From positions 34,365 to 98,364 of the forward strand of contig CDMY01000368.1 of assembly GCA_001179505.1 (NCBI GenBank): DNA of 64,000 nt, given 5' to 3'. Below, piece by piece: positions 1 to 64,000 of this stretch. A program made the position numbers and the translations under genes. The stretch is from Vitrella brassicaformis CCMP3155 (lineage: Eukaryota > Protista > Chromerida). The first letter of the stretch is position 1; every line of letters starts with the position of its first letter. The notes below the pieces were generated by a model that saw only the letters and a list, made by a program, of their open reading frames with translations, was not told the origin of the DNA and did not search any database.

Positions 1-63
1 TAAACCAAGGCATGCGCTAACTAACTCACGGACCCGGCATATCGACACATGGTATGAGTGCAG

Positions 64-3000
64 GCTTCTATCAGCTCGGCTCCTTTCCGTCGCTCTATCC
101 AGAGTTCATAGGCGTGGCCGCCAGCCACATGTACATCGCCTCGCTCAAGTCGCTCGTCGAGAAGATCAAAGCCCGCGGAGGTGAAGCCCATCTGTACAAC
201 CTCCCCCTCTACAATATAGGTATGTCTCCGTCTCCGTCTCCGCCTCTGTCTCAGCCCACATGTGCATACACCCCTCAGCCTTTCTCCCTGCTCCCCAGGT
301 AATTCTGGCGCCTATGTGGAAGGCGGCTACGTGATCGCGTCGCCACAATTCGCTCTCGACCGCCCAACGCCTCTGCGCGTCACCGATCTCTCCTTCGAAG
401 GCAGCTCGTTCCAGATCCAGCCTTCGTCTGACCTGCTGCAGGCCGAGCACTGGGAAAGCAGCACCAGGGGCACATCTGGACTGATCAAGGACAGCAACAA
501 GGAGGTGTTCATCTTCTACAAGAAACCTGGGAGAGAGTCGATGGGGTACGGCGAGACGAGCGACGGAACTTCGTGGAGCGGTGTGAACGGACGTTACGGC
601 ATGATGCTGGCCATCCCTGCCAACGCCCTCTATGACCCCATCGACGGGCAGAAAGAAGACATCCTCAGCTCTGTCTTGATTATCTACTTCGTGTCGCTCA
701 TCGTGGCGATTGTGTTCTGTGTTGGGATCGTGTTGCTGTACATCCCACTGGCCAAGCGGATTGCTGTGCCGCTGGAGTACGTGGCCAATGAGGCAGAGAA
801 GATCACCAACAACCTGGGCGGAGACCTCTTCAGGCAAGAAAGAAGAATAGAGACATGCAGAGGAACACACACATAAGGTCGGCCACATTGTGACCAAATG
901 GTGTGCAGGGGTGTGAATTTGTCTGAGGCCGTAGATGCGTCCTTTACGGTTCTGGAGGTCACAGTGCTCAGGGGCCGCTTCAGACACATGCTCATGCTGA
1001 TCAAACAGAAAAGACAACAGGTGGGTGCGAAGAGACGCGCCAACGGAACACATGTGAACGTGTCTCTCTCTGTTTTGTTTAGGCGCAGCACGGCCCCACG
1101 ACCCTGCCAAATGCCTTCATCTATCATGGCGGCAAGTACCCATGGATGGCGGCCTCTAGTGCTGGCGACAGCGCAGAGACAGCGGCCGACAAATACTACC
1201 CCGACCAACTTCTCGTAAGTAAGCACATGACCTCCATTGACACGCTGTCTTTCTCATTTCCACACACTCGAGTGTGTGTGAGTGCAGCGTCTGGAGCATC
1301 TCATGTCTGAAGCCCAGCAGAAGTCCGCTCCCCCACCGTATGCGGCGGCTGGTGGGCCGACGGTCATCACGATCCAGGAGGGCGGCGGGCAGACATCCAT
1401 CGCCGTCACACAACAGCAACATGCACAACCACCAGCCACAGCACCACCACCGCCCTCAGCACAGCAGCAGCCAGCTGTCCAACAGGGCAAGGCCCAGGCA
1501 ACGGGATTCGTGACTGACGCCGGGCAAAGCTCTTTGTGTGTGCAGGTGTGCCCCAGGGCAATGTGGTGGCGCCTTCAGCGCCCGATGCTCCTGCTGCTGA
1601 CGTCCAATCACCATCGGTCCCCTTTTATGCAGGCATCAGGCGCCACTGGTGGAAAAGGATGTGGGTGCAGGTCTGCAGACACACGGAGAGGGACACGGCT
1701 GGCATGTTGCGGTCGGCTTTGCTTGATCGGATTCCTTTAGTTGGTGTTATTCTTGGCGCTCCCACTGCTGGTAGTCGGCGTGTGCATCGCGGTAATAGGC
1801 TTCCTCTGGTATCAGACTACTGCTCTCTCGTGGATCGACCCGCTCAAGTAACCAACCCTACACACCTGCGAGGCGTCTGGTGAGTACGAAGGCATTGTTA
1901 TCTTGGTGTGTGTGTGTCAGGTCGGTGATGATAGACGAGACGGTCAAGACGCTGGAGGGAATCACGGAGGACAGGGCCCAGTCCACCGCCAACATGATCA
2001 ACGTGGCCGTTGGCGCCCTCCTGCAGACAAAACTGTCCAGTAAGCCCACTCACACCAACACAAACATACAAGTTTGTCTGTCTCCCTTTCTACCTGTCTG
2101 TCTATGTGCCCGTCTGCCCTATATATAGGTGAGAGGTTTTTGTCGGAAAACACAATCAACGAAACCGACTTCAGTGTGACGCTGGGCACCGACCTTATGG
2201 TAAGCTACCTGTCAGGTGTGACGTCCTACATCGAACCCAAGGCCTACTACCCAACCCCATACACTGGCAACACCAGGCTGCGCATACTGTCAGGCACGTT
2301 CCAAGAATGGATAGAATCGACATCCCCATGGATACATATCTGTCTCTGTCTCTCTGTCCCTTCGTGCATGTATCATCAGCCGGCAGCATGAGCACGTCCG
2401 GTTCCAGGTTGACCAACTCTGCCGGTGGTACAGTGCCCGCCTACACCGACAGCAGTGTGGTCTTCTTCCGGTCGCAGCCGTTCCCCCTCCATCCCATCAT
2501 CGACTGGCGGATCGACATTACCTCACACATGGACACCATCTTCAAGAGCATCTACCACTCCGCGCCTATCAATGCTGTCTTCCTGGCGCTACAGGCCACC
2601 ACGGCCGCCCCCCTCCAGCTGTTCCGATATTACCCGTATTACGACACTTTTCAAGGATTGGCTGATCGGTCAATGACGTGTTATGATGGGTCGCAAGAGA
2701 ACGGCTACCGGCCGGAGTGTTTCTCCTGGTACAGACGGGCGGTTGCATCCTCCGGGCAGGTGGTGTTCAATCCGGCTGAATACGACCAAATACAGCAACA
2801 GCAAAGCGTAAGCTCAACGACCAGACCGCACACACCCACGACGAGAGGGAGGACAACACCGTCTGTCGTGTCAGGTGATATTGTCGGCGAGCATCCATCA
2901 TTGAGACACAGCAGAGCTGCTGGGTGTGGTGGGCGTGTCCCTCGACATCGCCGAGCTCGAGGACCGCTGGAGCAAAGAGGACATGAAGTACTTTGACAGC

Positions 3001-6000
3001 ACCAAGAGGTACCCCTTCCTCCTCGACGACAGCAACAACGCCCTCATCCACCCTGACTCACAATTCACCCGCAAGATCGCAAACACATCCTCCCTCAGCC
3101 AGCTAGAGCCCTCTGTGCCATCCTCTGTGCTGACATCGCTATCTAATGCCGAGATGCGCACCACCAAAGTCACCAAAGGCGGCGAGAGATGGTATGTGAG
3201 CTATCTCCGACTGGAGATGACCGTGGCCAGCAGTGTGGTGGGGACGGCCAGCAGGTGGGCGTGCTGCTGTACGTATCAGATCTATCTGGCATGAGAGTTG
3301 AGGCTATCTATATGCTGTCTGTATGCGACGCAGGATCGACGTGAGCACCAACACGGGCAAGAGGCGGAGCTACACGCCGTATAGGATCGGGTGGATGGTG
3401 AAGGAGCAGCTGATGAGCCAGGAGGCCGACGACCTCTCTGACAGCCTGTTGGCTCTCCTGCGGCGGATGCTGACGATGGCCATGATTGTGTGCATTGTGG
3501 TGGCGCTGCTGATCGGCGTCATCGCCACACTCGCCGCCCTCCTCTTCGTCGCCCCGATTGTTCGGCTGGGCGACTACATGCACACGGCAGAGGACAATAA
3601 CTACACGCAAGACCTCGCCCCATACCAACAAAACAGCCTTTTCATGGTCGGTCAATGAGTCGATTCCCCGATGGAATGAGCTCCCCTCCCGATGATTCCC
3701 TCTCTGCGTGTGTATGATGTCTCTCAGGTGCATGAATTTGCCCGCCTGTTGTCGACCGTCGAGGATCTGATAGTGGCGCTGCGGTTCGGCAACCAGCAGT
3801 GGTCCAAGGGGTCTGCGAGCAAGGATTTGGCCAACTACCAGAGGGCTATGAGGATCGTGCAGCGGACCGGCAACATGAGGGGCCAGGGGGTGTGCCACGA
3901 CAACCTGGCCCTGACACTGATACGGACGCAGGACCACAAAGACCCCCAGAGCGGCAAGACGGCCCTCGAGCTCATGAATGAGGCGCTGCAGTTCGCGTAC
4001 CAGCACATCATTGTAAGTAACCACAGACACAGAGGTCGCCAGGCATCTATCTGCGTGTGGGGGGGTTTTCGTTCAATGAGCAGCACACCCAGCAGGAGGG
4101 TGACCACAGCAGCCACATCGACGCGCTTGACAGTCAGGGCAAGCGGCTGCTGGGCAAAGCCAGGATACTGATGTCCACGGGCAAACAAGACAGCATCAAG
4201 GAGGCCATGCAATGCGCCGAGCAGGCCATCGACAAATTCGTGGAGACGGGACATATCCACCACGTCGTAAGCCACGCAGCCCCACCAACCAGCGGACAAG
4301 AGAGAGGTTTTCATGACAGGGTGTACGTGTTTGATCAGTCAGATGCGTTAGACCTCTTTCGGTCGGACATTGAGAGTCTGGCTGCGGTCACTGTAAGCGG
4401 CGATTGGCATCCGCTGCGTTCGCTGCAGCCGCTGCTGCAGCGAGTCATGCTCCTAATCGACACACACCTACAAGTAGGAGCAAGACTGAAGAGAGACACA
4501 CATGAATGGTGTTTTCCTTTGCTTTCTGTGCGTGTGTGCAGAAAGCCGCCCCCGGGTGTGTGTCTCCGACAAATGTGTCGGGCCTGTGGGAGCTGGTCGC
4601 TGACGCCGCCCTCACGTACCGTACTGCACGCACACAGCCAGCCACGCCGACGTGCAACAAATGTGTGTGTTGACGTGGGTGCAGGCTGTGTGCGGTGGAG
4701 TGGTTTCTGTATCTGAATGGCATGGCGGCTGAGGAGGGACAGACACCGGAATGCCTCAAATACGTATGCTGGTCAGTCCGTCGACACAGATAAAGGGAGG
4801 GGAAGGAGAGAGACATCCCTGCCCATCTCCCTCTCTCTCTCTCCCTCTCTCTCTGTGTGTCAGGATTGTTGCCCGCTGTCCTGTGCTGAAGCTGACGACT
4901 TTGCTAGAGACCTCTGCTGCTCTCAAGGCACTATACCAACCACTCTGTATGCAATGGGCGGAAGCAGCCCAGCCCATTTGCAGTCACATGGATACGGACA
5001 TGCCTTTCTGTCACCTGACCTGCCAGGCCCCACTGACGGTTCGTGGCACCGGACAAGTGAGGACATCGACACATTCGTCGACTCGGGCATCGCACTGGTC
5101 AAACAAAGGTAAGCAGGGGGGTACGTAGCTCCCTCCCTCCCTCCCTCTTCCTCTCCCTCTCCTCTCTGCGCAGACAGACACATGCTTACATACACACACA
5201 GACATTCATGGATATATGTCGCAATTGGTATGCCGTGTGCAGGGGTGGGGCTTTCGTCGAGCAAGCAGGCGTCAGGGAGCAGGCGAGGAAAGACCTCTCC
5301 ACCTGGAAGTATGGGCCGTACACACTGCAGATCACCAAGCACCGGCCGCCACCCAGCATCGACACCAGCAGCGGGGGGGATCTCAGGGGCGCCCTCAGTC
5401 GCCTCTCGGCTGCCGATCGCACGAGGTGCATCGAGTGGGTTTGGGGATTCTACCGCGAGAGCGTCCGGGGGCCGGCAAAGGACATCATCTTTGTGCTGGA
5501 CAAGAGCGGAAGTATGGCTGGCGCACGGGTAAGTCAGCCGTGTGGGAGTACAGACGGAGAAGCCGTCTCGTGTGCTTGGGGTGTGTGTGTGTGTGATAGG
5601 TGCGTGTGTGTCTGGAGTCCATGTGCAAGATCCTGAGGGACTTCCTACAGCCCTCAGATCGATTTGCTTTCTACTGGTTTAACACAAGGTGGGCAGAAGA
5701 GACACAGCATGAAGGACGGCCCGGCCCCTGCATGTCTCGGTCAACCAATGTGCTATAATAACATACCTCCACCCACCAGGGTGCAGCAGCTGAGGGCCCT
5801 CAGCTCCCGTGGGGATTCCACTGCCTGTGCCGCCGAGTGTGAGCGCATCACAAACGAAAACAGATGTGGAGGCGGCACCGCTTTCTTCGACGCCATCCTC
5901 CAGTCAGTCACACACACGAAGGGAAAGAGCCGCTATGGAATGAATGCATGTTGTTCATGTGTGTCTTGGCCGTGTGTGTGGTGCAGGGGTTTGCATGAGG

Positions 6001-6407
6001 CCAGCAGCAGTGAGGAGGCGGCGAGGCGTGATCAGTGGGTGATAGCTCTGACAGATGGGGGCGACAACAGCAGCCGTAGCAGCAGTGTGGGCGAGGCGTG
6101 TAGCTTGTTGCGGACACACAAGGGGCTGCACCTTATTATCATTACTGTCGGCAAGGAGTACAGCAAAGACAAAGTAAGAGCGGGAGGAGGGAGGACACAC
6201 ACCACACCACACACACATAAGAAAGAGCCAGCTGGACGGTGTTGTCTGTCTGTGTGTCTCACGAGACAGAACGAGATGGTGCTCAAGGCAGCGAGGGACA
6301 ACGGCTCTCACGGGGTGCATGTGAGTGCTGATGACACAGGGCAGCTGCACGACGCCTTCAAGCGGGTGGAGCAGCTCATCGAACAGGCCAACATTGAGTA
6401 TCTGTGA
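64..6407 (+). CDS. Multi-exon membrane receptor-like protein, 5' partial: Cache-like/TM/HAMP module, Q/P linker, second TM-Cache-TM-HAMP module, TPR-like helices and C-terminal VWA domain
   Basis: Exons join in frame across GT/GC-AG introns (64-219, 299-833, 909-1020, ~1083-1215, ~1288 onward). TM segments are SVLIIYFVSLIVAIVFCVGIVLLY, LVLFLALPLLVVGVCIAVIGFLW and MAMIVCIVVALLIGVIATLAALLF. Cache-type RPECFSWYRRA and VVGVSLDI...PFLLDDSNNALIHP. HAMP-like IAVPLEYVANEAEKI and FVAPIVRLGDYMH. VWA MIDAS motifs DIIFVLDKSGSM, GGGTAFFDAI, VIALTDGGDN. Stop at 6405-6407. Confidence 0.75.
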
Positions 6408-6646
6408 TTCACTGATGGGCTGTTGTTGCATGCATACCCGGAGGCACACATGCATTGATTGCATTTGTCATCATCAACGAGTCAGTCCATTAATCATAGG
6501 ATCAAAAATCAATCCACACGTACGGACACTCTATCCTCACACACACACACACAGACAGACACAAACTGCCGGCCCCGGACTGACTGTACAGAAGGCCGGC
6601 AAACAGACCATCTCTCCACCCACATCGACACACCACACCCACCCCC

Positions 6647-8917
6647 TCACGCCCTCAGCTCTTTCTCCCTCTCTTTCAACACTGTCGGCAGCACGTCAAA
6701 CCCATTGGGCTTGTCAATGCCAAGCACCTCCAGTGGCTGACCACCATACTGCTCCGAGCGGAGCGCTTCATTCGCAGACGCCTCTCTGTCGATGGCTTCG
6801 TCGTCATACGGCACCACACCATCGGGTGTGAGTGCCCTCAGCAAATCCACCCCGCCCCCAAAGACAGCCGACTTGACCAGCGCCGCCCGCACAGCGTTGT
6901 TGAGCTTGGTGAAGAAGCTCAGCGAGAAGGCGATGCGCCGTGTCCAGGTCTCGTGCTGGTCGTTATGCGGAAGGCCGGGCCATCCGGCCAGGAACCCCGC
7001 CCACATTGGCAGCTCGAGGTTGAAGAAGCCCCGGAAGAATGCCCGCAGGTTGTGCACGTTCTGCTGCATCAGGAACTCCCCACCGAACACAGTGAACTCC
7101 CGCTGACGCCTGAACTGCGCGGGCCACAGAGCGGCGTAGGCTGTGCGGGCGGCACGGTCGGGGGCAAACACGCCGTCGATCGGCTGACGGATCTGCACAC
7201 ACACACACGCACACACGGACAGAGGGATTGACCTCTGTTTTCGTCTGGCTGCAACCAAACACACACACACACACATACAAACGCACCTCTTTGGCGATAG
7301 CCTCGGCTGTTGGCGCCACTCCCGACATCATTCGGCAGATCATGTAGCCTGTGGCCGCATGCACCACCCCTGCCGCACCACCAAATGCTATCACCTGAGT
7401 GAGCCCAGCCCAACCACACGCGAACACCCCCCACACGACCACATGGGCAGTTCGTGTCTGTGGGTCAGGCCTGTAAGTCATCTAGATACCCACCCGTTGG
7501 TTTCGTTTGGGTATGGCGCCCCCCATGGGAATGTAGCAAAACTCCTCCTCCTCAATCTTCTGCGGCTCGACACCTGAGTGAGCCACAGGCACCCGTCACG
7601 AGCCTGTGCTTGTCTGTCGGCCATGGGTACAGGTGCCTATCCCGGCTCACCGAGGTATGCGAGTCTCTTCTTGAATCTCTCTTTGCATTCGTCAAAGGAC
7701 ATGGGCGGCCGCGCCACGAGTGAGGTCTCCTCCAGAAAAATGCGGCGCAGACCGCTGGCCGACTCGCCGAACGGCATCACATCTGGCAGACACGCAAGCC
7801 ATGTCGGTGTGAGCTGAAGCTCCGTGTGCCTGTAGTGACTGCATTATCTGCTCACAGAGGAAAGTGGGTTCCCTGACGGCCTTGTCAAGGTCGGTCTGCA
7901 TGGTGGGCTCTCCCTTCTGCGCCTCAGTGATGTAGTCGGTCCGGTAGTCCATGAAGAGCATCGCCCCCTCGTCAAATGGGTGCCGCTCACACTCACACAT
8001 GATGCCATAGGCGATCTGGAAACCAGGGTCGTGCCTCCCGTCCCGCTCAATCAGCTTCGACTCGTGGCCAGTGCAGTCCACAATCAGCTTGGTCCGCAGT
8101 TCGGTGCTTCTGCCGTCCTGGAGCCGCACAGAGCTGCCAGTGTCGTCGTGCCGCACAGATGAGGGGTCGATAGCAGTGTCAAGCATGACCACTCCGGCTT
8201 GCTGTGCGTGTGCGCGGAGTCGCTGCTGCAGCTTGATGCGATTGACGCGGGCGTATGGCCTGTGGATGCGGAGGGGTGTGGTGCCGCCAGGGTCGAGAAA
8301 GAGGTCAGTCTTCTCCCACCGATGGTCCAGACACTCATCCACACCCAACTGAGTCAAACATGCCAGGCAGGACACACACGGAGAACGGAAGATGTACGGG
8401 GGCCACCGCGAAATGTCGTGGTCAGTCACTACGTGACACACACCTGCAGCTGTCTTTCCACGGCTTCCCACTCGGCCACCCACACGCCGTAGTTGTTGGG
8501 CCACCTCTCGTGTATCCTCGGGTCAATCATCACCACACGCAGGCCGTACCTCTTGGCCAGCACGGCACCCATGGCAGTCCCAGCCGGACCAGCACCCACA
8601 ATCAGCACGTCCGTGTCCATCGACAGAGGAGTTGCGTCGACAGACGCATCGGCCTCGTTCGCTGTGGCCGAGAGAGCGGACAAAGGCGACGATGTGGGAC
8701 TCAGTGAGTGCCTCCTGATGCCATCCAGCCGCCTCCGGAACCGGTGATCTGGTGATGGTGTGGCACGCTGAACATCCTTGCGGCTGGCAGAGGGAAGGCG
8801 AAGGGATGCGGCATAGTGGGAAGGCGCGATGAAGAGAGATGTTGCAGATGCGACAGCCATTCTTATGCACGCCATGAACGCTGCAAAACGCCAGATCTGC
8901 CGGCCCTCTGCCGCCAT
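6647..8917 (-). CDS. LCYB: Lycopene beta-cyclase (CrtL/LCY type) with bipartite signal + transit peptide
   Basis: FAD-binding DVLIVGAGPAG, WPNNYGVW, PYARVNR, PGFQIAYG, MLFMDYR, FLEETSLVARP, IPMGG, VIAFGGAAGVVHAATGYM and C-terminal LWP...FGGEFL...FFNL, all characteristic of plant/cyanobacterial lycopene cyclases. The N-terminus is a hydrophobic signal ending ASA-TSLF followed by an S/R-rich stretch. The beta versus epsilon assignment is inference. Confidence 0.9.
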
Positions 8918-9109
8918 CGGCTCGACTCGCTCCCCATGGGGTGTTAGGGCAGCTCCCGTTCACACGAAATCCAACGTTCAACGTTCAGCTTGAATCACGG
9001 CATCAGGCTCTTGGGAGCCGCAGGGGCTTCGTTGTTTTGACCCCATTCCACCGTGAGGGCCACGTGCCAAGTAATGGAATGCGCCATTCAATGACATTCA
9101 CTCTGTCTG

Positions 9110-12100
9110 ATGCAGACGGAGATGTTCCCAGGCCATTCGACGCTGTTTGCCCTCCTCATCTGTGCTGTGCTGATTCCACATACAAGGGGTATATCCCACT
9201 CACAGTGCACCATAACAAACAGCACCAGAAATGTTTGCTTTTCGCCTGTGTGCATTTCATTGGCAGCTGTGTGTGGCGACGGCGTTCGGGGTGGGGACGA
9301 CTGTGATGACGGGAATGAGGTTGACGGGGATGGCTGCTCGGGGGCGTGCACCATCGAGACCGGCTATGAGTGCGACCCCAACAGCAATCCATCCATGTGT
9401 GCCTCAACATGCGTTGGGGAGAGCGCCCTCATAGTCTGGAGCCCTCCCAATAGACGTTACAGCGGCAGCAATGTTCTCGACCCCGGAAAGCAGTACAAGG
9501 TGCCGAATAAGGAAGAATGTGCCCGTCTGTGCCTGTCGAGACACGACTGTGCTGTTTTCGAGTGGAAGAGCCCGACCGACCTGTGCGCCATGGCTGGAAC
9601 AAGCAACCTAGCGGACAACCCAGAGACGGCAACGTTCTCCGGTCGTAAGGTTTGTGTGGAGCAGTGCAGCGCTATCGATCGGCCTGAAGAGGAATGCTAT
9701 AGTGAGCAAACACAACCGCCACAACCAGAGAGACACAGGTGTGTTGGGTGTGCCATTTGGTTGGTTTGTTGTGTGTGTAGGTTTTCCCTGCCGCATCGAG
9801 TGGGAGTGGCATATGGTGCCCAACTTTACCGGCTTTCACCAGCACCCCTTCAGCTGCCAAGACGACGCCCTGGTGGGAGCCAAACTAATCCACGTTGGTA
9901 CGTTTGTGTGGACTTACAGTGGCATCAAAGTGCCTGTATGTACATGTATATATGAACGCATGTGCAGGCAGCGATGCCGCCTGGCAATATGAATGCTGCC
10001 CCCAGCCCAATCGGACGACTTTAAGCGATGAGACAGAGGCGTGGACAGACGAAATCGGAGCATCAAGCTGGAAGGTGTATGTCCAAATGTTCAACCCGGA
10101 CTCGCCCATCTCATGCCCCGACAACAGCGTACTCACAGGGATGCACTTGAAGAAGCTTGACGGGCCAACCAGGACGCAGTGGGAGTAGGTGGGGGGCAGA
10201 GATGGTTCTTGAACTTCTTGCAACCCATTGACGTGCTGCGTGGGACAAATGTGTTGATTCTCAGGTACAACTGCACGGATCTCACGGCCTACACCCAGAC
10301 TCAGCGGGACAACATCTTCTGCCAGTGGCACTCCGTGGCCACCGGTGCTGGTCATGGCTCCATTTTTACGCGTAAGGCATTTGACGATTTACCCTCCCAT
10401 TCAGCACGTTCTTGTTCCCTTTGTGCTGGTGGGTGGCTGAATGCAGCCGATTCCTGGCGTGAACTGGAACACGCGCCACTTTCGTGTGAAACTCATGAAG
10501 CCTTGAATTTTGTGAATATGACAGTCGATTGGCAATCAGGACCTGAATGTAAGTCAGTGAGAGAGCGGGCCGCGTGAGCTCTCCTTCCTTTTCTCTTTCT
10601 TTGATCTTTTTGTTTCTTTCTGCTTGTTCAGCCTCGTTTGATGTGACGTTTGACTACCGATGCTGCTCTGTCACCTTGTGTGGCGACGGATGGGTAGGAC
10701 ATGAAGAGATATGCGACGATGGGAATGTCGTCAATGATGACGGATGCCGTGACAACTGCACTGTCGAGCCGGGATGGCTATGCCTTGTGCCAGGCAGCCC
10801 CTGCTGTAAGTCTGGGAAGAGAGACAGATCGATATCATTACAATGGCTTGCATTCTTTGTATTTTTCTGAAGTTTCCGTGACGACAACGTCTTCCCCCAC
10901 GCCGACACCCTCCCCCACCCCGACACCGTCCCCCACCCCGACACCCCTTCCAACGGCGCCGCCAGTGGACGACTGCTACTGCTCGGAGGGATCCGGATGC
11001 GGTAAGCGCACCCGAAGGGGACAAAATTATGCTTCACTCGGGCTATGACTGCTCTACTCTATAGACAACTCCGTCTGCAGTAACTGCAGGATTCGATTCG
11101 GTGACGTTCTCGAACGTTGCACGAGACTCGCGCTTACTTTGTTTTGTATTCAGACACTCCGGTTCGGTACGCCTGCTACGCCAATTGGACCTCCGACCAG
11201 TGTATGGAAGCCGGCGACAACTACACTTGGTGCGGCGGAGGTGAGCCATTCACCACGTGCCTATACCATCCATCCGCCTGATGTGTCAGGGACAGCTTCC
11301 CCTCCGGTTGTCACCACACCGCCCACCGAGGTCACGTCCCCGCCCACAAGCCCTCCCTCCTTCATCGACAATATCACAGACGACGACGTCGGCAAAATCA
11401 AGGTGACCACGGGTATACAATGCACAAGCCCTTCGACACTCACTCTCTCCATTGACGTCGCTTCTGACAACAGGAAGGGGATTCGCTCAATGACACGGAA
11501 GTGGGGAAGGCGATCGATGAGCTGCTGGAGGAGGAGGAGGACGCACCGCCAATTGACTCTGTGGACGCCTTCGCCGATCGGCTGGTGCGTGCGATCCAAG
11601 TGGCCGCTGCGCTCAAGAACGCAAGCAGAGACAGCAGCCTTCCCAACGGCACCGAGGGAGACACCAAGGCGCAAAAGCGAGTGATAATGAGGGCACTACT
11701 CAAAGACCTCAACAAGGCACGACGACCAACATCCTCTTGCCAGAGCGTCTCTGTGCCACTCATCGTTCCACGTCGTGTATGGTGTCTCTCATTCAGGTGG
11801 CCACCGAGCGAGGACGTCTGGGTGACGTGTCGAGCAGCGGAAGTGAGGTGCTGCTGTCCGCCGCTACACTCGCCACAACCATCGAGGCCGCTGACGAGGC
11901 CGAGACCGACGAGATCGACGACACCGCAATGGCCGTCAACACATTCGCCTCACTCGTCACTGTCTCGAGGCGCGCCATCGCACAGACCGACAACGCGACA
12001 CCACAAGAGAAAGCCAAAGCCCTCAGTGGCGTCGGCCATTATCTTGATGCGGCCGCGGGCCTCTTCAGGCAGCTCAACCGCACGGCCAAGTCGCTACGGG

Positions 12101-15100
12101 CACCGAATCGACGGCTCAGTGGAGACGGAGCCACACCGACATATAACGATATGGCGTGGGACATTCGCAACACGACGAGTCAACTGGGCGACAGCTTGGT
12201 GTCTCGCGTGGCTTTGCTCGAGGAGGGCAAGCGCAGCGTCGAAGTGGCGAGTGCCGAGGGCGGGACAAGCATGCGGGTGGCAACAAGGGACCAAGCTGAC
12301 GAGGCCATGCTCTCGATGGGGACGGCCGAGCAGAGTGTGGCCGTCGGATTCCCATCAGCAGTAGACTCGTCGACCACCAACTGCGGCGGGCAAATGAACA
12401 CCGCTGAGAGTGTGCAGCTGGTGTGGTGGTCCGACGACCCATTCCAATATGCCTCCAGTGATGAGCAGCAAGACCCCGCCAACGTGACGACCAACAACAC
12501 ACTCACACGTGCCGCTGCACAAGGCACATTCACCATCTCGGTACGCAAGTGAGACGCATCCATCCGTGCCTCCATTCAAGGCCCTTGTCTGCCTCTGCCT
12601 CCATTTGTGTGTGCGTGTTCGTACCATTAGGGCCGTCGGTGCGGTAGCGACATGCAGCTGAGGGCGTCGGCGGGCGGCGAGCCATTTCGCATTTTCCTGC
12701 CCCGGCCGCCTTCCCATCAGCTGAGGAGGTCTCTGCAGCAGACGGCCAACGGCAACATGACAGTGGTCGTCGAGGACGCCTGTGGATTCTGGAACGACAC
12801 AACAACGCAATGGGACACACAGGGTGGGTGGGTGGGTCGATGAGCGAGCCAGCAACTTACAGCAGTGGCCGTCTTGTGCTGACAGGCTGTCGTGTGAATG
12901 AGGTGCTGTCCAACAGCAGCACGCTGTGCTGCGAGTGTGACCATCTCACTGACTTCGGCAGCGTCTTCAGGTGACACACCCTCAATGAGTCACTCACCGC
13001 ACATATATACAGAGATATGTGCGTGCATACTGCAGGAGTGTGATAGTTGACAGCAGCATAGCGGATGTCTTGGGTGGTGCCGATGAATCGCTCAAGAGGA
13101 TTGGCGACATCACCGCAATTGTGCAGAACGTCGCCGGCATCTTCGTTTTCATCATGATTGCCATCCATCTCGTCTGCCTCGCCGTCTCCATCTACTTCGA
13201 CTGCAAACACCCGTACCAATGCATTCAAGCAGACAGACAGACAGACAGACAGACAATGACAGCAGTACTTACAGGGCTCGCTAACACACCCTGCTGTGGT
13301 GTGTGCAGCATCACCAATGAAATCCTCTTGGACATCTGGATGACGGACCCACTTCTGGTGAGTGTACGGAAGACATTCGCCTCATGGCATAGATTCGCAT
13401 CCTTCTATGCGGCTCACAGGATGCTCGACACACTGCGGTCAGCACTGGAGGATTCCATCAACCGGGTCAATCTTGTGTTGCCCCTGTTTGTCCTCCTTCG
13501 TTGCTTGCGTGCCCATGCCCGTGCGCAGCGTACGCGTCTGCAGAAGGTCAGCAGGGACTGTTGGAAGGTTGGCCGTCTGTATGTGTGTGTGCATGTGCAG
13601 GGGATACATCAATGCAGCCGGAGGGCGTACCACCCCTTCTGGTGCGACTTCCTGGTGTGCCGCATCGTCGGCGGCTGCTGGCTCTTCTGCAAGCGAAGGG
13701 AGCCGACTGTCCACCTCCAGGAGCTCCGGACACTCAGACAAGTCAGACAAGAGCTTTTGCACGAGCCGCCGAAGCAGCGACCCCGCGAGGACAGTCTCGT
13801 CGCCATCGAGCAGGCAAAGCCTCCAGTGGTGAGCAACATGCCGAGTTCTACTGACAAGAAGCCATGGTAAAAATGGGGGAGGCAGAGAACGATGTACATC
13901 CATTGCGTACTCTCGCTCTTGCATCAGGTCGGATGGAGCAAGAGTGCGCCGCTTCTCTCTGTCGACTGCCTTGACGGGACATCAAGCGGACACGGCGCAA
14001 ACAGACAGCAAGAGCCTACGATACCGAGTGCAGGAAGCCTTACCCAGCTTGACCGATTTCATCAAGTATGCATTCGTCAAGAAACAGCAAGAAAACAGCC
14101 CGAGTTCCCGCTTTGAGGTCAAGAAAACGGCGACGGACCTCAGTGTCTCGGGCCCTTTACCCAAGCAGGACCCCAATTGGAGCGTCATGCCTCAGTCGCC
14201 GCTCTCTCTAGCCGGCGACGAACCATCAGGCACATACGGTGCGTCGTCGCCGGCGCGTAGGCGGGCGAGTGTTCAGAGTGTAGATTCACAGGTCAGCGAA
14301 GACCACAAGTCTGAGAACGAAGAGCGGGGACCACAGCAAGGGCCCAGAGGTCTATCGTTTGCGCCGTCCGTGGGCGCCCAAGTACACAGCCCACGCACAG
14401 GGTCAATCTCAGTCTGTCTATGTGCACACCCCCTCTGTTCTGCACCATCAGATGGACGCCAGAGGGATGCAGATATTTCAGCAGCTGATGAGAGAAGAGA
14501 AGAGAAATACTGTCAACCTCGTCAAGTGAGGGCCCTGCCTTTGTCAGTCGCAATGTGCCTGCTACCAATTGCCTGTCCTCGCAGGAGTGGTGTGTTGAAA
14601 GAGGCATTGAGGCAGAGACTTCTCCTCGAACTCCAGCGGCAGCAGGCGGGAGCCGTCTTGATTCAACGGCACTGGCGTGCCCTTCTTACCCGCAAGAAAG
14701 GACAGAAGGCCTCGACGCAGTTGAAGGAAGGGGAGCAGGTTCCTGATATTGAAGACACGCCCTCGGCAAAGCTGTTCGGCCGTCCTCAGAAGAAGGGCAC
14801 CATCGAAATGGAGGACGAGAGGCAGGGCCAGATGCAGCCGGAGGAAGGGGAAGAGGAAGTACCGCAAGACGAACGCAAGCACCGGAAGGGATTTGAGGAT
14901 GTTGCTGCTCCGGCCTCCGACTCTGCCCAGTCACCTGCCAGCCTGACGAGCCGCTTTCAGACAATGGTCGACTCGGAGGGCTCACCTACCCACACAAACA
15001 CACAGGAAGAGGAGGATGAGGAGGACGATAACGCCGATGACCTGTCACCCAAGCTGCAGAAGGGCCAGACTATTCCGATTGCTGACGCCTTGGGCCACCA

Positions 15101-16667
15101 GCAGCAGAGGGAGGTGAAGCTTATGGTCGATGACGGAAAGAAGAGGCCCGCTCACAAGGTGATGCAGGGGAAGGCTGCCGCTCCGCGTCGCAAGAGCGTG
15201 ACGGAGTTGTGGGGCGATCTGAACATTGAGGTGGACATGATGGTGACGCGGACGATGAGGAGGGTCGAGTATATCGAATGGGGGCCGACCAAGATGTTCA
15301 AAGAGGTCGTCAGGCGAGACCATCCGATAATGAAGCTCTTCATCCTCAATCCAGCGTACGCACCAGACTCCTTGGGGCACACAATTGCACACGAAGATGA
15401 GTGGATGACACACGTGTCTCCTCCCGTCTCAATGCAGGTATACTGCCGTTCAGCGCGTTTTCTTCTTCGGCAGCATCAGTCTGGGGATACTGACAATGTG
15501 CGCCGTCTTCTTCGACCGCACACGCATGACTGGCGAGGGTACCGAGAACGTGCTGCTGTCCTTCCAGACTTCGGACATCGCCTGGAAGCTCACCCTGCGG
15601 CAGATCGCCGTGCTCATCTGGTCTATCATCCTCGCCAAACCGGTGGGCCACTTCAGTGCAGCCTTGCCCATACACGCCCCTTCTGTCCTGTCTGTTGTAT
15701 GATGTCCGTCGCAGGTACCCATCGTGCTCATCCTCCTCTTCAGGAAGACTGTGCCTCACATCAGACCCTCACCCACACGAATCGGTGAGCGTCTCGCAGG
15801 AGGCATACATTTGAGACAGTTTTGCCTGCTCTCCACATGCGTCTGCAGCAGACTACGACGTGCCCGCGGGTAAGAGTTTCTTCCTTGCCAAACGTACTAG
15901 TACAAGCTTCGCCAAGAGTGGGCGCCGCATTGCAGAAATCACTGGCCGCCACTCAGGTGGGTGGGCAATATCCTGCCCTGCTCGGCGTGATGCATGGTGT
16001 ACTCTTTGTGTCTTCAGGCCACTTCCCGCTTGAAAAGAAGACGGCCGTGCTAACACGATGGCGGGTGAAAGCGAGGATCGGCGTGGCCATTGCCCTTATC
16101 TACTGGTTTGTGTGCGCCTCCTTCCTGGTGTTATTCGCCTTCTCTGAGCGGCTGGAGCAGCACGACAATCGACCCTCGTACATCATATATCAAGACTTCG
16201 TGTTGGCATGCTCAGGTAGGTTGCATGGCACAGCCACTGAGGGAGAGAGAAAGACATCTATCACCGTGGTGGCATTTTTTGTCGCAGTCGAAACCCTCAA
16301 TACCTTCATCCTGCAGCCGATCATCAACTTCATCCTGTTGTCTCTGCTGCTCATGGCAATCCTGCGCATCGGCTTCTGCGACTGGATCGTTTGGATGATG
16401 CCCCACTGGTAAGCGAGCGACACAAGGCAGACGGCGATTGCCCGCCTACGCCATCCGTGCGCATGAGGGATGCTATCTATCTATCATATCTATCTATATG
16501 ATTCGGTCAGGTTCGACTTCACCCACGTGCATGCGGTGTCTCTGCATGAGCTGACCATCCAACTGCAGGCCATCACTGACACACAGGAGCTCACGCGGGG
16601 CATCCTGGGGTTTGCTGGATTAAACATTGACAGCATTGGATTCGTCCAGGACGTTTTCTCATTCTGA
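9110..16667 (+). CDS. Large polycystin-1 (PKD1/REJ)-like membrane protein: signal peptide, Cys-rich CGDG repeats (DUF4215-like), PAN/Apple domain, PT-rich stalk, GPS motif, IQ motif and multiple TMs
   Basis: Signal LFALLICAVLIPHTRG. Repeats CGDGVRGGDDCDDGNEVDGDGCSGAC (9275-9360) and CGDGWVGHEEICDDGNVVNDDGCRDNC (10678-10760). PAN-like EECARLCLSRHDCAVFEW. TPSP repeats at 10895-10950. GPS motif CGFWNDTTTQWDTQG...CECDHLTDF (12780-12960). IQ-like AVLIQRHWRALLTRK (~14650-14700). C-terminal TM block at 15420-16410. Last exon ends VQDVFSF* at 16667. Confidence 0.75.
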
Positions 16668-17073
16668 CTATGGTGCTGTCTGTGGTTCTGTGCACTTTCT
16701 CTCTCTGTGGAGCGTAATTCTGTGTGTCTTAAGTGCTTTGGGTGATGAAGAGTTTGTTGCGGAATCAACAGTAAGGACATGTCCTGGACAGTGTTTTTTG
16801 GGTTTTCTAGGATCGACCGGGATGGCTTATCGCTCTTGGTTTGACACGTGTGCAAGGGCTTGTCCCAATGCCGTCCCCGGTTGGTACATTGTACTGTATA
16901 TGCGTGTCATTTTGGAAAGATAGTGTGTCTTCTTCCTATGATGCACCGGAATGAATGCAGGCAGTGTAAGTCGGCATTTGCGCAGGCGTGTGGCCATGCG
17001 ACGCGGAGAAGTGAAAAATTGACAACTAGCGGCCTTCCGCCGAATGTGCACCGACAAATGACACCATCAACTC

Positions 17074-20000
17074 ATGCATTGCAAGTCGCCGCTTCAGCAA
17101 CACGTTCTACAGTATCTGATGTGCCGTCTGTCAAGTCCATCAAGCCCTCGCCGTCCGTATTTCCCCCTGCCTTCGGATCGTCGACAGACTTTTGAGCTCG
17201 CAAGTTTCCTCCCCAACTCACTTAGGAAGAAAAGTGGGCCTCATTCATCATTGAAGCGTTCCCAGCGTTTCCTCGACTGGATCTTTCCACTGGATCTCCC
17301 ATTGACGAGCGTCACGAGAAGATCTCTGCAGCCCAGCCCTGCCACACCTGCCAGCAAGCAGGCCCGTGCCGAGCGCGTGAACAAGGTCGCCCAGCAACGT
17401 GGTGGGACGATGACGAGACTGCAGCACGTTGCGACGTACCGTTTCTCATTGTATCCATTGTTTTCTGTGCTGCAGAATCGGCTGTGTGTGGCTGTGCTGT
17501 GTGAGGTGTGTGGGTATCGATGTCGGTGCGTCGGGTGGTCCGTTTCGTCCTCTGGTGCAGCAACCAGCCGCGCCAGAAACTGATCCGTATGGGACTGCAA
17601 GGCTCTGGAGGTGAGCACAGATGTGGTGTGGTGTCCTGTCATCCTCTCGTGGCTGGCTTGATTCTCCCGTTCAGTCGCACTGGCGGCGTACATGGGTATG
17701 GATTTCCTTTATGCGACTGACGTCCGCCCCATGGCCCCGCAGGCAATCGCTGAGCACCTGAAGGCGGGGTCCGTGCAGGCGTGCACGCCCGAAGGAGTGA
17801 GGGGCTACTTCACCACCTTCAGAGCGGCGCCCAAGGGCGAGCCGACGGACCAGGTGGCGATTGATGCTGAGAACGGGATCTTCACGATCTTCGACGGCAC
17901 CAATGGGTCGCTGTGCGCCAAGTTCCTCAAGGACAACTTCCTGGACATTCTGCGCTTCGATCTCTACCGCATGTTCTCGCCCGTATTCAACAAGAGGAGA
18001 CGACGGAACACAGAGGAAGCAGAGGGAGATAACGGCTCCACCATCCCCCGGTCGACGGCGGCTTCCCACGTCAACAAGGGGTGGCTCAACTTCTCGGGCA
18101 GCGAGCTCATCTTCGAGGTGCCCTTTGGCCTCCAGGCCAAGTGGATCGACGCCATCAGCAACAGCTTCTACGTCGCTGAGCGGATGTTCTTCCTCAGGAA
18201 CGAACACCGCGGCTCGTCCGTCGACGACCACCTGTCGGGCGCCAGCGTCGCCTCGGCCATCGTCACGCCCATCGGCCTCGTTGTTGCAAACATTGGCGAG
18301 ACCGTCAGTGTCCTTGGGGCCGTCAGAAAGACAGCAAACAATGCCGGTACGCAACCAAACGGATAGCAAAGGAGTGCGGGTGGACGGCTGGGTAGCTGCG
18401 TGTTTGTGCCGGTGAGTGTGTGTGTGCTGCAGTGCAACCCCCTGAATCGATGCGCGGAATCCCCGTGGGCGACCATGAGAGGCTTGATTCGTTCCAGATG
18501 ACAGCTCGGCACACGTGCGACAGTGTCAGCGAGAGGAAGCGCATCGCGGGCAGCCACCAGCACCGGCAGATTTACAGAGACATGTTCTACAACAGGGGGC
18601 TACTCAAAGGACAGCTGCGCATCACCAGGGCCATCGGCTCGTACCACCTGAAGGTCTGTCGAGCAGTGGCAGAGAGCACTGTCCATGGATGTGTGGGCCT
18701 GACCTGATTGGTGCATCCTGCCGTCAATTGTACCTTGTGTGTCGACCATCAGGACACGAACATTTGGGAGCGTCTGCCTGAAAAGCACCCAAAGCTTTAC
18801 AAGTTCCCTCCCGTCCAGCCATATGTCATCTGCATGCCGGTAAGTAGCGCCTGACACACACACAACAGGGAGGGGACACAGAGGACGATCAATCATCCAT
18901 GCGTCTGTCCTGTGTGTGTGTGTTTCCTCAGGAATACTGCCTACAGGTAAAGGGACATCGGGAAGGTACAACAAAAAACAGTGCAACCACAGGTAGACGA
19001 GATGCCGTCCTTGCTTTGGTTCAGCAATACTTTCCCGAAGTCAAGTTCATGCTCATGGGTAAGTGGGCAGCCAACGCCCCGCCCCATCCATGTGATGTTG
19101 GCGCTAGCTGAATGTTTGTTTCCTCGTTAACCGTTCACTCATTCAGGCTCGAGTGGGTTTTGGCAGCTGGTGGACAAGGACGAGGCAGTCAAGGCGACGT
19201 ACCAGTTCCTGGAGGCCGAAAAGCAGGCCAGACAGGACCTCATCAACCAACAAACACAAACCATACCACAACCCGCCGTGGTAACAAACACCACACATCC
19301 ATCCGCGCACACATATCATGGATCTTCGTATGGCACTGCTCGTCTCGTCTCGTGTGTGTCGTGTCAGGTCACCACCCCGGCAGCAGCACCAGATGTGTCC
19401 CCTGAGCCGCCTTCACAGCAAGAGAAGGAGGCCGACGACACAGTGGGTGTGGTGCCCTCGCCCCTCGCCGGATCGCTGGTGGCCCGCCTGCAGCACATGC
19501 TCTTCTCACGCACCACAGCCACACCGGCATACGCACAGGAAAGCAGCGGCGCGGCCAGCGAGCCTGGGCCGAAGAAACACAATGAAGAGGCCAAGGCGAG
19601 CGACGTCTTGCAGCCGACGATTGAGCAACCAATGGTAAGCCAGAGGGAGGGAACAAAGGCTGGTCCGTCCGTCCGTCCGTCCGTCCGTCGATGATGGACG
19701 CCAATGAGTGTGGGTGGATGCGGGGCATGCATGTTGATGGGTGAATGAATGGTCAGGGTATGGATGTGTCGACCTACCTGATGCGCAAGGCCCTCTCCGT
19801 AGCCGCCAAACGAAACCAGTAAGTGAGACAGCCACCCACCCACCAATCAGCTCCTGTTGTCTTGTATGTGTCATCTATCTGTTGCTTGGTCCATCCATCG
19901 ATCCATCGATGGATCGATGTGTCAGGATGATGCATCTGAACGCCCAGGTGTTTGAGGACTGCCTCCCCACGGTGGCCACCCGGGGTCTGCAGAAACACTT

Positions 20001-20742
20001 CAACAAATACGGACTGCCATACCCCGCTTGCGAAGAACGACTGCTCTCAAAGTGGGTGGATAGGATAGGCTATGTATCTTCCGCCGTACTACTATGTGTC
20101 CGCTCCTCTCTCTCTCCGTACGTGTGATTGTGTGTATAGCCTGATCAAGACGCACCGCAGGCGGACCAATCGGGACCTCCACCCACTGCCGTCCACTACA
20201 GAAGTCCTCAACGACGGTATGTACGTCTATCTATCAGACAGACAGACAGACAGGCAGCCACACAGACCGATGGATGGATGGCTGTGGTGTGGTGTGGATT
20301 GGTTCAGATGTGACAGTGGGTGTGCTGGTGCTGCCCAGCAAACTCAGCCGCACCCCTCCCAAAAACAGGTCAGTGGGCTACCCTTGACACGGACTGACTG
20401 GCAGAGCAGAGGACCCATCCCATCCCATTCATCAGCTGGCTCTCCCCCTTGTCTGTGTGCAGGTTTGCCGATCCCTCTATGGGTCCGCCTGCGATCGCGC
20501 CTGCCGTCAAGGAGTTGGAGGCCGACATTCCCAAGTCCATGCCAGCGCCCGCCAATGAAGGCAGATGGAACATACCCATGGCGTACGCCAAAACACAGAC
20601 AGATAGACAGAAACGGTTTCTGCTCTCTCCATACACACAACAAACATGTTGTGTGCATGTGTGTGTGTGTGTGTATGTGTATCTCAGTGACAGGCAGTGG
20701 TGGGATATCTCGCCCATCCACAACTACAGCCCCGGTAGCTAA
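17074..20742 (+). CDS. PP2C/PPM-fold protein with degenerate metal-binding motifs (probable pseudophosphatase)
   Basis: Ordered PPM motifs: FTIFDGTNG, SGASVASAIV, VANIGET, H...ERKRI, GQLRITRAIGSYHLK, PYVICMP, FMLMGSSGFWQLVDKDEAV (spliced 19049/19147) and NDDVTVGVLV (spliced 20218/20308). The start and the 3' end (20742 or 20803) are uncertain. Confidence 0.7.
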
Positions 20743-21176
20743 GTGGGTGTGTGTGGATGGGATGGGTGTGTTCGGAGTTAGTGAGGCTGAGTGGCGTCAG
20801 TGACAGTCAGTCATTGGTCGGCGTCCAAGTCCGGCAGTTTGGTGAGGGTGTTGGTTTGTAGTCTATGTAATGCTCCTGCCCCTCCACAGACAGGCAGGCA
20901 GGTTTCCCTTCGTGGAGGGGGTGGATTTAATGATAACCATGATCTGACTATCGACATTCTCGGCACGGAGGATTCCATCCATCCATCCGTCCACTTGATC
21001 ATCCAATCCACTCACTGCAGCACTGCAGTGCACACATTCGTTCGTCGGTCAACCGCAACAATCACATGCCTCCCTGCCTGCCTCCCTGGCTGGCTAGGCC
21101 GGCCTCTCCTTCTCTCCGCTGGCTGTGTGCATGCACGTATGTACGCGTGTGTGAGTCGGTCCATGCATCCCATCTA

Positions 21177-23639
21177 TCAGGCGGGTCGCATTTGTGAGTT
21201 TATGGCCTCAGGCATCCCATCCACCATCAAAGGGATTGTCGACTGACCCTGGTGGAGATCGGCCCTGATGTGATTGATGTACAGTCACACACAGAGACAG
21301 ACACACAGACGTGCGCATCGATCGCATCATGCCCAGCGTTGGTTGATCCCTTGTCATGTCACCCAACCTCCCTCCCTTTTTTTATTCATATATGCGGGCC
21401 GACCTGAAGACTCTGAATTTGTCCTGCATTGTGTTGCGGGACGCCACAAGCACCTGCAGTGCACCCACACACATTCATCCACACACGACACCCTCACACA
21501 AGTGTATGTATGTCTTTTCCAGCCGGCCTCTTGTGTCCGTCGATTGCATTGCCCACCCACCACTTTGCCTCCGGCATTTTTGCCCTCAATGGTGTAGGTG
21601 GCGTTGACAAAGAGAGTCCGCTGCGGACCAACTACATATGCCCACACACACACACACACACACACACAGGAATGGATGAAGCAGCCAGCCAACCAGCCAG
21701 CCGTTGGGGCACGTCGCGTCTCGCATACCCGCCGAGAGGATGCTGCAGAGGCAGCGGGGCGACCAAAGCGGGCGACAGACGAGATGCAGATAGACAAGGA
21801 GACAGATCATTATTATAGATCCATCCCCCGTGACTAGTGACCGACGCTCACCTTGGTCTTCCGCCGATAACGGCCCGTATTTGTGGATGGTTCTGAGCAC
21901 ACAGCAGAGTGGCCAGCCAATGAAGGGGCCAGGCCACACTCCAGCAGTGTACCAATACGAATCTGCGACCGAACCCCGCCCCCATGGCGTCTTTGATCTT
22001 GTTGTACAAGTGCAGCCCACCAAATCCAGCAACCAACAACTGCAGTGCACCCAGCCAACAATACATTCATCAATTGATCCATTCATCCATCCATCCACAT
22101 CCATCCATGGAAGCCTGCCTGCATCATGTATGTGTCGTGTCTGTCCCTGGGTGCGTGCTCGTCCCACCTACCGTCGCAACAATCATGGCGTACATGACAA
22201 AATACTTCGGCCGCTCTCGCATGTGCGCCGAATCGTGGGAGAAGAACGCCTCTGAAACACAAATCCATACATCCATCCATCCACGAATGACGTCGGGACA
22301 CCGGCAGGCACTTTGCTGCCCATCCATGCCATCCACCGTGCCGATCAACAGGTGTCCCTACCGATGTCAGGGTGGCTGTAAGGGTGTCCGTGCAGTATGA
22401 CAGTCTGGTTGTAGTCGCCCTGTGGACACAGCACCACACTCTCAAGTATCCACCTCGACGGCACACCCGACCGGTAGTCAACACCACCACCAGACCGACG
22501 AGCCACAGACACAGAACCACTCTTATGTTTGGCCTCTGATCGATCGATCGATGGACGAAGCGCACACACACAGCCAGACACATGAGTGAGTGCCGCTGCC
22601 AAGTCGTCCATTGGTCTCACTTGTGGGTGGTTCGTCCGCAGGCTCGTCGGGCTGGCTGCTCGGCAGCTGGCAGGCAGGCACAGACAGACACGGAAGGAAG
22701 GAACACAGACAGACAGACAAACAGACAAACAGACAGACAGGCAGCCATAGGCGTGCGTGTCACGATTAGCTGCATGGGGCTGCTGCGCCCCATATGCCTT
22801 GCCTACCTTCTTGTACACCATGTTGACAAGCTTGGTAATTTTCTCCACGATAAGGTTTTTGATCTCCCAGGGGTGCTCGTAGTAGTGTATGAGAAAGGAC
22901 CTTGCCGGCAAAGAGGGGTCGTCCTCAAACATGTCGTCGTCCTGGTCCTTACTGCCACTCCCGTCCTTGGTCTTGTTCTTCTTGTAGGCGCCTTTGCCGC
23001 CGCCCTCCTGCAGGGCCAGCAGGGGACTCAAACTACGCCGACGGGCACCTATCAACACCTACACGCACACACACGGGGACGGACGGACGGTGTGTCTGGT
23101 CTGTAACCGATTGGCTGAGTGACAGAGAGACCGACTGAGTGACCTGTGCAGTGCCATTTGGCCCAGTGAGTTTGACCTCTGATCGTGCGTAGAACTTCAT
23201 TGAGTCGAGAGTGCACCGCCGGAAGGGCGACACTGACACAGGCGCACCCACGTGACGCTCCACCGAGCTGTCGTGCTGCACCCACCACCACAGACACACA
23301 GCACAGACAGAGAGAAAAGAATGAACGACATAAGGCGGCCCACGTGTGGTGAAGAGTATATATGTGTGTATGTGTGGGTCGCATGATGATTGTCTGTCTT
23401 GCCTTGAGCCCGTCGAGCACAGGCGTCAGGTAGGAGTGGTTCTTGTCCTGGTTGATGTATCCCTGGACCGCTGATGACACCGCAGCAGCCACTGCCACGC
23501 CCCACGCTCCTGCTATCGTGTAAGGCACGTTCTCGGGAACCCACAATGAGCGCAACTGCAAACACACAGCCAAGCGCGGGACAACAAATGGAAGGATCTG
23601 ATAGCGCAGTGTGTCATGCATGGGCTGACTTCTTACCAT
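21177..23639 (-). CDS. Multi-exon membrane protein, weakly Tim21/Coa1-like (possibly mitochondrial)
   Basis: Exons MLRSLWVPENVPYTIAGAWGVAVAAAV..., HDSSVERHVGAPVSV..., KYFVMYAMIVATLLVAGFGGLHLY (TM), LCAQNHPQIRAVIGG, TLFVNATYTIEGKNAGGKV, VLVASRNT..., RADLHQGQSTIPLMVDG...PA*. The Tim21/Coa1 resemblance is judged by eye only, and one internal junction was not resolved. Confidence 0.4.
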
Positions 23640-23670
23640 TCTGCATCAGATCTCCGATCCTGCGCGACCT

Positions 23671-23750
23671 GGGTTTTCAGGGTTTCACCTGTAGGGTTCA
23701 AAAACCTAAACCCTAAACCCTTAGAACCCAAACCCTGCACCTTGAACCCT
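23671..23750. repeat. Short degenerate interstitial telomere-like repeats in head-to-head orientation
   Basis: GGGTTTTCA-GGGTTTCA-cctgt-AGGGTTCA followed by AAAACCTAAACCCTAAACCCTTAGAACCCAAACCCTGCACCTTGAACCCT. This matches the GGGTT(T/C)A heptamer known from apicomplexan and plant-type telomeres. Confidence 0.6.
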
Positions 23751-24258
23751 GGTGCTGGAACTCTACACTTGGGCGCATCCAGGTTCATCAATCCATTAGT
23801 GTAGGTGTGCACATGGAGCAAACATGTTGCACTGTTCTGTCCTGTGTTGCATTGTGTGTCGGTCTGAGCCAGTCGAAGAGACTGAAATAACAATCCCTAG
23901 TCAGCTCAGACAAGCTCAGATAAGAAGAGCAATCAATGTGTATACCACACCCGCAGCCCAGTGAGATCCCTCCACTGCAGCTGCTCTCGCTCACACTTCG
24001 CAAAACCCTAAACAATGCCCTATTTTCCGAACGACAAGACTCAAGTTGATGAATGAATAGCCAAACAAAGAGGGCAGCAAAACACACAGGCGCAGGACAG
24101 AAGCTGGCTCTTTGACCGACCGACAAAACGGCATGCTGTGAATGACGGCATGCCTGCCTCTTTTCTCTCCCGCCAGCCCAGCACTCCCTCCCAGCCCTTC
24201 CTTCCTCCAACCCCTCTTGACTTTATACACGTATGTATCATCGATGGCCACACTCCCA

Positions 24259-26448
24259 TCACGGACGCACCAGGCGGCCCCCATCCTGCACCCGCCAAAC
24301 CCCACCCGCGTGCTGGAAGTGTTGTTGCTGAAAGGGCAGGGGGCGAGCGTACGGCTGGTTGATGGGCGGCTGGTGGTGGTAGACAGGAAGCAGCTGGCGC
24401 ACTGCGTTGATCCGAGGATGCATCGGCCGGACGGGGGGGTGAGAAGGCTGCTGGTGAGAAGGCTGAGCAGCCTTTATCTCCTTGGGTATGCCGCATACTG
24501 CACGCCGCACGCCTCGCACGATTGACCTCATCGATAGACAGCACCCGCACGTTTCAGCCCCAGTTGCCGGCACAGTCGGCCTTGTGTGCGGCTGGCAAGG
24601 AGGGACTCGATGATGAGAGGGGGGAGCCTCACGCACGACGGTGCGTCTGATGGCCTCTACGCGCTGCTTCACATGCCGTAGACTCGGACGATGATCCGGA
24701 TGCACCTGCGTGCACTCCTTCATGAGGGTCACCAGCTGGTGTGTGGCGGTGTTGGTGTCGTAGCCGGCAGGAAGGACGTCTCTGACTGGTAGCCCGTTGT
24801 TGACATCCAACATGCAGGCCCCAGTCGCGCCGAGACAGAGGAGATAGCCCGTGAGGTAGGTCATCGTCTTCTCGGTCACCCATCCCCAAGTCTCCGAGTA
24901 GCCAGGCTGATATATGACAGCAGGGAGCAAAAGCACAATGCATCAAGACAGTCAATGAGTAAGGATTCCTTCCCATAAGGCCGGACACGTACGTATGTTG
25001 CATGGGGCGTCAGCACAAAGGGGAGGCCGGCGTCTCTGTTGTGAGCAGCCCATCTCCCCCCAGCTGCCTGCCATTCTTCCGGCGTTGGGTTGGAAGAGAG
25101 CAAAGAGCTGTTCGCACCGTGATACGCCCACCCGCCCATGGTTGGCGACTCAGGTGCCCAGGTGAAAGCCGACCAGGTGACGGGCGGCTCACCCTCACAA
25201 GGGCCAGAATCACGGACTAGACATGCCCGATCTACCGATGAAAGGGCGGGGGCGACCGAGATGATGTCCCCCACAGGATGCGTCGCTGCCGCGGCTCTGG
25301 TCCAGCCTCCTCCTGGCCCTCTCTTGATGGCCCCAGACGTGCGAAACGACACCAGACCACCCAGGTCGAACATGAACACACGCTGCCGCCCATCCCGGCC
25401 CGCTGAGGGGTTGATGAACAGGTTGTTGAGCACTCCGTCGAGGTGCAAAAAGTCGTATCCCTCGTACAGCTGCAGGTGGGCGTCAACGGCGGCTGTGAGG
25501 ACGTCTAGAACCATCGCCACTCTCTCCCGTGACACTGTCTCGCCGCTGTCACGCTCATATCGATCCGTGCAGCATTGCGTCGTCCACTCCGCCAGGGGCC
25601 GATAGTCTGCGGGGATCTTCTCGAGACAGAGGAACAGCACTCGGGCGTCACTTTGCCAGCGCCACGCCCCGTCTGCCCTCGTTTGATGCACGCCGGCGGT
25701 GCCATAATGGCCGCCAACAAACAAGTCCCGTTCCGTCACACCACAGAGTGTGCCGTCGAGGTAGAGGGATGGAACAGGCACCGACACATGCTGCCGCCTC
25801 TTGCCGTCCTCCAGCAGCCGATAAGCGGCCCCCTCATAGTACAGCATCTGCGTCGTCGCCAGCCGCTGAGGGTCCCCGACAGAGGGCGGCACACTGCCAT
25901 CGGGGAGTTTGGCCCATTTCACGGCACACGGCTGGCGCTTGATGCACTCGACAGGCAGGGAACGATGACGAAAGGCAAAGGTGAGGGCCAAACCGTTTCT
26001 CACCCCTTCAGCCCCCTGGCCCCTGCCAAGCTCCTCGAACAGGTAGATCTACGCACACACAGAGAGAGAAAGAGAGAGAAACAAACAGATAAGTGAGTGA
26101 TGTGCGTTTGTTTTGTATGGGAGTGCACTGCACGCCTTTGTTTGAGACCTCGTGGCAAAGCAGCCCATCGTGGAAGAGGATGCGCTCTTTGGCGTGCGAG
26201 ATGCCAAATTGGGCGACGTGAGGCGGTCGGGTGGGAGGTGGTGGGGATGCCGCAGGAGGGGGGTGATGCGCAGCAGCAGCCTGGTCCTGCTGAACGAGTG
26301 GGTGTGGCACATGGCCCATGCATGTTCTCCAACCCGGTCGTGGAGTCGCAATGTGCTCCCCGCCTTCCGGTGCGCCTGCAAGTAAGGCAAGTAAGGCAAG
26401 ACAGCCACAAACGAACCGAGCGATGGATGCTATGGCGTGTTGGCTCAT
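24259..26448 (-). CDS. Divergent secreted Ser/Thr protein kinase-like protein
   Basis: Signal peptide MSQHAIASIARFVCGCLALLALLAGA. Kinase motifs in order: LGRGQGAEG, CAVKW, FLHLDGVLNNLF, FMFDLGG, TWAPE, and subdomain XI LMKECTQVHPDHRPSLRHV. Pro-rich N- and C-terminal parts. Confidence 0.75.
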
Positions 26449-26755
26449 CTATCCATTTCATTCATTCATTCTCACCGCTTTGCGAGGAGAAAGATATCGA
26501 TATCGTCAGTCCACCCTCCCCTCCATTCTCACCGAGGGCTCCTTCCTCTTGTAGCATGATTCGTCAACAGAGAGAGGGGAGTCTGTGAGGACAAGGAGGC
26601 TTGGTTGGTTATGTGTAACGATGAAGTTGCCACGAACGGGGTTGCTTGGATCTTGGGCGACCCTGGGCTGGCGCCAGCCGTCCGAATTGCGGGCAAGTTG
26701 GCTGAGCTCGCAGATGGAATGAAGGCGGGGCCCCCAAACTGATGTTTCACCACTG

Positions 26756-29573
26756 ATGATTGTGCTTATGGTCTGTGTTTCGGCAGCAGTGATGGAGCTG
26801 TGCATGATCACCAGGTGGCTGCTCTTGACGCTCTTCGGCTGGTCCTGGCGGGTCACAGGCAGCATCCCACGACCATTGGCCTTCATAGGTGGCGCCTCTG
26901 GAGGAGCAGCAGCTGTGCGGCGTGGATCTATCAGCGGCACACACAAGCGGCCGCGACCATGCAGCAGAACAAGGCACGGCACTCCGCTCACCTTGACGAC
27001 AGTGATGCAAGCAGGGAAGCCATCTGTTTCAGCTGTGGCCACTAAGCCGCCCAGCCGGGTTCAACCGACCAAGGAGCGTCGACTACTTAATGGCGAGGAG
27101 GCGTTATCCGCTGCCGCTCCTGCACCGGTTTCCGACTCCACGTCGCCGACCAGCGAGAGTAGCAATTATCGTCCGCCCTCATGGTTGGGTCGTCGGCACA
27201 CAGCGGAGACCCGCCGGAAGATGTCTGAGGTGCACAAGAAGAGGAAACCGGTGCCATGGAACAAGGGCAAAAACCTCGACCCAGCACTCAGGGAAAAGAT
27301 ACGAGCTGGTACGGACGTACGTATGGATGCACAGAGGGACGGACGGACGTAGAGAGGGCGGGAGAGAGTGGTGGGAGGCTGGCTGGCTGGCTGGGTGGGT
27401 GGGACAGACACAGCAAGCCACGTACGCACGCTTGATGAAGGGATGTCTGTCTGTCTGTCCGTCCATCTGCTTGTGTTGTGTGTTGTATTCTGCCTTGTCT
27501 GTCTGCATTCATTCATTTATTGCAATCAGGCGTTGTGCGGCGGAATGAGATAGAGCTTCAGAAGAAACTCAAGGTGGGTCAAGACTTGAGTTTCTTCTCA
27601 GTTTGGGTTGTCTTGAATGACTGGCATCGATGAATTAATGAATGACTGGCTATAGAAGTTGGGTTTGAGGACACGTGAGGAGTACGACCAGTGGAGGCGA
27701 CAACAGCGGGTAAGGTGACAACACCTCGACGTGACGTGCAGCCACCCACCCTGATCTCCTAACTTCTATTAATGCCGTTCTGTGATTCATGTCTGCCTGC
27801 CGGCCCCGTGTGTGTGTGTGTGTGTGTGCAGTATTCGCCTCCCCGTACGAATCGTACGGTGTCAGCTGAGTCGCGCCAAAAGATCTCCGCAACCATGAGA
27901 CGACACTGGGCCAAACCGGAATTCAGACAAAGGGTCGGTCAGCCACCAAGACATCCACACGCAAACAAACCTGTTTGTTTCTCTCCTCATTTCCGCTGCC
28001 TTTGTTGGCATCGCATCCATCGCTCAGAATTCCGGTCGTCCTTGTTCCAACAGCACTCGCGCCAAGCTGTCTCGGATCCTCACCAATAAATGGGCACTCG
28101 ACGATGACTTCAGAAACAAGGTAAGGTACCACACTCCTGCAGCACTGCACACACTACCCTACCAGCAAACAGACACATCGGCTTAGCGGTCTGTTGTGTG
28201 TGCTGTTTGTTGGTGGGCATGGCATGTTCGTTCAGACGATCATGGCCCGTTCGCGGGCCCCCTTTCATGGCAACAAGGGCTATCGGCACCCCGAACACGT
28301 CAGGCGGAAGTAAGCAAGGAAGGACGTCAGTCAACACATCAAGATTGACGGCCGGCCACACCAGACACACACACCTGCGCACCCATCCGTCCATCCGTCC
28401 ATCAATCTCTCGTGTGTGTGTGTGTGTGTGTGTGTGTGAGTGCAGGATATCTGCGAGTTTGAAGGCCAAGTGGCAGGAGCCCGAATACCGAGAGGCCATG
28501 CAAAAGGCGGTAAGGTCGACTGACTGACTCCCAAACAGACAGACAGACAGACACACAGACAGATGCTGTCGCTTGACTGTCTCTGTCTGTCTGTCTGTGT
28601 TGGATGTTTGGTTCATTTGTGCAGATTCAGAGTGCGCTGAGTGACGGTGTCCGTCAGCAGATCGCCGACACGGTGCGGAAGAGGTGGCAGGACCCCCACT
28701 ACAGGGACAAAATGAAAAGGGCATTCGCCGTTAGGACCACACAACACAGACAACGAATCAGCAACTCACTCAAGTAACTAAACCACACACACACACACAC
28801 TGCAGCCACTCGGCTACCCTCCCTCCCTCCTTGCTTGTTTACTCACTTGTTCAGGGAGCGTTGGAAGGATGACGATTTCCGCAAGAGGATGGATCTGGCA
28901 TACGCAGCCTACGCAAGGTGGGCAGGCAAACCGCATACAGTACATGCCTTCCTATCTATAGATAATATAGCTTGCCGGCAACTCAGTTGGTTTCTTGCTG
29001 TGTGTGTGTGAATTCATTCGCCCTCACCGTACGTACGCTACGTGTCTGTCCCCCACCCCCAATCAGACGGGTAGGCAACACAGCACAGCACAGCACAGCA
29101 TAGCCCACCCACCATCCACCACCCACCCAACGGCCATCAACCCGTCGATGGCGGGGCTGTCGGTTCGCTTCATGTGTTGACTGACGCGTGTGTGTGTGTG
29201 TGTGTGCTGTCTGTGCAGAGGACTCAGACGGGTCCGTTGAGCGATGAGGTGCGGACCAAGATATCCGAGACACTCAAACGCAGATGGGCCGACCCTGAAT
29301 TCAGAAGACAGGTGCGTATCCATCGTAACTATCGAGTGGATGGGATATACTACACAGCACGCCTAACCTCTAACCATGCCATATATGCTGTGGTCGCATT
29401 CATTCATTCATTCATTTATCGTGTGTGTGTGTGTGTGTGTACTGCACGTCTGCCTGGTGGTCCATCCATCCATCCATGCTGCATGGATCGATCAGCGCGG
29501 CGTGTCTCAGTCTCACAGCAGGGTGGACCAGCAGCGAGTCTGGAATGAAATATACCAGGAGATACTTCGGTAA
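26756..29573 (+). CDS. NUMOD3-motif repeat protein with putative bipartite plastid-targeting leader
   Basis: Leader MITRWLLLTLFGWSWRVTGSIPRPLAF followed by an S/T/R-rich stretch. Classic NUMOD3 GRRHTAETRRKMSEVHKKR, then PWNKGK. About six RxKISxx(M/L)xxxWxDPE(F/Y)R-type repeats are spread over small exons from 27830 to 29311. Further 3' exons up to about 29990 are possible. Confidence 0.75.
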
Positions 29574-29783
29574 ATACGCCAGTGAGGGAGTCAGTGAGGG
29601 ACAGACACGGAACCCTCCTGCCTGCCTGCCGACGGAATGAATGAATGTATGTTTGTGTGTGTGTAGTGATTCTCCTCTGTTGGGTGAGAGCGACAAGTGG
29701 GTGGCTGGCCACGACCTCGAGGTACAGGCACTTCAGTGACTGACGACGCAGGAAGGAAGGGATTTATCCCACAAACCAACGGC

Positions 29784-29831
29784 GGGGAGGTGAGGGGGAG
29801 AGGGGAGGGGGGAGAGGGAGGGGGGAAGGAG
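29784..29831 (+). repeat. Purine-only G-rich tract (potential G-quadruplex)
   Basis: ggggaggtgagggggagaggggagggggggagagggagggggggaaggagg contains several runs of three or more G. Confidence 0.4.
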
Positions 29832-30410
29832 GCCGAGAGACAGTGAATTGCGCTCTAAGGTTGGTTGGTTGATTGAGGCCTTCAGAACGCATCCAGCTGG
29901 TAAGGAAAGGAGAGGAGAGGATCGCTCAGTATTCAGCTGGCTGCTGAAAGGGACTTGTGGCATGGTGGACGCACTGACTGAGTGGCTGAATGACTCACAT
30001 GGATGGGACGGCATCAATGTGTGTGTATTCTGGATGTACGTATGCGTCGTCAGTCAGTCACCGTACATACATACACGTATACGTATGTAGGTATCTATGC
30101 ATTCGTTTCACGTAGACAGACACACAGACAGACACGAGTGAGTGTATGTGATGTAACAAGTCAGACAGACAGACGACTGACTGACTGACTGGTGTCCCGT
30201 CACACACACACATTGTCAGAGGTACATAGGCAGGTCACGCACTCACTGATTGTTTGCGATAGACAGACACACACACATACATAGTCGACCCGCCAGGCCT
30301 TCCATCCTCCCATCCACCAGTGCACTCACTCATGGCCCCGCTCCCCACCCACCGGTGGGTGACCTGACCCATCCGTCCCGTCTGTCTCACATGTCTGTCA
30401 CGTCATTCAT

Positions 30411-30839
30411 TCATCCCATTTTGGGTCTGGTATCGAACATCCTGCCGTTGGGGAACATGTGCTGCAGCTCAATGAATCGGTGGTTGCTGCTGTAGCGGAC
30501 CATCAGGGAGGCCTTGAAATACCCGGCATCGTGCCACGCCTTCATCTGCTCGGCGGTAAACTTGCCCTGCACGTTGCTCTTGGGATCCACATACCTGCAA
30601 CAATACATACAATCCAGAGGGAGGCCAGGCCACATTATTGCGATGACCGTGTCCCTCCATCCCTCCCTCCCGGGCCGCAGTGCGTGTGGTGTGGTATTGT
30701 AGCTTACTCCCAGCATCTGTCTCTGAGTGGGTCTGCCACCTCGTGTTGGTTTGCGATGGGGGGCGGCCGGGACCCCAGCAACGGCCGGAAGGAAGGGTCA
30801 CTCGTCAGCGGCCCGCGGTAACTCCCACCTGACACATTT

Positions 30840-30877
<38 letters not shown>

Positions 30878-33800
30878 GATGGCCATGCCGATGGTACCAC
30901 TGTCGAACCCGCCGCTGGCCATCGGCTGGGGGGCGTATGGCCGGGCCCTCTGCTGCTGCTGCTGCTGCTGCATGGTGGTGTGTTGGTCCTGCTGTTGGAT
31001 GGGAGGCTGCTGTTGGATGGGAGGCTGGGCTTGCTGCTGCCGATATGTGGCGGTCGGGGCGAACTGAGAGGGCATCTGGCCACCGATACCAGCTTGTGGC
31101 AGCTGTTGCTGCTGCTGCTGCTGCTGTGGTGTAGGTAGTCCCTGCTGCCTGCCGGGTGGCTGGTGCTGTGTGAAGGGGGAGGGCTGCGGGGGGCGGGGGG
31201 CGGAGCTTGACAAGGCAGACAAGACACCATTCCAGTCGTCAGGGCCGCCTCGCTGATGCTGCTGCTGCTGCTGCTGGTGGAGTGGCTGCTGGACCTGCCG
31301 GACGTCCTGCATGGCCCTGTTGGATGGCTGCAGGGGGGCCGGTGCCTGTCCACCGGGGGAAGGATAGTTGGGACGCTGCTGCCGTATCATTTCTTGCTGC
31401 TGCTCTTGGGGGGTCTTGGTGGTGGGCGGGAAGGGGGCCTGTCCGAAGAGCTGATGGCCCGGTCGCATGGCGGCAGCAGCGGCGGCACTGGGGTCTTGGG
31501 TAGATGGTGTGAATAGAGTCCTGTGTGGGTCGGGTGAGGGTATGTTGTCACCACCTGCCCCTGCCATGGGAAGGAACCCCGGACCCTCACTCCCGCCAAC
31601 ACCACCCTTGGGCAGTCGACCTACAGGGGAAGGGGGCTGCTGCTGCTGCTGCTGTTGGCGCTGCTGCTGCTGAGTGGTGTCCGACGGCATAACCGGCCGT
31701 CCAATGGGCTGCTGCAGGGTACCAGTGGTGCGAAGGTCCGGCTGGCCGTACGCCGGGGCCGGGGGCGCACGCCACGAGCCGATGGGACCAATCGAACTGA
31801 CACCACCTGACACGTCCATCCCATATGGCCATGGCACACAACACAACACAACGCAAATAAAGACCAACAGTGAGTGACAAGTGACATCGACATGACATCA
31901 ATCATATCTGAAGATGTATGGGGTGGGATGCATGTGGCTTTGCTGACCGACCGACCTTGTGCCACCTGCCCAGTGCCACTGGGCATGTGTGGTTTGTCGT
32001 GTCTGTCTTGCCCCGCAGGTGGGCTGTCGGCTGGGGCGTCGGGCGGTAGTTTGCCCTTGTTGATGTTGGCCAGCCAGCTGATCAGATTCTCACCCTTGGA
32101 CCTGCTCGGCGGTGGCTGCTGCTGCTGCTGCTGCTGGTCCACTGGCGGCGGCTGTGGTGCATTAGCAGGTGGGGGCGGTACGGTGTCAGGTGGGCCTATG
32201 GGTCTTGGAGGGGCGCCCCCCGAGGCAGCCAGCAGGCCATTGACTCTGCCGGGTGGCAGGGGCTGGGGGGCGGTCTGGGGGTGGGCAGATTGGGATGCGG
32301 ACGTCGACAGATAGTTGAGGGCATTCCTCAACAGATTCACGCGGCCCTCGCCACGCCCGTCACCCACAGCCCCGGCAGCAGCGGCCGCCGGTGGCTTCTG
32401 GTTGCTCAATGCTGCCTCACTCGGGGATGAAATGGGGGGCGCCTGTGCGTCGGGGCCGCCAGCAGCAGCGTCCACCTGCTGCTGCTGCTGTGATGGGCCT
32501 GGAGGGGTGGGGCGACTCTCGGGTGGTGGTGGTGGCTTGGCTTGTTGCTGGGCTGCTGTGTCGACGGTTGCCTTGGGCTTGGTGGGCTGACCACCCTCGG
32601 TGGGTGGGTGTTGAGGGGCAGGCGGGACTGCCTTGGGGGCAGCTGCCTCCGGGGTGGGAGCTCTCTTGACCGCTGGGGGGCCGCCCGACAATCGTGTTGT
32701 CACGTCAGATCTCTCAACATCTGCAGAGGTCATCGCATCCAAGGAAGGAAACCAGACAGACAGACAGACGGATGGATGGATGGATGGATGGATGGAGGTT
32801 TCCTCTTGAGATGTTTTGGTGCGTACGTACCTTTGTCCTTGTCCTTGACTTTGTCTGGGGCGGAAGTGTCTCTGCCAGCGTCCTCCTTGTCGCCCTCTCT
32901 GCGGTCCTTGACCTTGACATCCTCGACCTTGGTCGGCTGTGCCTCGGATGGCTCCCCGCCGGCCTCTGGTGGCTGCTCCTTGTCCTTGTCGCGCTGCTGA
33001 GCCTCCTTGTCACGCGCCCCTGCATGCATCAATCACATCAGGCAGGGCAGGCAACAAGCGAAACAAACACCACACCCACACAAACATGGTGCTGTGACTG
33101 CGGTGGGTTGGGGGGTGAGGGTCTCTTCTCTGGTGGGTGGGTGGGTGGGTGGGTGGGTGGGCGTGTGAGTGGTGTGTGTATGTAATGTAGCGTGTGTGTG
33201 TCTTTGTTGTCTTGTGCGGCCGCACCTACCAGCAGCAGCGGCTCGTCGTGCCCCCGGAGGTCGGTACACTCCAGGCTTGGATGTCGTGTCGTCCTCCAAA
33301 TTCAGATTCGGCTTCTCGGGGGGACTGCAGTGCAGTGCACGCAACACAAGACGGACAGACGTACAGGAGAGGAGACATACATACATACAGCAGACATGGC
33401 CCGTCCGGGCGGGATGGAAGCGTTGGTTGCCTTTTGCCTGACTGACCTGTATACGCCTTCCACTTCAGGTCTCCAAGCGACCTCAAACACCTCCGAAAAC
33501 TGCTGACTCGCCAACACCTTACCTGGACGGACAGCACACATAGCAATGAACGAACAGGCAGCCGAAGCACACGCGCGTCGGCAATGAGTGCAGTGCATGC
33601 CGTGCGGTGAGAAGAGGTGGGCCTGGCCTGTTGTCCCCCCCAGCTACCCAGAGGCAGGCCCACCTTCACAGTTCCAAATGGTGAATCCGTTGTCGACTCT
33701 TCGTCTGGGTGCGAGGACGGCCGTGAGAAAGTGCCGGCCGTCAGGAGCCCAGTCACACGATACAGTGCACGCGGCCTTGGACGAACATATCTTGCGCATC

Positions 33801-36439
33801 GTACGAGCCGCCGCATCGCGATACCAGAAGTCCATCTCACCTGTTCATGTGACACACACACACACGCATCAAATCAACCCATGGAGGGAGGGAGGAGGAT
33901 GGGATGAATGGGCCCGCTTCCGTGGCTGGCTGGCTGGCTGGCTGGTGGGTGGGTGGGTGTGGTCGACTGACCGGCGAGGTTGGCGAAGCCGCCGATGCAC
34001 ACGATGGACCCAAATGCATTCCACCTGCACAAACAACACAACACAACACAGAATACACAGGTGTGTCTATCGACTGCCGTGTGGGTGTGGTGTGGTGTGG
34101 AGTGGTGTCGTGGTTGTGCAGTGCAGTCAGTCAGTCAGTCGGCCTGCCGACCCACCGACCGTATGGTGTTGCGATATGCCTTGCCGAAGTCGAATCGCTG
34201 CTCGCACTTCTTGCCATCATATAACACTATCGCTGATGGAGGGATGCATTTCATTCAGACACCCAGAAGGCAGACAGAATAAACGACCATGATGTCATTC
34301 ATGTGGTGCTATGCTATGAATACGTGTCAGTCATTCGTCGTGTGTGTTGTGTTGGTTGATTACATGCGGGTGTGGCGCCTGAGATGAGAATAAATTCGTC
34401 TCTGACGGGGCTCCACTTGACGTCGGATGCGGTGCCGATGACCTCTACCTCCTTGACTGCCACCTTGTCCTTCAGGCCCTGACGGATGAGCGACTCCAGC
34501 TGCACCCACCACACCTTGCTCTTGCCGTAGTAGAAACAGCCAGACTTGTCCTCGTCGTTGTGCGTGTGCACCAGCAGCGCGTTGCCCGACGCAGACCACA
34601 GCAGGTCCACCTCGTCGGCCGTCACGTCAGCACTCACACTCGCGTCGACTGGCGGCGGGGGGCTGACACCCAGCTTCATGCCGCCCCCACCCTGCATGCC
34701 GCTCAACACACTCGCAGGCGGGGCCCGCACCGCACGCAGCGACTCCACGGTGGTCTCCTCCTTGACTACCATGTCGTACACCTGCACACTCGCGATGCCC
34801 TTGGCCTTGGACTTGACGAACGCCGCCAGCATCAGCCTCTTGCCCTTGGTGCCAACGCCCGACGACGACGACGGCCCATCGAAGCCGTTCTGGCGCGCAT
34901 GTGCGTGAGAGGGGCCGGGCGAGGACGGGAGGAGGGCCGTGGTGTCGATGGGGGCGATCTCGAAGCAGCAGAGGTTCTCGATGGGGATTCGCATCTTCAT
35001 GGTGCCCTTGAGGGTGCCGTCGTAGACACGGATCTCGGGCACAGCCGAACCCCTCGGGCGCGGACCGGGGCTCGAGTTGGGGCTCTGCACCGCCGCATTG
35101 GTGGGGGCCGTCAGGGCCGCCCACTTGTCCTTTGGCGGGGGAGCGGTCGTCGTGGTCCCACCACCCTCCCCACTGCCCTCGTCCTCTCGACTGGTGTCGT
35201 CTGTCGTCTGTCCAGCTGCTCCATCGGCCATCTTGTCAGTGTCGTCTGCAGGAGGCGGCAGTGCGTTGGCATTTGGGTTGGCTGTGGCGGTCTGGTTGGC
35301 GCTGGTGTCTCGGTCGGGGACGAAGAAGATGCAGCACAGCTGCTCATCTGCCGTCCATCGCAGGGCCGGCCAGTGGTACTTGGTGGGGATCCTCTTGACG
35401 CTCAGCGACGCGACCTTGCGGCCGTCCTTGGTGGTCCACACGAAGGTGTTGCAGGGCGCCCACACTATGCCATCGGACGGTGGGGGCGAGGCAGGTGGGG
35501 GGGCCGCAGATGGGGACGGGCCGTTCTCGAGCACCGACATCTGCTCCTCGGGCACAAACAGGGGATCTACACACATACAAACATACATACAGGCACAGCA
35601 CACAACACAAGACACGTACACAACTGGGGGGCGGGTGGGTGGGCGGATATCACCGACCGACCGACATGATGGATGGAGGCCAGACGTGATCTGATCACCC
35701 ACTGGACTGACCTTTGAGTGGCATGGTTTGCTGCTTTCCATCCATGGGTGCGTAGGTGACGAGGTAGGTGGACAGCGGCGACCAGTGGATGCGATTGACT
35801 GCCGTGCCGTCCCCGCCAGGGATCAGCACCGACCTCTGCAGGCTAGAGGCGTCCACTGGCGTGGGCATGGCCCCTCCAGGCCCGTCCATGTCATCGCGGT
35901 GGGAAGACTTGCCGCCCTGTCGTCGTCTACCCATATCCCACGACGGGTGCTGATGGATCGATGACACGTGTGCACAATGATCCAATGAATCGATTGGCTG
36001 GCGTGTGTCTGCCCTGTTTTCTTGTCCTTCGTGCAGTTGTGCAAGTGTGCCGTGCCGTGTGGTGTGGTGTGGTGTGGTGCGCACCCGTATGATGGAGACT
36101 TCCCTGTTGGAGCCGACAGAAGCCAGCGAACTGCCGTCCGTCGCCCAAGACGCAATGTCGATCTTACCAAGCTGATACGACCGATACACACGGGCAGAAA
36201 CACACATGCACAAACCGTTGGCAGGAGAGCACGAGTGGCAAGAGAGCAACGAGCAAGCCTGTTCTCTCTCTGTGTGGTCGATGCGATGCTCCCTCTCTCA
36301 AGGCTTCCGTCCCAAATCCATAGGTACGTACCTTGACATCATCCCATTTGTCGTCTCCGTCGCCCTTGGAGAATACGGTGCACCCGTCGCGGCCTCGTAA
36401 GAGAAACGACACGCTCGGACATCGCGGTGGCTGAGGCAT
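30411..36439 (-). CDS. EIF2A: Translation initiation factor eIF2A fused via a long Q/P-rich region to a C-terminal GYF domain
   Basis: eIF2A signatures: FLLRGRDG, HWSPLSTYLVT, HWPALRWTADE, DKSGCFYYGKS, DVKWSPVRDEF, FDFGKAYRNTI, IGGFANLAGEMDFW, WAPDGRHFLTAVLAPRRRVDNGFTIW, EVAWRP, PGVYRPPGAR. GYF exon WEYVDPKSNVQGKFTAEQMKAWHDAGYF (30594-30411). The intervening exons join in frame. The start codon is uncertain because a 5' intron is likely. Confidence 0.85.
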
Positions 36440-36737
36440 ACCGGACGGACCCACCAACACACCGACCGACCGACGGGCAAACACGCACCGCACTGACTGA
36501 CTGGCACACCGACCGGCCGGGCCGAGTGGGTGGGTGGGTGGGTGGGTGGACGGGAGGGAGGGAGTCTCCTCACTCACTCACGGACGCACCGCACCGCAGC
36601 AGTGGCACTAGCTGTACGAGAGGATGGCGGATCGAGGCAGGCCGAGGGCAACGAGGGCACGACGACGACGGTGGACGAGATGCAACAACACGCAACCGAC
36701 CTGAAGGCCACGCAACCAGCCTGCCGTTCACAGACAG

Positions 36738-38177
36738 ATGAAGGAAGGATGGATGCAATTAGCCACACACGCGGCGCTTGTCTTTTGGCACTCTCACCCA
36801 GGGACCCTCTGTGAGAGTTCGGGTCAGGCAGGGCAGGCTCGGCTCAGCGGAGCTGTCCTCTCCTCGTGCTCCGCTTCTCCCGCAACTCGGCGGCCGCGCA
36901 ACCACAGTGTCGCCGCCCGCAGTCGCGGATCTAACCAACAGCTTCGCGGTTTGCTTTGGTACTCCGTCGTTGCGTTTCTCGTGAATCTTGTCACATCTGC
37001 GATCTACTCAGCTCGCACGTGCCTCAAGGTCCGTGGCAAGAGGTAAGCGTTGTGACACAGATACGTACGTACGGAAACCATTCATTTGTCATGTTTGTCC
37101 CCTTCAGCAGCCAATCAATGCGATGTTGGAGTCGTTGCCCCAGAGCGCATCCATAGCTTTAGACGCCTCATACTTGGGGCTTGCATCTGTGCTCCCTGAT
37201 GCCCCGCTGGTCTCCCCGAGCCTCACCAACAACCTCCAACAAACCATACTGGCACACCAACTCGGGTAGGTACTTACTGGACGCAGCGCACGTCAGCATA
37301 CCAGACTGGCCCACACGTGTGGCCGACTGACTGACCGCACAGCACCACATTCATTCATTCATCGTTGTTTGTTTGTTGCTTCATGCCATCCATCCATGGT
37401 GTTTGTTGTGGGATATATGTGTTGTTGGTTGTGTTGTGTGGTGTGTCAGGCTGGCGTTGAGTGTGTTGGCGGCGAGCATGGGCTCTCTGGGTGTGTTGGT
37501 GGAGTGGAATGCGGGTGTGTTCATCGTCATAGGCCTGGTGGAGGTGCTGCTCTCCTCCTGGCAGCTGCACTTCGCATCACTGCTCTCCAAACCCGTCGTC
37601 CTCGCAGCTGCACTCAGACTCGCTATCGGTGCGCCTGCCGCAGACAGCGTCCGTCCGCCTGTCTGTCTGTCCACTTGGCTGCATTGCGATGCATGTGTGC
37701 CCTCCTTGATTTGATTGGTCAGGTGTGTACAATGTGGTGGTGCCTGCGAGTGTGGTGTTGGAGCCCGTCCTCCGAGTGCTGTCCTATCTCCCCATGCGGT
37801 TGCGGCGCACCTTCATCTCCCCCCCCAACCTCACACGCATCGCCTATCGCTATCTCGCCAACACTGTCGCCAAAGTATTCACACTCGAGTGGTGGCTCTC
37901 CGAGCGCTCAGATGTGGTCGTCAAGCCCACGTCTGCTCCGCTCCTGTCAGTGAGGCGCCTGCTCCCGAGGCTGCCACGAACGGGTTTCACTGTCCGCACC
38001 ACCAGCAACAGCAGGTCTAACAGAAGCACCAGCACTACCATGAGCAGCAAGGGCGACCGGAGGGCTTACAGGAGGCCGCGAGTGCGGGTGGGACGGCGAG
38101 GGCTCTTTGGGCGGCACCGTGTGCTCTCTGCGGTCAAGCGGCGACTTTCTGTGCTGGAGCCTGGCTCACTGATCTGA
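36738..38177 (+). CDS. Hypothetical multi-exon membrane protein
   Basis: Exons with hydrophobic segments (LLWYSVVAFLVNLVTSAIY; LALSVLAASMGSLGVLVEWNAGVFIVIGLVEVLL) joined by canonical introns, and an R-rich C-terminus ending at stop 38177. No family recognised and the start is uncertain. Confidence 0.45.
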
Positions 38178-38448
38178 CTGACACCTCACTCACAGGGATG
38201 ATTAATCAATCGACTGAGAGAGACCCTTGTTGCGTTCTTGGATCATTCCGCCATCATCCATTCGATCTTTCCTTCACCTGCGTGTCTGTCTGTCTGTCTG
38301 TCTCTCTGTCCGTCTGTCTGTCTGTTGGCCCATCGATACGTACGTACATGCATACTAACATCGATCTATCCATTCGTGTGCCTGACTGTACAGCGGAGGG
38401 GAGGGGAGGGGGGACGGCTATCTATATAGAGTGATGTATGTGATTGAA

Positions 38449-40953
38449 TCAAGTGACTTTGCCAGGCACCTGAAGGCAGGCAGGACACACAGAAAGCGCG
38501 TGGCTGTCCTGTCGAGTGGATGGATGGATGGACGGATATATGACTAGGTAGTGAGTGTGTGTGTAAGGTAGGCTAGCCGTAGGTGTGTGTGCATGTGTGT
38601 AGGGAGGGAGGGAGGGAGGGCACCGTACGTGTGTTGCGTACCGTGTATGCCATCATGGAGCCCTGCTGGTTCCCTTCGTTGTTCTGCATCAGGGACACAC
38701 AGACAGACAGACAGACAGACAGACAGATGGACGGACGGACGGACAGACGACATGCATAGATGGATGGATGGATGGACACTGTCGTCCGTCCGTCTGACTG
38801 AGTCTTGCAAGCCCCAGCCAACCAACCACCCCTGTCTGACTGACTGACTGACCAAGACGAGGATAATCGTGAAGCGCCAGGTGGTCGAGTCCAAACCTGA
38901 ACCAACGAAAGCCAACCCACACACACGTGGGCAGCAAACCGTGAGGGTGTCCCGTGTGGATCCTAGCCCGCACTGGGTGAAGGTTTTGTCTCTTGTTGTG
39001 AGTGACAGTCATTCGCCTACATCCGTAGAGGGGCCAGCCTGGAAAGAGGTGGAAGAACTGCACACACCCACAGACAGACAGACAGACAGGCGTTCAGCTC
39101 CTCCAGACGCATGCCATGCCATCGAAGCGCAGGGCTCTCTCTCTCCTCGCATCCATCCATCCATCCATACATAGATGTAAACATACGGTGATTGCAGCGA
39201 TGAGTTCTTTGGCGGTGAAGACCATCTCAGCCGGGGCGGGCAACGCCGAATTAGCTGACTCAACCAACCAACCAAGAGTAAGCCAGAGGCAGGCGGCGGA
39301 CAGACACAGAGACAGACAGACATGCATGGGGCGGACGCATACATGAAGTCATGCTTTACTGAAATTTATGCCTCCCTGCCTCCCCCTGCGTCCCGCCCAC
39401 CATCTCCCTCCCTCCCTGGGTGGCGTACCGGTGGGATTGATGAATTGGTTGTGATTGAAGACCGCCTCCACCTCTCCATCCGGGTGAACTGAATGAGTCA
39501 ATCAAGGACACAAGGCACCAGCCAGCAACGTTACACCAAACCACACACACACACACACACACACAACGGTTGGTGTGTGGATGCATTGGGTCGAGTCGAG
39601 GGTGCTCACTGCCTGAGACGGTGATAGCGACCTCCGCCTGTGCCATGTTGTACTGCGGTGCGTCCCCGGCTCCCGCCCCTGACTGCCCACCAGGCTGGTA
39701 TCCCGCTATGGGTGAGTGTGAGAGCTTGATGGCGATGTCGTCACAGCCCATGTGCTTCATCTTCTCTACCAACTGCTTGAGCTTCACCACCGGAGGCAGC
39801 TTGAACTGCCACTGCGTAAACAGTCAGGTCCGTATGTGTAGTGTGTGTATGTCCTTCCTGTGTGTGCCCACCTACGTACGTACCTCTGGGTTTCCCAAGT
39901 CAAGTTGATCTAAACCATGGAGTTCATCGGCCCTCTGCACTTGAACTGGACACTCCTGAAAGGGCAGCCAGGCAGCCACCCGGTGTCCACTGTATGTACT
40001 GTAGGGGTCTGTCTGTCTGTCAGTCCGTCTGTCGGTCGGCCGGTGAGTGGTGACGTGACGACAATCAATACCTGAACGACACTATAGTCGGAGTTGGGCA
40101 TTTGCAGCTCGAAGCTCAACACGGGGAACCCATGGCGCCTGCAGACACCCAACACACGCACTCCGGTGACGCATTGCAATGCATTGGATCATTCAGGAGC
40201 CATCGGTGCACTGCATCCCTGTGGTCTGTGTGTCTGTGTGTGTCTGTGTGTGGCGGCCATGGATTTACTTGGCTAGTTTGCATACGGTGAGTTCTGCAGT
40301 GACCATGTCCTTGACGGCGGTCCAGAGGTCGTCAAGTGAGCAGCTCAGCCCGATGACGTTGTTGTTCTTGCTCTCCACCAACACGTCGTAGAAGAAACGA
40401 CCCTGACCACAATCAATCAGTCACTCAATCAAACACACACTCTACTCGGGGCCCTGCCCTGCCTGTCGTGGGAGGGATGCGATGTGCCCTGCGACCACCG
40501 TGAATGTAGGTACGTACCATGAAGAGGTTGCAGGCGGCAGTTCCGAACAAGGGGCGGATGAGCATCTGGTCGCTGGTGATCTTGATCATCGACGACATGC
40601 TGGCCACGCCCTGTAAGGCATCGCTCTGCGTCGCCTGGGTGGTGCTGGTGCTGGCCGACGTCCCCGGGCCACCTGACTTGCCGCCCTGTGAGCATGCTCG
40701 ATGCAGCGCTTGAATCGCCTCTGGACTCACGCACCACGCAAACATCCGTGGGAAGGAATGGGGAATGGTGATGACTTCCACTTGCTTACTTACGAAACAG
40801 TCCTCAGACTCCTGGTCCATAAAGCGGTCAGCACACAGCCACACACATGCAGGAAACCACAGACAGAAGCCACACACACTTTCATGAGAGATCTTAGGCA
40901 GCCCAGGCGTGAGTCATGCGGCTGACCTTCCTCACATACGCACGGAACTTCAT
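38449..40953 (-). CDS. HUS1: HUS1-like subunit of the 9-1-1 checkpoint clamp
   Basis: N-terminus MKFRAYVRK (HUS1 proteins begin MKFRA), MIKITSDQMLI, RFFYDVLVESKNNNVIGLSCSLDDLWTAV, RRHGFPVLSFEL, QFKLPPVVKLKQLVEKMK and C-terminal MMAYTVPGKVT*, in HUS1 order. Confidence 0.75.
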
Positions 40954-41061
40954 GACTTCCACGCCGGTCGGGCCTGTTGCGAGCTCGAATTCGTCAGCCG
41001 TTTGTTTTGACCGTTTTTCTGTTTTTTTGTTGGCGGCGACAAATCTTCTTTTTTTTTGCCC

Positions 41062-44000
41062 ATGGCAGTTGTACGTACATGGAACATATTCTGTTGCAGC
41101 TGCGCATGCCCAGCGATTTCCTGCTGTTGTGTGTGTGCAGACGCTCGTGCGCTCCCCGCGAGATTTGTCTGACTTTCTGCTTCCCAAGGCGCCTGTCGCT
41201 GTGGGGCCTGGAAGCTATCCCCCGGGTGAGGCGCCCCCTTCCCCCCCGTCCACCACGAGGACAGGCGTGTTCGCGCCCTTCGGCAGCTTTCAGAAGAAAG
41301 TTCTCAATGCAAACACGGGAGACAGCTTCTACTCACCAGGTCCTTCATTCACTTCAGACAGAACACCCCGCACCACCAGAGATGCAGCCGGGTCCCTCTT
41401 GCACTCCCTTGACTCTTGTGGTGTCATGATTTGCAGGGCCCGGTGCATTCTTCCTTGATCAGGCGCCCCTGCCTTCTCCTCGCGGCGACACGAGCTCATT
41501 CAAGTCACTCACACCCAGATTCGCACAATCAGCATACAAACTCGAAACACCAGGTGGGGGTGAATGCATTACTGACTGCCCATCGAGACACGTACGTACA
41601 TACTTACATAATGTATGTACATAAACACCTGGGCCTGACCTGGGAGGTCCACTGATGGATGAATGGTGTGCACGTGTGGCCTGGCCTGGCTGTGTGCAGG
41701 TCCAGGTGAGTATGGGTCGTGCAAATCGACGAGGGTGGGTCAGGCGACGTTCGACGGGCAGGATGGTGCCCGTCTCTCAGCGTCTCAGAGGGCGGCCCCA
41801 CTTGTGCCAGTACTGCAGCTGGAGCAGAGCAGCCCGTCGATCCCCCCCAACCTCCACCGCAAGACCAACCTGCCTCATTCGGGCGGCAGGGCCATGGTCA
41901 CACTCCTAGACGATATACCAGCTGGCTCACAGGGCGTATTCCACACCGGTAAGTATGTGAATAAACACATGAGTAAGTAGCTGACACGTACGTACTGTAC
42001 ATACATACACAGATATATGTGTACGTTGATTGACTCACTCACCGACTGGCTGACTGACTGACTGACGCAAGAATGCGATGTCCATCCACTCACTAACTAA
42101 TGCATGGATGGATGGACAATCTTGGTCAATCTTGATTGCAGGTGAGAGTAATGACATGCCTTCGCCAGGTACGTGCCTCCCTGCCTGAAACAAATGTGTC
42201 TCGATCAAGGGGTGGTCTAGCTCAGCTGTATGTATGTATCTATTTCTTGGTTGATTGCTTCATCGATCAGGGAGCTACAAGATCGTGAGTGACGATGGTC
42301 GGTGTGCGACCAACTTCCACACGAGCAGGACCCAGAGACAGCTGCTGTGGGAGCTGTCGGGCAGCCTCACAGAGCGGAGGGCGCGCGAGCGGGCAGACGG
42401 ACTCACTAACGCGGGACTGTTCGCCACTTCACAGCTGAGGAAGCCACCAAAGGTAGGCAGGGAGGTAGCTGGGTGGGTATGCATGATTGTATACATACAT
42501 CTATCTATGTAGGGCGGGAGGGAGGCAGGGAGGCAGGGAGGCTGTCCGTCCCTTCGTCCCTTTGTTGCTTGTATTGTCTTGTCTTGTCTTGTATTGTCTT
42601 GTCTTGTATTGTCTTGTCTTGTATTGTCTTGTCTTGTCTTGTCTTGGCTGGCCTGGCCTGTTGGTGCAGCATCTTGTTAAGGAGGCCCAGAGGCAGTCTG
42701 AGGCTGCCAAGGTCCCCCGCCTGCCCTCTCCCCTGCCTGCACGGGCACCTACGGACGATCGCGACACCACCGATGCAAAGTCATGCAGGAGTGCATTCGT
42801 GTCAAAGGTAGGTAGGTAGGTAGGTGGGCACAAACAACACCACACACAACACCACAGACAGACAGACAGACACAAACTCACCCGGCCAGCCGGCCGGCGT
42901 GATGTATGTATGTATGGATGTCTGTATGTCTCTGGTCCCTTAGGTGCGTCGGATTGCGCCCACGGTGTCAGCGTCAGGTGCGAATGAACGGATGCATTGC
43001 AATGGATGGAAAGCCGACACGCATCCACCACCCCATTTGCCTGCCTGTCGTCTGTCTGTCTGGTCGTCCATGACACATGTATGTCAACGTGTAGGTCCGA
43101 TCGGTCCGGGTGCGTATCTTCGTCTGTCTGACGCGTCCAAGACGTCCACGGTGGAGACAGACAGAGGGCCGCACGCACCTTTTGGCTCACTCAGCCCCGC
43201 ACGGATGCCGCAAAACAGACTCATCGAACAGCCATACACAGGTACAGACAGACAGACGGACGGACGGACGGACAAACACACAGACCGCACAGACAGACAG
43301 ACGGATGAGCAAGTAAGTCGTGCCTCTCTCTTGTGTGTGTGTGTTTATGTGTGTATGTGTGCGCGAGTCGATCAGATCCCACGTGTGTGACGTCGAGTGT
43401 TCCAGTGGGTGCGTATGACCTCGTCAAGGATGCATCCACAAGGACTCTCGGGCCTGCCGTCACCGCATTGTATGCAATATGCATGCATACATACATACAT
43501 ACCCACTCACGGCAACCAACTGACCACCATACATCCAGCCAGCCTGCCTGCCAGCCTTTGATGCTGTGACTGGCTGCAGCGTCTGTCAGCGTGGGAGCAT
43601 CCCGATGTCCATGAGCCGTGTCATCAACCCGTCCCTCGTCATGTTCCTCAAAGAGTCCACAGGTAGGTACCTAGATGCTCACGGCACCGACAGACAGACA
43701 GTGAGAGACATTCACGTGCTACCTGCCTGACCACCCCCGTCTCCCTACCTGTCTCCCTACCTGTCTTCCGTCCGTTTCCTATCGTGTTGCCGCATCCATC
43801 CATCCATTCATCCATCTATCCATCCGGCGTGGTGCACTGCACTGCAGGTCGTCCTTTGCAGGCCTTCCTCACCACTGACGAGCGACCCTGCCTCAAGAGC
43901 ACCGTCTCACCCGCACACCAATCGCCGGCAGGTCAGCCATGAACATTGTCCCTGCCGTGCCACACAGACGGGCGGATGCTGCCTCGCACAGGCTGGCGTA

Positions 44001-45230
44001 TGTTCTATATCATGTATGTGTGTGTGCGTGCGTGCGTGCGTGTGTGCGTGTGCTGCCTCCTGCAATTATGCAATCAGTTGGTGACTACGGGACGGATTTG
44101 AATGCGACAGTGGGCAGCATCTCAGCGCGTGTTAAGGAGATGGCCACGGTGGGGCGGTTTGGCAAGTTCGCGGCCACGAACGACAACAGGTGGGCATTCA
44201 ACCCCGCCAATCCACTGAATCCCGACCCCCGGCGGACCCGCGGCCCCTCGGCGCCCTTCAAGTACAACCCCAAGGCGGCGGCTGGCGACACACACGGCAG
44301 CCGAACACCCTTCATCTCGCGCACAGCCAGATTCAGAGCTCTCGACAGCGCCAACCCCCACTTCTTCAACACCTCGCCAACCCCAAAACACGTAAGGTTG
44401 TATGTATGTATGGACACACGTGTGCATCTTAGAAAGACTCATCCACAACTCCCCCGCCCATGATTGACATCGGTCCCTATATGTATGTACGCATTGTGTC
44501 TGTCTGTGTGTGTGTATGTCTGCATGTCTGTGCATTTGCATACATGTGCTTCCTTCCTTTGTTTGTTCTATAAGGTCGGTGGTGAGCAGGCAGCTCCTGC
44601 GCCAGTGCGGGCGCAAGGAATTGAAGGGCGGAAGTCTTTGTGTTCCTTCGGAACCACCACTCCACGACTCACCGTCATGTCCAAGGCAGAGGACACACCA
44701 GGTACATACAGTGCGGCCAACAACACACACATACACACACACTACACAGGGAGGGAGACAGACAGACAGACATGTCAAGAAACAGGAGAGACGGGGGATG
44801 TGTGTATATATATATACATGTGTGTGTGTGGGCTGTCTGCCCCTTACTTATGTGTGTGTCTCTCGACTCACTCCCTCAGCCCCGGGAACCTATTCGCCGG
44901 CGGGTGGAAGGCGGGAAACCTCTGAGAGTTTGATGCGCAAGGTGTCTGCGAGAAGATTCGAGTGGCAAATGTCGGCTACGGTACCTACACTTGCTCCGGG
45001 GTCGTACGAACTGGGGCGCGGCTTCTTGCGTACGACATACAACGTGTCGCTGGTACGCACACCACATGCCATGTCATGTCACCTTGTGTGGTGGGAATTT
45101 TATTGTGCAATTTGCCGGACATGTAGTCATTCATTGCGTTGACTCTGTCGGTGTTGATGTGCACAGGCTGATCGGGTTGCACCCGAGAGGACACAGAGCC
45201 CTCGGTCAAAGAAAGGAGATACTTAGTTAA
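41062..45230 (+). CDS. SHIPPO/PG-rich repeat (ODF3/STPG-like) flagellar protein
   Basis: Recurrent motifs VGPGSY, SPGPSF, GPGAF, IGPGAY, PVGAY, DTPGPGTY (spliced) and LAPGSY, alternating with PF.S...RF motifs. First exon MAV|gtacgt. Stop at 45230. Confidence 0.75.
42571..42645 (+). repeat. Intronic pentamer microsatellite GT(A/C)TT, about 15 units
   Basis: gtattgtcttgtcttgtcttgtatt... read directly from the sequence. It is one example of the many intronic SSRs ((CA)n, (GACA)n, (GGAT)n, (GGGA)n) in this window. Confidence 0.9.
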
Positions 45231-45632
45231 AACAGCTGCGTTGACTCATGCATACCATGCAAACACACACAGATAGACAGACACATTCACACACATGTTC
45301 CTTCCTCCTTCCTCCCTTTGTGTCTGGCCAGTGCCTGCTTCCCATCTACTATATATGTATGCAATGCATGGATGCAGGACGTGTGTGTCTCTTGCACTGC
45401 TGATGCCTAGCTACACAGGATCTCTGTCTGTCTGTCTGTCTGTCTGCAGCTACTTTGTCCGTACGTATGTATGCATGTATGTGCTGGTCATGTGTGTATG
45501 TATGTATATGATAGATACAACGACGATGGATGCACTCATCTCTCACTGTAGCTGACCGACCTTCACTGTCTCTTTGTCTTGCTTGATTGGTCCTGTCCTG
45601 CTTCTTATTGCCGACCACATGATGTGCTGGTT

Positions 45633-47584
45633 TCAGGTAGCCAGTTGTGTAAGCCATTCGTCCCGTGGCTGCTTCCGCAAGAGATCTTCCGCGATCGACG
45701 GGGCCGCAGGGGACTCACTCATCGCACCACAGATGGCCTGCAGTCCAGTCAGAGAATTATCCACCATAGTGAATCAATGACCACGTTGATGTATGTATGT
45801 ATGTATGTATGTATGGGGAGCAACTCGAATACATACCTGTATTTGCGCGGCTGAGTAGGTCTGGAATGACTCCTTGTGCAGTGGCGGGAAGTCCTTGGCC
45901 GTCACAGCAACGGTCTCCTCGCGAGACGCACCACGACGACCTTCGCGAGCAAACACAAGGGCATCCAGAGCACTCGCATGCAGCCCTACGTACCTCTGCT
46001 GGTGTATTTGTAGGGTTGCGGTCCGCCTTTGGGATGTCTCTGTCTGTTGTCGTTGTCGTGGTTCCTATAGGGTGCGTTCCGGCCCCCGCCCTCCTGTGGG
46101 GCCGCCTGCTTGGACGGCGGCCCTGCTGCCGGTGGTGAAGGCGCCGGTGCTGGTGCTGGTGCGGGGGGAGGGGGGGGAGGGGGCGGGGGAGGAGCTGCAT
46201 GACACAACACAACACAACACAACGCAAACCAACCAATAGAGGAATTAGTTAGTTGGACAAGAACCTCTCTTGGTGCCATCCTGCTAAAAAGTCAATCATT
46301 CATTCACCCACTTATCCATCCATCCATCTATCTATCTATATATCTGTCTGTCTGTGGTGGTGTGCCGGTGTCTGTCTGTCTGTCTGTCTGTGGTGGTGTG
46401 CCGGTGTCTGTCTGTCTGTCTGTCTGTGTGCCACATGGCTGACGTGGCGGGGGTTGGTTGTGTGTCATGGGCATCTGCATGTGAGGCATCATGGGCATGC
46501 CGGGAGCCCACATGGGCATGGGGAAGTAGGGAACGGGCACGAAAAAGACGCTGCGGGCCCCCTCGACGGCCGGGGGTGTCGAGAGTGGCATTGCACCCCC
46601 AGTTGTGGGGCCACCGAAGCCGCCCACGGGGTAGGGGAAGGAGGGGTAGGGGAAGGAGGGGTACGCCGGCGGCAACGGGTGAGATGCTACTGCATGGGTA
46701 CCACCTGCTGCACTCGACGGGGTGCTGATGCCGGCAGTCTCGCTCTTGATCGACGGATGACACGGACGATCTGAATGAACCAACCAGGCAAATAGGCAAC
46801 CAACCAACGGGACAGTTCCAGGTGCAGCCAGGGCGGATTGCAGGCAGTGCGGAATGAATGGATGAATGCATGTCTACCTACCTACCCTTCAATCGCTGGC
46901 CTTGCAGCCACAGCGCCTGGCCAGTCAGACAGTCAGTCACACACACAGCATGCCATGCCATGCCACCAACGCCCGCGTACGTACGTCTGTGTCTGTGTAT
47001 GAATGTATGTATGTGTCGCCAGTCAGTCTATCATCTCTGCCTTCCGACTCTGTGCTGACTGACTGACCACTTTCTGGACCACTGCCTCGTCCACGTCGAG
47101 CTTGATGAAGCAGGTGTTGTTGACATCCTTGCCGCACAAAGACACACACACGCACACTTCCACCAGAGATCCCAGGCAGCGGCCAGGGGGGAATGCATGC
47201 ATGAGTCTGCCTTACCTTCCAGATGGACGGCGGCGTGTCGAGCGACGCGAGGTGAGGGCAGCGTCCTGCACTCGCCTCGCCGCATACAACACGCATGTTG
47301 GCTGGCTGGGGGGGGTATTTGGGTGTGCGTCAGACTGTGTGTGTGTGTGCGTGTGTACCCAGGAGAACTTCAATGTCACCCTCGATGACGTCTTCGCCCA
47401 CATCACGCAACTGGAGTGAAGCGGTCACAGCGAGGAAAGCACGATCCCACATGCACAGCCATCCATATGGTGTGTGTATCAGTCTGCCTGCCTTGATAGT
47501 TTGGCGAGGGTGGTGGTGGTCCAATACCTCCACCGAATCGTCGTGGGTGGACACCGCTTGAGGGGTTTCTGCCGAATCAGCCAT
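45633..47584 (-). CDS. RRM-like (possibly LARP4-type) protein with a Pro-rich low-complexity C-terminus
   Basis: Exons MADSAETPQ...PRQTIK, LQLRDVGEDVIEGDIEVLL, GEASAGRCPHLASLD..., GKDVNNTCFIKLD, a P/Y/M-rich exon, a poly-Pro exon, TAKDFPPLH, and ...EWLTQLAT*. The RRM assignment is by eye. Confidence 0.45.
46342..46430 (+). repeat. Intronic tandem duplication (~37 bp unit x2) embedded in (GTCT)n
   Basis: ctgtctgtctgtggtggtgtgccggtgtctgtctgtc occurs twice consecutively. Confidence 0.75.
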
Positions 47585-47649
47585 TAGATCTGCCGCCACA
47601 AGGCTTAGCACCACAAACCCAACGCTCTTGAGAAATCCCAGATCCGGCT

Positions 47650-47664
47650 GCGAGCTAAGCTCGC
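47650..47664. promoter_or_regulatory. Palindromic motif GCGAGCT-A-AGCTCGC in the divergent promoter between the RRM-like gene and DDB1
   Basis: Perfect inverted repeat in a 180-bp head-to-head intergenic region. A near-identical motif lies at 63281-63296. Regulatory function is inferred. Confidence 0.35.
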
Positions 47665-47763
47665 TGCAGATTTTTGAGTCAAGCAATATTCAGCAAAGGA
47701 GCGCTTCTCTGTCTGCGTCATCTAGGCCTCCCTCGCCAGAGATCTGGCACCGTGTGAGTGCCG

Positions 47764-50700
47764 ATGTCGGCTTACAATGTATTTGTGACAGCACAGGTGA
47801 GAAGAATACATTCGTCTGTCGGTTTGGGTAATCCACTCATGTCTTCTTGTATGGTGCTGTATGTCCCCGACCAGCCCGCCACGGCCGTGTCGGTGGCATG
47901 CACAGCCCACTTCCGCCACGCCGCCCCGAGCGACCACACCATCGGCGCATCATCTGGTGCCGCCGCCGCCGCCGCAGCCAGCGCCAGCAACGACGGCTCG
48001 GCATACCCTGACCTCATCTTGGCCAAGCGAAGCCGTCTGGAGGTCTTCAAGCCTATCTGCCAACCAGTAGAGCAAGACATGACAGACATGGACGAGGGTG
48101 AGGGTGACAGTGGTGGCGGCGGGGATGAGGTGCGGTTGGAGCCCGTGCTGAATGTGCCCATCTACGGCCGCATCTGCCTGCTGCAGCCATTCCGCCCAAC
48201 CGGCACAGCCAAAGTGAGTCGGGTCGGCAGTTGGGGAGGATGTATGCATGCATGCGTTGCGCGCCTCTCTGTCTGTCTGTCTGCCTGTGTGTAGGACCTG
48301 CTGTTCGTCACGACAGAGAAACAGCAGTACTTCATCCTCTCATACGATAGCACGCGGCAGGTCGGTGGTCTTTTGTCCTCTCCCAGTCTTCATCTTGACC
48401 TCCATCCCTTCTTGCTTGATGCATGGCATGCAGGAAATACTGACGCTCATGCATGAGGAGTACAAGGTGAGTGTTTCTAGATACACACACACGTGCCCTC
48501 TGGGAACAGTGCACCAGCCCATGTGAGTGTTCGTTCATCCCTCCCTCCCTGTCCGTCTGTCTGTCTGTCTGTGTGTTGGTGTATAGGATGCGACAGCTCG
48601 TCCCGTCCAAGACGGTCACCGGTGCTGCATCCATCCTGACGGGCATGTGATCGCGCTGCAGTACTACGAGAGCCTCCTGCGGATCATCCAGATATCTGAC
48701 CTGGGCGGCCGACGGCTGGAAATCAAGGAGGGCTTCAACGTCAGGCTGGACTTCCTGGACGTCATCGACATGACGTTTCTCCACACACGAGGACACACTA
48801 CCCACACACACACCGACATGGCCAGCAATGGCATCATGGCACAAACACACCCCGTCATCGCCATCCTCTACGCAAAGGACGCAGACGACACACATGGAGG
48901 TACGGACGGGAGGGAGGAGGCACACACACAGGAACGCACATACACACACACAACGCCGATAGCACTGCTTGACCGAGGCTAGTTCCTTCCTTCCTTCCTT
49001 GCTGCCTGTGTTGCTGTCCATCCATTCCCTCCCTCCCTCCCTCCCTGGCTCCCTCCCTCTTTGTCTGTCTTCCCTGCCTGCTGGTCCACCACGGCACGGC
49101 ATCCAGGTGCCACCACAGCAGGGAAGCGAGGTCTGAAGATACTGGAAATCAGCACGAGCGAGCGTACCAGCCTGGACTTCGGTAGCAGTGTGGGACAAGA
49201 GACCGATGGTGCAGCGGGGCCCGGTGGCCTCGACGTGGACGTCGACGCAGGTGCCACCCGGGTGCTGGCGCTGCCCCCGCCGCTCAACGGGCTGTTGGTC
49301 TTGGGGCGTGCGTCCATCAGCTACCTCTACAACCTCCCCGGCACCCGCCATGACACCAGGACGAGTGGCAGGCAGGGTGGCCAAGGCAAGAAGAAACGGA
49401 CGGGCAACGACGCCTTCGGCCCTCAACAGCAGCAACACGTCACCCTGCACACCCCATCGGGGGCGCTGGGTAGGGAAACCATATCCATACAGCCTGTCGA
49501 GGTGAGTCAGTGAGTGCCCACACACGACGGACGGACGAACGTCTGTATACATACATACGTTCGGACACGTACGTCATCCCATCCAAGTAGCACGTACTTG
49601 CACGCGTAGTGCCTGCCCCCTCCCTATGTTGTGCCTGCAGGTGTCTTGTGTGGTGGCGGCCAATTCGAGCCAGGACAGTTCCAGTGGTGCTGTTCGGCAG
49701 CGCTGCATAGTTGGAGACAAGCGGGGCCGTCTGTTCGTCCTTCACGTCGTCGGCCACAAGTGAGCAGGACAGGCGCGGCGCCACCAAGAAATGCAGTTCA
49801 CTGCTCTGTGTCCGCTACGGCATTCTGACGCACGCAGGGGTGCCCGCGAATCTGCATCCTCCGCAAAGGCACCTATGGAGGGTGCGTAGGCCGTATGTCA
49901 CAAACGGCACGATCATGGCCGAAGGTCATAACTCTTTGCTCTCTCGATGCGCTTGGGTTTTCTTTCTGCAGACGATGTGGATATGTGCGGGTCCAGCATC
50001 ACTCTCAGCTTTCAGTATCTGGGTGCCGGCAGCGTCCCGAGCTCCCACGGCCTGGCCTTTCTGCCCCTTGCGGATCGCATGGGAGACGCAGCGGCCCCCG
50101 CTTGGCAGGGGCTGCTCTTCATCGGGTCCAAGAGCGGCGACTCCCAACTCATCAAAGTCCACGACAAGACGAAGCGACACAGTCGCCGAGCGAGGCCTGA
50201 GCTGCGAGACGATGAGGGTGAGCAAGTAGGGTGCGGTGCATGCATTTGCATGTAGCAAGGTGGGTGGCATCCAAGGGAGGTCCTGAGCCACCAGGCAGGC
50301 ACCTCTGCGTGTGTACGCCATACGTACGTATATCGCGGCTGGTCCTGTACGTAGGTGATGTGGTGATGGGTGGGGATGGCGGCGAGCCGACGGGAGACGA
50401 TGGATACCTTCTGTCGGCAATAGCTTCGTACCCAAATCTAGGACCGATGGTGGGGAGGACACACACGGCACCCCCCCCCCCCCCCCCCNNNNNNNNNNNN
50501 NNNNNNNNNNNNNNNNNNNNNNNNNNNNNNNNNNNNNNNNNNNNNNNNNNNNNNNNNNNNNNNNNNNNNNNNNNNNNNNNNNNNNNNNNNNNNNNNNNNN
50601 NNNNNNNNNNNNNNNNNNNNNNNNNNNNNNNNNNNNNNNNNNNNNNNNNNNNNNNNNNNNNNNNNNNNNNNNNNNNNNNNNNNNNNNNNNNNNNNNNNNN

Positions 50701-53700
50701 NNNNNNNNNNNNNNNNNNNNNNNNNNNNNNNNNNNNNNNNNNNNNNNNNNNNNNNNNNNNNNNNNNNNNNNNNNNNNNNNNNNNNNNNCCCCCCCCCCCC
50801 CCGCCCCGATTGATTGATGCACGTGTCTGTCGCTTGACCTCTGTGTGCACAGGTGGACTTTTGCATCGTCGATCTCGAAAACCAAGGCCAGAGCCAGGCA
50901 GGCAGGGAAGGGGGACAGTAACAGACAGACATGACACACATCGGTCTTGAGGTCGGCTGTGTGTCCGCATGTGTCTCGTCAGGTGGTTGCGGCATGCGGC
51001 TGGTGCAAGTCTGGCTCGTTGCGGCTCATTCGGAATGGTATCGGCATCCACGAGCAAGCGTCAGTCGACCTGCCGGCCATTCGTGGCCTGTGGCCTCTCA
51101 AGGCCGATGTCAACGATGACAACGCCAAGATACTGATACAAGTAAGAAAGGGACGCACGTATGCATGGCTTTCCAGGCGTGTCTCTCTCGCACGATGGAT
51201 GTCTCTCGGTTGTCTGTCTGTCTGTCTGTCTGCGCGTCCCCCACCCACTCACTCACTTGTCCACCCAGACATTCATCGGGCAGACGCGTGCTCTGGTGCT
51301 CCAAGAGGACGAGCTGTCAGAAGAGACCTTGCCAGGGCTGCTCCACGACGAGGAGACCATCCACTGCGGCAACGTCACCGCACACAATCAAGCAGTACAA
51401 GTGAGCTACTGACTGAACGTATCGCGGACAGGCAGGCAGACAGGACAGATGGGCTCCCGAGTGCGAGACCCCGACTTGCTTGTCTCCTGTTGCTTCTCAG
51501 GTAACTCGGGGCTGCATCCGGATTTTGTCTGCGACAAGCTGCGAAGCGCAGAGGCAGTGGAGGTCAGTCAGACGTACACCCTTGCGTCCGCATGGCGATG
51601 CACCGTGCGGCACTTGTTTATTCTCTGGGCTGTTTGTCTCGCCTCCCACTATCCTCTTGAACTGCAGGCCGACGGACCTCAACGCTGCCATGCTGCCCGC
51701 CGATGCGAGCATCAATGGTTCCACCCGCATCAACGTGGCCACGTCTTCTGCAACCTCCTCCCAAGTCCTCCTCGGACTCTCGGGAGGGATACTCGCCCTT
51801 TTGCGGGTCGCCGACGATGCCCCGGGGAAGTTGGAACTCATGAGCATCAAAAAGATGGTACGCACGTACGTACACAACTACCACAGGCAGAGAGACAGGT
51901 GACGAGACAGCGCTGTAGAAGGTTACGTGCCTGGACGCCCCTTTGCTCGTAGGAGAGCGAGATCGCCTGCCTGGACCTGTATCCTGAGCGGGGCGTATGC
52001 GGTGTCGGCTTGTGGGTCTCGTGCAGCGTCTCTCTGATGAGCCTCCCTTCCCTGTCGCTTCTCCACAACGAGGTGTTAGGTGGCGACATCATCCCTCGAT
52101 CCCTTCTGCTGGCTCAGCTCAACCAAGCAGTCGACAGGAGCGATGACATCATGGCCGACGGAGGACCAGCTGAGACAGGGCAACCCACGCATCCCTTCTT
52201 CTTGCTGGTCGGAATGGGCGATGGCCGCCTCATGTCGTACGCCGTCCAAACCAAGGGGTCACATGAGCAGAGGGGTGGGGAGGCGCCGGCACAGGATGAC
52301 CCAGTGCATGCAATTGAGGTGTCAAACAAGAAGGCCGTCCACCTCGGCTCCCAGCCAATCACATTGGTCAAGTTTACCACTTTAGGGCGGCCGAGCGTCT
52401 TTGCCACAGGCGACCGGCCGACAGTGGTTTCGTTGTCCAGTGACATCGGGGAAAGCGCCAATGCCTCGAGCTCTCAAGACATGGGCAAGCTCCTCTACTC
52501 CAACGTAAACCTGCGACAGCTCAATCACGTGTGCAGCTTCAGCAGCCCTAGCTTCCCAGGGTGTCTCGCCTTTGCGAACGAGGTGCCAAAACACTCATGG
52601 ATGGGTGTGATGTGTGAGAGGGTGGCAGCGGCTGTGGGTGGATGCGGGTGTGTGATTTCCTTCGCTAGGAACAACTCACTATCGGCGGGATCGATTCGAT
52701 CGCCAAGCTCCACGTGCGAAGCGTCGCACTCAAGCAAAGCCCAAACAGGTCAACATCGTGCACTCGTTAAACCATGTACATACGAATGGCATGTCTCGGC
52801 CGTGATCTCCACAGAATAGCCTATAACAAGACATTCGGAGGCTTTTGTGTTGCATGTTCAAAGGACGAGACGGTACGGGGACGATATCACTGACATGGCC
52901 CCTGGTCGATCGCGCGCATGCACTGCATACGGTGCAGGATGACGAGTCGAGCAGCCAGCTGTCCTCGTTACTCTTCGTGAATGGAGGGACACTGGAAATA
53001 GAACACAGCATCGGTAGGAGGGGAGAACACGGAGAGAGCGCAACCGCGCAACCAATCTCTCCCTTGCGATACTTCGCTTCGATGCCTGCAGAACTCAAGG
53101 CGAAGGAGCAGCCGTCTGCCATCGCCTCGGTGGTCTTTAAGTCGACGGACTTGGACGAAGACGGCGAGACACAACCAGAGCACTTGCTGGTCCTTGGAGT
53201 AAGTGTAGTTTCGGAAGAGGTATTCGACTGTGAGACCGGGCGTCTGTACGTGTACCGTTTGGACGTCGATGTAAGCATGCAACAGCACGTCTGCTTTAGC
53301 TCTGTCTAGGTGTGCATGTCTCAGAGTCGGAGGGTCGTGCAGGTTGCCGAGTGCCACGTCGACGGGGCAGTATGGGACATCGTACCGTTTCAGGGGCGTA
53401 TCGCTGTTGCGGTCAACTCGAAGGTGTGCAGGAGCCCGGGGACAGAAAGCACCGTTTAACCCTGACTTCTGGCTTTAGGTGAGTATCTACGATCTCACCA
53501 ACCAGGACGACGCGGGAACAGCCCTTGTCGAAGTGTGCAGCATACCTCAAAGAGTGCAGGTGCTGAAGCTCGACGCAAGGTAAGACGCAAAGCCAAGGGT
53601 GTCTCCATGAACATGCGTACCTGTCTTTCGTGTATCAGGGGTGATCTTCTTCTTTGTGGAGTAAGTGTATCGAGTCGCTATTGATCGTCAATCCGTATGA

Positions 53701-54996
53701 CCAGCATCATGAGGGCTCTTGCGCTACTATCAGGACTTGATGCAGTCAGCATCTCTTCTGAGATTCGAGAAAAGCAAGCAAGAGCTCGAGGAGATAGCGT
53801 CTCATGCCGGCCAGCTTTGGACCACGTAAGGTGCCCACATTGGGTAAGATGCTCAAACCCTATCATGGCCATCGTGAGCCTGTTTCAGGAGTGTGGCTTT
53901 CCTGGATGACGACACTTATCTTGCGGCTGGTATTTTTGTTTCGCGAGGAAAGTGCTAAGGCAGGCACATCCTTTCTGTTTGTTTCCACGTCAGATGACCA
54001 GAAAAACATCCTCACACTCTGCCGGAACACCGAGGCAACTACAGACGAGGAGCGTTCGAACCTCGAAGGTATCTTGGTGTATTATCACCTGAGGGAACGT
54101 GGAGGGATGTATCCGTGCGTTTACAGTGGTCGGCATGTGGCACAGCGGAGAGCAGATCAACCGGTACCCGTCCAGCAGATTAACCGGAGTAGCACCTGAA
54201 CCATTACTGGTTCGGTTCTTTCGGCTTTTTCTGTCAGCTTCTGTCTAGGGTCTCTCGTCACGACGCCACTTCCGAAGAAAGATGATACCATGCACGAGGG
54301 CGAGGAAGCTACAGCAGACTTTGACTTCTTGCCTGTCCAGCGCTTGATCTGGGTTTCAGCCGATGGTGCGATTGGTGAGGTTCTGTCTCTGAAGGTGCGA
54401 ACATCAGAAAGGAAAGAATAATCAGAAATATATCAGTCCTGATTTACAGGGCGAGAAGGAGTTCGCAAGGCTTATGATGGTACGTTTGAAGAATATGACT
54501 CTGGAGCTTCTCTGAGCACTTTTCTCGCATTCAGATCCAAGATGCAATCGTTTCTGTCGCTCCTGTAATTGGAGGTCTCCAGCACAGCAAGTGGCGTGAA
54601 TTCGAGAACATAGTTGCGCAGCTTGAAGAAGTAGGAAAGCAAAGCAGAACTGGCGAACGGGGGATGGTTTTCTGTTTTGGAAGGGAACCCATCGCGGATT
54701 CATCGACGGAGATTTGGTCGAGCGATTCCTGGAGATGGGAGCTGACGACCAGGGCAAAGTCGTCGACAAGTTGAAGTAAGGTGTCGTTTTTGGATTACAA
54801 AGTCGGCGTCGTCCTCTTCTTTCTCTTGTGCAGAAACGCTGGCCTCGAGTGCGACCGTGCAGCGCTCGTCACAATGTGCGAAGGTTTCCGTATCTGAACA
54901 AAGACTTTATTCTACGTGAAGTGACCATGTCCATGTTGAACGAGTTCCCATGTGTGGACGCACGTGACTTTGTCAACTCTAGAAACAGCTCTCTAG
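47764..54996 (+). CDS. DDB1: DNA damage-binding protein 1 (CUL4 adaptor)
   Basis: MSAYNVFVTAQ|PATAV, DLILAKRSRLEVF, VPIYGRI, DLLFVTTE, FNVRLDFLDVIDMTFL, LFIGSKSGDSQLIKV, YPNLGPMVDFCIVDLENQGQSQVVAACG...GSLRLIRNGIGIHE, LLVGMGDG, HLGSQPI, DRPTVV, KLLYSNVN, GDLMQSASLL, EEIA, HRGFIDGDLVERFLE. The last exon and stop are approximate. Confidence 0.92.
50489..50788. other. Assembly gap (300 N) flanked by poly-C runs, inside a DDB1 intron
   Basis: C18 at 50471-50488 and C14 at 50789-50802. The DDB1 reading frame joins across it (…GPM|VDFC…). Confidence 0.95.
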
Positions 54997-57900
54997 AAAC
55001 CGCCCAAATTGCTCCTCCGGGACAAGAAAAAACAGTCACTTTGCCATGAAACACCGGACAGTAATGTGGAGTGAAAAAAACACGGGTAAGTTGGCCAGAA
55101 AAAGCCGTGCTGCGTTGGTAAACACGCAATTCCGTGAAAAAGGATGAAGTCAGGCTGACCCCACTAAACCTGAGGCCTTGTCTGGACGATGAAGACGTCC
55201 TCCTCGTTAACCACGCAGCCTTCGACGTCCTGAGCCCAAGAAGACCGTAAAGGTCCTCGGTCGAAAGTGGTGAGAACGCTTACCTGTGGAACACCCTTCA
55301 TGGCCTTTTCGATTTCGAACCCTGCCTGTCCTAGCTTTGTTAGGAGCCTCTCCCTATATGCTGAATCTTGCACGATGCGCAGTCGATGATAACGCAAACG
55401 AACCTGTGGACAAGTGAAGGATATTTCATCCCAGCGCTGCTTCTTTGTTGCTTATACCTCCTTGCTCCGCTCTGCTGTCACGGACTCAAACAGGCCTGCT
55501 CCAGCGAAACCCTGCTCATTGACATCATTCCTCATGCCTTCACAGGTTCACGGTGTACAGGGAGTGAGCTCACTTCAAGGTCTTCGCCATTGCTATCAGA
55601 TCGAAAGATCAGACAAGCCGTCGGCCTCAATGCAACGCTCTTCGACAGGAAGGAAACGATCTGCGAAGGAATGAAAAAAGAACGATCCAGTCATCCCGAT
55701 GAGGGCCAGTCCTTACTTGGGGTTTCTCTCCCTTCTTCACCCTAAAACTCAGGGCACGACCAGGATAGTTCCCAACCAACGTCTCCCCGAGGCCTGGCAC
55801 TACTTCTCCGTACCTGGTCAAATTACAAGAAATGTAACCATGATAGACCAGAAGGTGCACGGGCAGAGTGGATACTTACACCTCGTCTTTCTCGTCTGAG
55901 AAAGGGTTCTGTGTGTGGAGGACGAAGGCGTAGGAGGCAGGCAACAGCTCCTGTATGAGGACTGCCATGTTCTGAAGGGGAAGAAAAACACACACACACA
56001 TGCAAACGAGCGAGCATGGGAAATCTTGCAAGAATCGTTGCTTTGCGCACCAGCTCATGATACTTCCTTCCGGCTTTGGATAAGCTGAGAGAAAGCGAAA
56101 GTCTTATCGCCTGCAGCCGAAACGCACCGCTCACACTGATTCCTACCTGACCCACGGGCGTATACCAAAAAGGCTGGCCCAAACAGCTTTAACAGCTTCC
56201 CAAGCGGCATCTTCGTCTTTGAGCAGATCCAGAAGACGACATTCGTCCTGCCCCTTTCCTCTCGCTGCAGCTTGCATTGTCTCTTTAAGAGCGCTGAGGT
56301 ATTCATCCGGCTCCACGAGCTCTTCGATGAAATGCTTTGCCTGTGCGTCAACAAACAAGGCGAAAGGAATTCAAGTCTACTTAACTCAGAACTCTCGTAC
56401 CGATCCAAATATGCCAGCTGCGCGGTCATTACTGGTGTCAGGTTTGAGCTGAGACAAAAGTGATTTCAACCTTGGAAGAACAGTGTTCTCATTCAACCTG
56501 AGACAAAGCCGTGGAAGGCAAAACATTGTCATTGCCGCACCTTTCCTCTTACGGATGCATTAGAGTTTTTTGCATTGTCCCGTAAGGTAGGGCCTATGAG
56601 AACACTCGAAATGGCTGGCTGAGTACCTCGAATAAGCTTCGTGCGGAGTCTTACCACGGCTTCTGGGGTCCTTATTTCGAATGGCAGTTGTGATGAGGTT
56701 TCCATCAAGGTTTTGGCTAGAATCTGAAGGTTGAGTGACTTCGAGCCGACTACTGACCTGCAAACGAAATGATTAAGCAGCAAAGACGGCCACGTAAACC
56801 AATCCCCTGGTCTCACCTGTCGAACTCCGACGGTGCGACAACCCATCGATTGCTTCGCTGTGTGAGATTCATCTCCGCTTGGCTGGCTCGCCTTCCCTTA
56901 AGCGCACTATCCTCAATCAGCAGCCGGCTTTCTTGTCTTGATAGACCTCTCATGGCCGCCTTTTTGGATTGTTTGTCAAGATCGTCAGGACGAGGCACCT
57001 CGGTGATTGTCAAGCCTGTTGGACATCAAGGAGTCGATTGAAAGCAGTCTCGTAAAAGGAAGCGGCGCCGTCTCTCACCGGATCCGTCCTTCTTTGCGCG
57101 AATCTCAATCCATTTGCCCAAGAAGTCGCCTTCGATCTGCTGAGTGAGATCGGCGTCAAAGCTGACGGCTGAAGACACGACACAGTTTTGCAATTGATGG
57201 ACACACTTTGGTACCAGTGTAGACCACTGCAAATTATTTGGAAGCCAACCTAGTAGGACGCCTGCGTTTCTCGCGCGGACAGAAACATGACTAAGAATAT
57301 CCTGATCGAAGAAATACCGATTGTCTATGAGGGATCTATGTGCGTACACTGACTCACCGGTGATTCTGCAGCGCTCCGGACAAGAACACCATGCACGCCC
57401 GCCGGAACTTCCTCCTCACCGCTGACGGCTGGCACAAGATTACTGCGTCAGACTTGCCAAGCGAACAAAAATTTCCTCACCGCCGCAAAGGAAAATGGTA
57501 GGCCTTTCGTAGACTTTGTCCTGGATGTGCATAAGCCTGTTGTCACAGAGAACAGAAATTTGTATGTACTCGCAGAGCTCTTGTCAAGACTCTCTCCACC
57601 GGTCAATCTTTTTCAGTTCCCCTTGGATTCGGTCGACAACCGATATCATTTGCCACGGCGGCAGGTGAGCAATTGCTCGAAGCTCCGGCTCGATGCGCTT
57701 GAGGACTAAACTCACCTGATGGCGGTAAATAAAGAAAACACTTTCATCTCCTGTCATCGCCCTTTTTTCATGCTCCAATCCATAACCGAGAACAAAACGC
57801 TTCCGCGGACGACTTCATCAACAAAGACCTGTGATACGCCGACCGACATTGTGTCTTCATTTTAGGCGACTCGTGTGTGTATGCATGCGATGCCATACCT

Positions 57901-60900
57901 CCAAGACCTGCATCGAGACAAACAACATCGGTGAGAACAGGGAACAATAATGATGAAGGGCCTCACCTGGGGATCAGTTCCAACTTGGGAACCTAAGAAC
58001 TTCGCCTTTGGTCCAAGCAGGTTCTGGAACTCATCGACGACGTCTCCAACACTTCTTGCAGCTCGATCACAAAGTCCCTGTGTGTGGAAAAATCGAATCG
58101 GTGCAAACTCTCTTCACTGATGTCGCGCTTGAGTAAATCGCGTACTTTGAGAAGAAGCGCACACTCGACAGCACCATTCTGCCAGTTCAAACTTGCAGTT
58201 TTTCTGGCTAGTTGGACGAAGTCGCCATAGATCGCCCTGGAAACCACAAGCGGAGTCACCCCTGAGTCCTCGTTGTCTTCCTACATTTGCTACCTCAGCT
58301 CTCCATTCTCGGGCGCATGGCCAGAGAGAGACATCAGAAGGCTACCGAGCTGAAAGGTTCATTATGAGAGGCCATGCGATGTGAAAAGGCCTGTGTCTCT
58401 TTTTTTCTAACTTGGTCCGTTAGTTGGACGACCCTGTGTGTTTTTGGAAAGCAACGACAAGTATGCGTTTGGATGAGTGCTCCCGTTACCTTACCTTTTT
58501 TCGCCATATGTGCTCTGCAAACCACAACGTGAGAAAGGTGTAATAAAAAGCTTGATGCCATACCAACCTGAATGATGATGTTCTGTTGCTGTTCAAGGGC
58601 TAAGTCAAGAAATAGGATGTCCACAAGAGCGCCTGGGTCGACGTTCTTGTCATTGATGATCCTTAGCAGTGCATCTCTGCACTCCGCAACTCGCATGAAC
58701 TTGTGGTGGGCGCTGTTGCGACAGGTGAGACAAGCGGATCATGCCACCCGATGTTCAAACCAAGACAATAAAGTACCTGTCAAGTCCTCCCATGTCTCCG
58801 TGATCAAAGGACTTGGATCTTCTTCTTCTGAGCCCCCCATGTCCAACCTCGTGAATTGCTCTTTCCAGTTGTCCGACAACGTCGTGTGGCAACTTTCCTC
58901 GTGCGTAATCAAGCGCTGTCTGCACACGACGACCGTGAACAACACAGATCAAGTCTTCCTCAGATCATTGCACCGATCATTACCGCCAGGTCAGTTGCGT
59001 CGTGCACCTGCATGGCATTTGGAAAGGATTCATTTAAGCGCCTTTTGTCTGTCTTTTTTCGTTCGTTCTTACGGATTGAAGGATCTTCAGGTATTGGTCG
59101 AACTCGAAGATAAGCTTGCCAGTGTCACCGTGCATGTACGGCTCTTTATTGATTGGCCGGTCGTAGCTTGCGAGCCTCTCACGTGTGATTCCGTGGTCGT
59201 TCAGCACGTCCCAATAGGACTGCATGTTCCCTCCGCTCCTCAAAAAAGCCAGAAGGGCCTTGCAAATCCCAACCTACACCCAAGGATGGAACCCAACGAT
59301 GGACGAGTCCTACGTGTGTCTTCGTTCACAGCGTACGTCGTCAGGCGTCCTGACGGCAAAGTAAGAAAAGAAACGCATCAATGGCAAGCAAGAGGATAAA
59401 GGGTAGACCTACGTGTTGTTGTGCAGCTTTTGATGCCACTACAATCATGATAGGAACACCAAACGGCAAAGGTGTCCCAATGCTGCTTTTCGTTTTGCTA
59501 GGAGGCCTGACCTGCTCGTAGAAGTGTCCGGCTGTAGGGAACGAACAGGAAAATCCTTGTCTGATTTCCGTTAATGCTGCGGTTTTTCAAAGCTGACCTG
59601 TCTCAGGTATGCCATTTCTGTGCATGATCTGCCACGGACCAAAGGCATGCAGAGTGATCAGCTCTTAAAATGAGTGAATTATCTTACATGAAGTATCTCG
59701 TCTCGAATTCTCTGTCCTTGCGAGCCCCCGCGTCCGAGTGTACCGATGACCAGACGGATCTGAAAGAAAAAAGAACGAATGTCTGGAAAAAAGGGGAAAG
59801 GGAAGGCGCTTGCCAAAGGACGGCATTTGGGGGTTGTTTTCCAAACTTCTGCAATCCTGAACGTACGAAAAAGGCCTTCTGTCCAGGACATTCCGAGGAG
59901 CTTTTTTCGGTTAACCCACTTGTAAGACAGGGAATTGGTTGCGCCTGCGAGTTCGCGAGGCTTCGTATTGTAGTTGCGCTGCCAGTCTAAGATCTTCATG
60001 AAAGAGAAGCGCTGCCACACCTACAACAGGCAGGCGGGACAGCAGAACACGAACGTGAACGTGACGGAACGTGACGTCCCCATTTCCAAAAGGAGCAGTT
60101 GCGCCGCCTACGTAAATCCAACTCCAGAACTCCTGTTTTTCGTTCGCGAAAGAAACAACACGAAAAGAAACCGATGAAGACGGGAATGTGGATATCTTCT
60201 TTCCTCTAGACTGAAGTTTCAAACACACCTTGTCCGAGCTCTCGCGACTAAGGGGTGGAAGAACGAGACTGGAGAAGGAGGCGGTTGCAGTTATCGGCTT
60301 TCGCGGCTCTTCTTGGAACACTGTAGCCCAGGATTTAACCCTCGTTAGCGACTTTTTCTCCTCCTCTGAAAGGTTGACCGGTTGATGCGAGATCCGACGG
60401 CAAACGTTTCTTTTTCCTCCGGCGCGACTTACCAGGACGGTCTCCGTCCCAGTCCTCGATAATGCCGCGACAGAGGTTGTACCTGCCGAGAAACCAACCG
60501 ATTATGAATCATTTTTCGTCTACCTGTTTGACGGATGTCACCTGTGCATCTGCATTCACAGAACAAATGCATGCTCCTTTCGTTTCTCCGCGCGCGTGAC
60601 TGGTGCGCCCGCCCGCACTTTACCAGTGTCCATCCTCCGGCGTCCACCTTCAGTGTACATTAAAGGATGCACACATGTGGCTGAAGTCGGCTTCGTTTGT
60701 ATATAAGCCTATTACCTCGCCTCCAAGTATCTTCTCGACGACTTCGCGGTGTTCTCCTTTCCACCCATCTGCTCCACTGGCACTGAGTCGTACGAGAAAG
60801 TCTTTGTTGTCAATCGTCTTGAACCACCCATCCCCTTTCTCTGCTTTCAAAACGAACGCCAGGCCCTCCACGAGCGGTACGACTCCGGCATCCGTTTCTT

Positions 60901-61500
60901 CGTCGGGCTGGGCAGGACGAGCGGGAAGGACAATCTGATGAAAGATCGACATGTGAACTCATTTGTTTTTTTCCCTCAGCGGCTCCTGACTTCGGTCTTG
61001 TAGAGGCCCGATTCGTCAGGGACCATCGGCGAATTACACGATCTGAATGCATGTCGGAGTGCCTGTCTGCAACCAAAAGGTCGTGTCTTACTTTTTGGGA
61101 TCGACGACAGCTGTGCCCGGGGGTCGACAAGATTCTGGGGGGCAGGTCCACTGTGATTTGCGCTTCCCCTCGAGAATGCCCCAATGGAGAAGGCAACCAA
61201 TTTCGAGACATCCGACAATTGTCACCTAACGCGCATGTCAGAACGTGCAATATTGACTTGAGAGACGACCAACCCCCACCCTCGTGCACCTTGACTGCCT
61301 GCTTGTCTTGTGTAGACTCCGCACTGCAGTCGAGCTCCCCCAGCCCTCCAGTGATCGACCACTGCTTGAAGAAGATATCAGCATTGACGCGGCTGACAGC
61401 TCATATGAGGGACCAAGTCGGATGGAAAGGGCTGAGTGCCTTCGTACCGTGCATCTCTGCTGGCGTGGTAATCGGAAAGGCGTTTTTTCCGCATCATCTC
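52700..61500. other. Compositional island: lower GC and short, microsatellite-free introns
   Basis: Hand counts of GC in 60-nt lines: 55021=23, 57481=30, 58381=28, versus 12001=37 and 35041=44. Introns are short (54 nt at 55230-55283, 73 nt at 53661-53733) and lack the SSRs seen in most introns elsewhere. Boundaries are approximate. Confidence 0.7.
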
Positions 61501-63192
61501 CTTTTCTTCCTCGGCCTTTTTCAGCTTCTCCTCATACTCCTGTTCATTAAAGCAATCTAAGCAATCTGTTCGACGAACGGTCTCGTGTTTCAACTCACAT
61601 ACCTGGATCGCGGCCTTCCACGACTCACTGAAGCGCACGCAAACACACACACACACACAAACGCACACACAACACACACGCAACACACACACACACACAC
61701 ACTCAGACGGAGAGGCGGCCATGTGTGCGGGCGGGCCGGGAAAGCAACTGACCGGATAGGAATGTGAACGTCGAAGTCGTCATTCCCCTGGCGAGAAGCA
61801 CAACATCGTATACGTGTCACTGTCTCTTGATCCGTGCTAGACAGGAAAGCCATGCTTACGTGCTTCAGCCAGACGTTCCCTGCCTTCTCTTTCAGCACAA
61901 ACAGAAGGTATGGCGCCACACTCACACCGGGAAGCCACAAGTGAGTGCCTTGGATTGCACTCGACGCGGCGCCATCCGTAACACGCAGGCCAGACGCCGA
62001 GGCGTCAACGTCTACGGGCTGCATCAAAAGCATCCACGCATCCGGGTGCATGGAGGGGTAGCGCACACTGTCTGGGAGACCTACCATGAATTCGGTCTGC
62101 ACAGCTTTCTCATCCCACGCGGCTGTCTTGAAAGGCCGACTGTCGATTGTATCGAGCTGAGGCTTCCTCCATTGCCCCTTCTGATTCGCCATGCCCTACC
62201 ACACCATCATACACAGGTAGTCAAGCACCGAGCAAGGAAGGTGTGTCTCGTGATGTTTGTGTGTGGTGTCAGGTGGACCCAGTGGAGAAGAAGACTCTTC
62301 GGTGCATCCGTGAGCACAAAGAGGTCTGCGCCCTCTTCACCTTCGAAGAGGAGCAGCTCAATACCTGCGGGGATGGGATGCTCGACTCTCCAAGACCTGG
62401 TTGGCAATCAATCAATGAGTCGCTATTGCTTTCGCAAGTACCATTCCGCTCACTGGTGAACGGTTGCTTTGTCTCGGACGGCCAGCAGGTCCTTTGTTGT
62501 CTTCTTCAAGGCAGAGCCCCGGGACACTTCAGACACCAGATGTGGAAAGTCGATGAAGAAGTTGCCATTCCCTTGCTTAATCCACTGGTTAGGAGGCCTG
62601 AGTGTATCGATCGCACGGTCGACGCTCGCGTCGGTGTCTGACGGTGCCGACTCCCTCCAGCAGCCAACTTACTTGAACAGGACGAAATACAGCCCTGCTG
62701 GCATCACGGGAGCAGTCGCGGAGCCGTCTTCTGGCACGGCCGGCACAAATGTCAGCGCCAAGTCGTGCCTGTCCTCTCTGCTCTCGAACAGAGAGCGCGC
62801 AGCCCCGGGAACGGCTTTCGTCTCCGCTCTGGGTGGATAGAGCGCAGAGGGGGGAGGCGTCCACTGTTTCTTCGCATTGCTCAAGCCCCAGTGTAGCCAC
62901 AACTCTTCCCTGTAGCCACGCAGGCACATGCACGCAGAGGGTGTGTGGGATACCAAGAGCCCCTCGCAACATACACAAAGCAACCCACCCAGTGCCAAAA
63001 CCTTCTGCCTCAAGAGCAATCTGTATCTCCTCGGGGGACGCAACAACAGCAGCCACCTGACCAAACACAAACACCAAACACAGCGCAGCACACGACGCGA
63101 TGTATGTGAGCCACAGCTGCTTGTATCGATGGCTGCACCCGCAGTTTCCTCCCGCCCAGATTGAACGTGATCTGATGGGAGAGGCCGTTCAT
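55164..63192 (-). CDS. GWD: Alpha-glucan, water dikinase (R1/GWD) with N-terminal CBM45 modules
   Basis: CBM45-type LWLHWG...PPPSALYPP and LLLHWV...LLFVLKEKAGNVWLKH. Also GWTLMHRYNLC, WQRNYNTKPREL, EEIPAGV, phosphohistidine motif DILSHVSVRARN (His codon 57287-57289), AVKAVWAS, MAVLIQE...YAFVLHTQNP, YGEVVPGLGETLVGNYPGRAL and C-terminal PQDVEG...IVQTRPQV*. Confidence 0.92.
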
Positions 63193-63280
63193 CTCGGCTC
63201 GTGCTCAAACCGAAGCCTCAGATCCGTCAAGCTCCGAACCAAGCGTCACTTGGGCATCCCCCTTCAAGATCGAACTCATG

Positions 63281-63296
63281 GGCGAGCAAGCTCGCC
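63281..63296. promoter_or_regulatory. Palindromic motif GGCGAGC-AA-GCTCGCC in the divergent promoter between GWD and the next gene
   Basis: Perfect inverted repeat in a ~157-bp head-to-head intergenic region, matching the motif at 47650. Confidence 0.35.
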
Positions 63297-63350
63297 AAAT
63301 GGCCCCAAAGCAAGTCAAAATTTTCCCCTCAGTTCGGTCAACTGGTGACC

Positions 63351-64000
63351 ATGGGACAGTCACAGGAGGACTGGGAGGCCGCAGTCAGCTTATTCGCGCA
63401 GGACTTCGCGCTCACCGTCATTTCCGAATCCATGAAGGTACGGGAGCGTGTCTGGCATTCATTCATCAAGGATGCCTCCGTGGCTGCCTCAATTGACACA
63501 GGAGCTTGGATTGGAGCTCGAAGAGGAGGTCGAGGGTGTCAGCGAGCCGCAGGAGTCCGACCAGGAGGTGCTCCCTGTGCTGATGGATGCGCTGACGTCG
63601 GCGCATCCGCCAAAGCGGCCTATGGGGAGCCCCAGCCGCAAGACAAAAACACGTCCTCCTGACGCCCCGGTTCCCGGCGTCCGGGATAATGACATACCTC
63701 CCCCAGAGCCGTCGCCTCGCCGTGAGTGGCTCGCCGACTCGCCGCCCCGCCCAAAACAAGTCCCTGATGTCATGTACGGCAGCCCCGCCGCAGCGCTGAG
63801 CCGCCACGCCCGTGTGCATCAGTGGGAGCGGGAGAAGCAGAAGGAGGCCGCCAAGGAGGTCCTCCGGTGGAAGAGGGAAGCCGAGTCGCGTCGGAAGAAG
63901 GTCAAGGAGAAGGAGGAGAGAAGAGCGGCTGCCATAAAGGCGGAGATCGATAAACTGTTCGCCCGCCACAAGAAGGAGATGGACCATTGGCGTGAGTTGG
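63351..64000 (+). CDS. Hypothetical coiled-coil protein, 3' partial
   Basis: Exon MGQSQEDWEAAV...SESMK|gtacgg, intron to cag at ~63501, then an open frame ELGLELEEEV...QWEREKQKEAAKEVLRWKREAESRRKKVKEKEERR... running to the window end. Confidence 0.6.

Follow-up and report, generated by a model that had tools for sequence, protein, structure and literature searches.

The window, that is, the whole stretch of 64,000 nucleotides analysed here, carries on its minus strand (36439..30411) a gene which, rebuilt from the window sequence, comprises 13 exons with GT..AG at every intron (Table 1). The frame opens with the ATG at 36439, runs uninterrupted to a TGA (30413-30411) and predicts a protein of 1410 amino acids (1448 if the longer exon 3 is used), in which the following parts can be distinguished in order: (i) an eIF2A beta-propeller (PF08662), of the seven-bladed type; (ii) a YRPPGAR motif; (iii) a P/Q-rich linker of ~680 residues; and (iv) a C-terminal GYF domain of the SMY2 type (PF02213). 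In the spliced frame there is no stop codon between propeller and GYF domain, and both Pfam matches exceed their cut-offs. An earlier, sequence-only reading of this DNA had proposed a single polypeptide in which a disordered Q/P-rich linker connects an eIF2A propeller to a SMY2/GIGYF-type GYF domain; the open frame and the Pfam domains bear this out. The four junctions quoted in its favour are exact: AAA-G|ARDK (33230|33019), KDK-D|VERS (32831|32720) and VAQ-G|GVSS (31956|31806), all in phase 1, and CW-E|YVDP (30708|30594), in phase 2.

Table 1. Exons of the eIF2A-GYF gene (positions in the window)
Exon	Position	Strand	Content and evidence
1	36332..36439	-	start codon 36439-36437, MPQPPRCPSVSFLLRGRDG...; 95.4% identical to L001, with ATG and donor GTACGT kept
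2	36085..36171	-	first propeller blade, ...IASWATDGSSLASVG...; 98.9% identical to L001, splice sites kept
3	35712..35949	-	acceptor 35949 favoured; in-frame alternative acceptor at 35835
4	34364..35566	-	main part of the eIF2A beta-propeller, low-complexity inserts; PF08662 E 7.6e-11
5	34160..34232	-	propeller; 100% identical to L001, splice sites kept
6	33972..34024	-	propeller, GGFANLAG motif; GFGNLAG motif invariant among relatives
7	33664..33840	-	propeller, WAPDGRHFLTAV...RVDNG; PF08662 E 2.5e-16; junction 7|8 in X1 record 5
8	33447..33522	-	end of propeller; junctions 7|8 and 8|9 in X1 record 5 and X2 record 9
9	33230..33324	-	YRPPGAR motif at 33246-33266; donor kept in L001
10	32831..33019	-	K/D/E-rich, after the YRPP motif; joined to exon 11 in X2 record 8
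11	31956..32720	-	P-rich disordered linker, two predicted helices; X2 record 8 and X1 records 2-4 match without differences
12	30708..31806	-	Q/P-rich linker ending ...RDRCW (first GYF-signature residue); X1 record 1 covers 30983-31770
13	30411..30594	-	GYF domain and C-terminal tail; stop TGA 30413-30411; PF02213 56.7 bits

A metagenome contig of a relative (L001), whose sequence stops inside exon 12, is 95-100% identical to the window in exons and 81-96% in introns, and it keeps all of the covered splice sites (24/24). Exon indels between the two are multiples of three while intron indels are not, with three apparent exceptions: those of 4 and 20 nt arise at exon ends, where repeats at the donors affect the alignment, and that of 1 nt is a difference in poly-C length. 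Exon 4 (96.6% identity) shows indels of 3, 3 and 3 nt and a dN/dS of 0.20, exon 10 (96.8%) a single 15-nt indel, and exon 12 indels of 9, 6, 18 and 6 nt. The dN/dS is 0.16 for the propeller exons, 0.34-0.73 for exon 11 (0.34 in its distal part) and, for linker exon 12, 0.17 in the model frame, the other two frames giving 1.25 and 2.78. A poly-C run near window position 32443 is one C longer in the relative, whose frame, as assembled, would end inside exon 11; this extra C is attributed either to misassembly or to a recent change, since the sequence downstream is under purifying selection in the model frame. As for exon 3, acceptor 35949 is most likely because identity to the relative jumps exactly there to 111/114, indel-free, while the adjoining 36084-35950 carries indels of 1 and 12 nt; runs X1 and X2 hold no RNA contigs over this region.

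The RNA material consists of spliced, cDNA-like contigs from these two public runs. They skip exactly 33325-33446, 33521-33661 and 32721-32830, so that junctions 8|9, 7|8 and 10|11 are seen directly; the second of these stretches corresponds to the predicted intron, given a 2-nt GT ambiguity. In the span from 33230 to 30594, where the sequence-only reading had called for junction-spanning RNA, 10|11 is thus confirmed, whereas 9|10, 11|12 and 12|13 are not seen directly in any X1 or X2 contig and remain predicted junctions. X1 record 2 departs from the genome at 31954, which is the predicted donor of exon 11 (+/-2 nt), with 33 letters unplaced, and exon 13 has depth in X1.

The PF02213 match in exon 13 (E 1.9e-15; Pfam cut-off, 25.7 bits) covers 3-45 of the 45 profile positions. 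What it lacks are two positions that correspond to a W and an E located in and across exon 12, and the whole domain occupies 30465-30712, interrupted by intron 12. The domain has its ligand-pocket residues (W-x-Y-x-D, F, W and GYF), the GPF of the signature is here GKF, and two features indicate the SMY2 subtype: an Asp follows W-x-Y-x, and the loop ahead of the GPF position is short. This arrangement bears on the alternative that one gene makes two products, that is, that retention of intron 12, or the TAA overlapping its donor, yields an eIF2A-linker protein without GYF beside the full fusion, the attachment of the GYF being regulated by splicing. Such an isoform is possible because the donor GA|GTAAGC, if unspliced, puts a TAA in frame at once (..CWE*), and no RNA contig bridges 30708|30594. 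Yet positive evidence for retention is nil, exon 13 is covered in X1, the signature W lies in exon 12, and a GYF profile of the fusion family aligns to model residues 1345-1401, crossing the 12|13 junction; the spliced form is, therefore, the conserved product, and a regulated second product is improbable.

The sequence-only reading knew of no such fusion elsewhere, and had proposed a search for co-occurring eIF2A and GYF domains, with a widespread architecture counting against novelty. Of ten long homologues of eIF2A that were tested, nine end in a GYF domain, Digyalum and Polykrikos included, and 16 of 127 phmmer matches have the eIF2A-GYF architecture. The architecture is also present in Toxoplasma, Hammondia, an MMETSP transcript and many environmental transcript-like contigs, and several members are complete ORFs on single transcripts. 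Annotations of it exist for Toxoplasma gondii and Hammondia, and it is in print: TGGT1_204160 has been described as a GYF-bearing homolog of EIF2A (PMC10746186). The claim of novelty is, hence, refuted. The Toxoplasma protein used here (P0157) is XP_018637316.1, named 'GYF domain-containing protein' and listed in UniRef as 'Eukaryotic translation initiation factor 2A'; it contains a published TGGT1_204160 phosphopeptide. In PPKL proximity data, TGGT1_204160 was biotin-labelled alongside PABP, DDX6, NOT1 and an eIF3 subunit (PMC10746186). Since the same fusion occurs, annotated, in Toxoplasma and also in dinoflagellates, the window gene belongs to a known, little-studied family.

In a tree of propellers, the window protein lies inside a clade (99*) of 20 rows, 18 of them with a GYF domain; the two rows that lack it, P0031 and P0029, both appear truncated. 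Among GYF-bearing members of the clade the linker ranges from ~50 to >1000 residues, and in the family the GYF is always C-terminal, after YRPP. The propeller, thus, groups with those of other GYF-bearing eIF2As, and the fusion is inherited. That the GYF joined eIF2A independently in this lineage, rather than through an ancestor common to apicomplexans and dinoflagellates, is very unlikely: the linkers of the window protein and Toxoplasma are indeed not alignable, but the clade membership and the constant position of the GYF argue otherwise, as does the GYF plus tail, which is 46% identical to that of P0157 over 59 residues; both begin with Cys-Trp-x-Tyr-Val-Asp-Pro, and their extreme C-termini resemble each other in an FP...F...PK tail.

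Least tenable of all is the view that two adjacent genes are involved, an ordinary eIF2A whose last exon is 9 or 10, followed by a Q/P-rich GYF protein with a start of its own further downstream, the in-phase junctions being a coincidence: three of the junctions are not directly seen in RNA contigs and an in-frame ATG stands 9 nt upstream of exon 10 (33028), right after the TGA that closes an exon 9 read-through, but that read-through would add 65 residues of microsatellite-derived sequence with non-3n indels relative to L001 (1, 3, 4, 5, 2 and 16 nt in intron 9) and no depth in X1 or X2, exons 10 and 11 are spliced together, the covered donors and acceptors are kept in the relative, both domains share one ORF in single transcripts of Digyalum, Polykrikos and MMETSP and in the Toxoplasma gene, and the propeller falls phylogenetically within the fused clade. 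The preferred reading, held with a probability of about 85%, is that of one gene encoding a cytoplasmic translation-associated protein of 1410-1448 amino acids, the local orthologue of the apicomplexan/dinoflagellate eIF2A-GYF family, whose Toxoplasma member is TGME49_204160.

Four groups of proteins can be compared with this orthologue. (i) Toxoplasma TGME49_204160 / TGGT1_204160 (1821 aa) and its Hammondia hammondi orthologue share the N-terminal propeller, in the same clade, the very long low-complexity linker and the extreme C-terminal GYF; the Toxoplasma protein differs in an unrelated linker of ~1050 residues, in YRPK instead of YRPP, in keeping GPF and in bigger inserts in its propeller. 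(ii) Short-linker proteins of dinoflagellates and other alveolates (Polykrikos kofoidii EP00927 P021459, 727 aa; Digyalum oweni EP00916 P014284, 838 aa; environmental transcripts of 554-1109 aa) have the same domain order, YRPP motif and C-terminal GYF, but linkers of 50-540 residues and, in most, a VAAMMRGE after YRPP that the window protein lacks; one MMETSP member has an extra RRM inserted ahead of the eIF2A domain. (iii) Canonical eIF2As (human EIF2A, yeast YGR054W; Prymnesium P0006, Aphanomyces P0013, Gloeochaete P0002) share the PF08662 propeller, YRPP and the charged stretch after it; unlike the window protein, they are ~580-690 aa long, end in a helical KKLRxIxxLK...Q..K...EL tail and have no GYF domain. 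In GYF-bearing members, a profile of that tail matches at most the part next to YRPP, and in the window protein it has no match at all. Among aligned relatives, the Y, P and P of the exon 9 motif are invariant. (iv) Animal GIGYF1/2 and yeast Smy2/Syh1 are adaptors with a SMY2-type GYF domain that act in mRNA surveillance and in 4EHP-dependent repression; they resemble the window protein in GYF subtype and in being long, Q/P-rich and disordered, but their GYF is internal, they have no eIF2A propeller, and the window protein is without a YxYxxxxL-hydrophobic motif.

That 4EHP-binding motif was likewise absent from the five relatives checked, which leaves the proposed analogy with GIGYF2-4EHP weak. 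The poly-Q tracts reported from the sequence are there, seven of them and 5-13 residues long, as are the linker's PPG strings, PLPPGR, TPPGPS and QPPGRQ, and the YRPPGAR of exon 9. Autoregulation by the linker's PPG motifs is, however, unsupported: three occur vs 1.9 expected from composition (P = 0.31), none of the three is followed by a bulky hydrophobic residue, and PPG is absent from the linkers of most relatives. The linker is predicted to be mostly disordered, with two short helices in exon 11, at 32296-32355 and 32059-32097; in the AlphaFold2 prediction these are residues 122-141 and 208-220, with low pLDDT elsewhere.

As to mechanism, the propeller may dock on the 40S subunit, by analogy with eIF2A, and the GYF, on its long flexible tether, could capture other regulators associated with mRNPs or ribosomes through their proline-rich PPG-hydrophobic motifs. 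Both acting jointly, the protein would be an adaptor, anchored on the ribosome, that serves to repress translation or to survey mRNAs, and, hence, not a classical initiator-tRNA delivery factor; this joint mechanism is given somewhat less than an even chance. The Q/P-rich linker may add affinity for condensates (granules). BioID in yeast places eIF2A in the neighbourhood of the 40S head together with Smy2 and Syh1, both of them GYF proteins (PMC8583833).

On the minus strand of the window, in an intron-rich eukaryotic region of 57-62% G+C, lies a 13-exon gene whose product very likely (with a probability of about 0.9 or higher) is a single fusion protein: an eIF2A propeller, a long linker from the YRPPGAR motif onward (exons 10-12) and a C-terminal GYF domain. 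Exon boundaries were placed by anchor strings and the coding sequence was then assembled; all introns are of the GT-AG type, and one single frame stays open from the ATG to the TGA. The four exon junctions quoted in the sequence-only reading are exact, and the fusion it described is borne out by exon-wise Pfam matches and by the open frame. The protein has 1410 or 1448 aa, depending on which of two in-frame acceptors opens exon 3. The 114 nt between these acceptors are 97% identical to L001 (a related metagenome contig aligned to the window), with no indels, and begin at a conserved CAG. Because of this indel-free conservation, exon 3 is probably 38 codons longer than in the minimal model. As an observation apart, nearly every intron contains tetra- or pentanucleotide microsatellites, i.e., (GGTG)n, (GGAT)n, (TGGC)n and (GTGTG)n, which attract hundreds of unrelated contigs in read mapping and create false "joints". 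Elsewhere in the window, an ORF matching lycopene cyclase and a neighbouring one with a PAN/apple domain are, taken together, consistent with a plastid-bearing alveolate, e.g., a chromerid.

Coordinates of the gene model, of the cDNA-like contigs that match it and of other features (window positions; gene on the minus strand)
Feature	Position	Remarks
Start codon, ATG	36439	
Exon 3 acceptor, alternative	35949	In frame, upstream of the minimal one; 1448 aa
Segment between exon 3 acceptors	35836-35949	114 nt
Exon 3 acceptor, minimal model	35835	1410 aa
VYRPPGARR motif	33246-33266	Model residue 654
Junction 9/10	33230/33019	Phase 1
Junction 10/11	32831/32720	Phase 1
Junction 11/12	31956/31806	Phase 1
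Junction 12/13	30708/30594	Phase 2
Stop codon, TGA	30413-30411	
X1 record 5	33731-33662, 33520-33447, 33324-33269	Introns 7 (GT ambiguity of 2 nt) and 8 spliced out
X2 record 9	33511-33447, 33324-33237	Joined
X2 record 8	32893-32831, 32720-32365	Exactly intron 10 removed
X1 record 2, end of match	31954	Predicted exon 11 donor (2 ambiguous bases)
C run in exon 11	~32436-32443	One extra C in L001
Predicted linker helix, GRVNLLRNALNYLSTS	32296-32355	Exon 11 residues 122-141
Predicted linker helix, ENLISWLANINKG	32059-32097	Exon 11 residues 208-220
Extent of L001 alignment	39603-30843	Exon 13 and the last part of exon 12 lie outside
Intron microsatellites, examples	33132-33172, 32770-32796, 33923-33956, 36526-36549	
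ORF matching lycopene cyclase PF05834	7695-8504 (-)	E 1.3e-21
Neighbouring ORF with PAN/apple domain	9110-9952 (+)	E 1.5e-4

The eIF2A part is recognized by Pfam PF08662 in single-exon scans at the end of exon 4 (42.7 bits) and in exon 7 (60.6 bits), the cut-off being 20.5 bits. The Y-R/K-P-P motif that follows the propeller is present and aligns with the motif of 16 relatives, its Y, P and P being invariant in a nine-sequence alignment. A profile of the canonical eIF2A tail (KKLRxIxxLK ... EL..L, helical), built from 24 canonical tails, found no match in the window protein, although a short helix could escape such a profile. Among GYF-bearing members, the same profile gave only YRPP-proximal matches, in three fused relatives, and the helical tail itself in none. 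The linker and the GYF domain seem to stand in place of the helical C-terminal tail of ordinary eIF2A.

At the other end of the protein, exon 13 alone matches GYF PF02213 with 56.7 bits (gathering threshold 25.7) over profile positions 3-45 of 45. The two absent positions correspond to a Trp, which exon 12 encodes as its final complete codon, and a Glu, whose codon is interrupted by intron 12. With the spliced model, the GYF profile built from the family spans the 12/13 junction (residues 1345-1401; 74.8 bits, E 2.9e-23). The signature of GYF domains is W-x-Y-x(6-11)-G-P-F-x4-M-x2-W-x3-G-Y-F, and two subtypes are distinguished: (i) SMY2, with Asp after W-x-Y-x and a short first loop; and (ii) CD2BP2, with Trp and a long loop. 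The window domain (W-E-Y-VDPKSNVQ-G-K-F-TAEQ-M-KA-W-HDA-G-Y-F) agrees with all positions of this signature except the Pro of GPF, which is Lys, and retains the aromatic pocket residues; it fits the SMY2 rule, with WEYVD and then six residues before G-K-F. An ESM Atlas search with the GYF exon returned generic GYF clusters only, and a word search with the same exon (60 aa) found no match among candidates confined to proteins of 33-105 aa, which makes it uninformative.

That the linker belongs to the same reading frame is supported by the comparison with L001, an 8.9-kb contig reached through a word search with exon 4, where it carries a 96%-identical ORF (the other match was one distant MMETSP eIF2A only, the length window of that search hiding fusions). 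In a global alignment (MAFFT --auto), identity amounts to 95-100% in exons and 81-96% in introns, and all donors and acceptors are kept in the region covered. Exon indels measure 3, 3, 3, 15, 9, 3, 9, 6, 18 and 6 nt, and intron indels 1, 2, 4, 5, 7, 8, 16, 19, 20 ... nt. Nei-Gojobori counts in the model frame, with the two other frames in brackets, give dN/dS values of 0.16 for exons 1-9 (2.31, 5.25), 0.52 for exon 10, which has only six changes (1.68, 0.71), 0.73 for proximal exon 11 (0.64, 1.28), 0.34 for distal exon 11 (3.27, 0.93), and 0.17 for exon 12 (1.25, 2.78). On these values, the linker codes for protein in the model frame and is under constraint there. If exon 9 read through into intron 9, 65 residues from (CA)n and (CCCA)n sequence would be added before a TGA; since that stretch has indels that are not multiples of three, exon 9 must splice. 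A run of eleven C in exon 11 is longer by one C in L001, which would shift the frame of that copy within the linker. Because the window version of the run also occurs in X1 record 4 and X2 record 8 and in DNA contigs of X3 and X5 (all from assemblies with contigs matching the window), and because selection in the model frame continues downstream, the extra C was probably introduced by the assembly or arose very recently.

None of the runs recorded as RNA contains the locus; evidence from RNA comes from X1 and X2, two small assemblies flagged "RNA?" and available as contigs only, whose contigs are spliced relative to the window. Junctions 7/8, 8/9 and 10/11 are seen in these cDNA-like contigs; at 10/11, X2 record 8 runs from exon 10, rich in K/D/E, into 356 nt of exon 11, rich in proline. 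X1 records 2-4 and 1 match exons 11 and 12 without differences, and record 2 leaves the genome at the predicted exon 11 donor with 33 letters unplaced, as expected from a splice to exon 12. In the bin of intron 9, the X1/X2 depth is wholly explained by exon 9 sequence. Junctions 9/10, 11/12 and 12/13 are predicted from phase, conservation and homology; a VAAMMRGE motif sought as homology support across junction 9/10 is absent from the window protein. On the whole, good support now exists for the gene model.

The sequence-only reading did not know of this fusion elsewhere. The fusion is not new, though, as the architecture is already annotated in Toxoplasma. Exon 4 was searched against a representative library of 1.84 billion proteins and gave 127 matches, 16 of which contain the domain according to the family-built GYF profile. 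Ten matches exceed about 725 aa in length, and in nine of them PF08662 precedes a PF02213 at the C-terminus. These long members include a complete transcript ORF of the apicomplexan Digyalum oweni (838 aa) and a Trinity transcript of the dinoflagellate Polykrikos kofoidii (727 aa); the remaining ones lie on contigs of 2.8-3.6 kb nearly filled by the ORF, typical of environmental transcripts. A profile search built from the nine GYF-bearing homologues added a Hammondia orthologue and a Toxoplasma gondii "GYF domain-containing protein" (XP_018637316.1, 1821 aa; P0157 among the homologues), named "Eukaryotic translation initiation factor 2A" in UniRef. Its Pfam domains are eIF2A at residues 551-693 and GYF at 1754-1798, so a very long linker has precedent; the GYF domain and tail of the window protein match it by BLASTP with E 8e-15. 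A phosphopeptide listed for the gene TGGT1_204160 (PMC10746186) occurs in this protein at residue 392, which ties the database entry to that gene. Another Toxoplasma candidate, TGME49_298610, the GYF protein of a published knockout (PMC9729606), was rejected as the orthologue, since it is distinct from 204160, which is the one homologous to eIF2A. Literature searches for "eIF2A" with "GYF domain" found no dedicated study, only a sentence noting the architecture (mBio, 2023). The window gene adds one member to an alveolate family that is annotated and widely distributed but functionally unstudied. The locus is, in this sense, ordinary: a correctly read gene of a family annotated in Toxoplasma and noted in print. 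What is gained here is a checked 13-exon model and a linker found to be under purifying selection.

Regarding the origin of the fusion, a FastTree phylogeny of 76 near-full-length eIF2A propellers (C-terminal regions removed; local support values, no bootstraps) places the window protein in a clade of 20 sequences with local support of 99. GYF is present in 18 of them, including those of Toxoplasma, Digyalum and Polykrikos, and the two GYF-less ones, P0031 (804 aa, with eIF2A starting at residue 487) and P0029 (551 aa), look like truncated models. The sister group comprises two more GYF-bearing sequences and a GYF-less Cryptosporidium andersoni protein. The GYF label requires 4 changes on the tree versus 17.8 in shuffles. 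It follows that the fusion is old: it dates back at least to the ancestor shared by apicomplexans and dinoflagellates, some losses followed, and it was inherited here rather than invented, a conclusion for which a quick tree is adequate, but not for more.

The linker itself varies greatly in length across the family: the distance from YRPP to the GYF Trp lies between 50 and about 540 residues in Digyalum, Polykrikos and the members without a species name, and reaches 696 in the window protein and about 1050 in Toxoplasma. In the window protein, Pro and Gln each make up 17% of it, Ala 11% and Gly 9%, and a Pfam scan of exons 10-12 found no domain. AlphaFold2, run on exon 11 alone, gives low confidence except for two helices, both nearly invariant in DNA between the window and L001; they are candidate partner-binding motifs. 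Alignment of the linker with that of Toxoplasma gave nothing significant, helices included.

It is well established that eIF2A binds the 40S subunit, its cellular role being still disputed, and that SMY2-type GYF domains, e.g., those of Smy2/Syh1 and GIGYF1/2, bind PPG-hydrophobic motifs in their partners. Domain content and order, their conservation and the disorder of the linker constitute the demonstrated part of the present case. By analogy with these proteins, the product could be a ribosome-anchored adaptor, the preferred reading at slightly less than even odds, in which (i) the propeller would sit on the 40S subunit; (ii) the tethered GYF domain would recruit repressors or surveillance factors bearing proline motifs; and (iii) the Q/P-rich linker might promote partitioning into granules. 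Context from two other organisms supports it. In Toxoplasma, the orthologue, whose phosphorylation is PPKL-dependent, is labelled by PPKL-TurboID together with PABP, DDX6, NOT1 and an eIF3 subunit (PMC10746186). Work in yeast captured eIF2A at the 40S head, and likewise two GYF proteins, Smy2 and Syh1 (PMC8583833).

A broader proposal, a "Rosetta stone" one, starts from the age and conservation of the covalent bond that joins eIF2A to a GYF domain of the SMY2 type and from the loss of the usual eIF2A tail. According to it, the core job of eIF2A in eukaryotes in general would be done at the 40S head, where it would cooperate with GYF adaptors (Smy2/Syh1, GIGYF) to repress translation or in surveillance, and would not be initiator tRNA delivery, and the linker helices would here be further partner-binding motifs; this is considered unlikely. 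Two suggestions of the sequence-only reading were rejected. Autoregulation through the protein's own PPG motifs finds no support, as the linker contains 3 of them versus 1.9 expected (P = 0.31), in none of the three is the Gly followed by a bulky hydrophobic residue, and relatives do not conserve them. Similarly, a mode of action like that of GIGYF-4EHP is not backed by any YxYxxxxL-hydrophobic motif in a regular-expression search of the window protein and five relatives, where YxxxxL-hydrophobic strings occur only inside folded domains. The conservation of the fusion across apicomplexans and dinoflagellates hints that, on the small ribosomal subunit, eIF2A acts together with mRNP regulators that bind proline motifs; this is testable, and Toxoplasma genetics is suited to the task.

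Finally, the family includes a three-module variant: an MMETSP transcript (P0138, 1006 aa) carries an RRM (PF00076, residues 228-292) before eIF2A, in addition to the C-terminal GYF domain, a layout that recalls the RRM-propeller arrangement of eIF3b.
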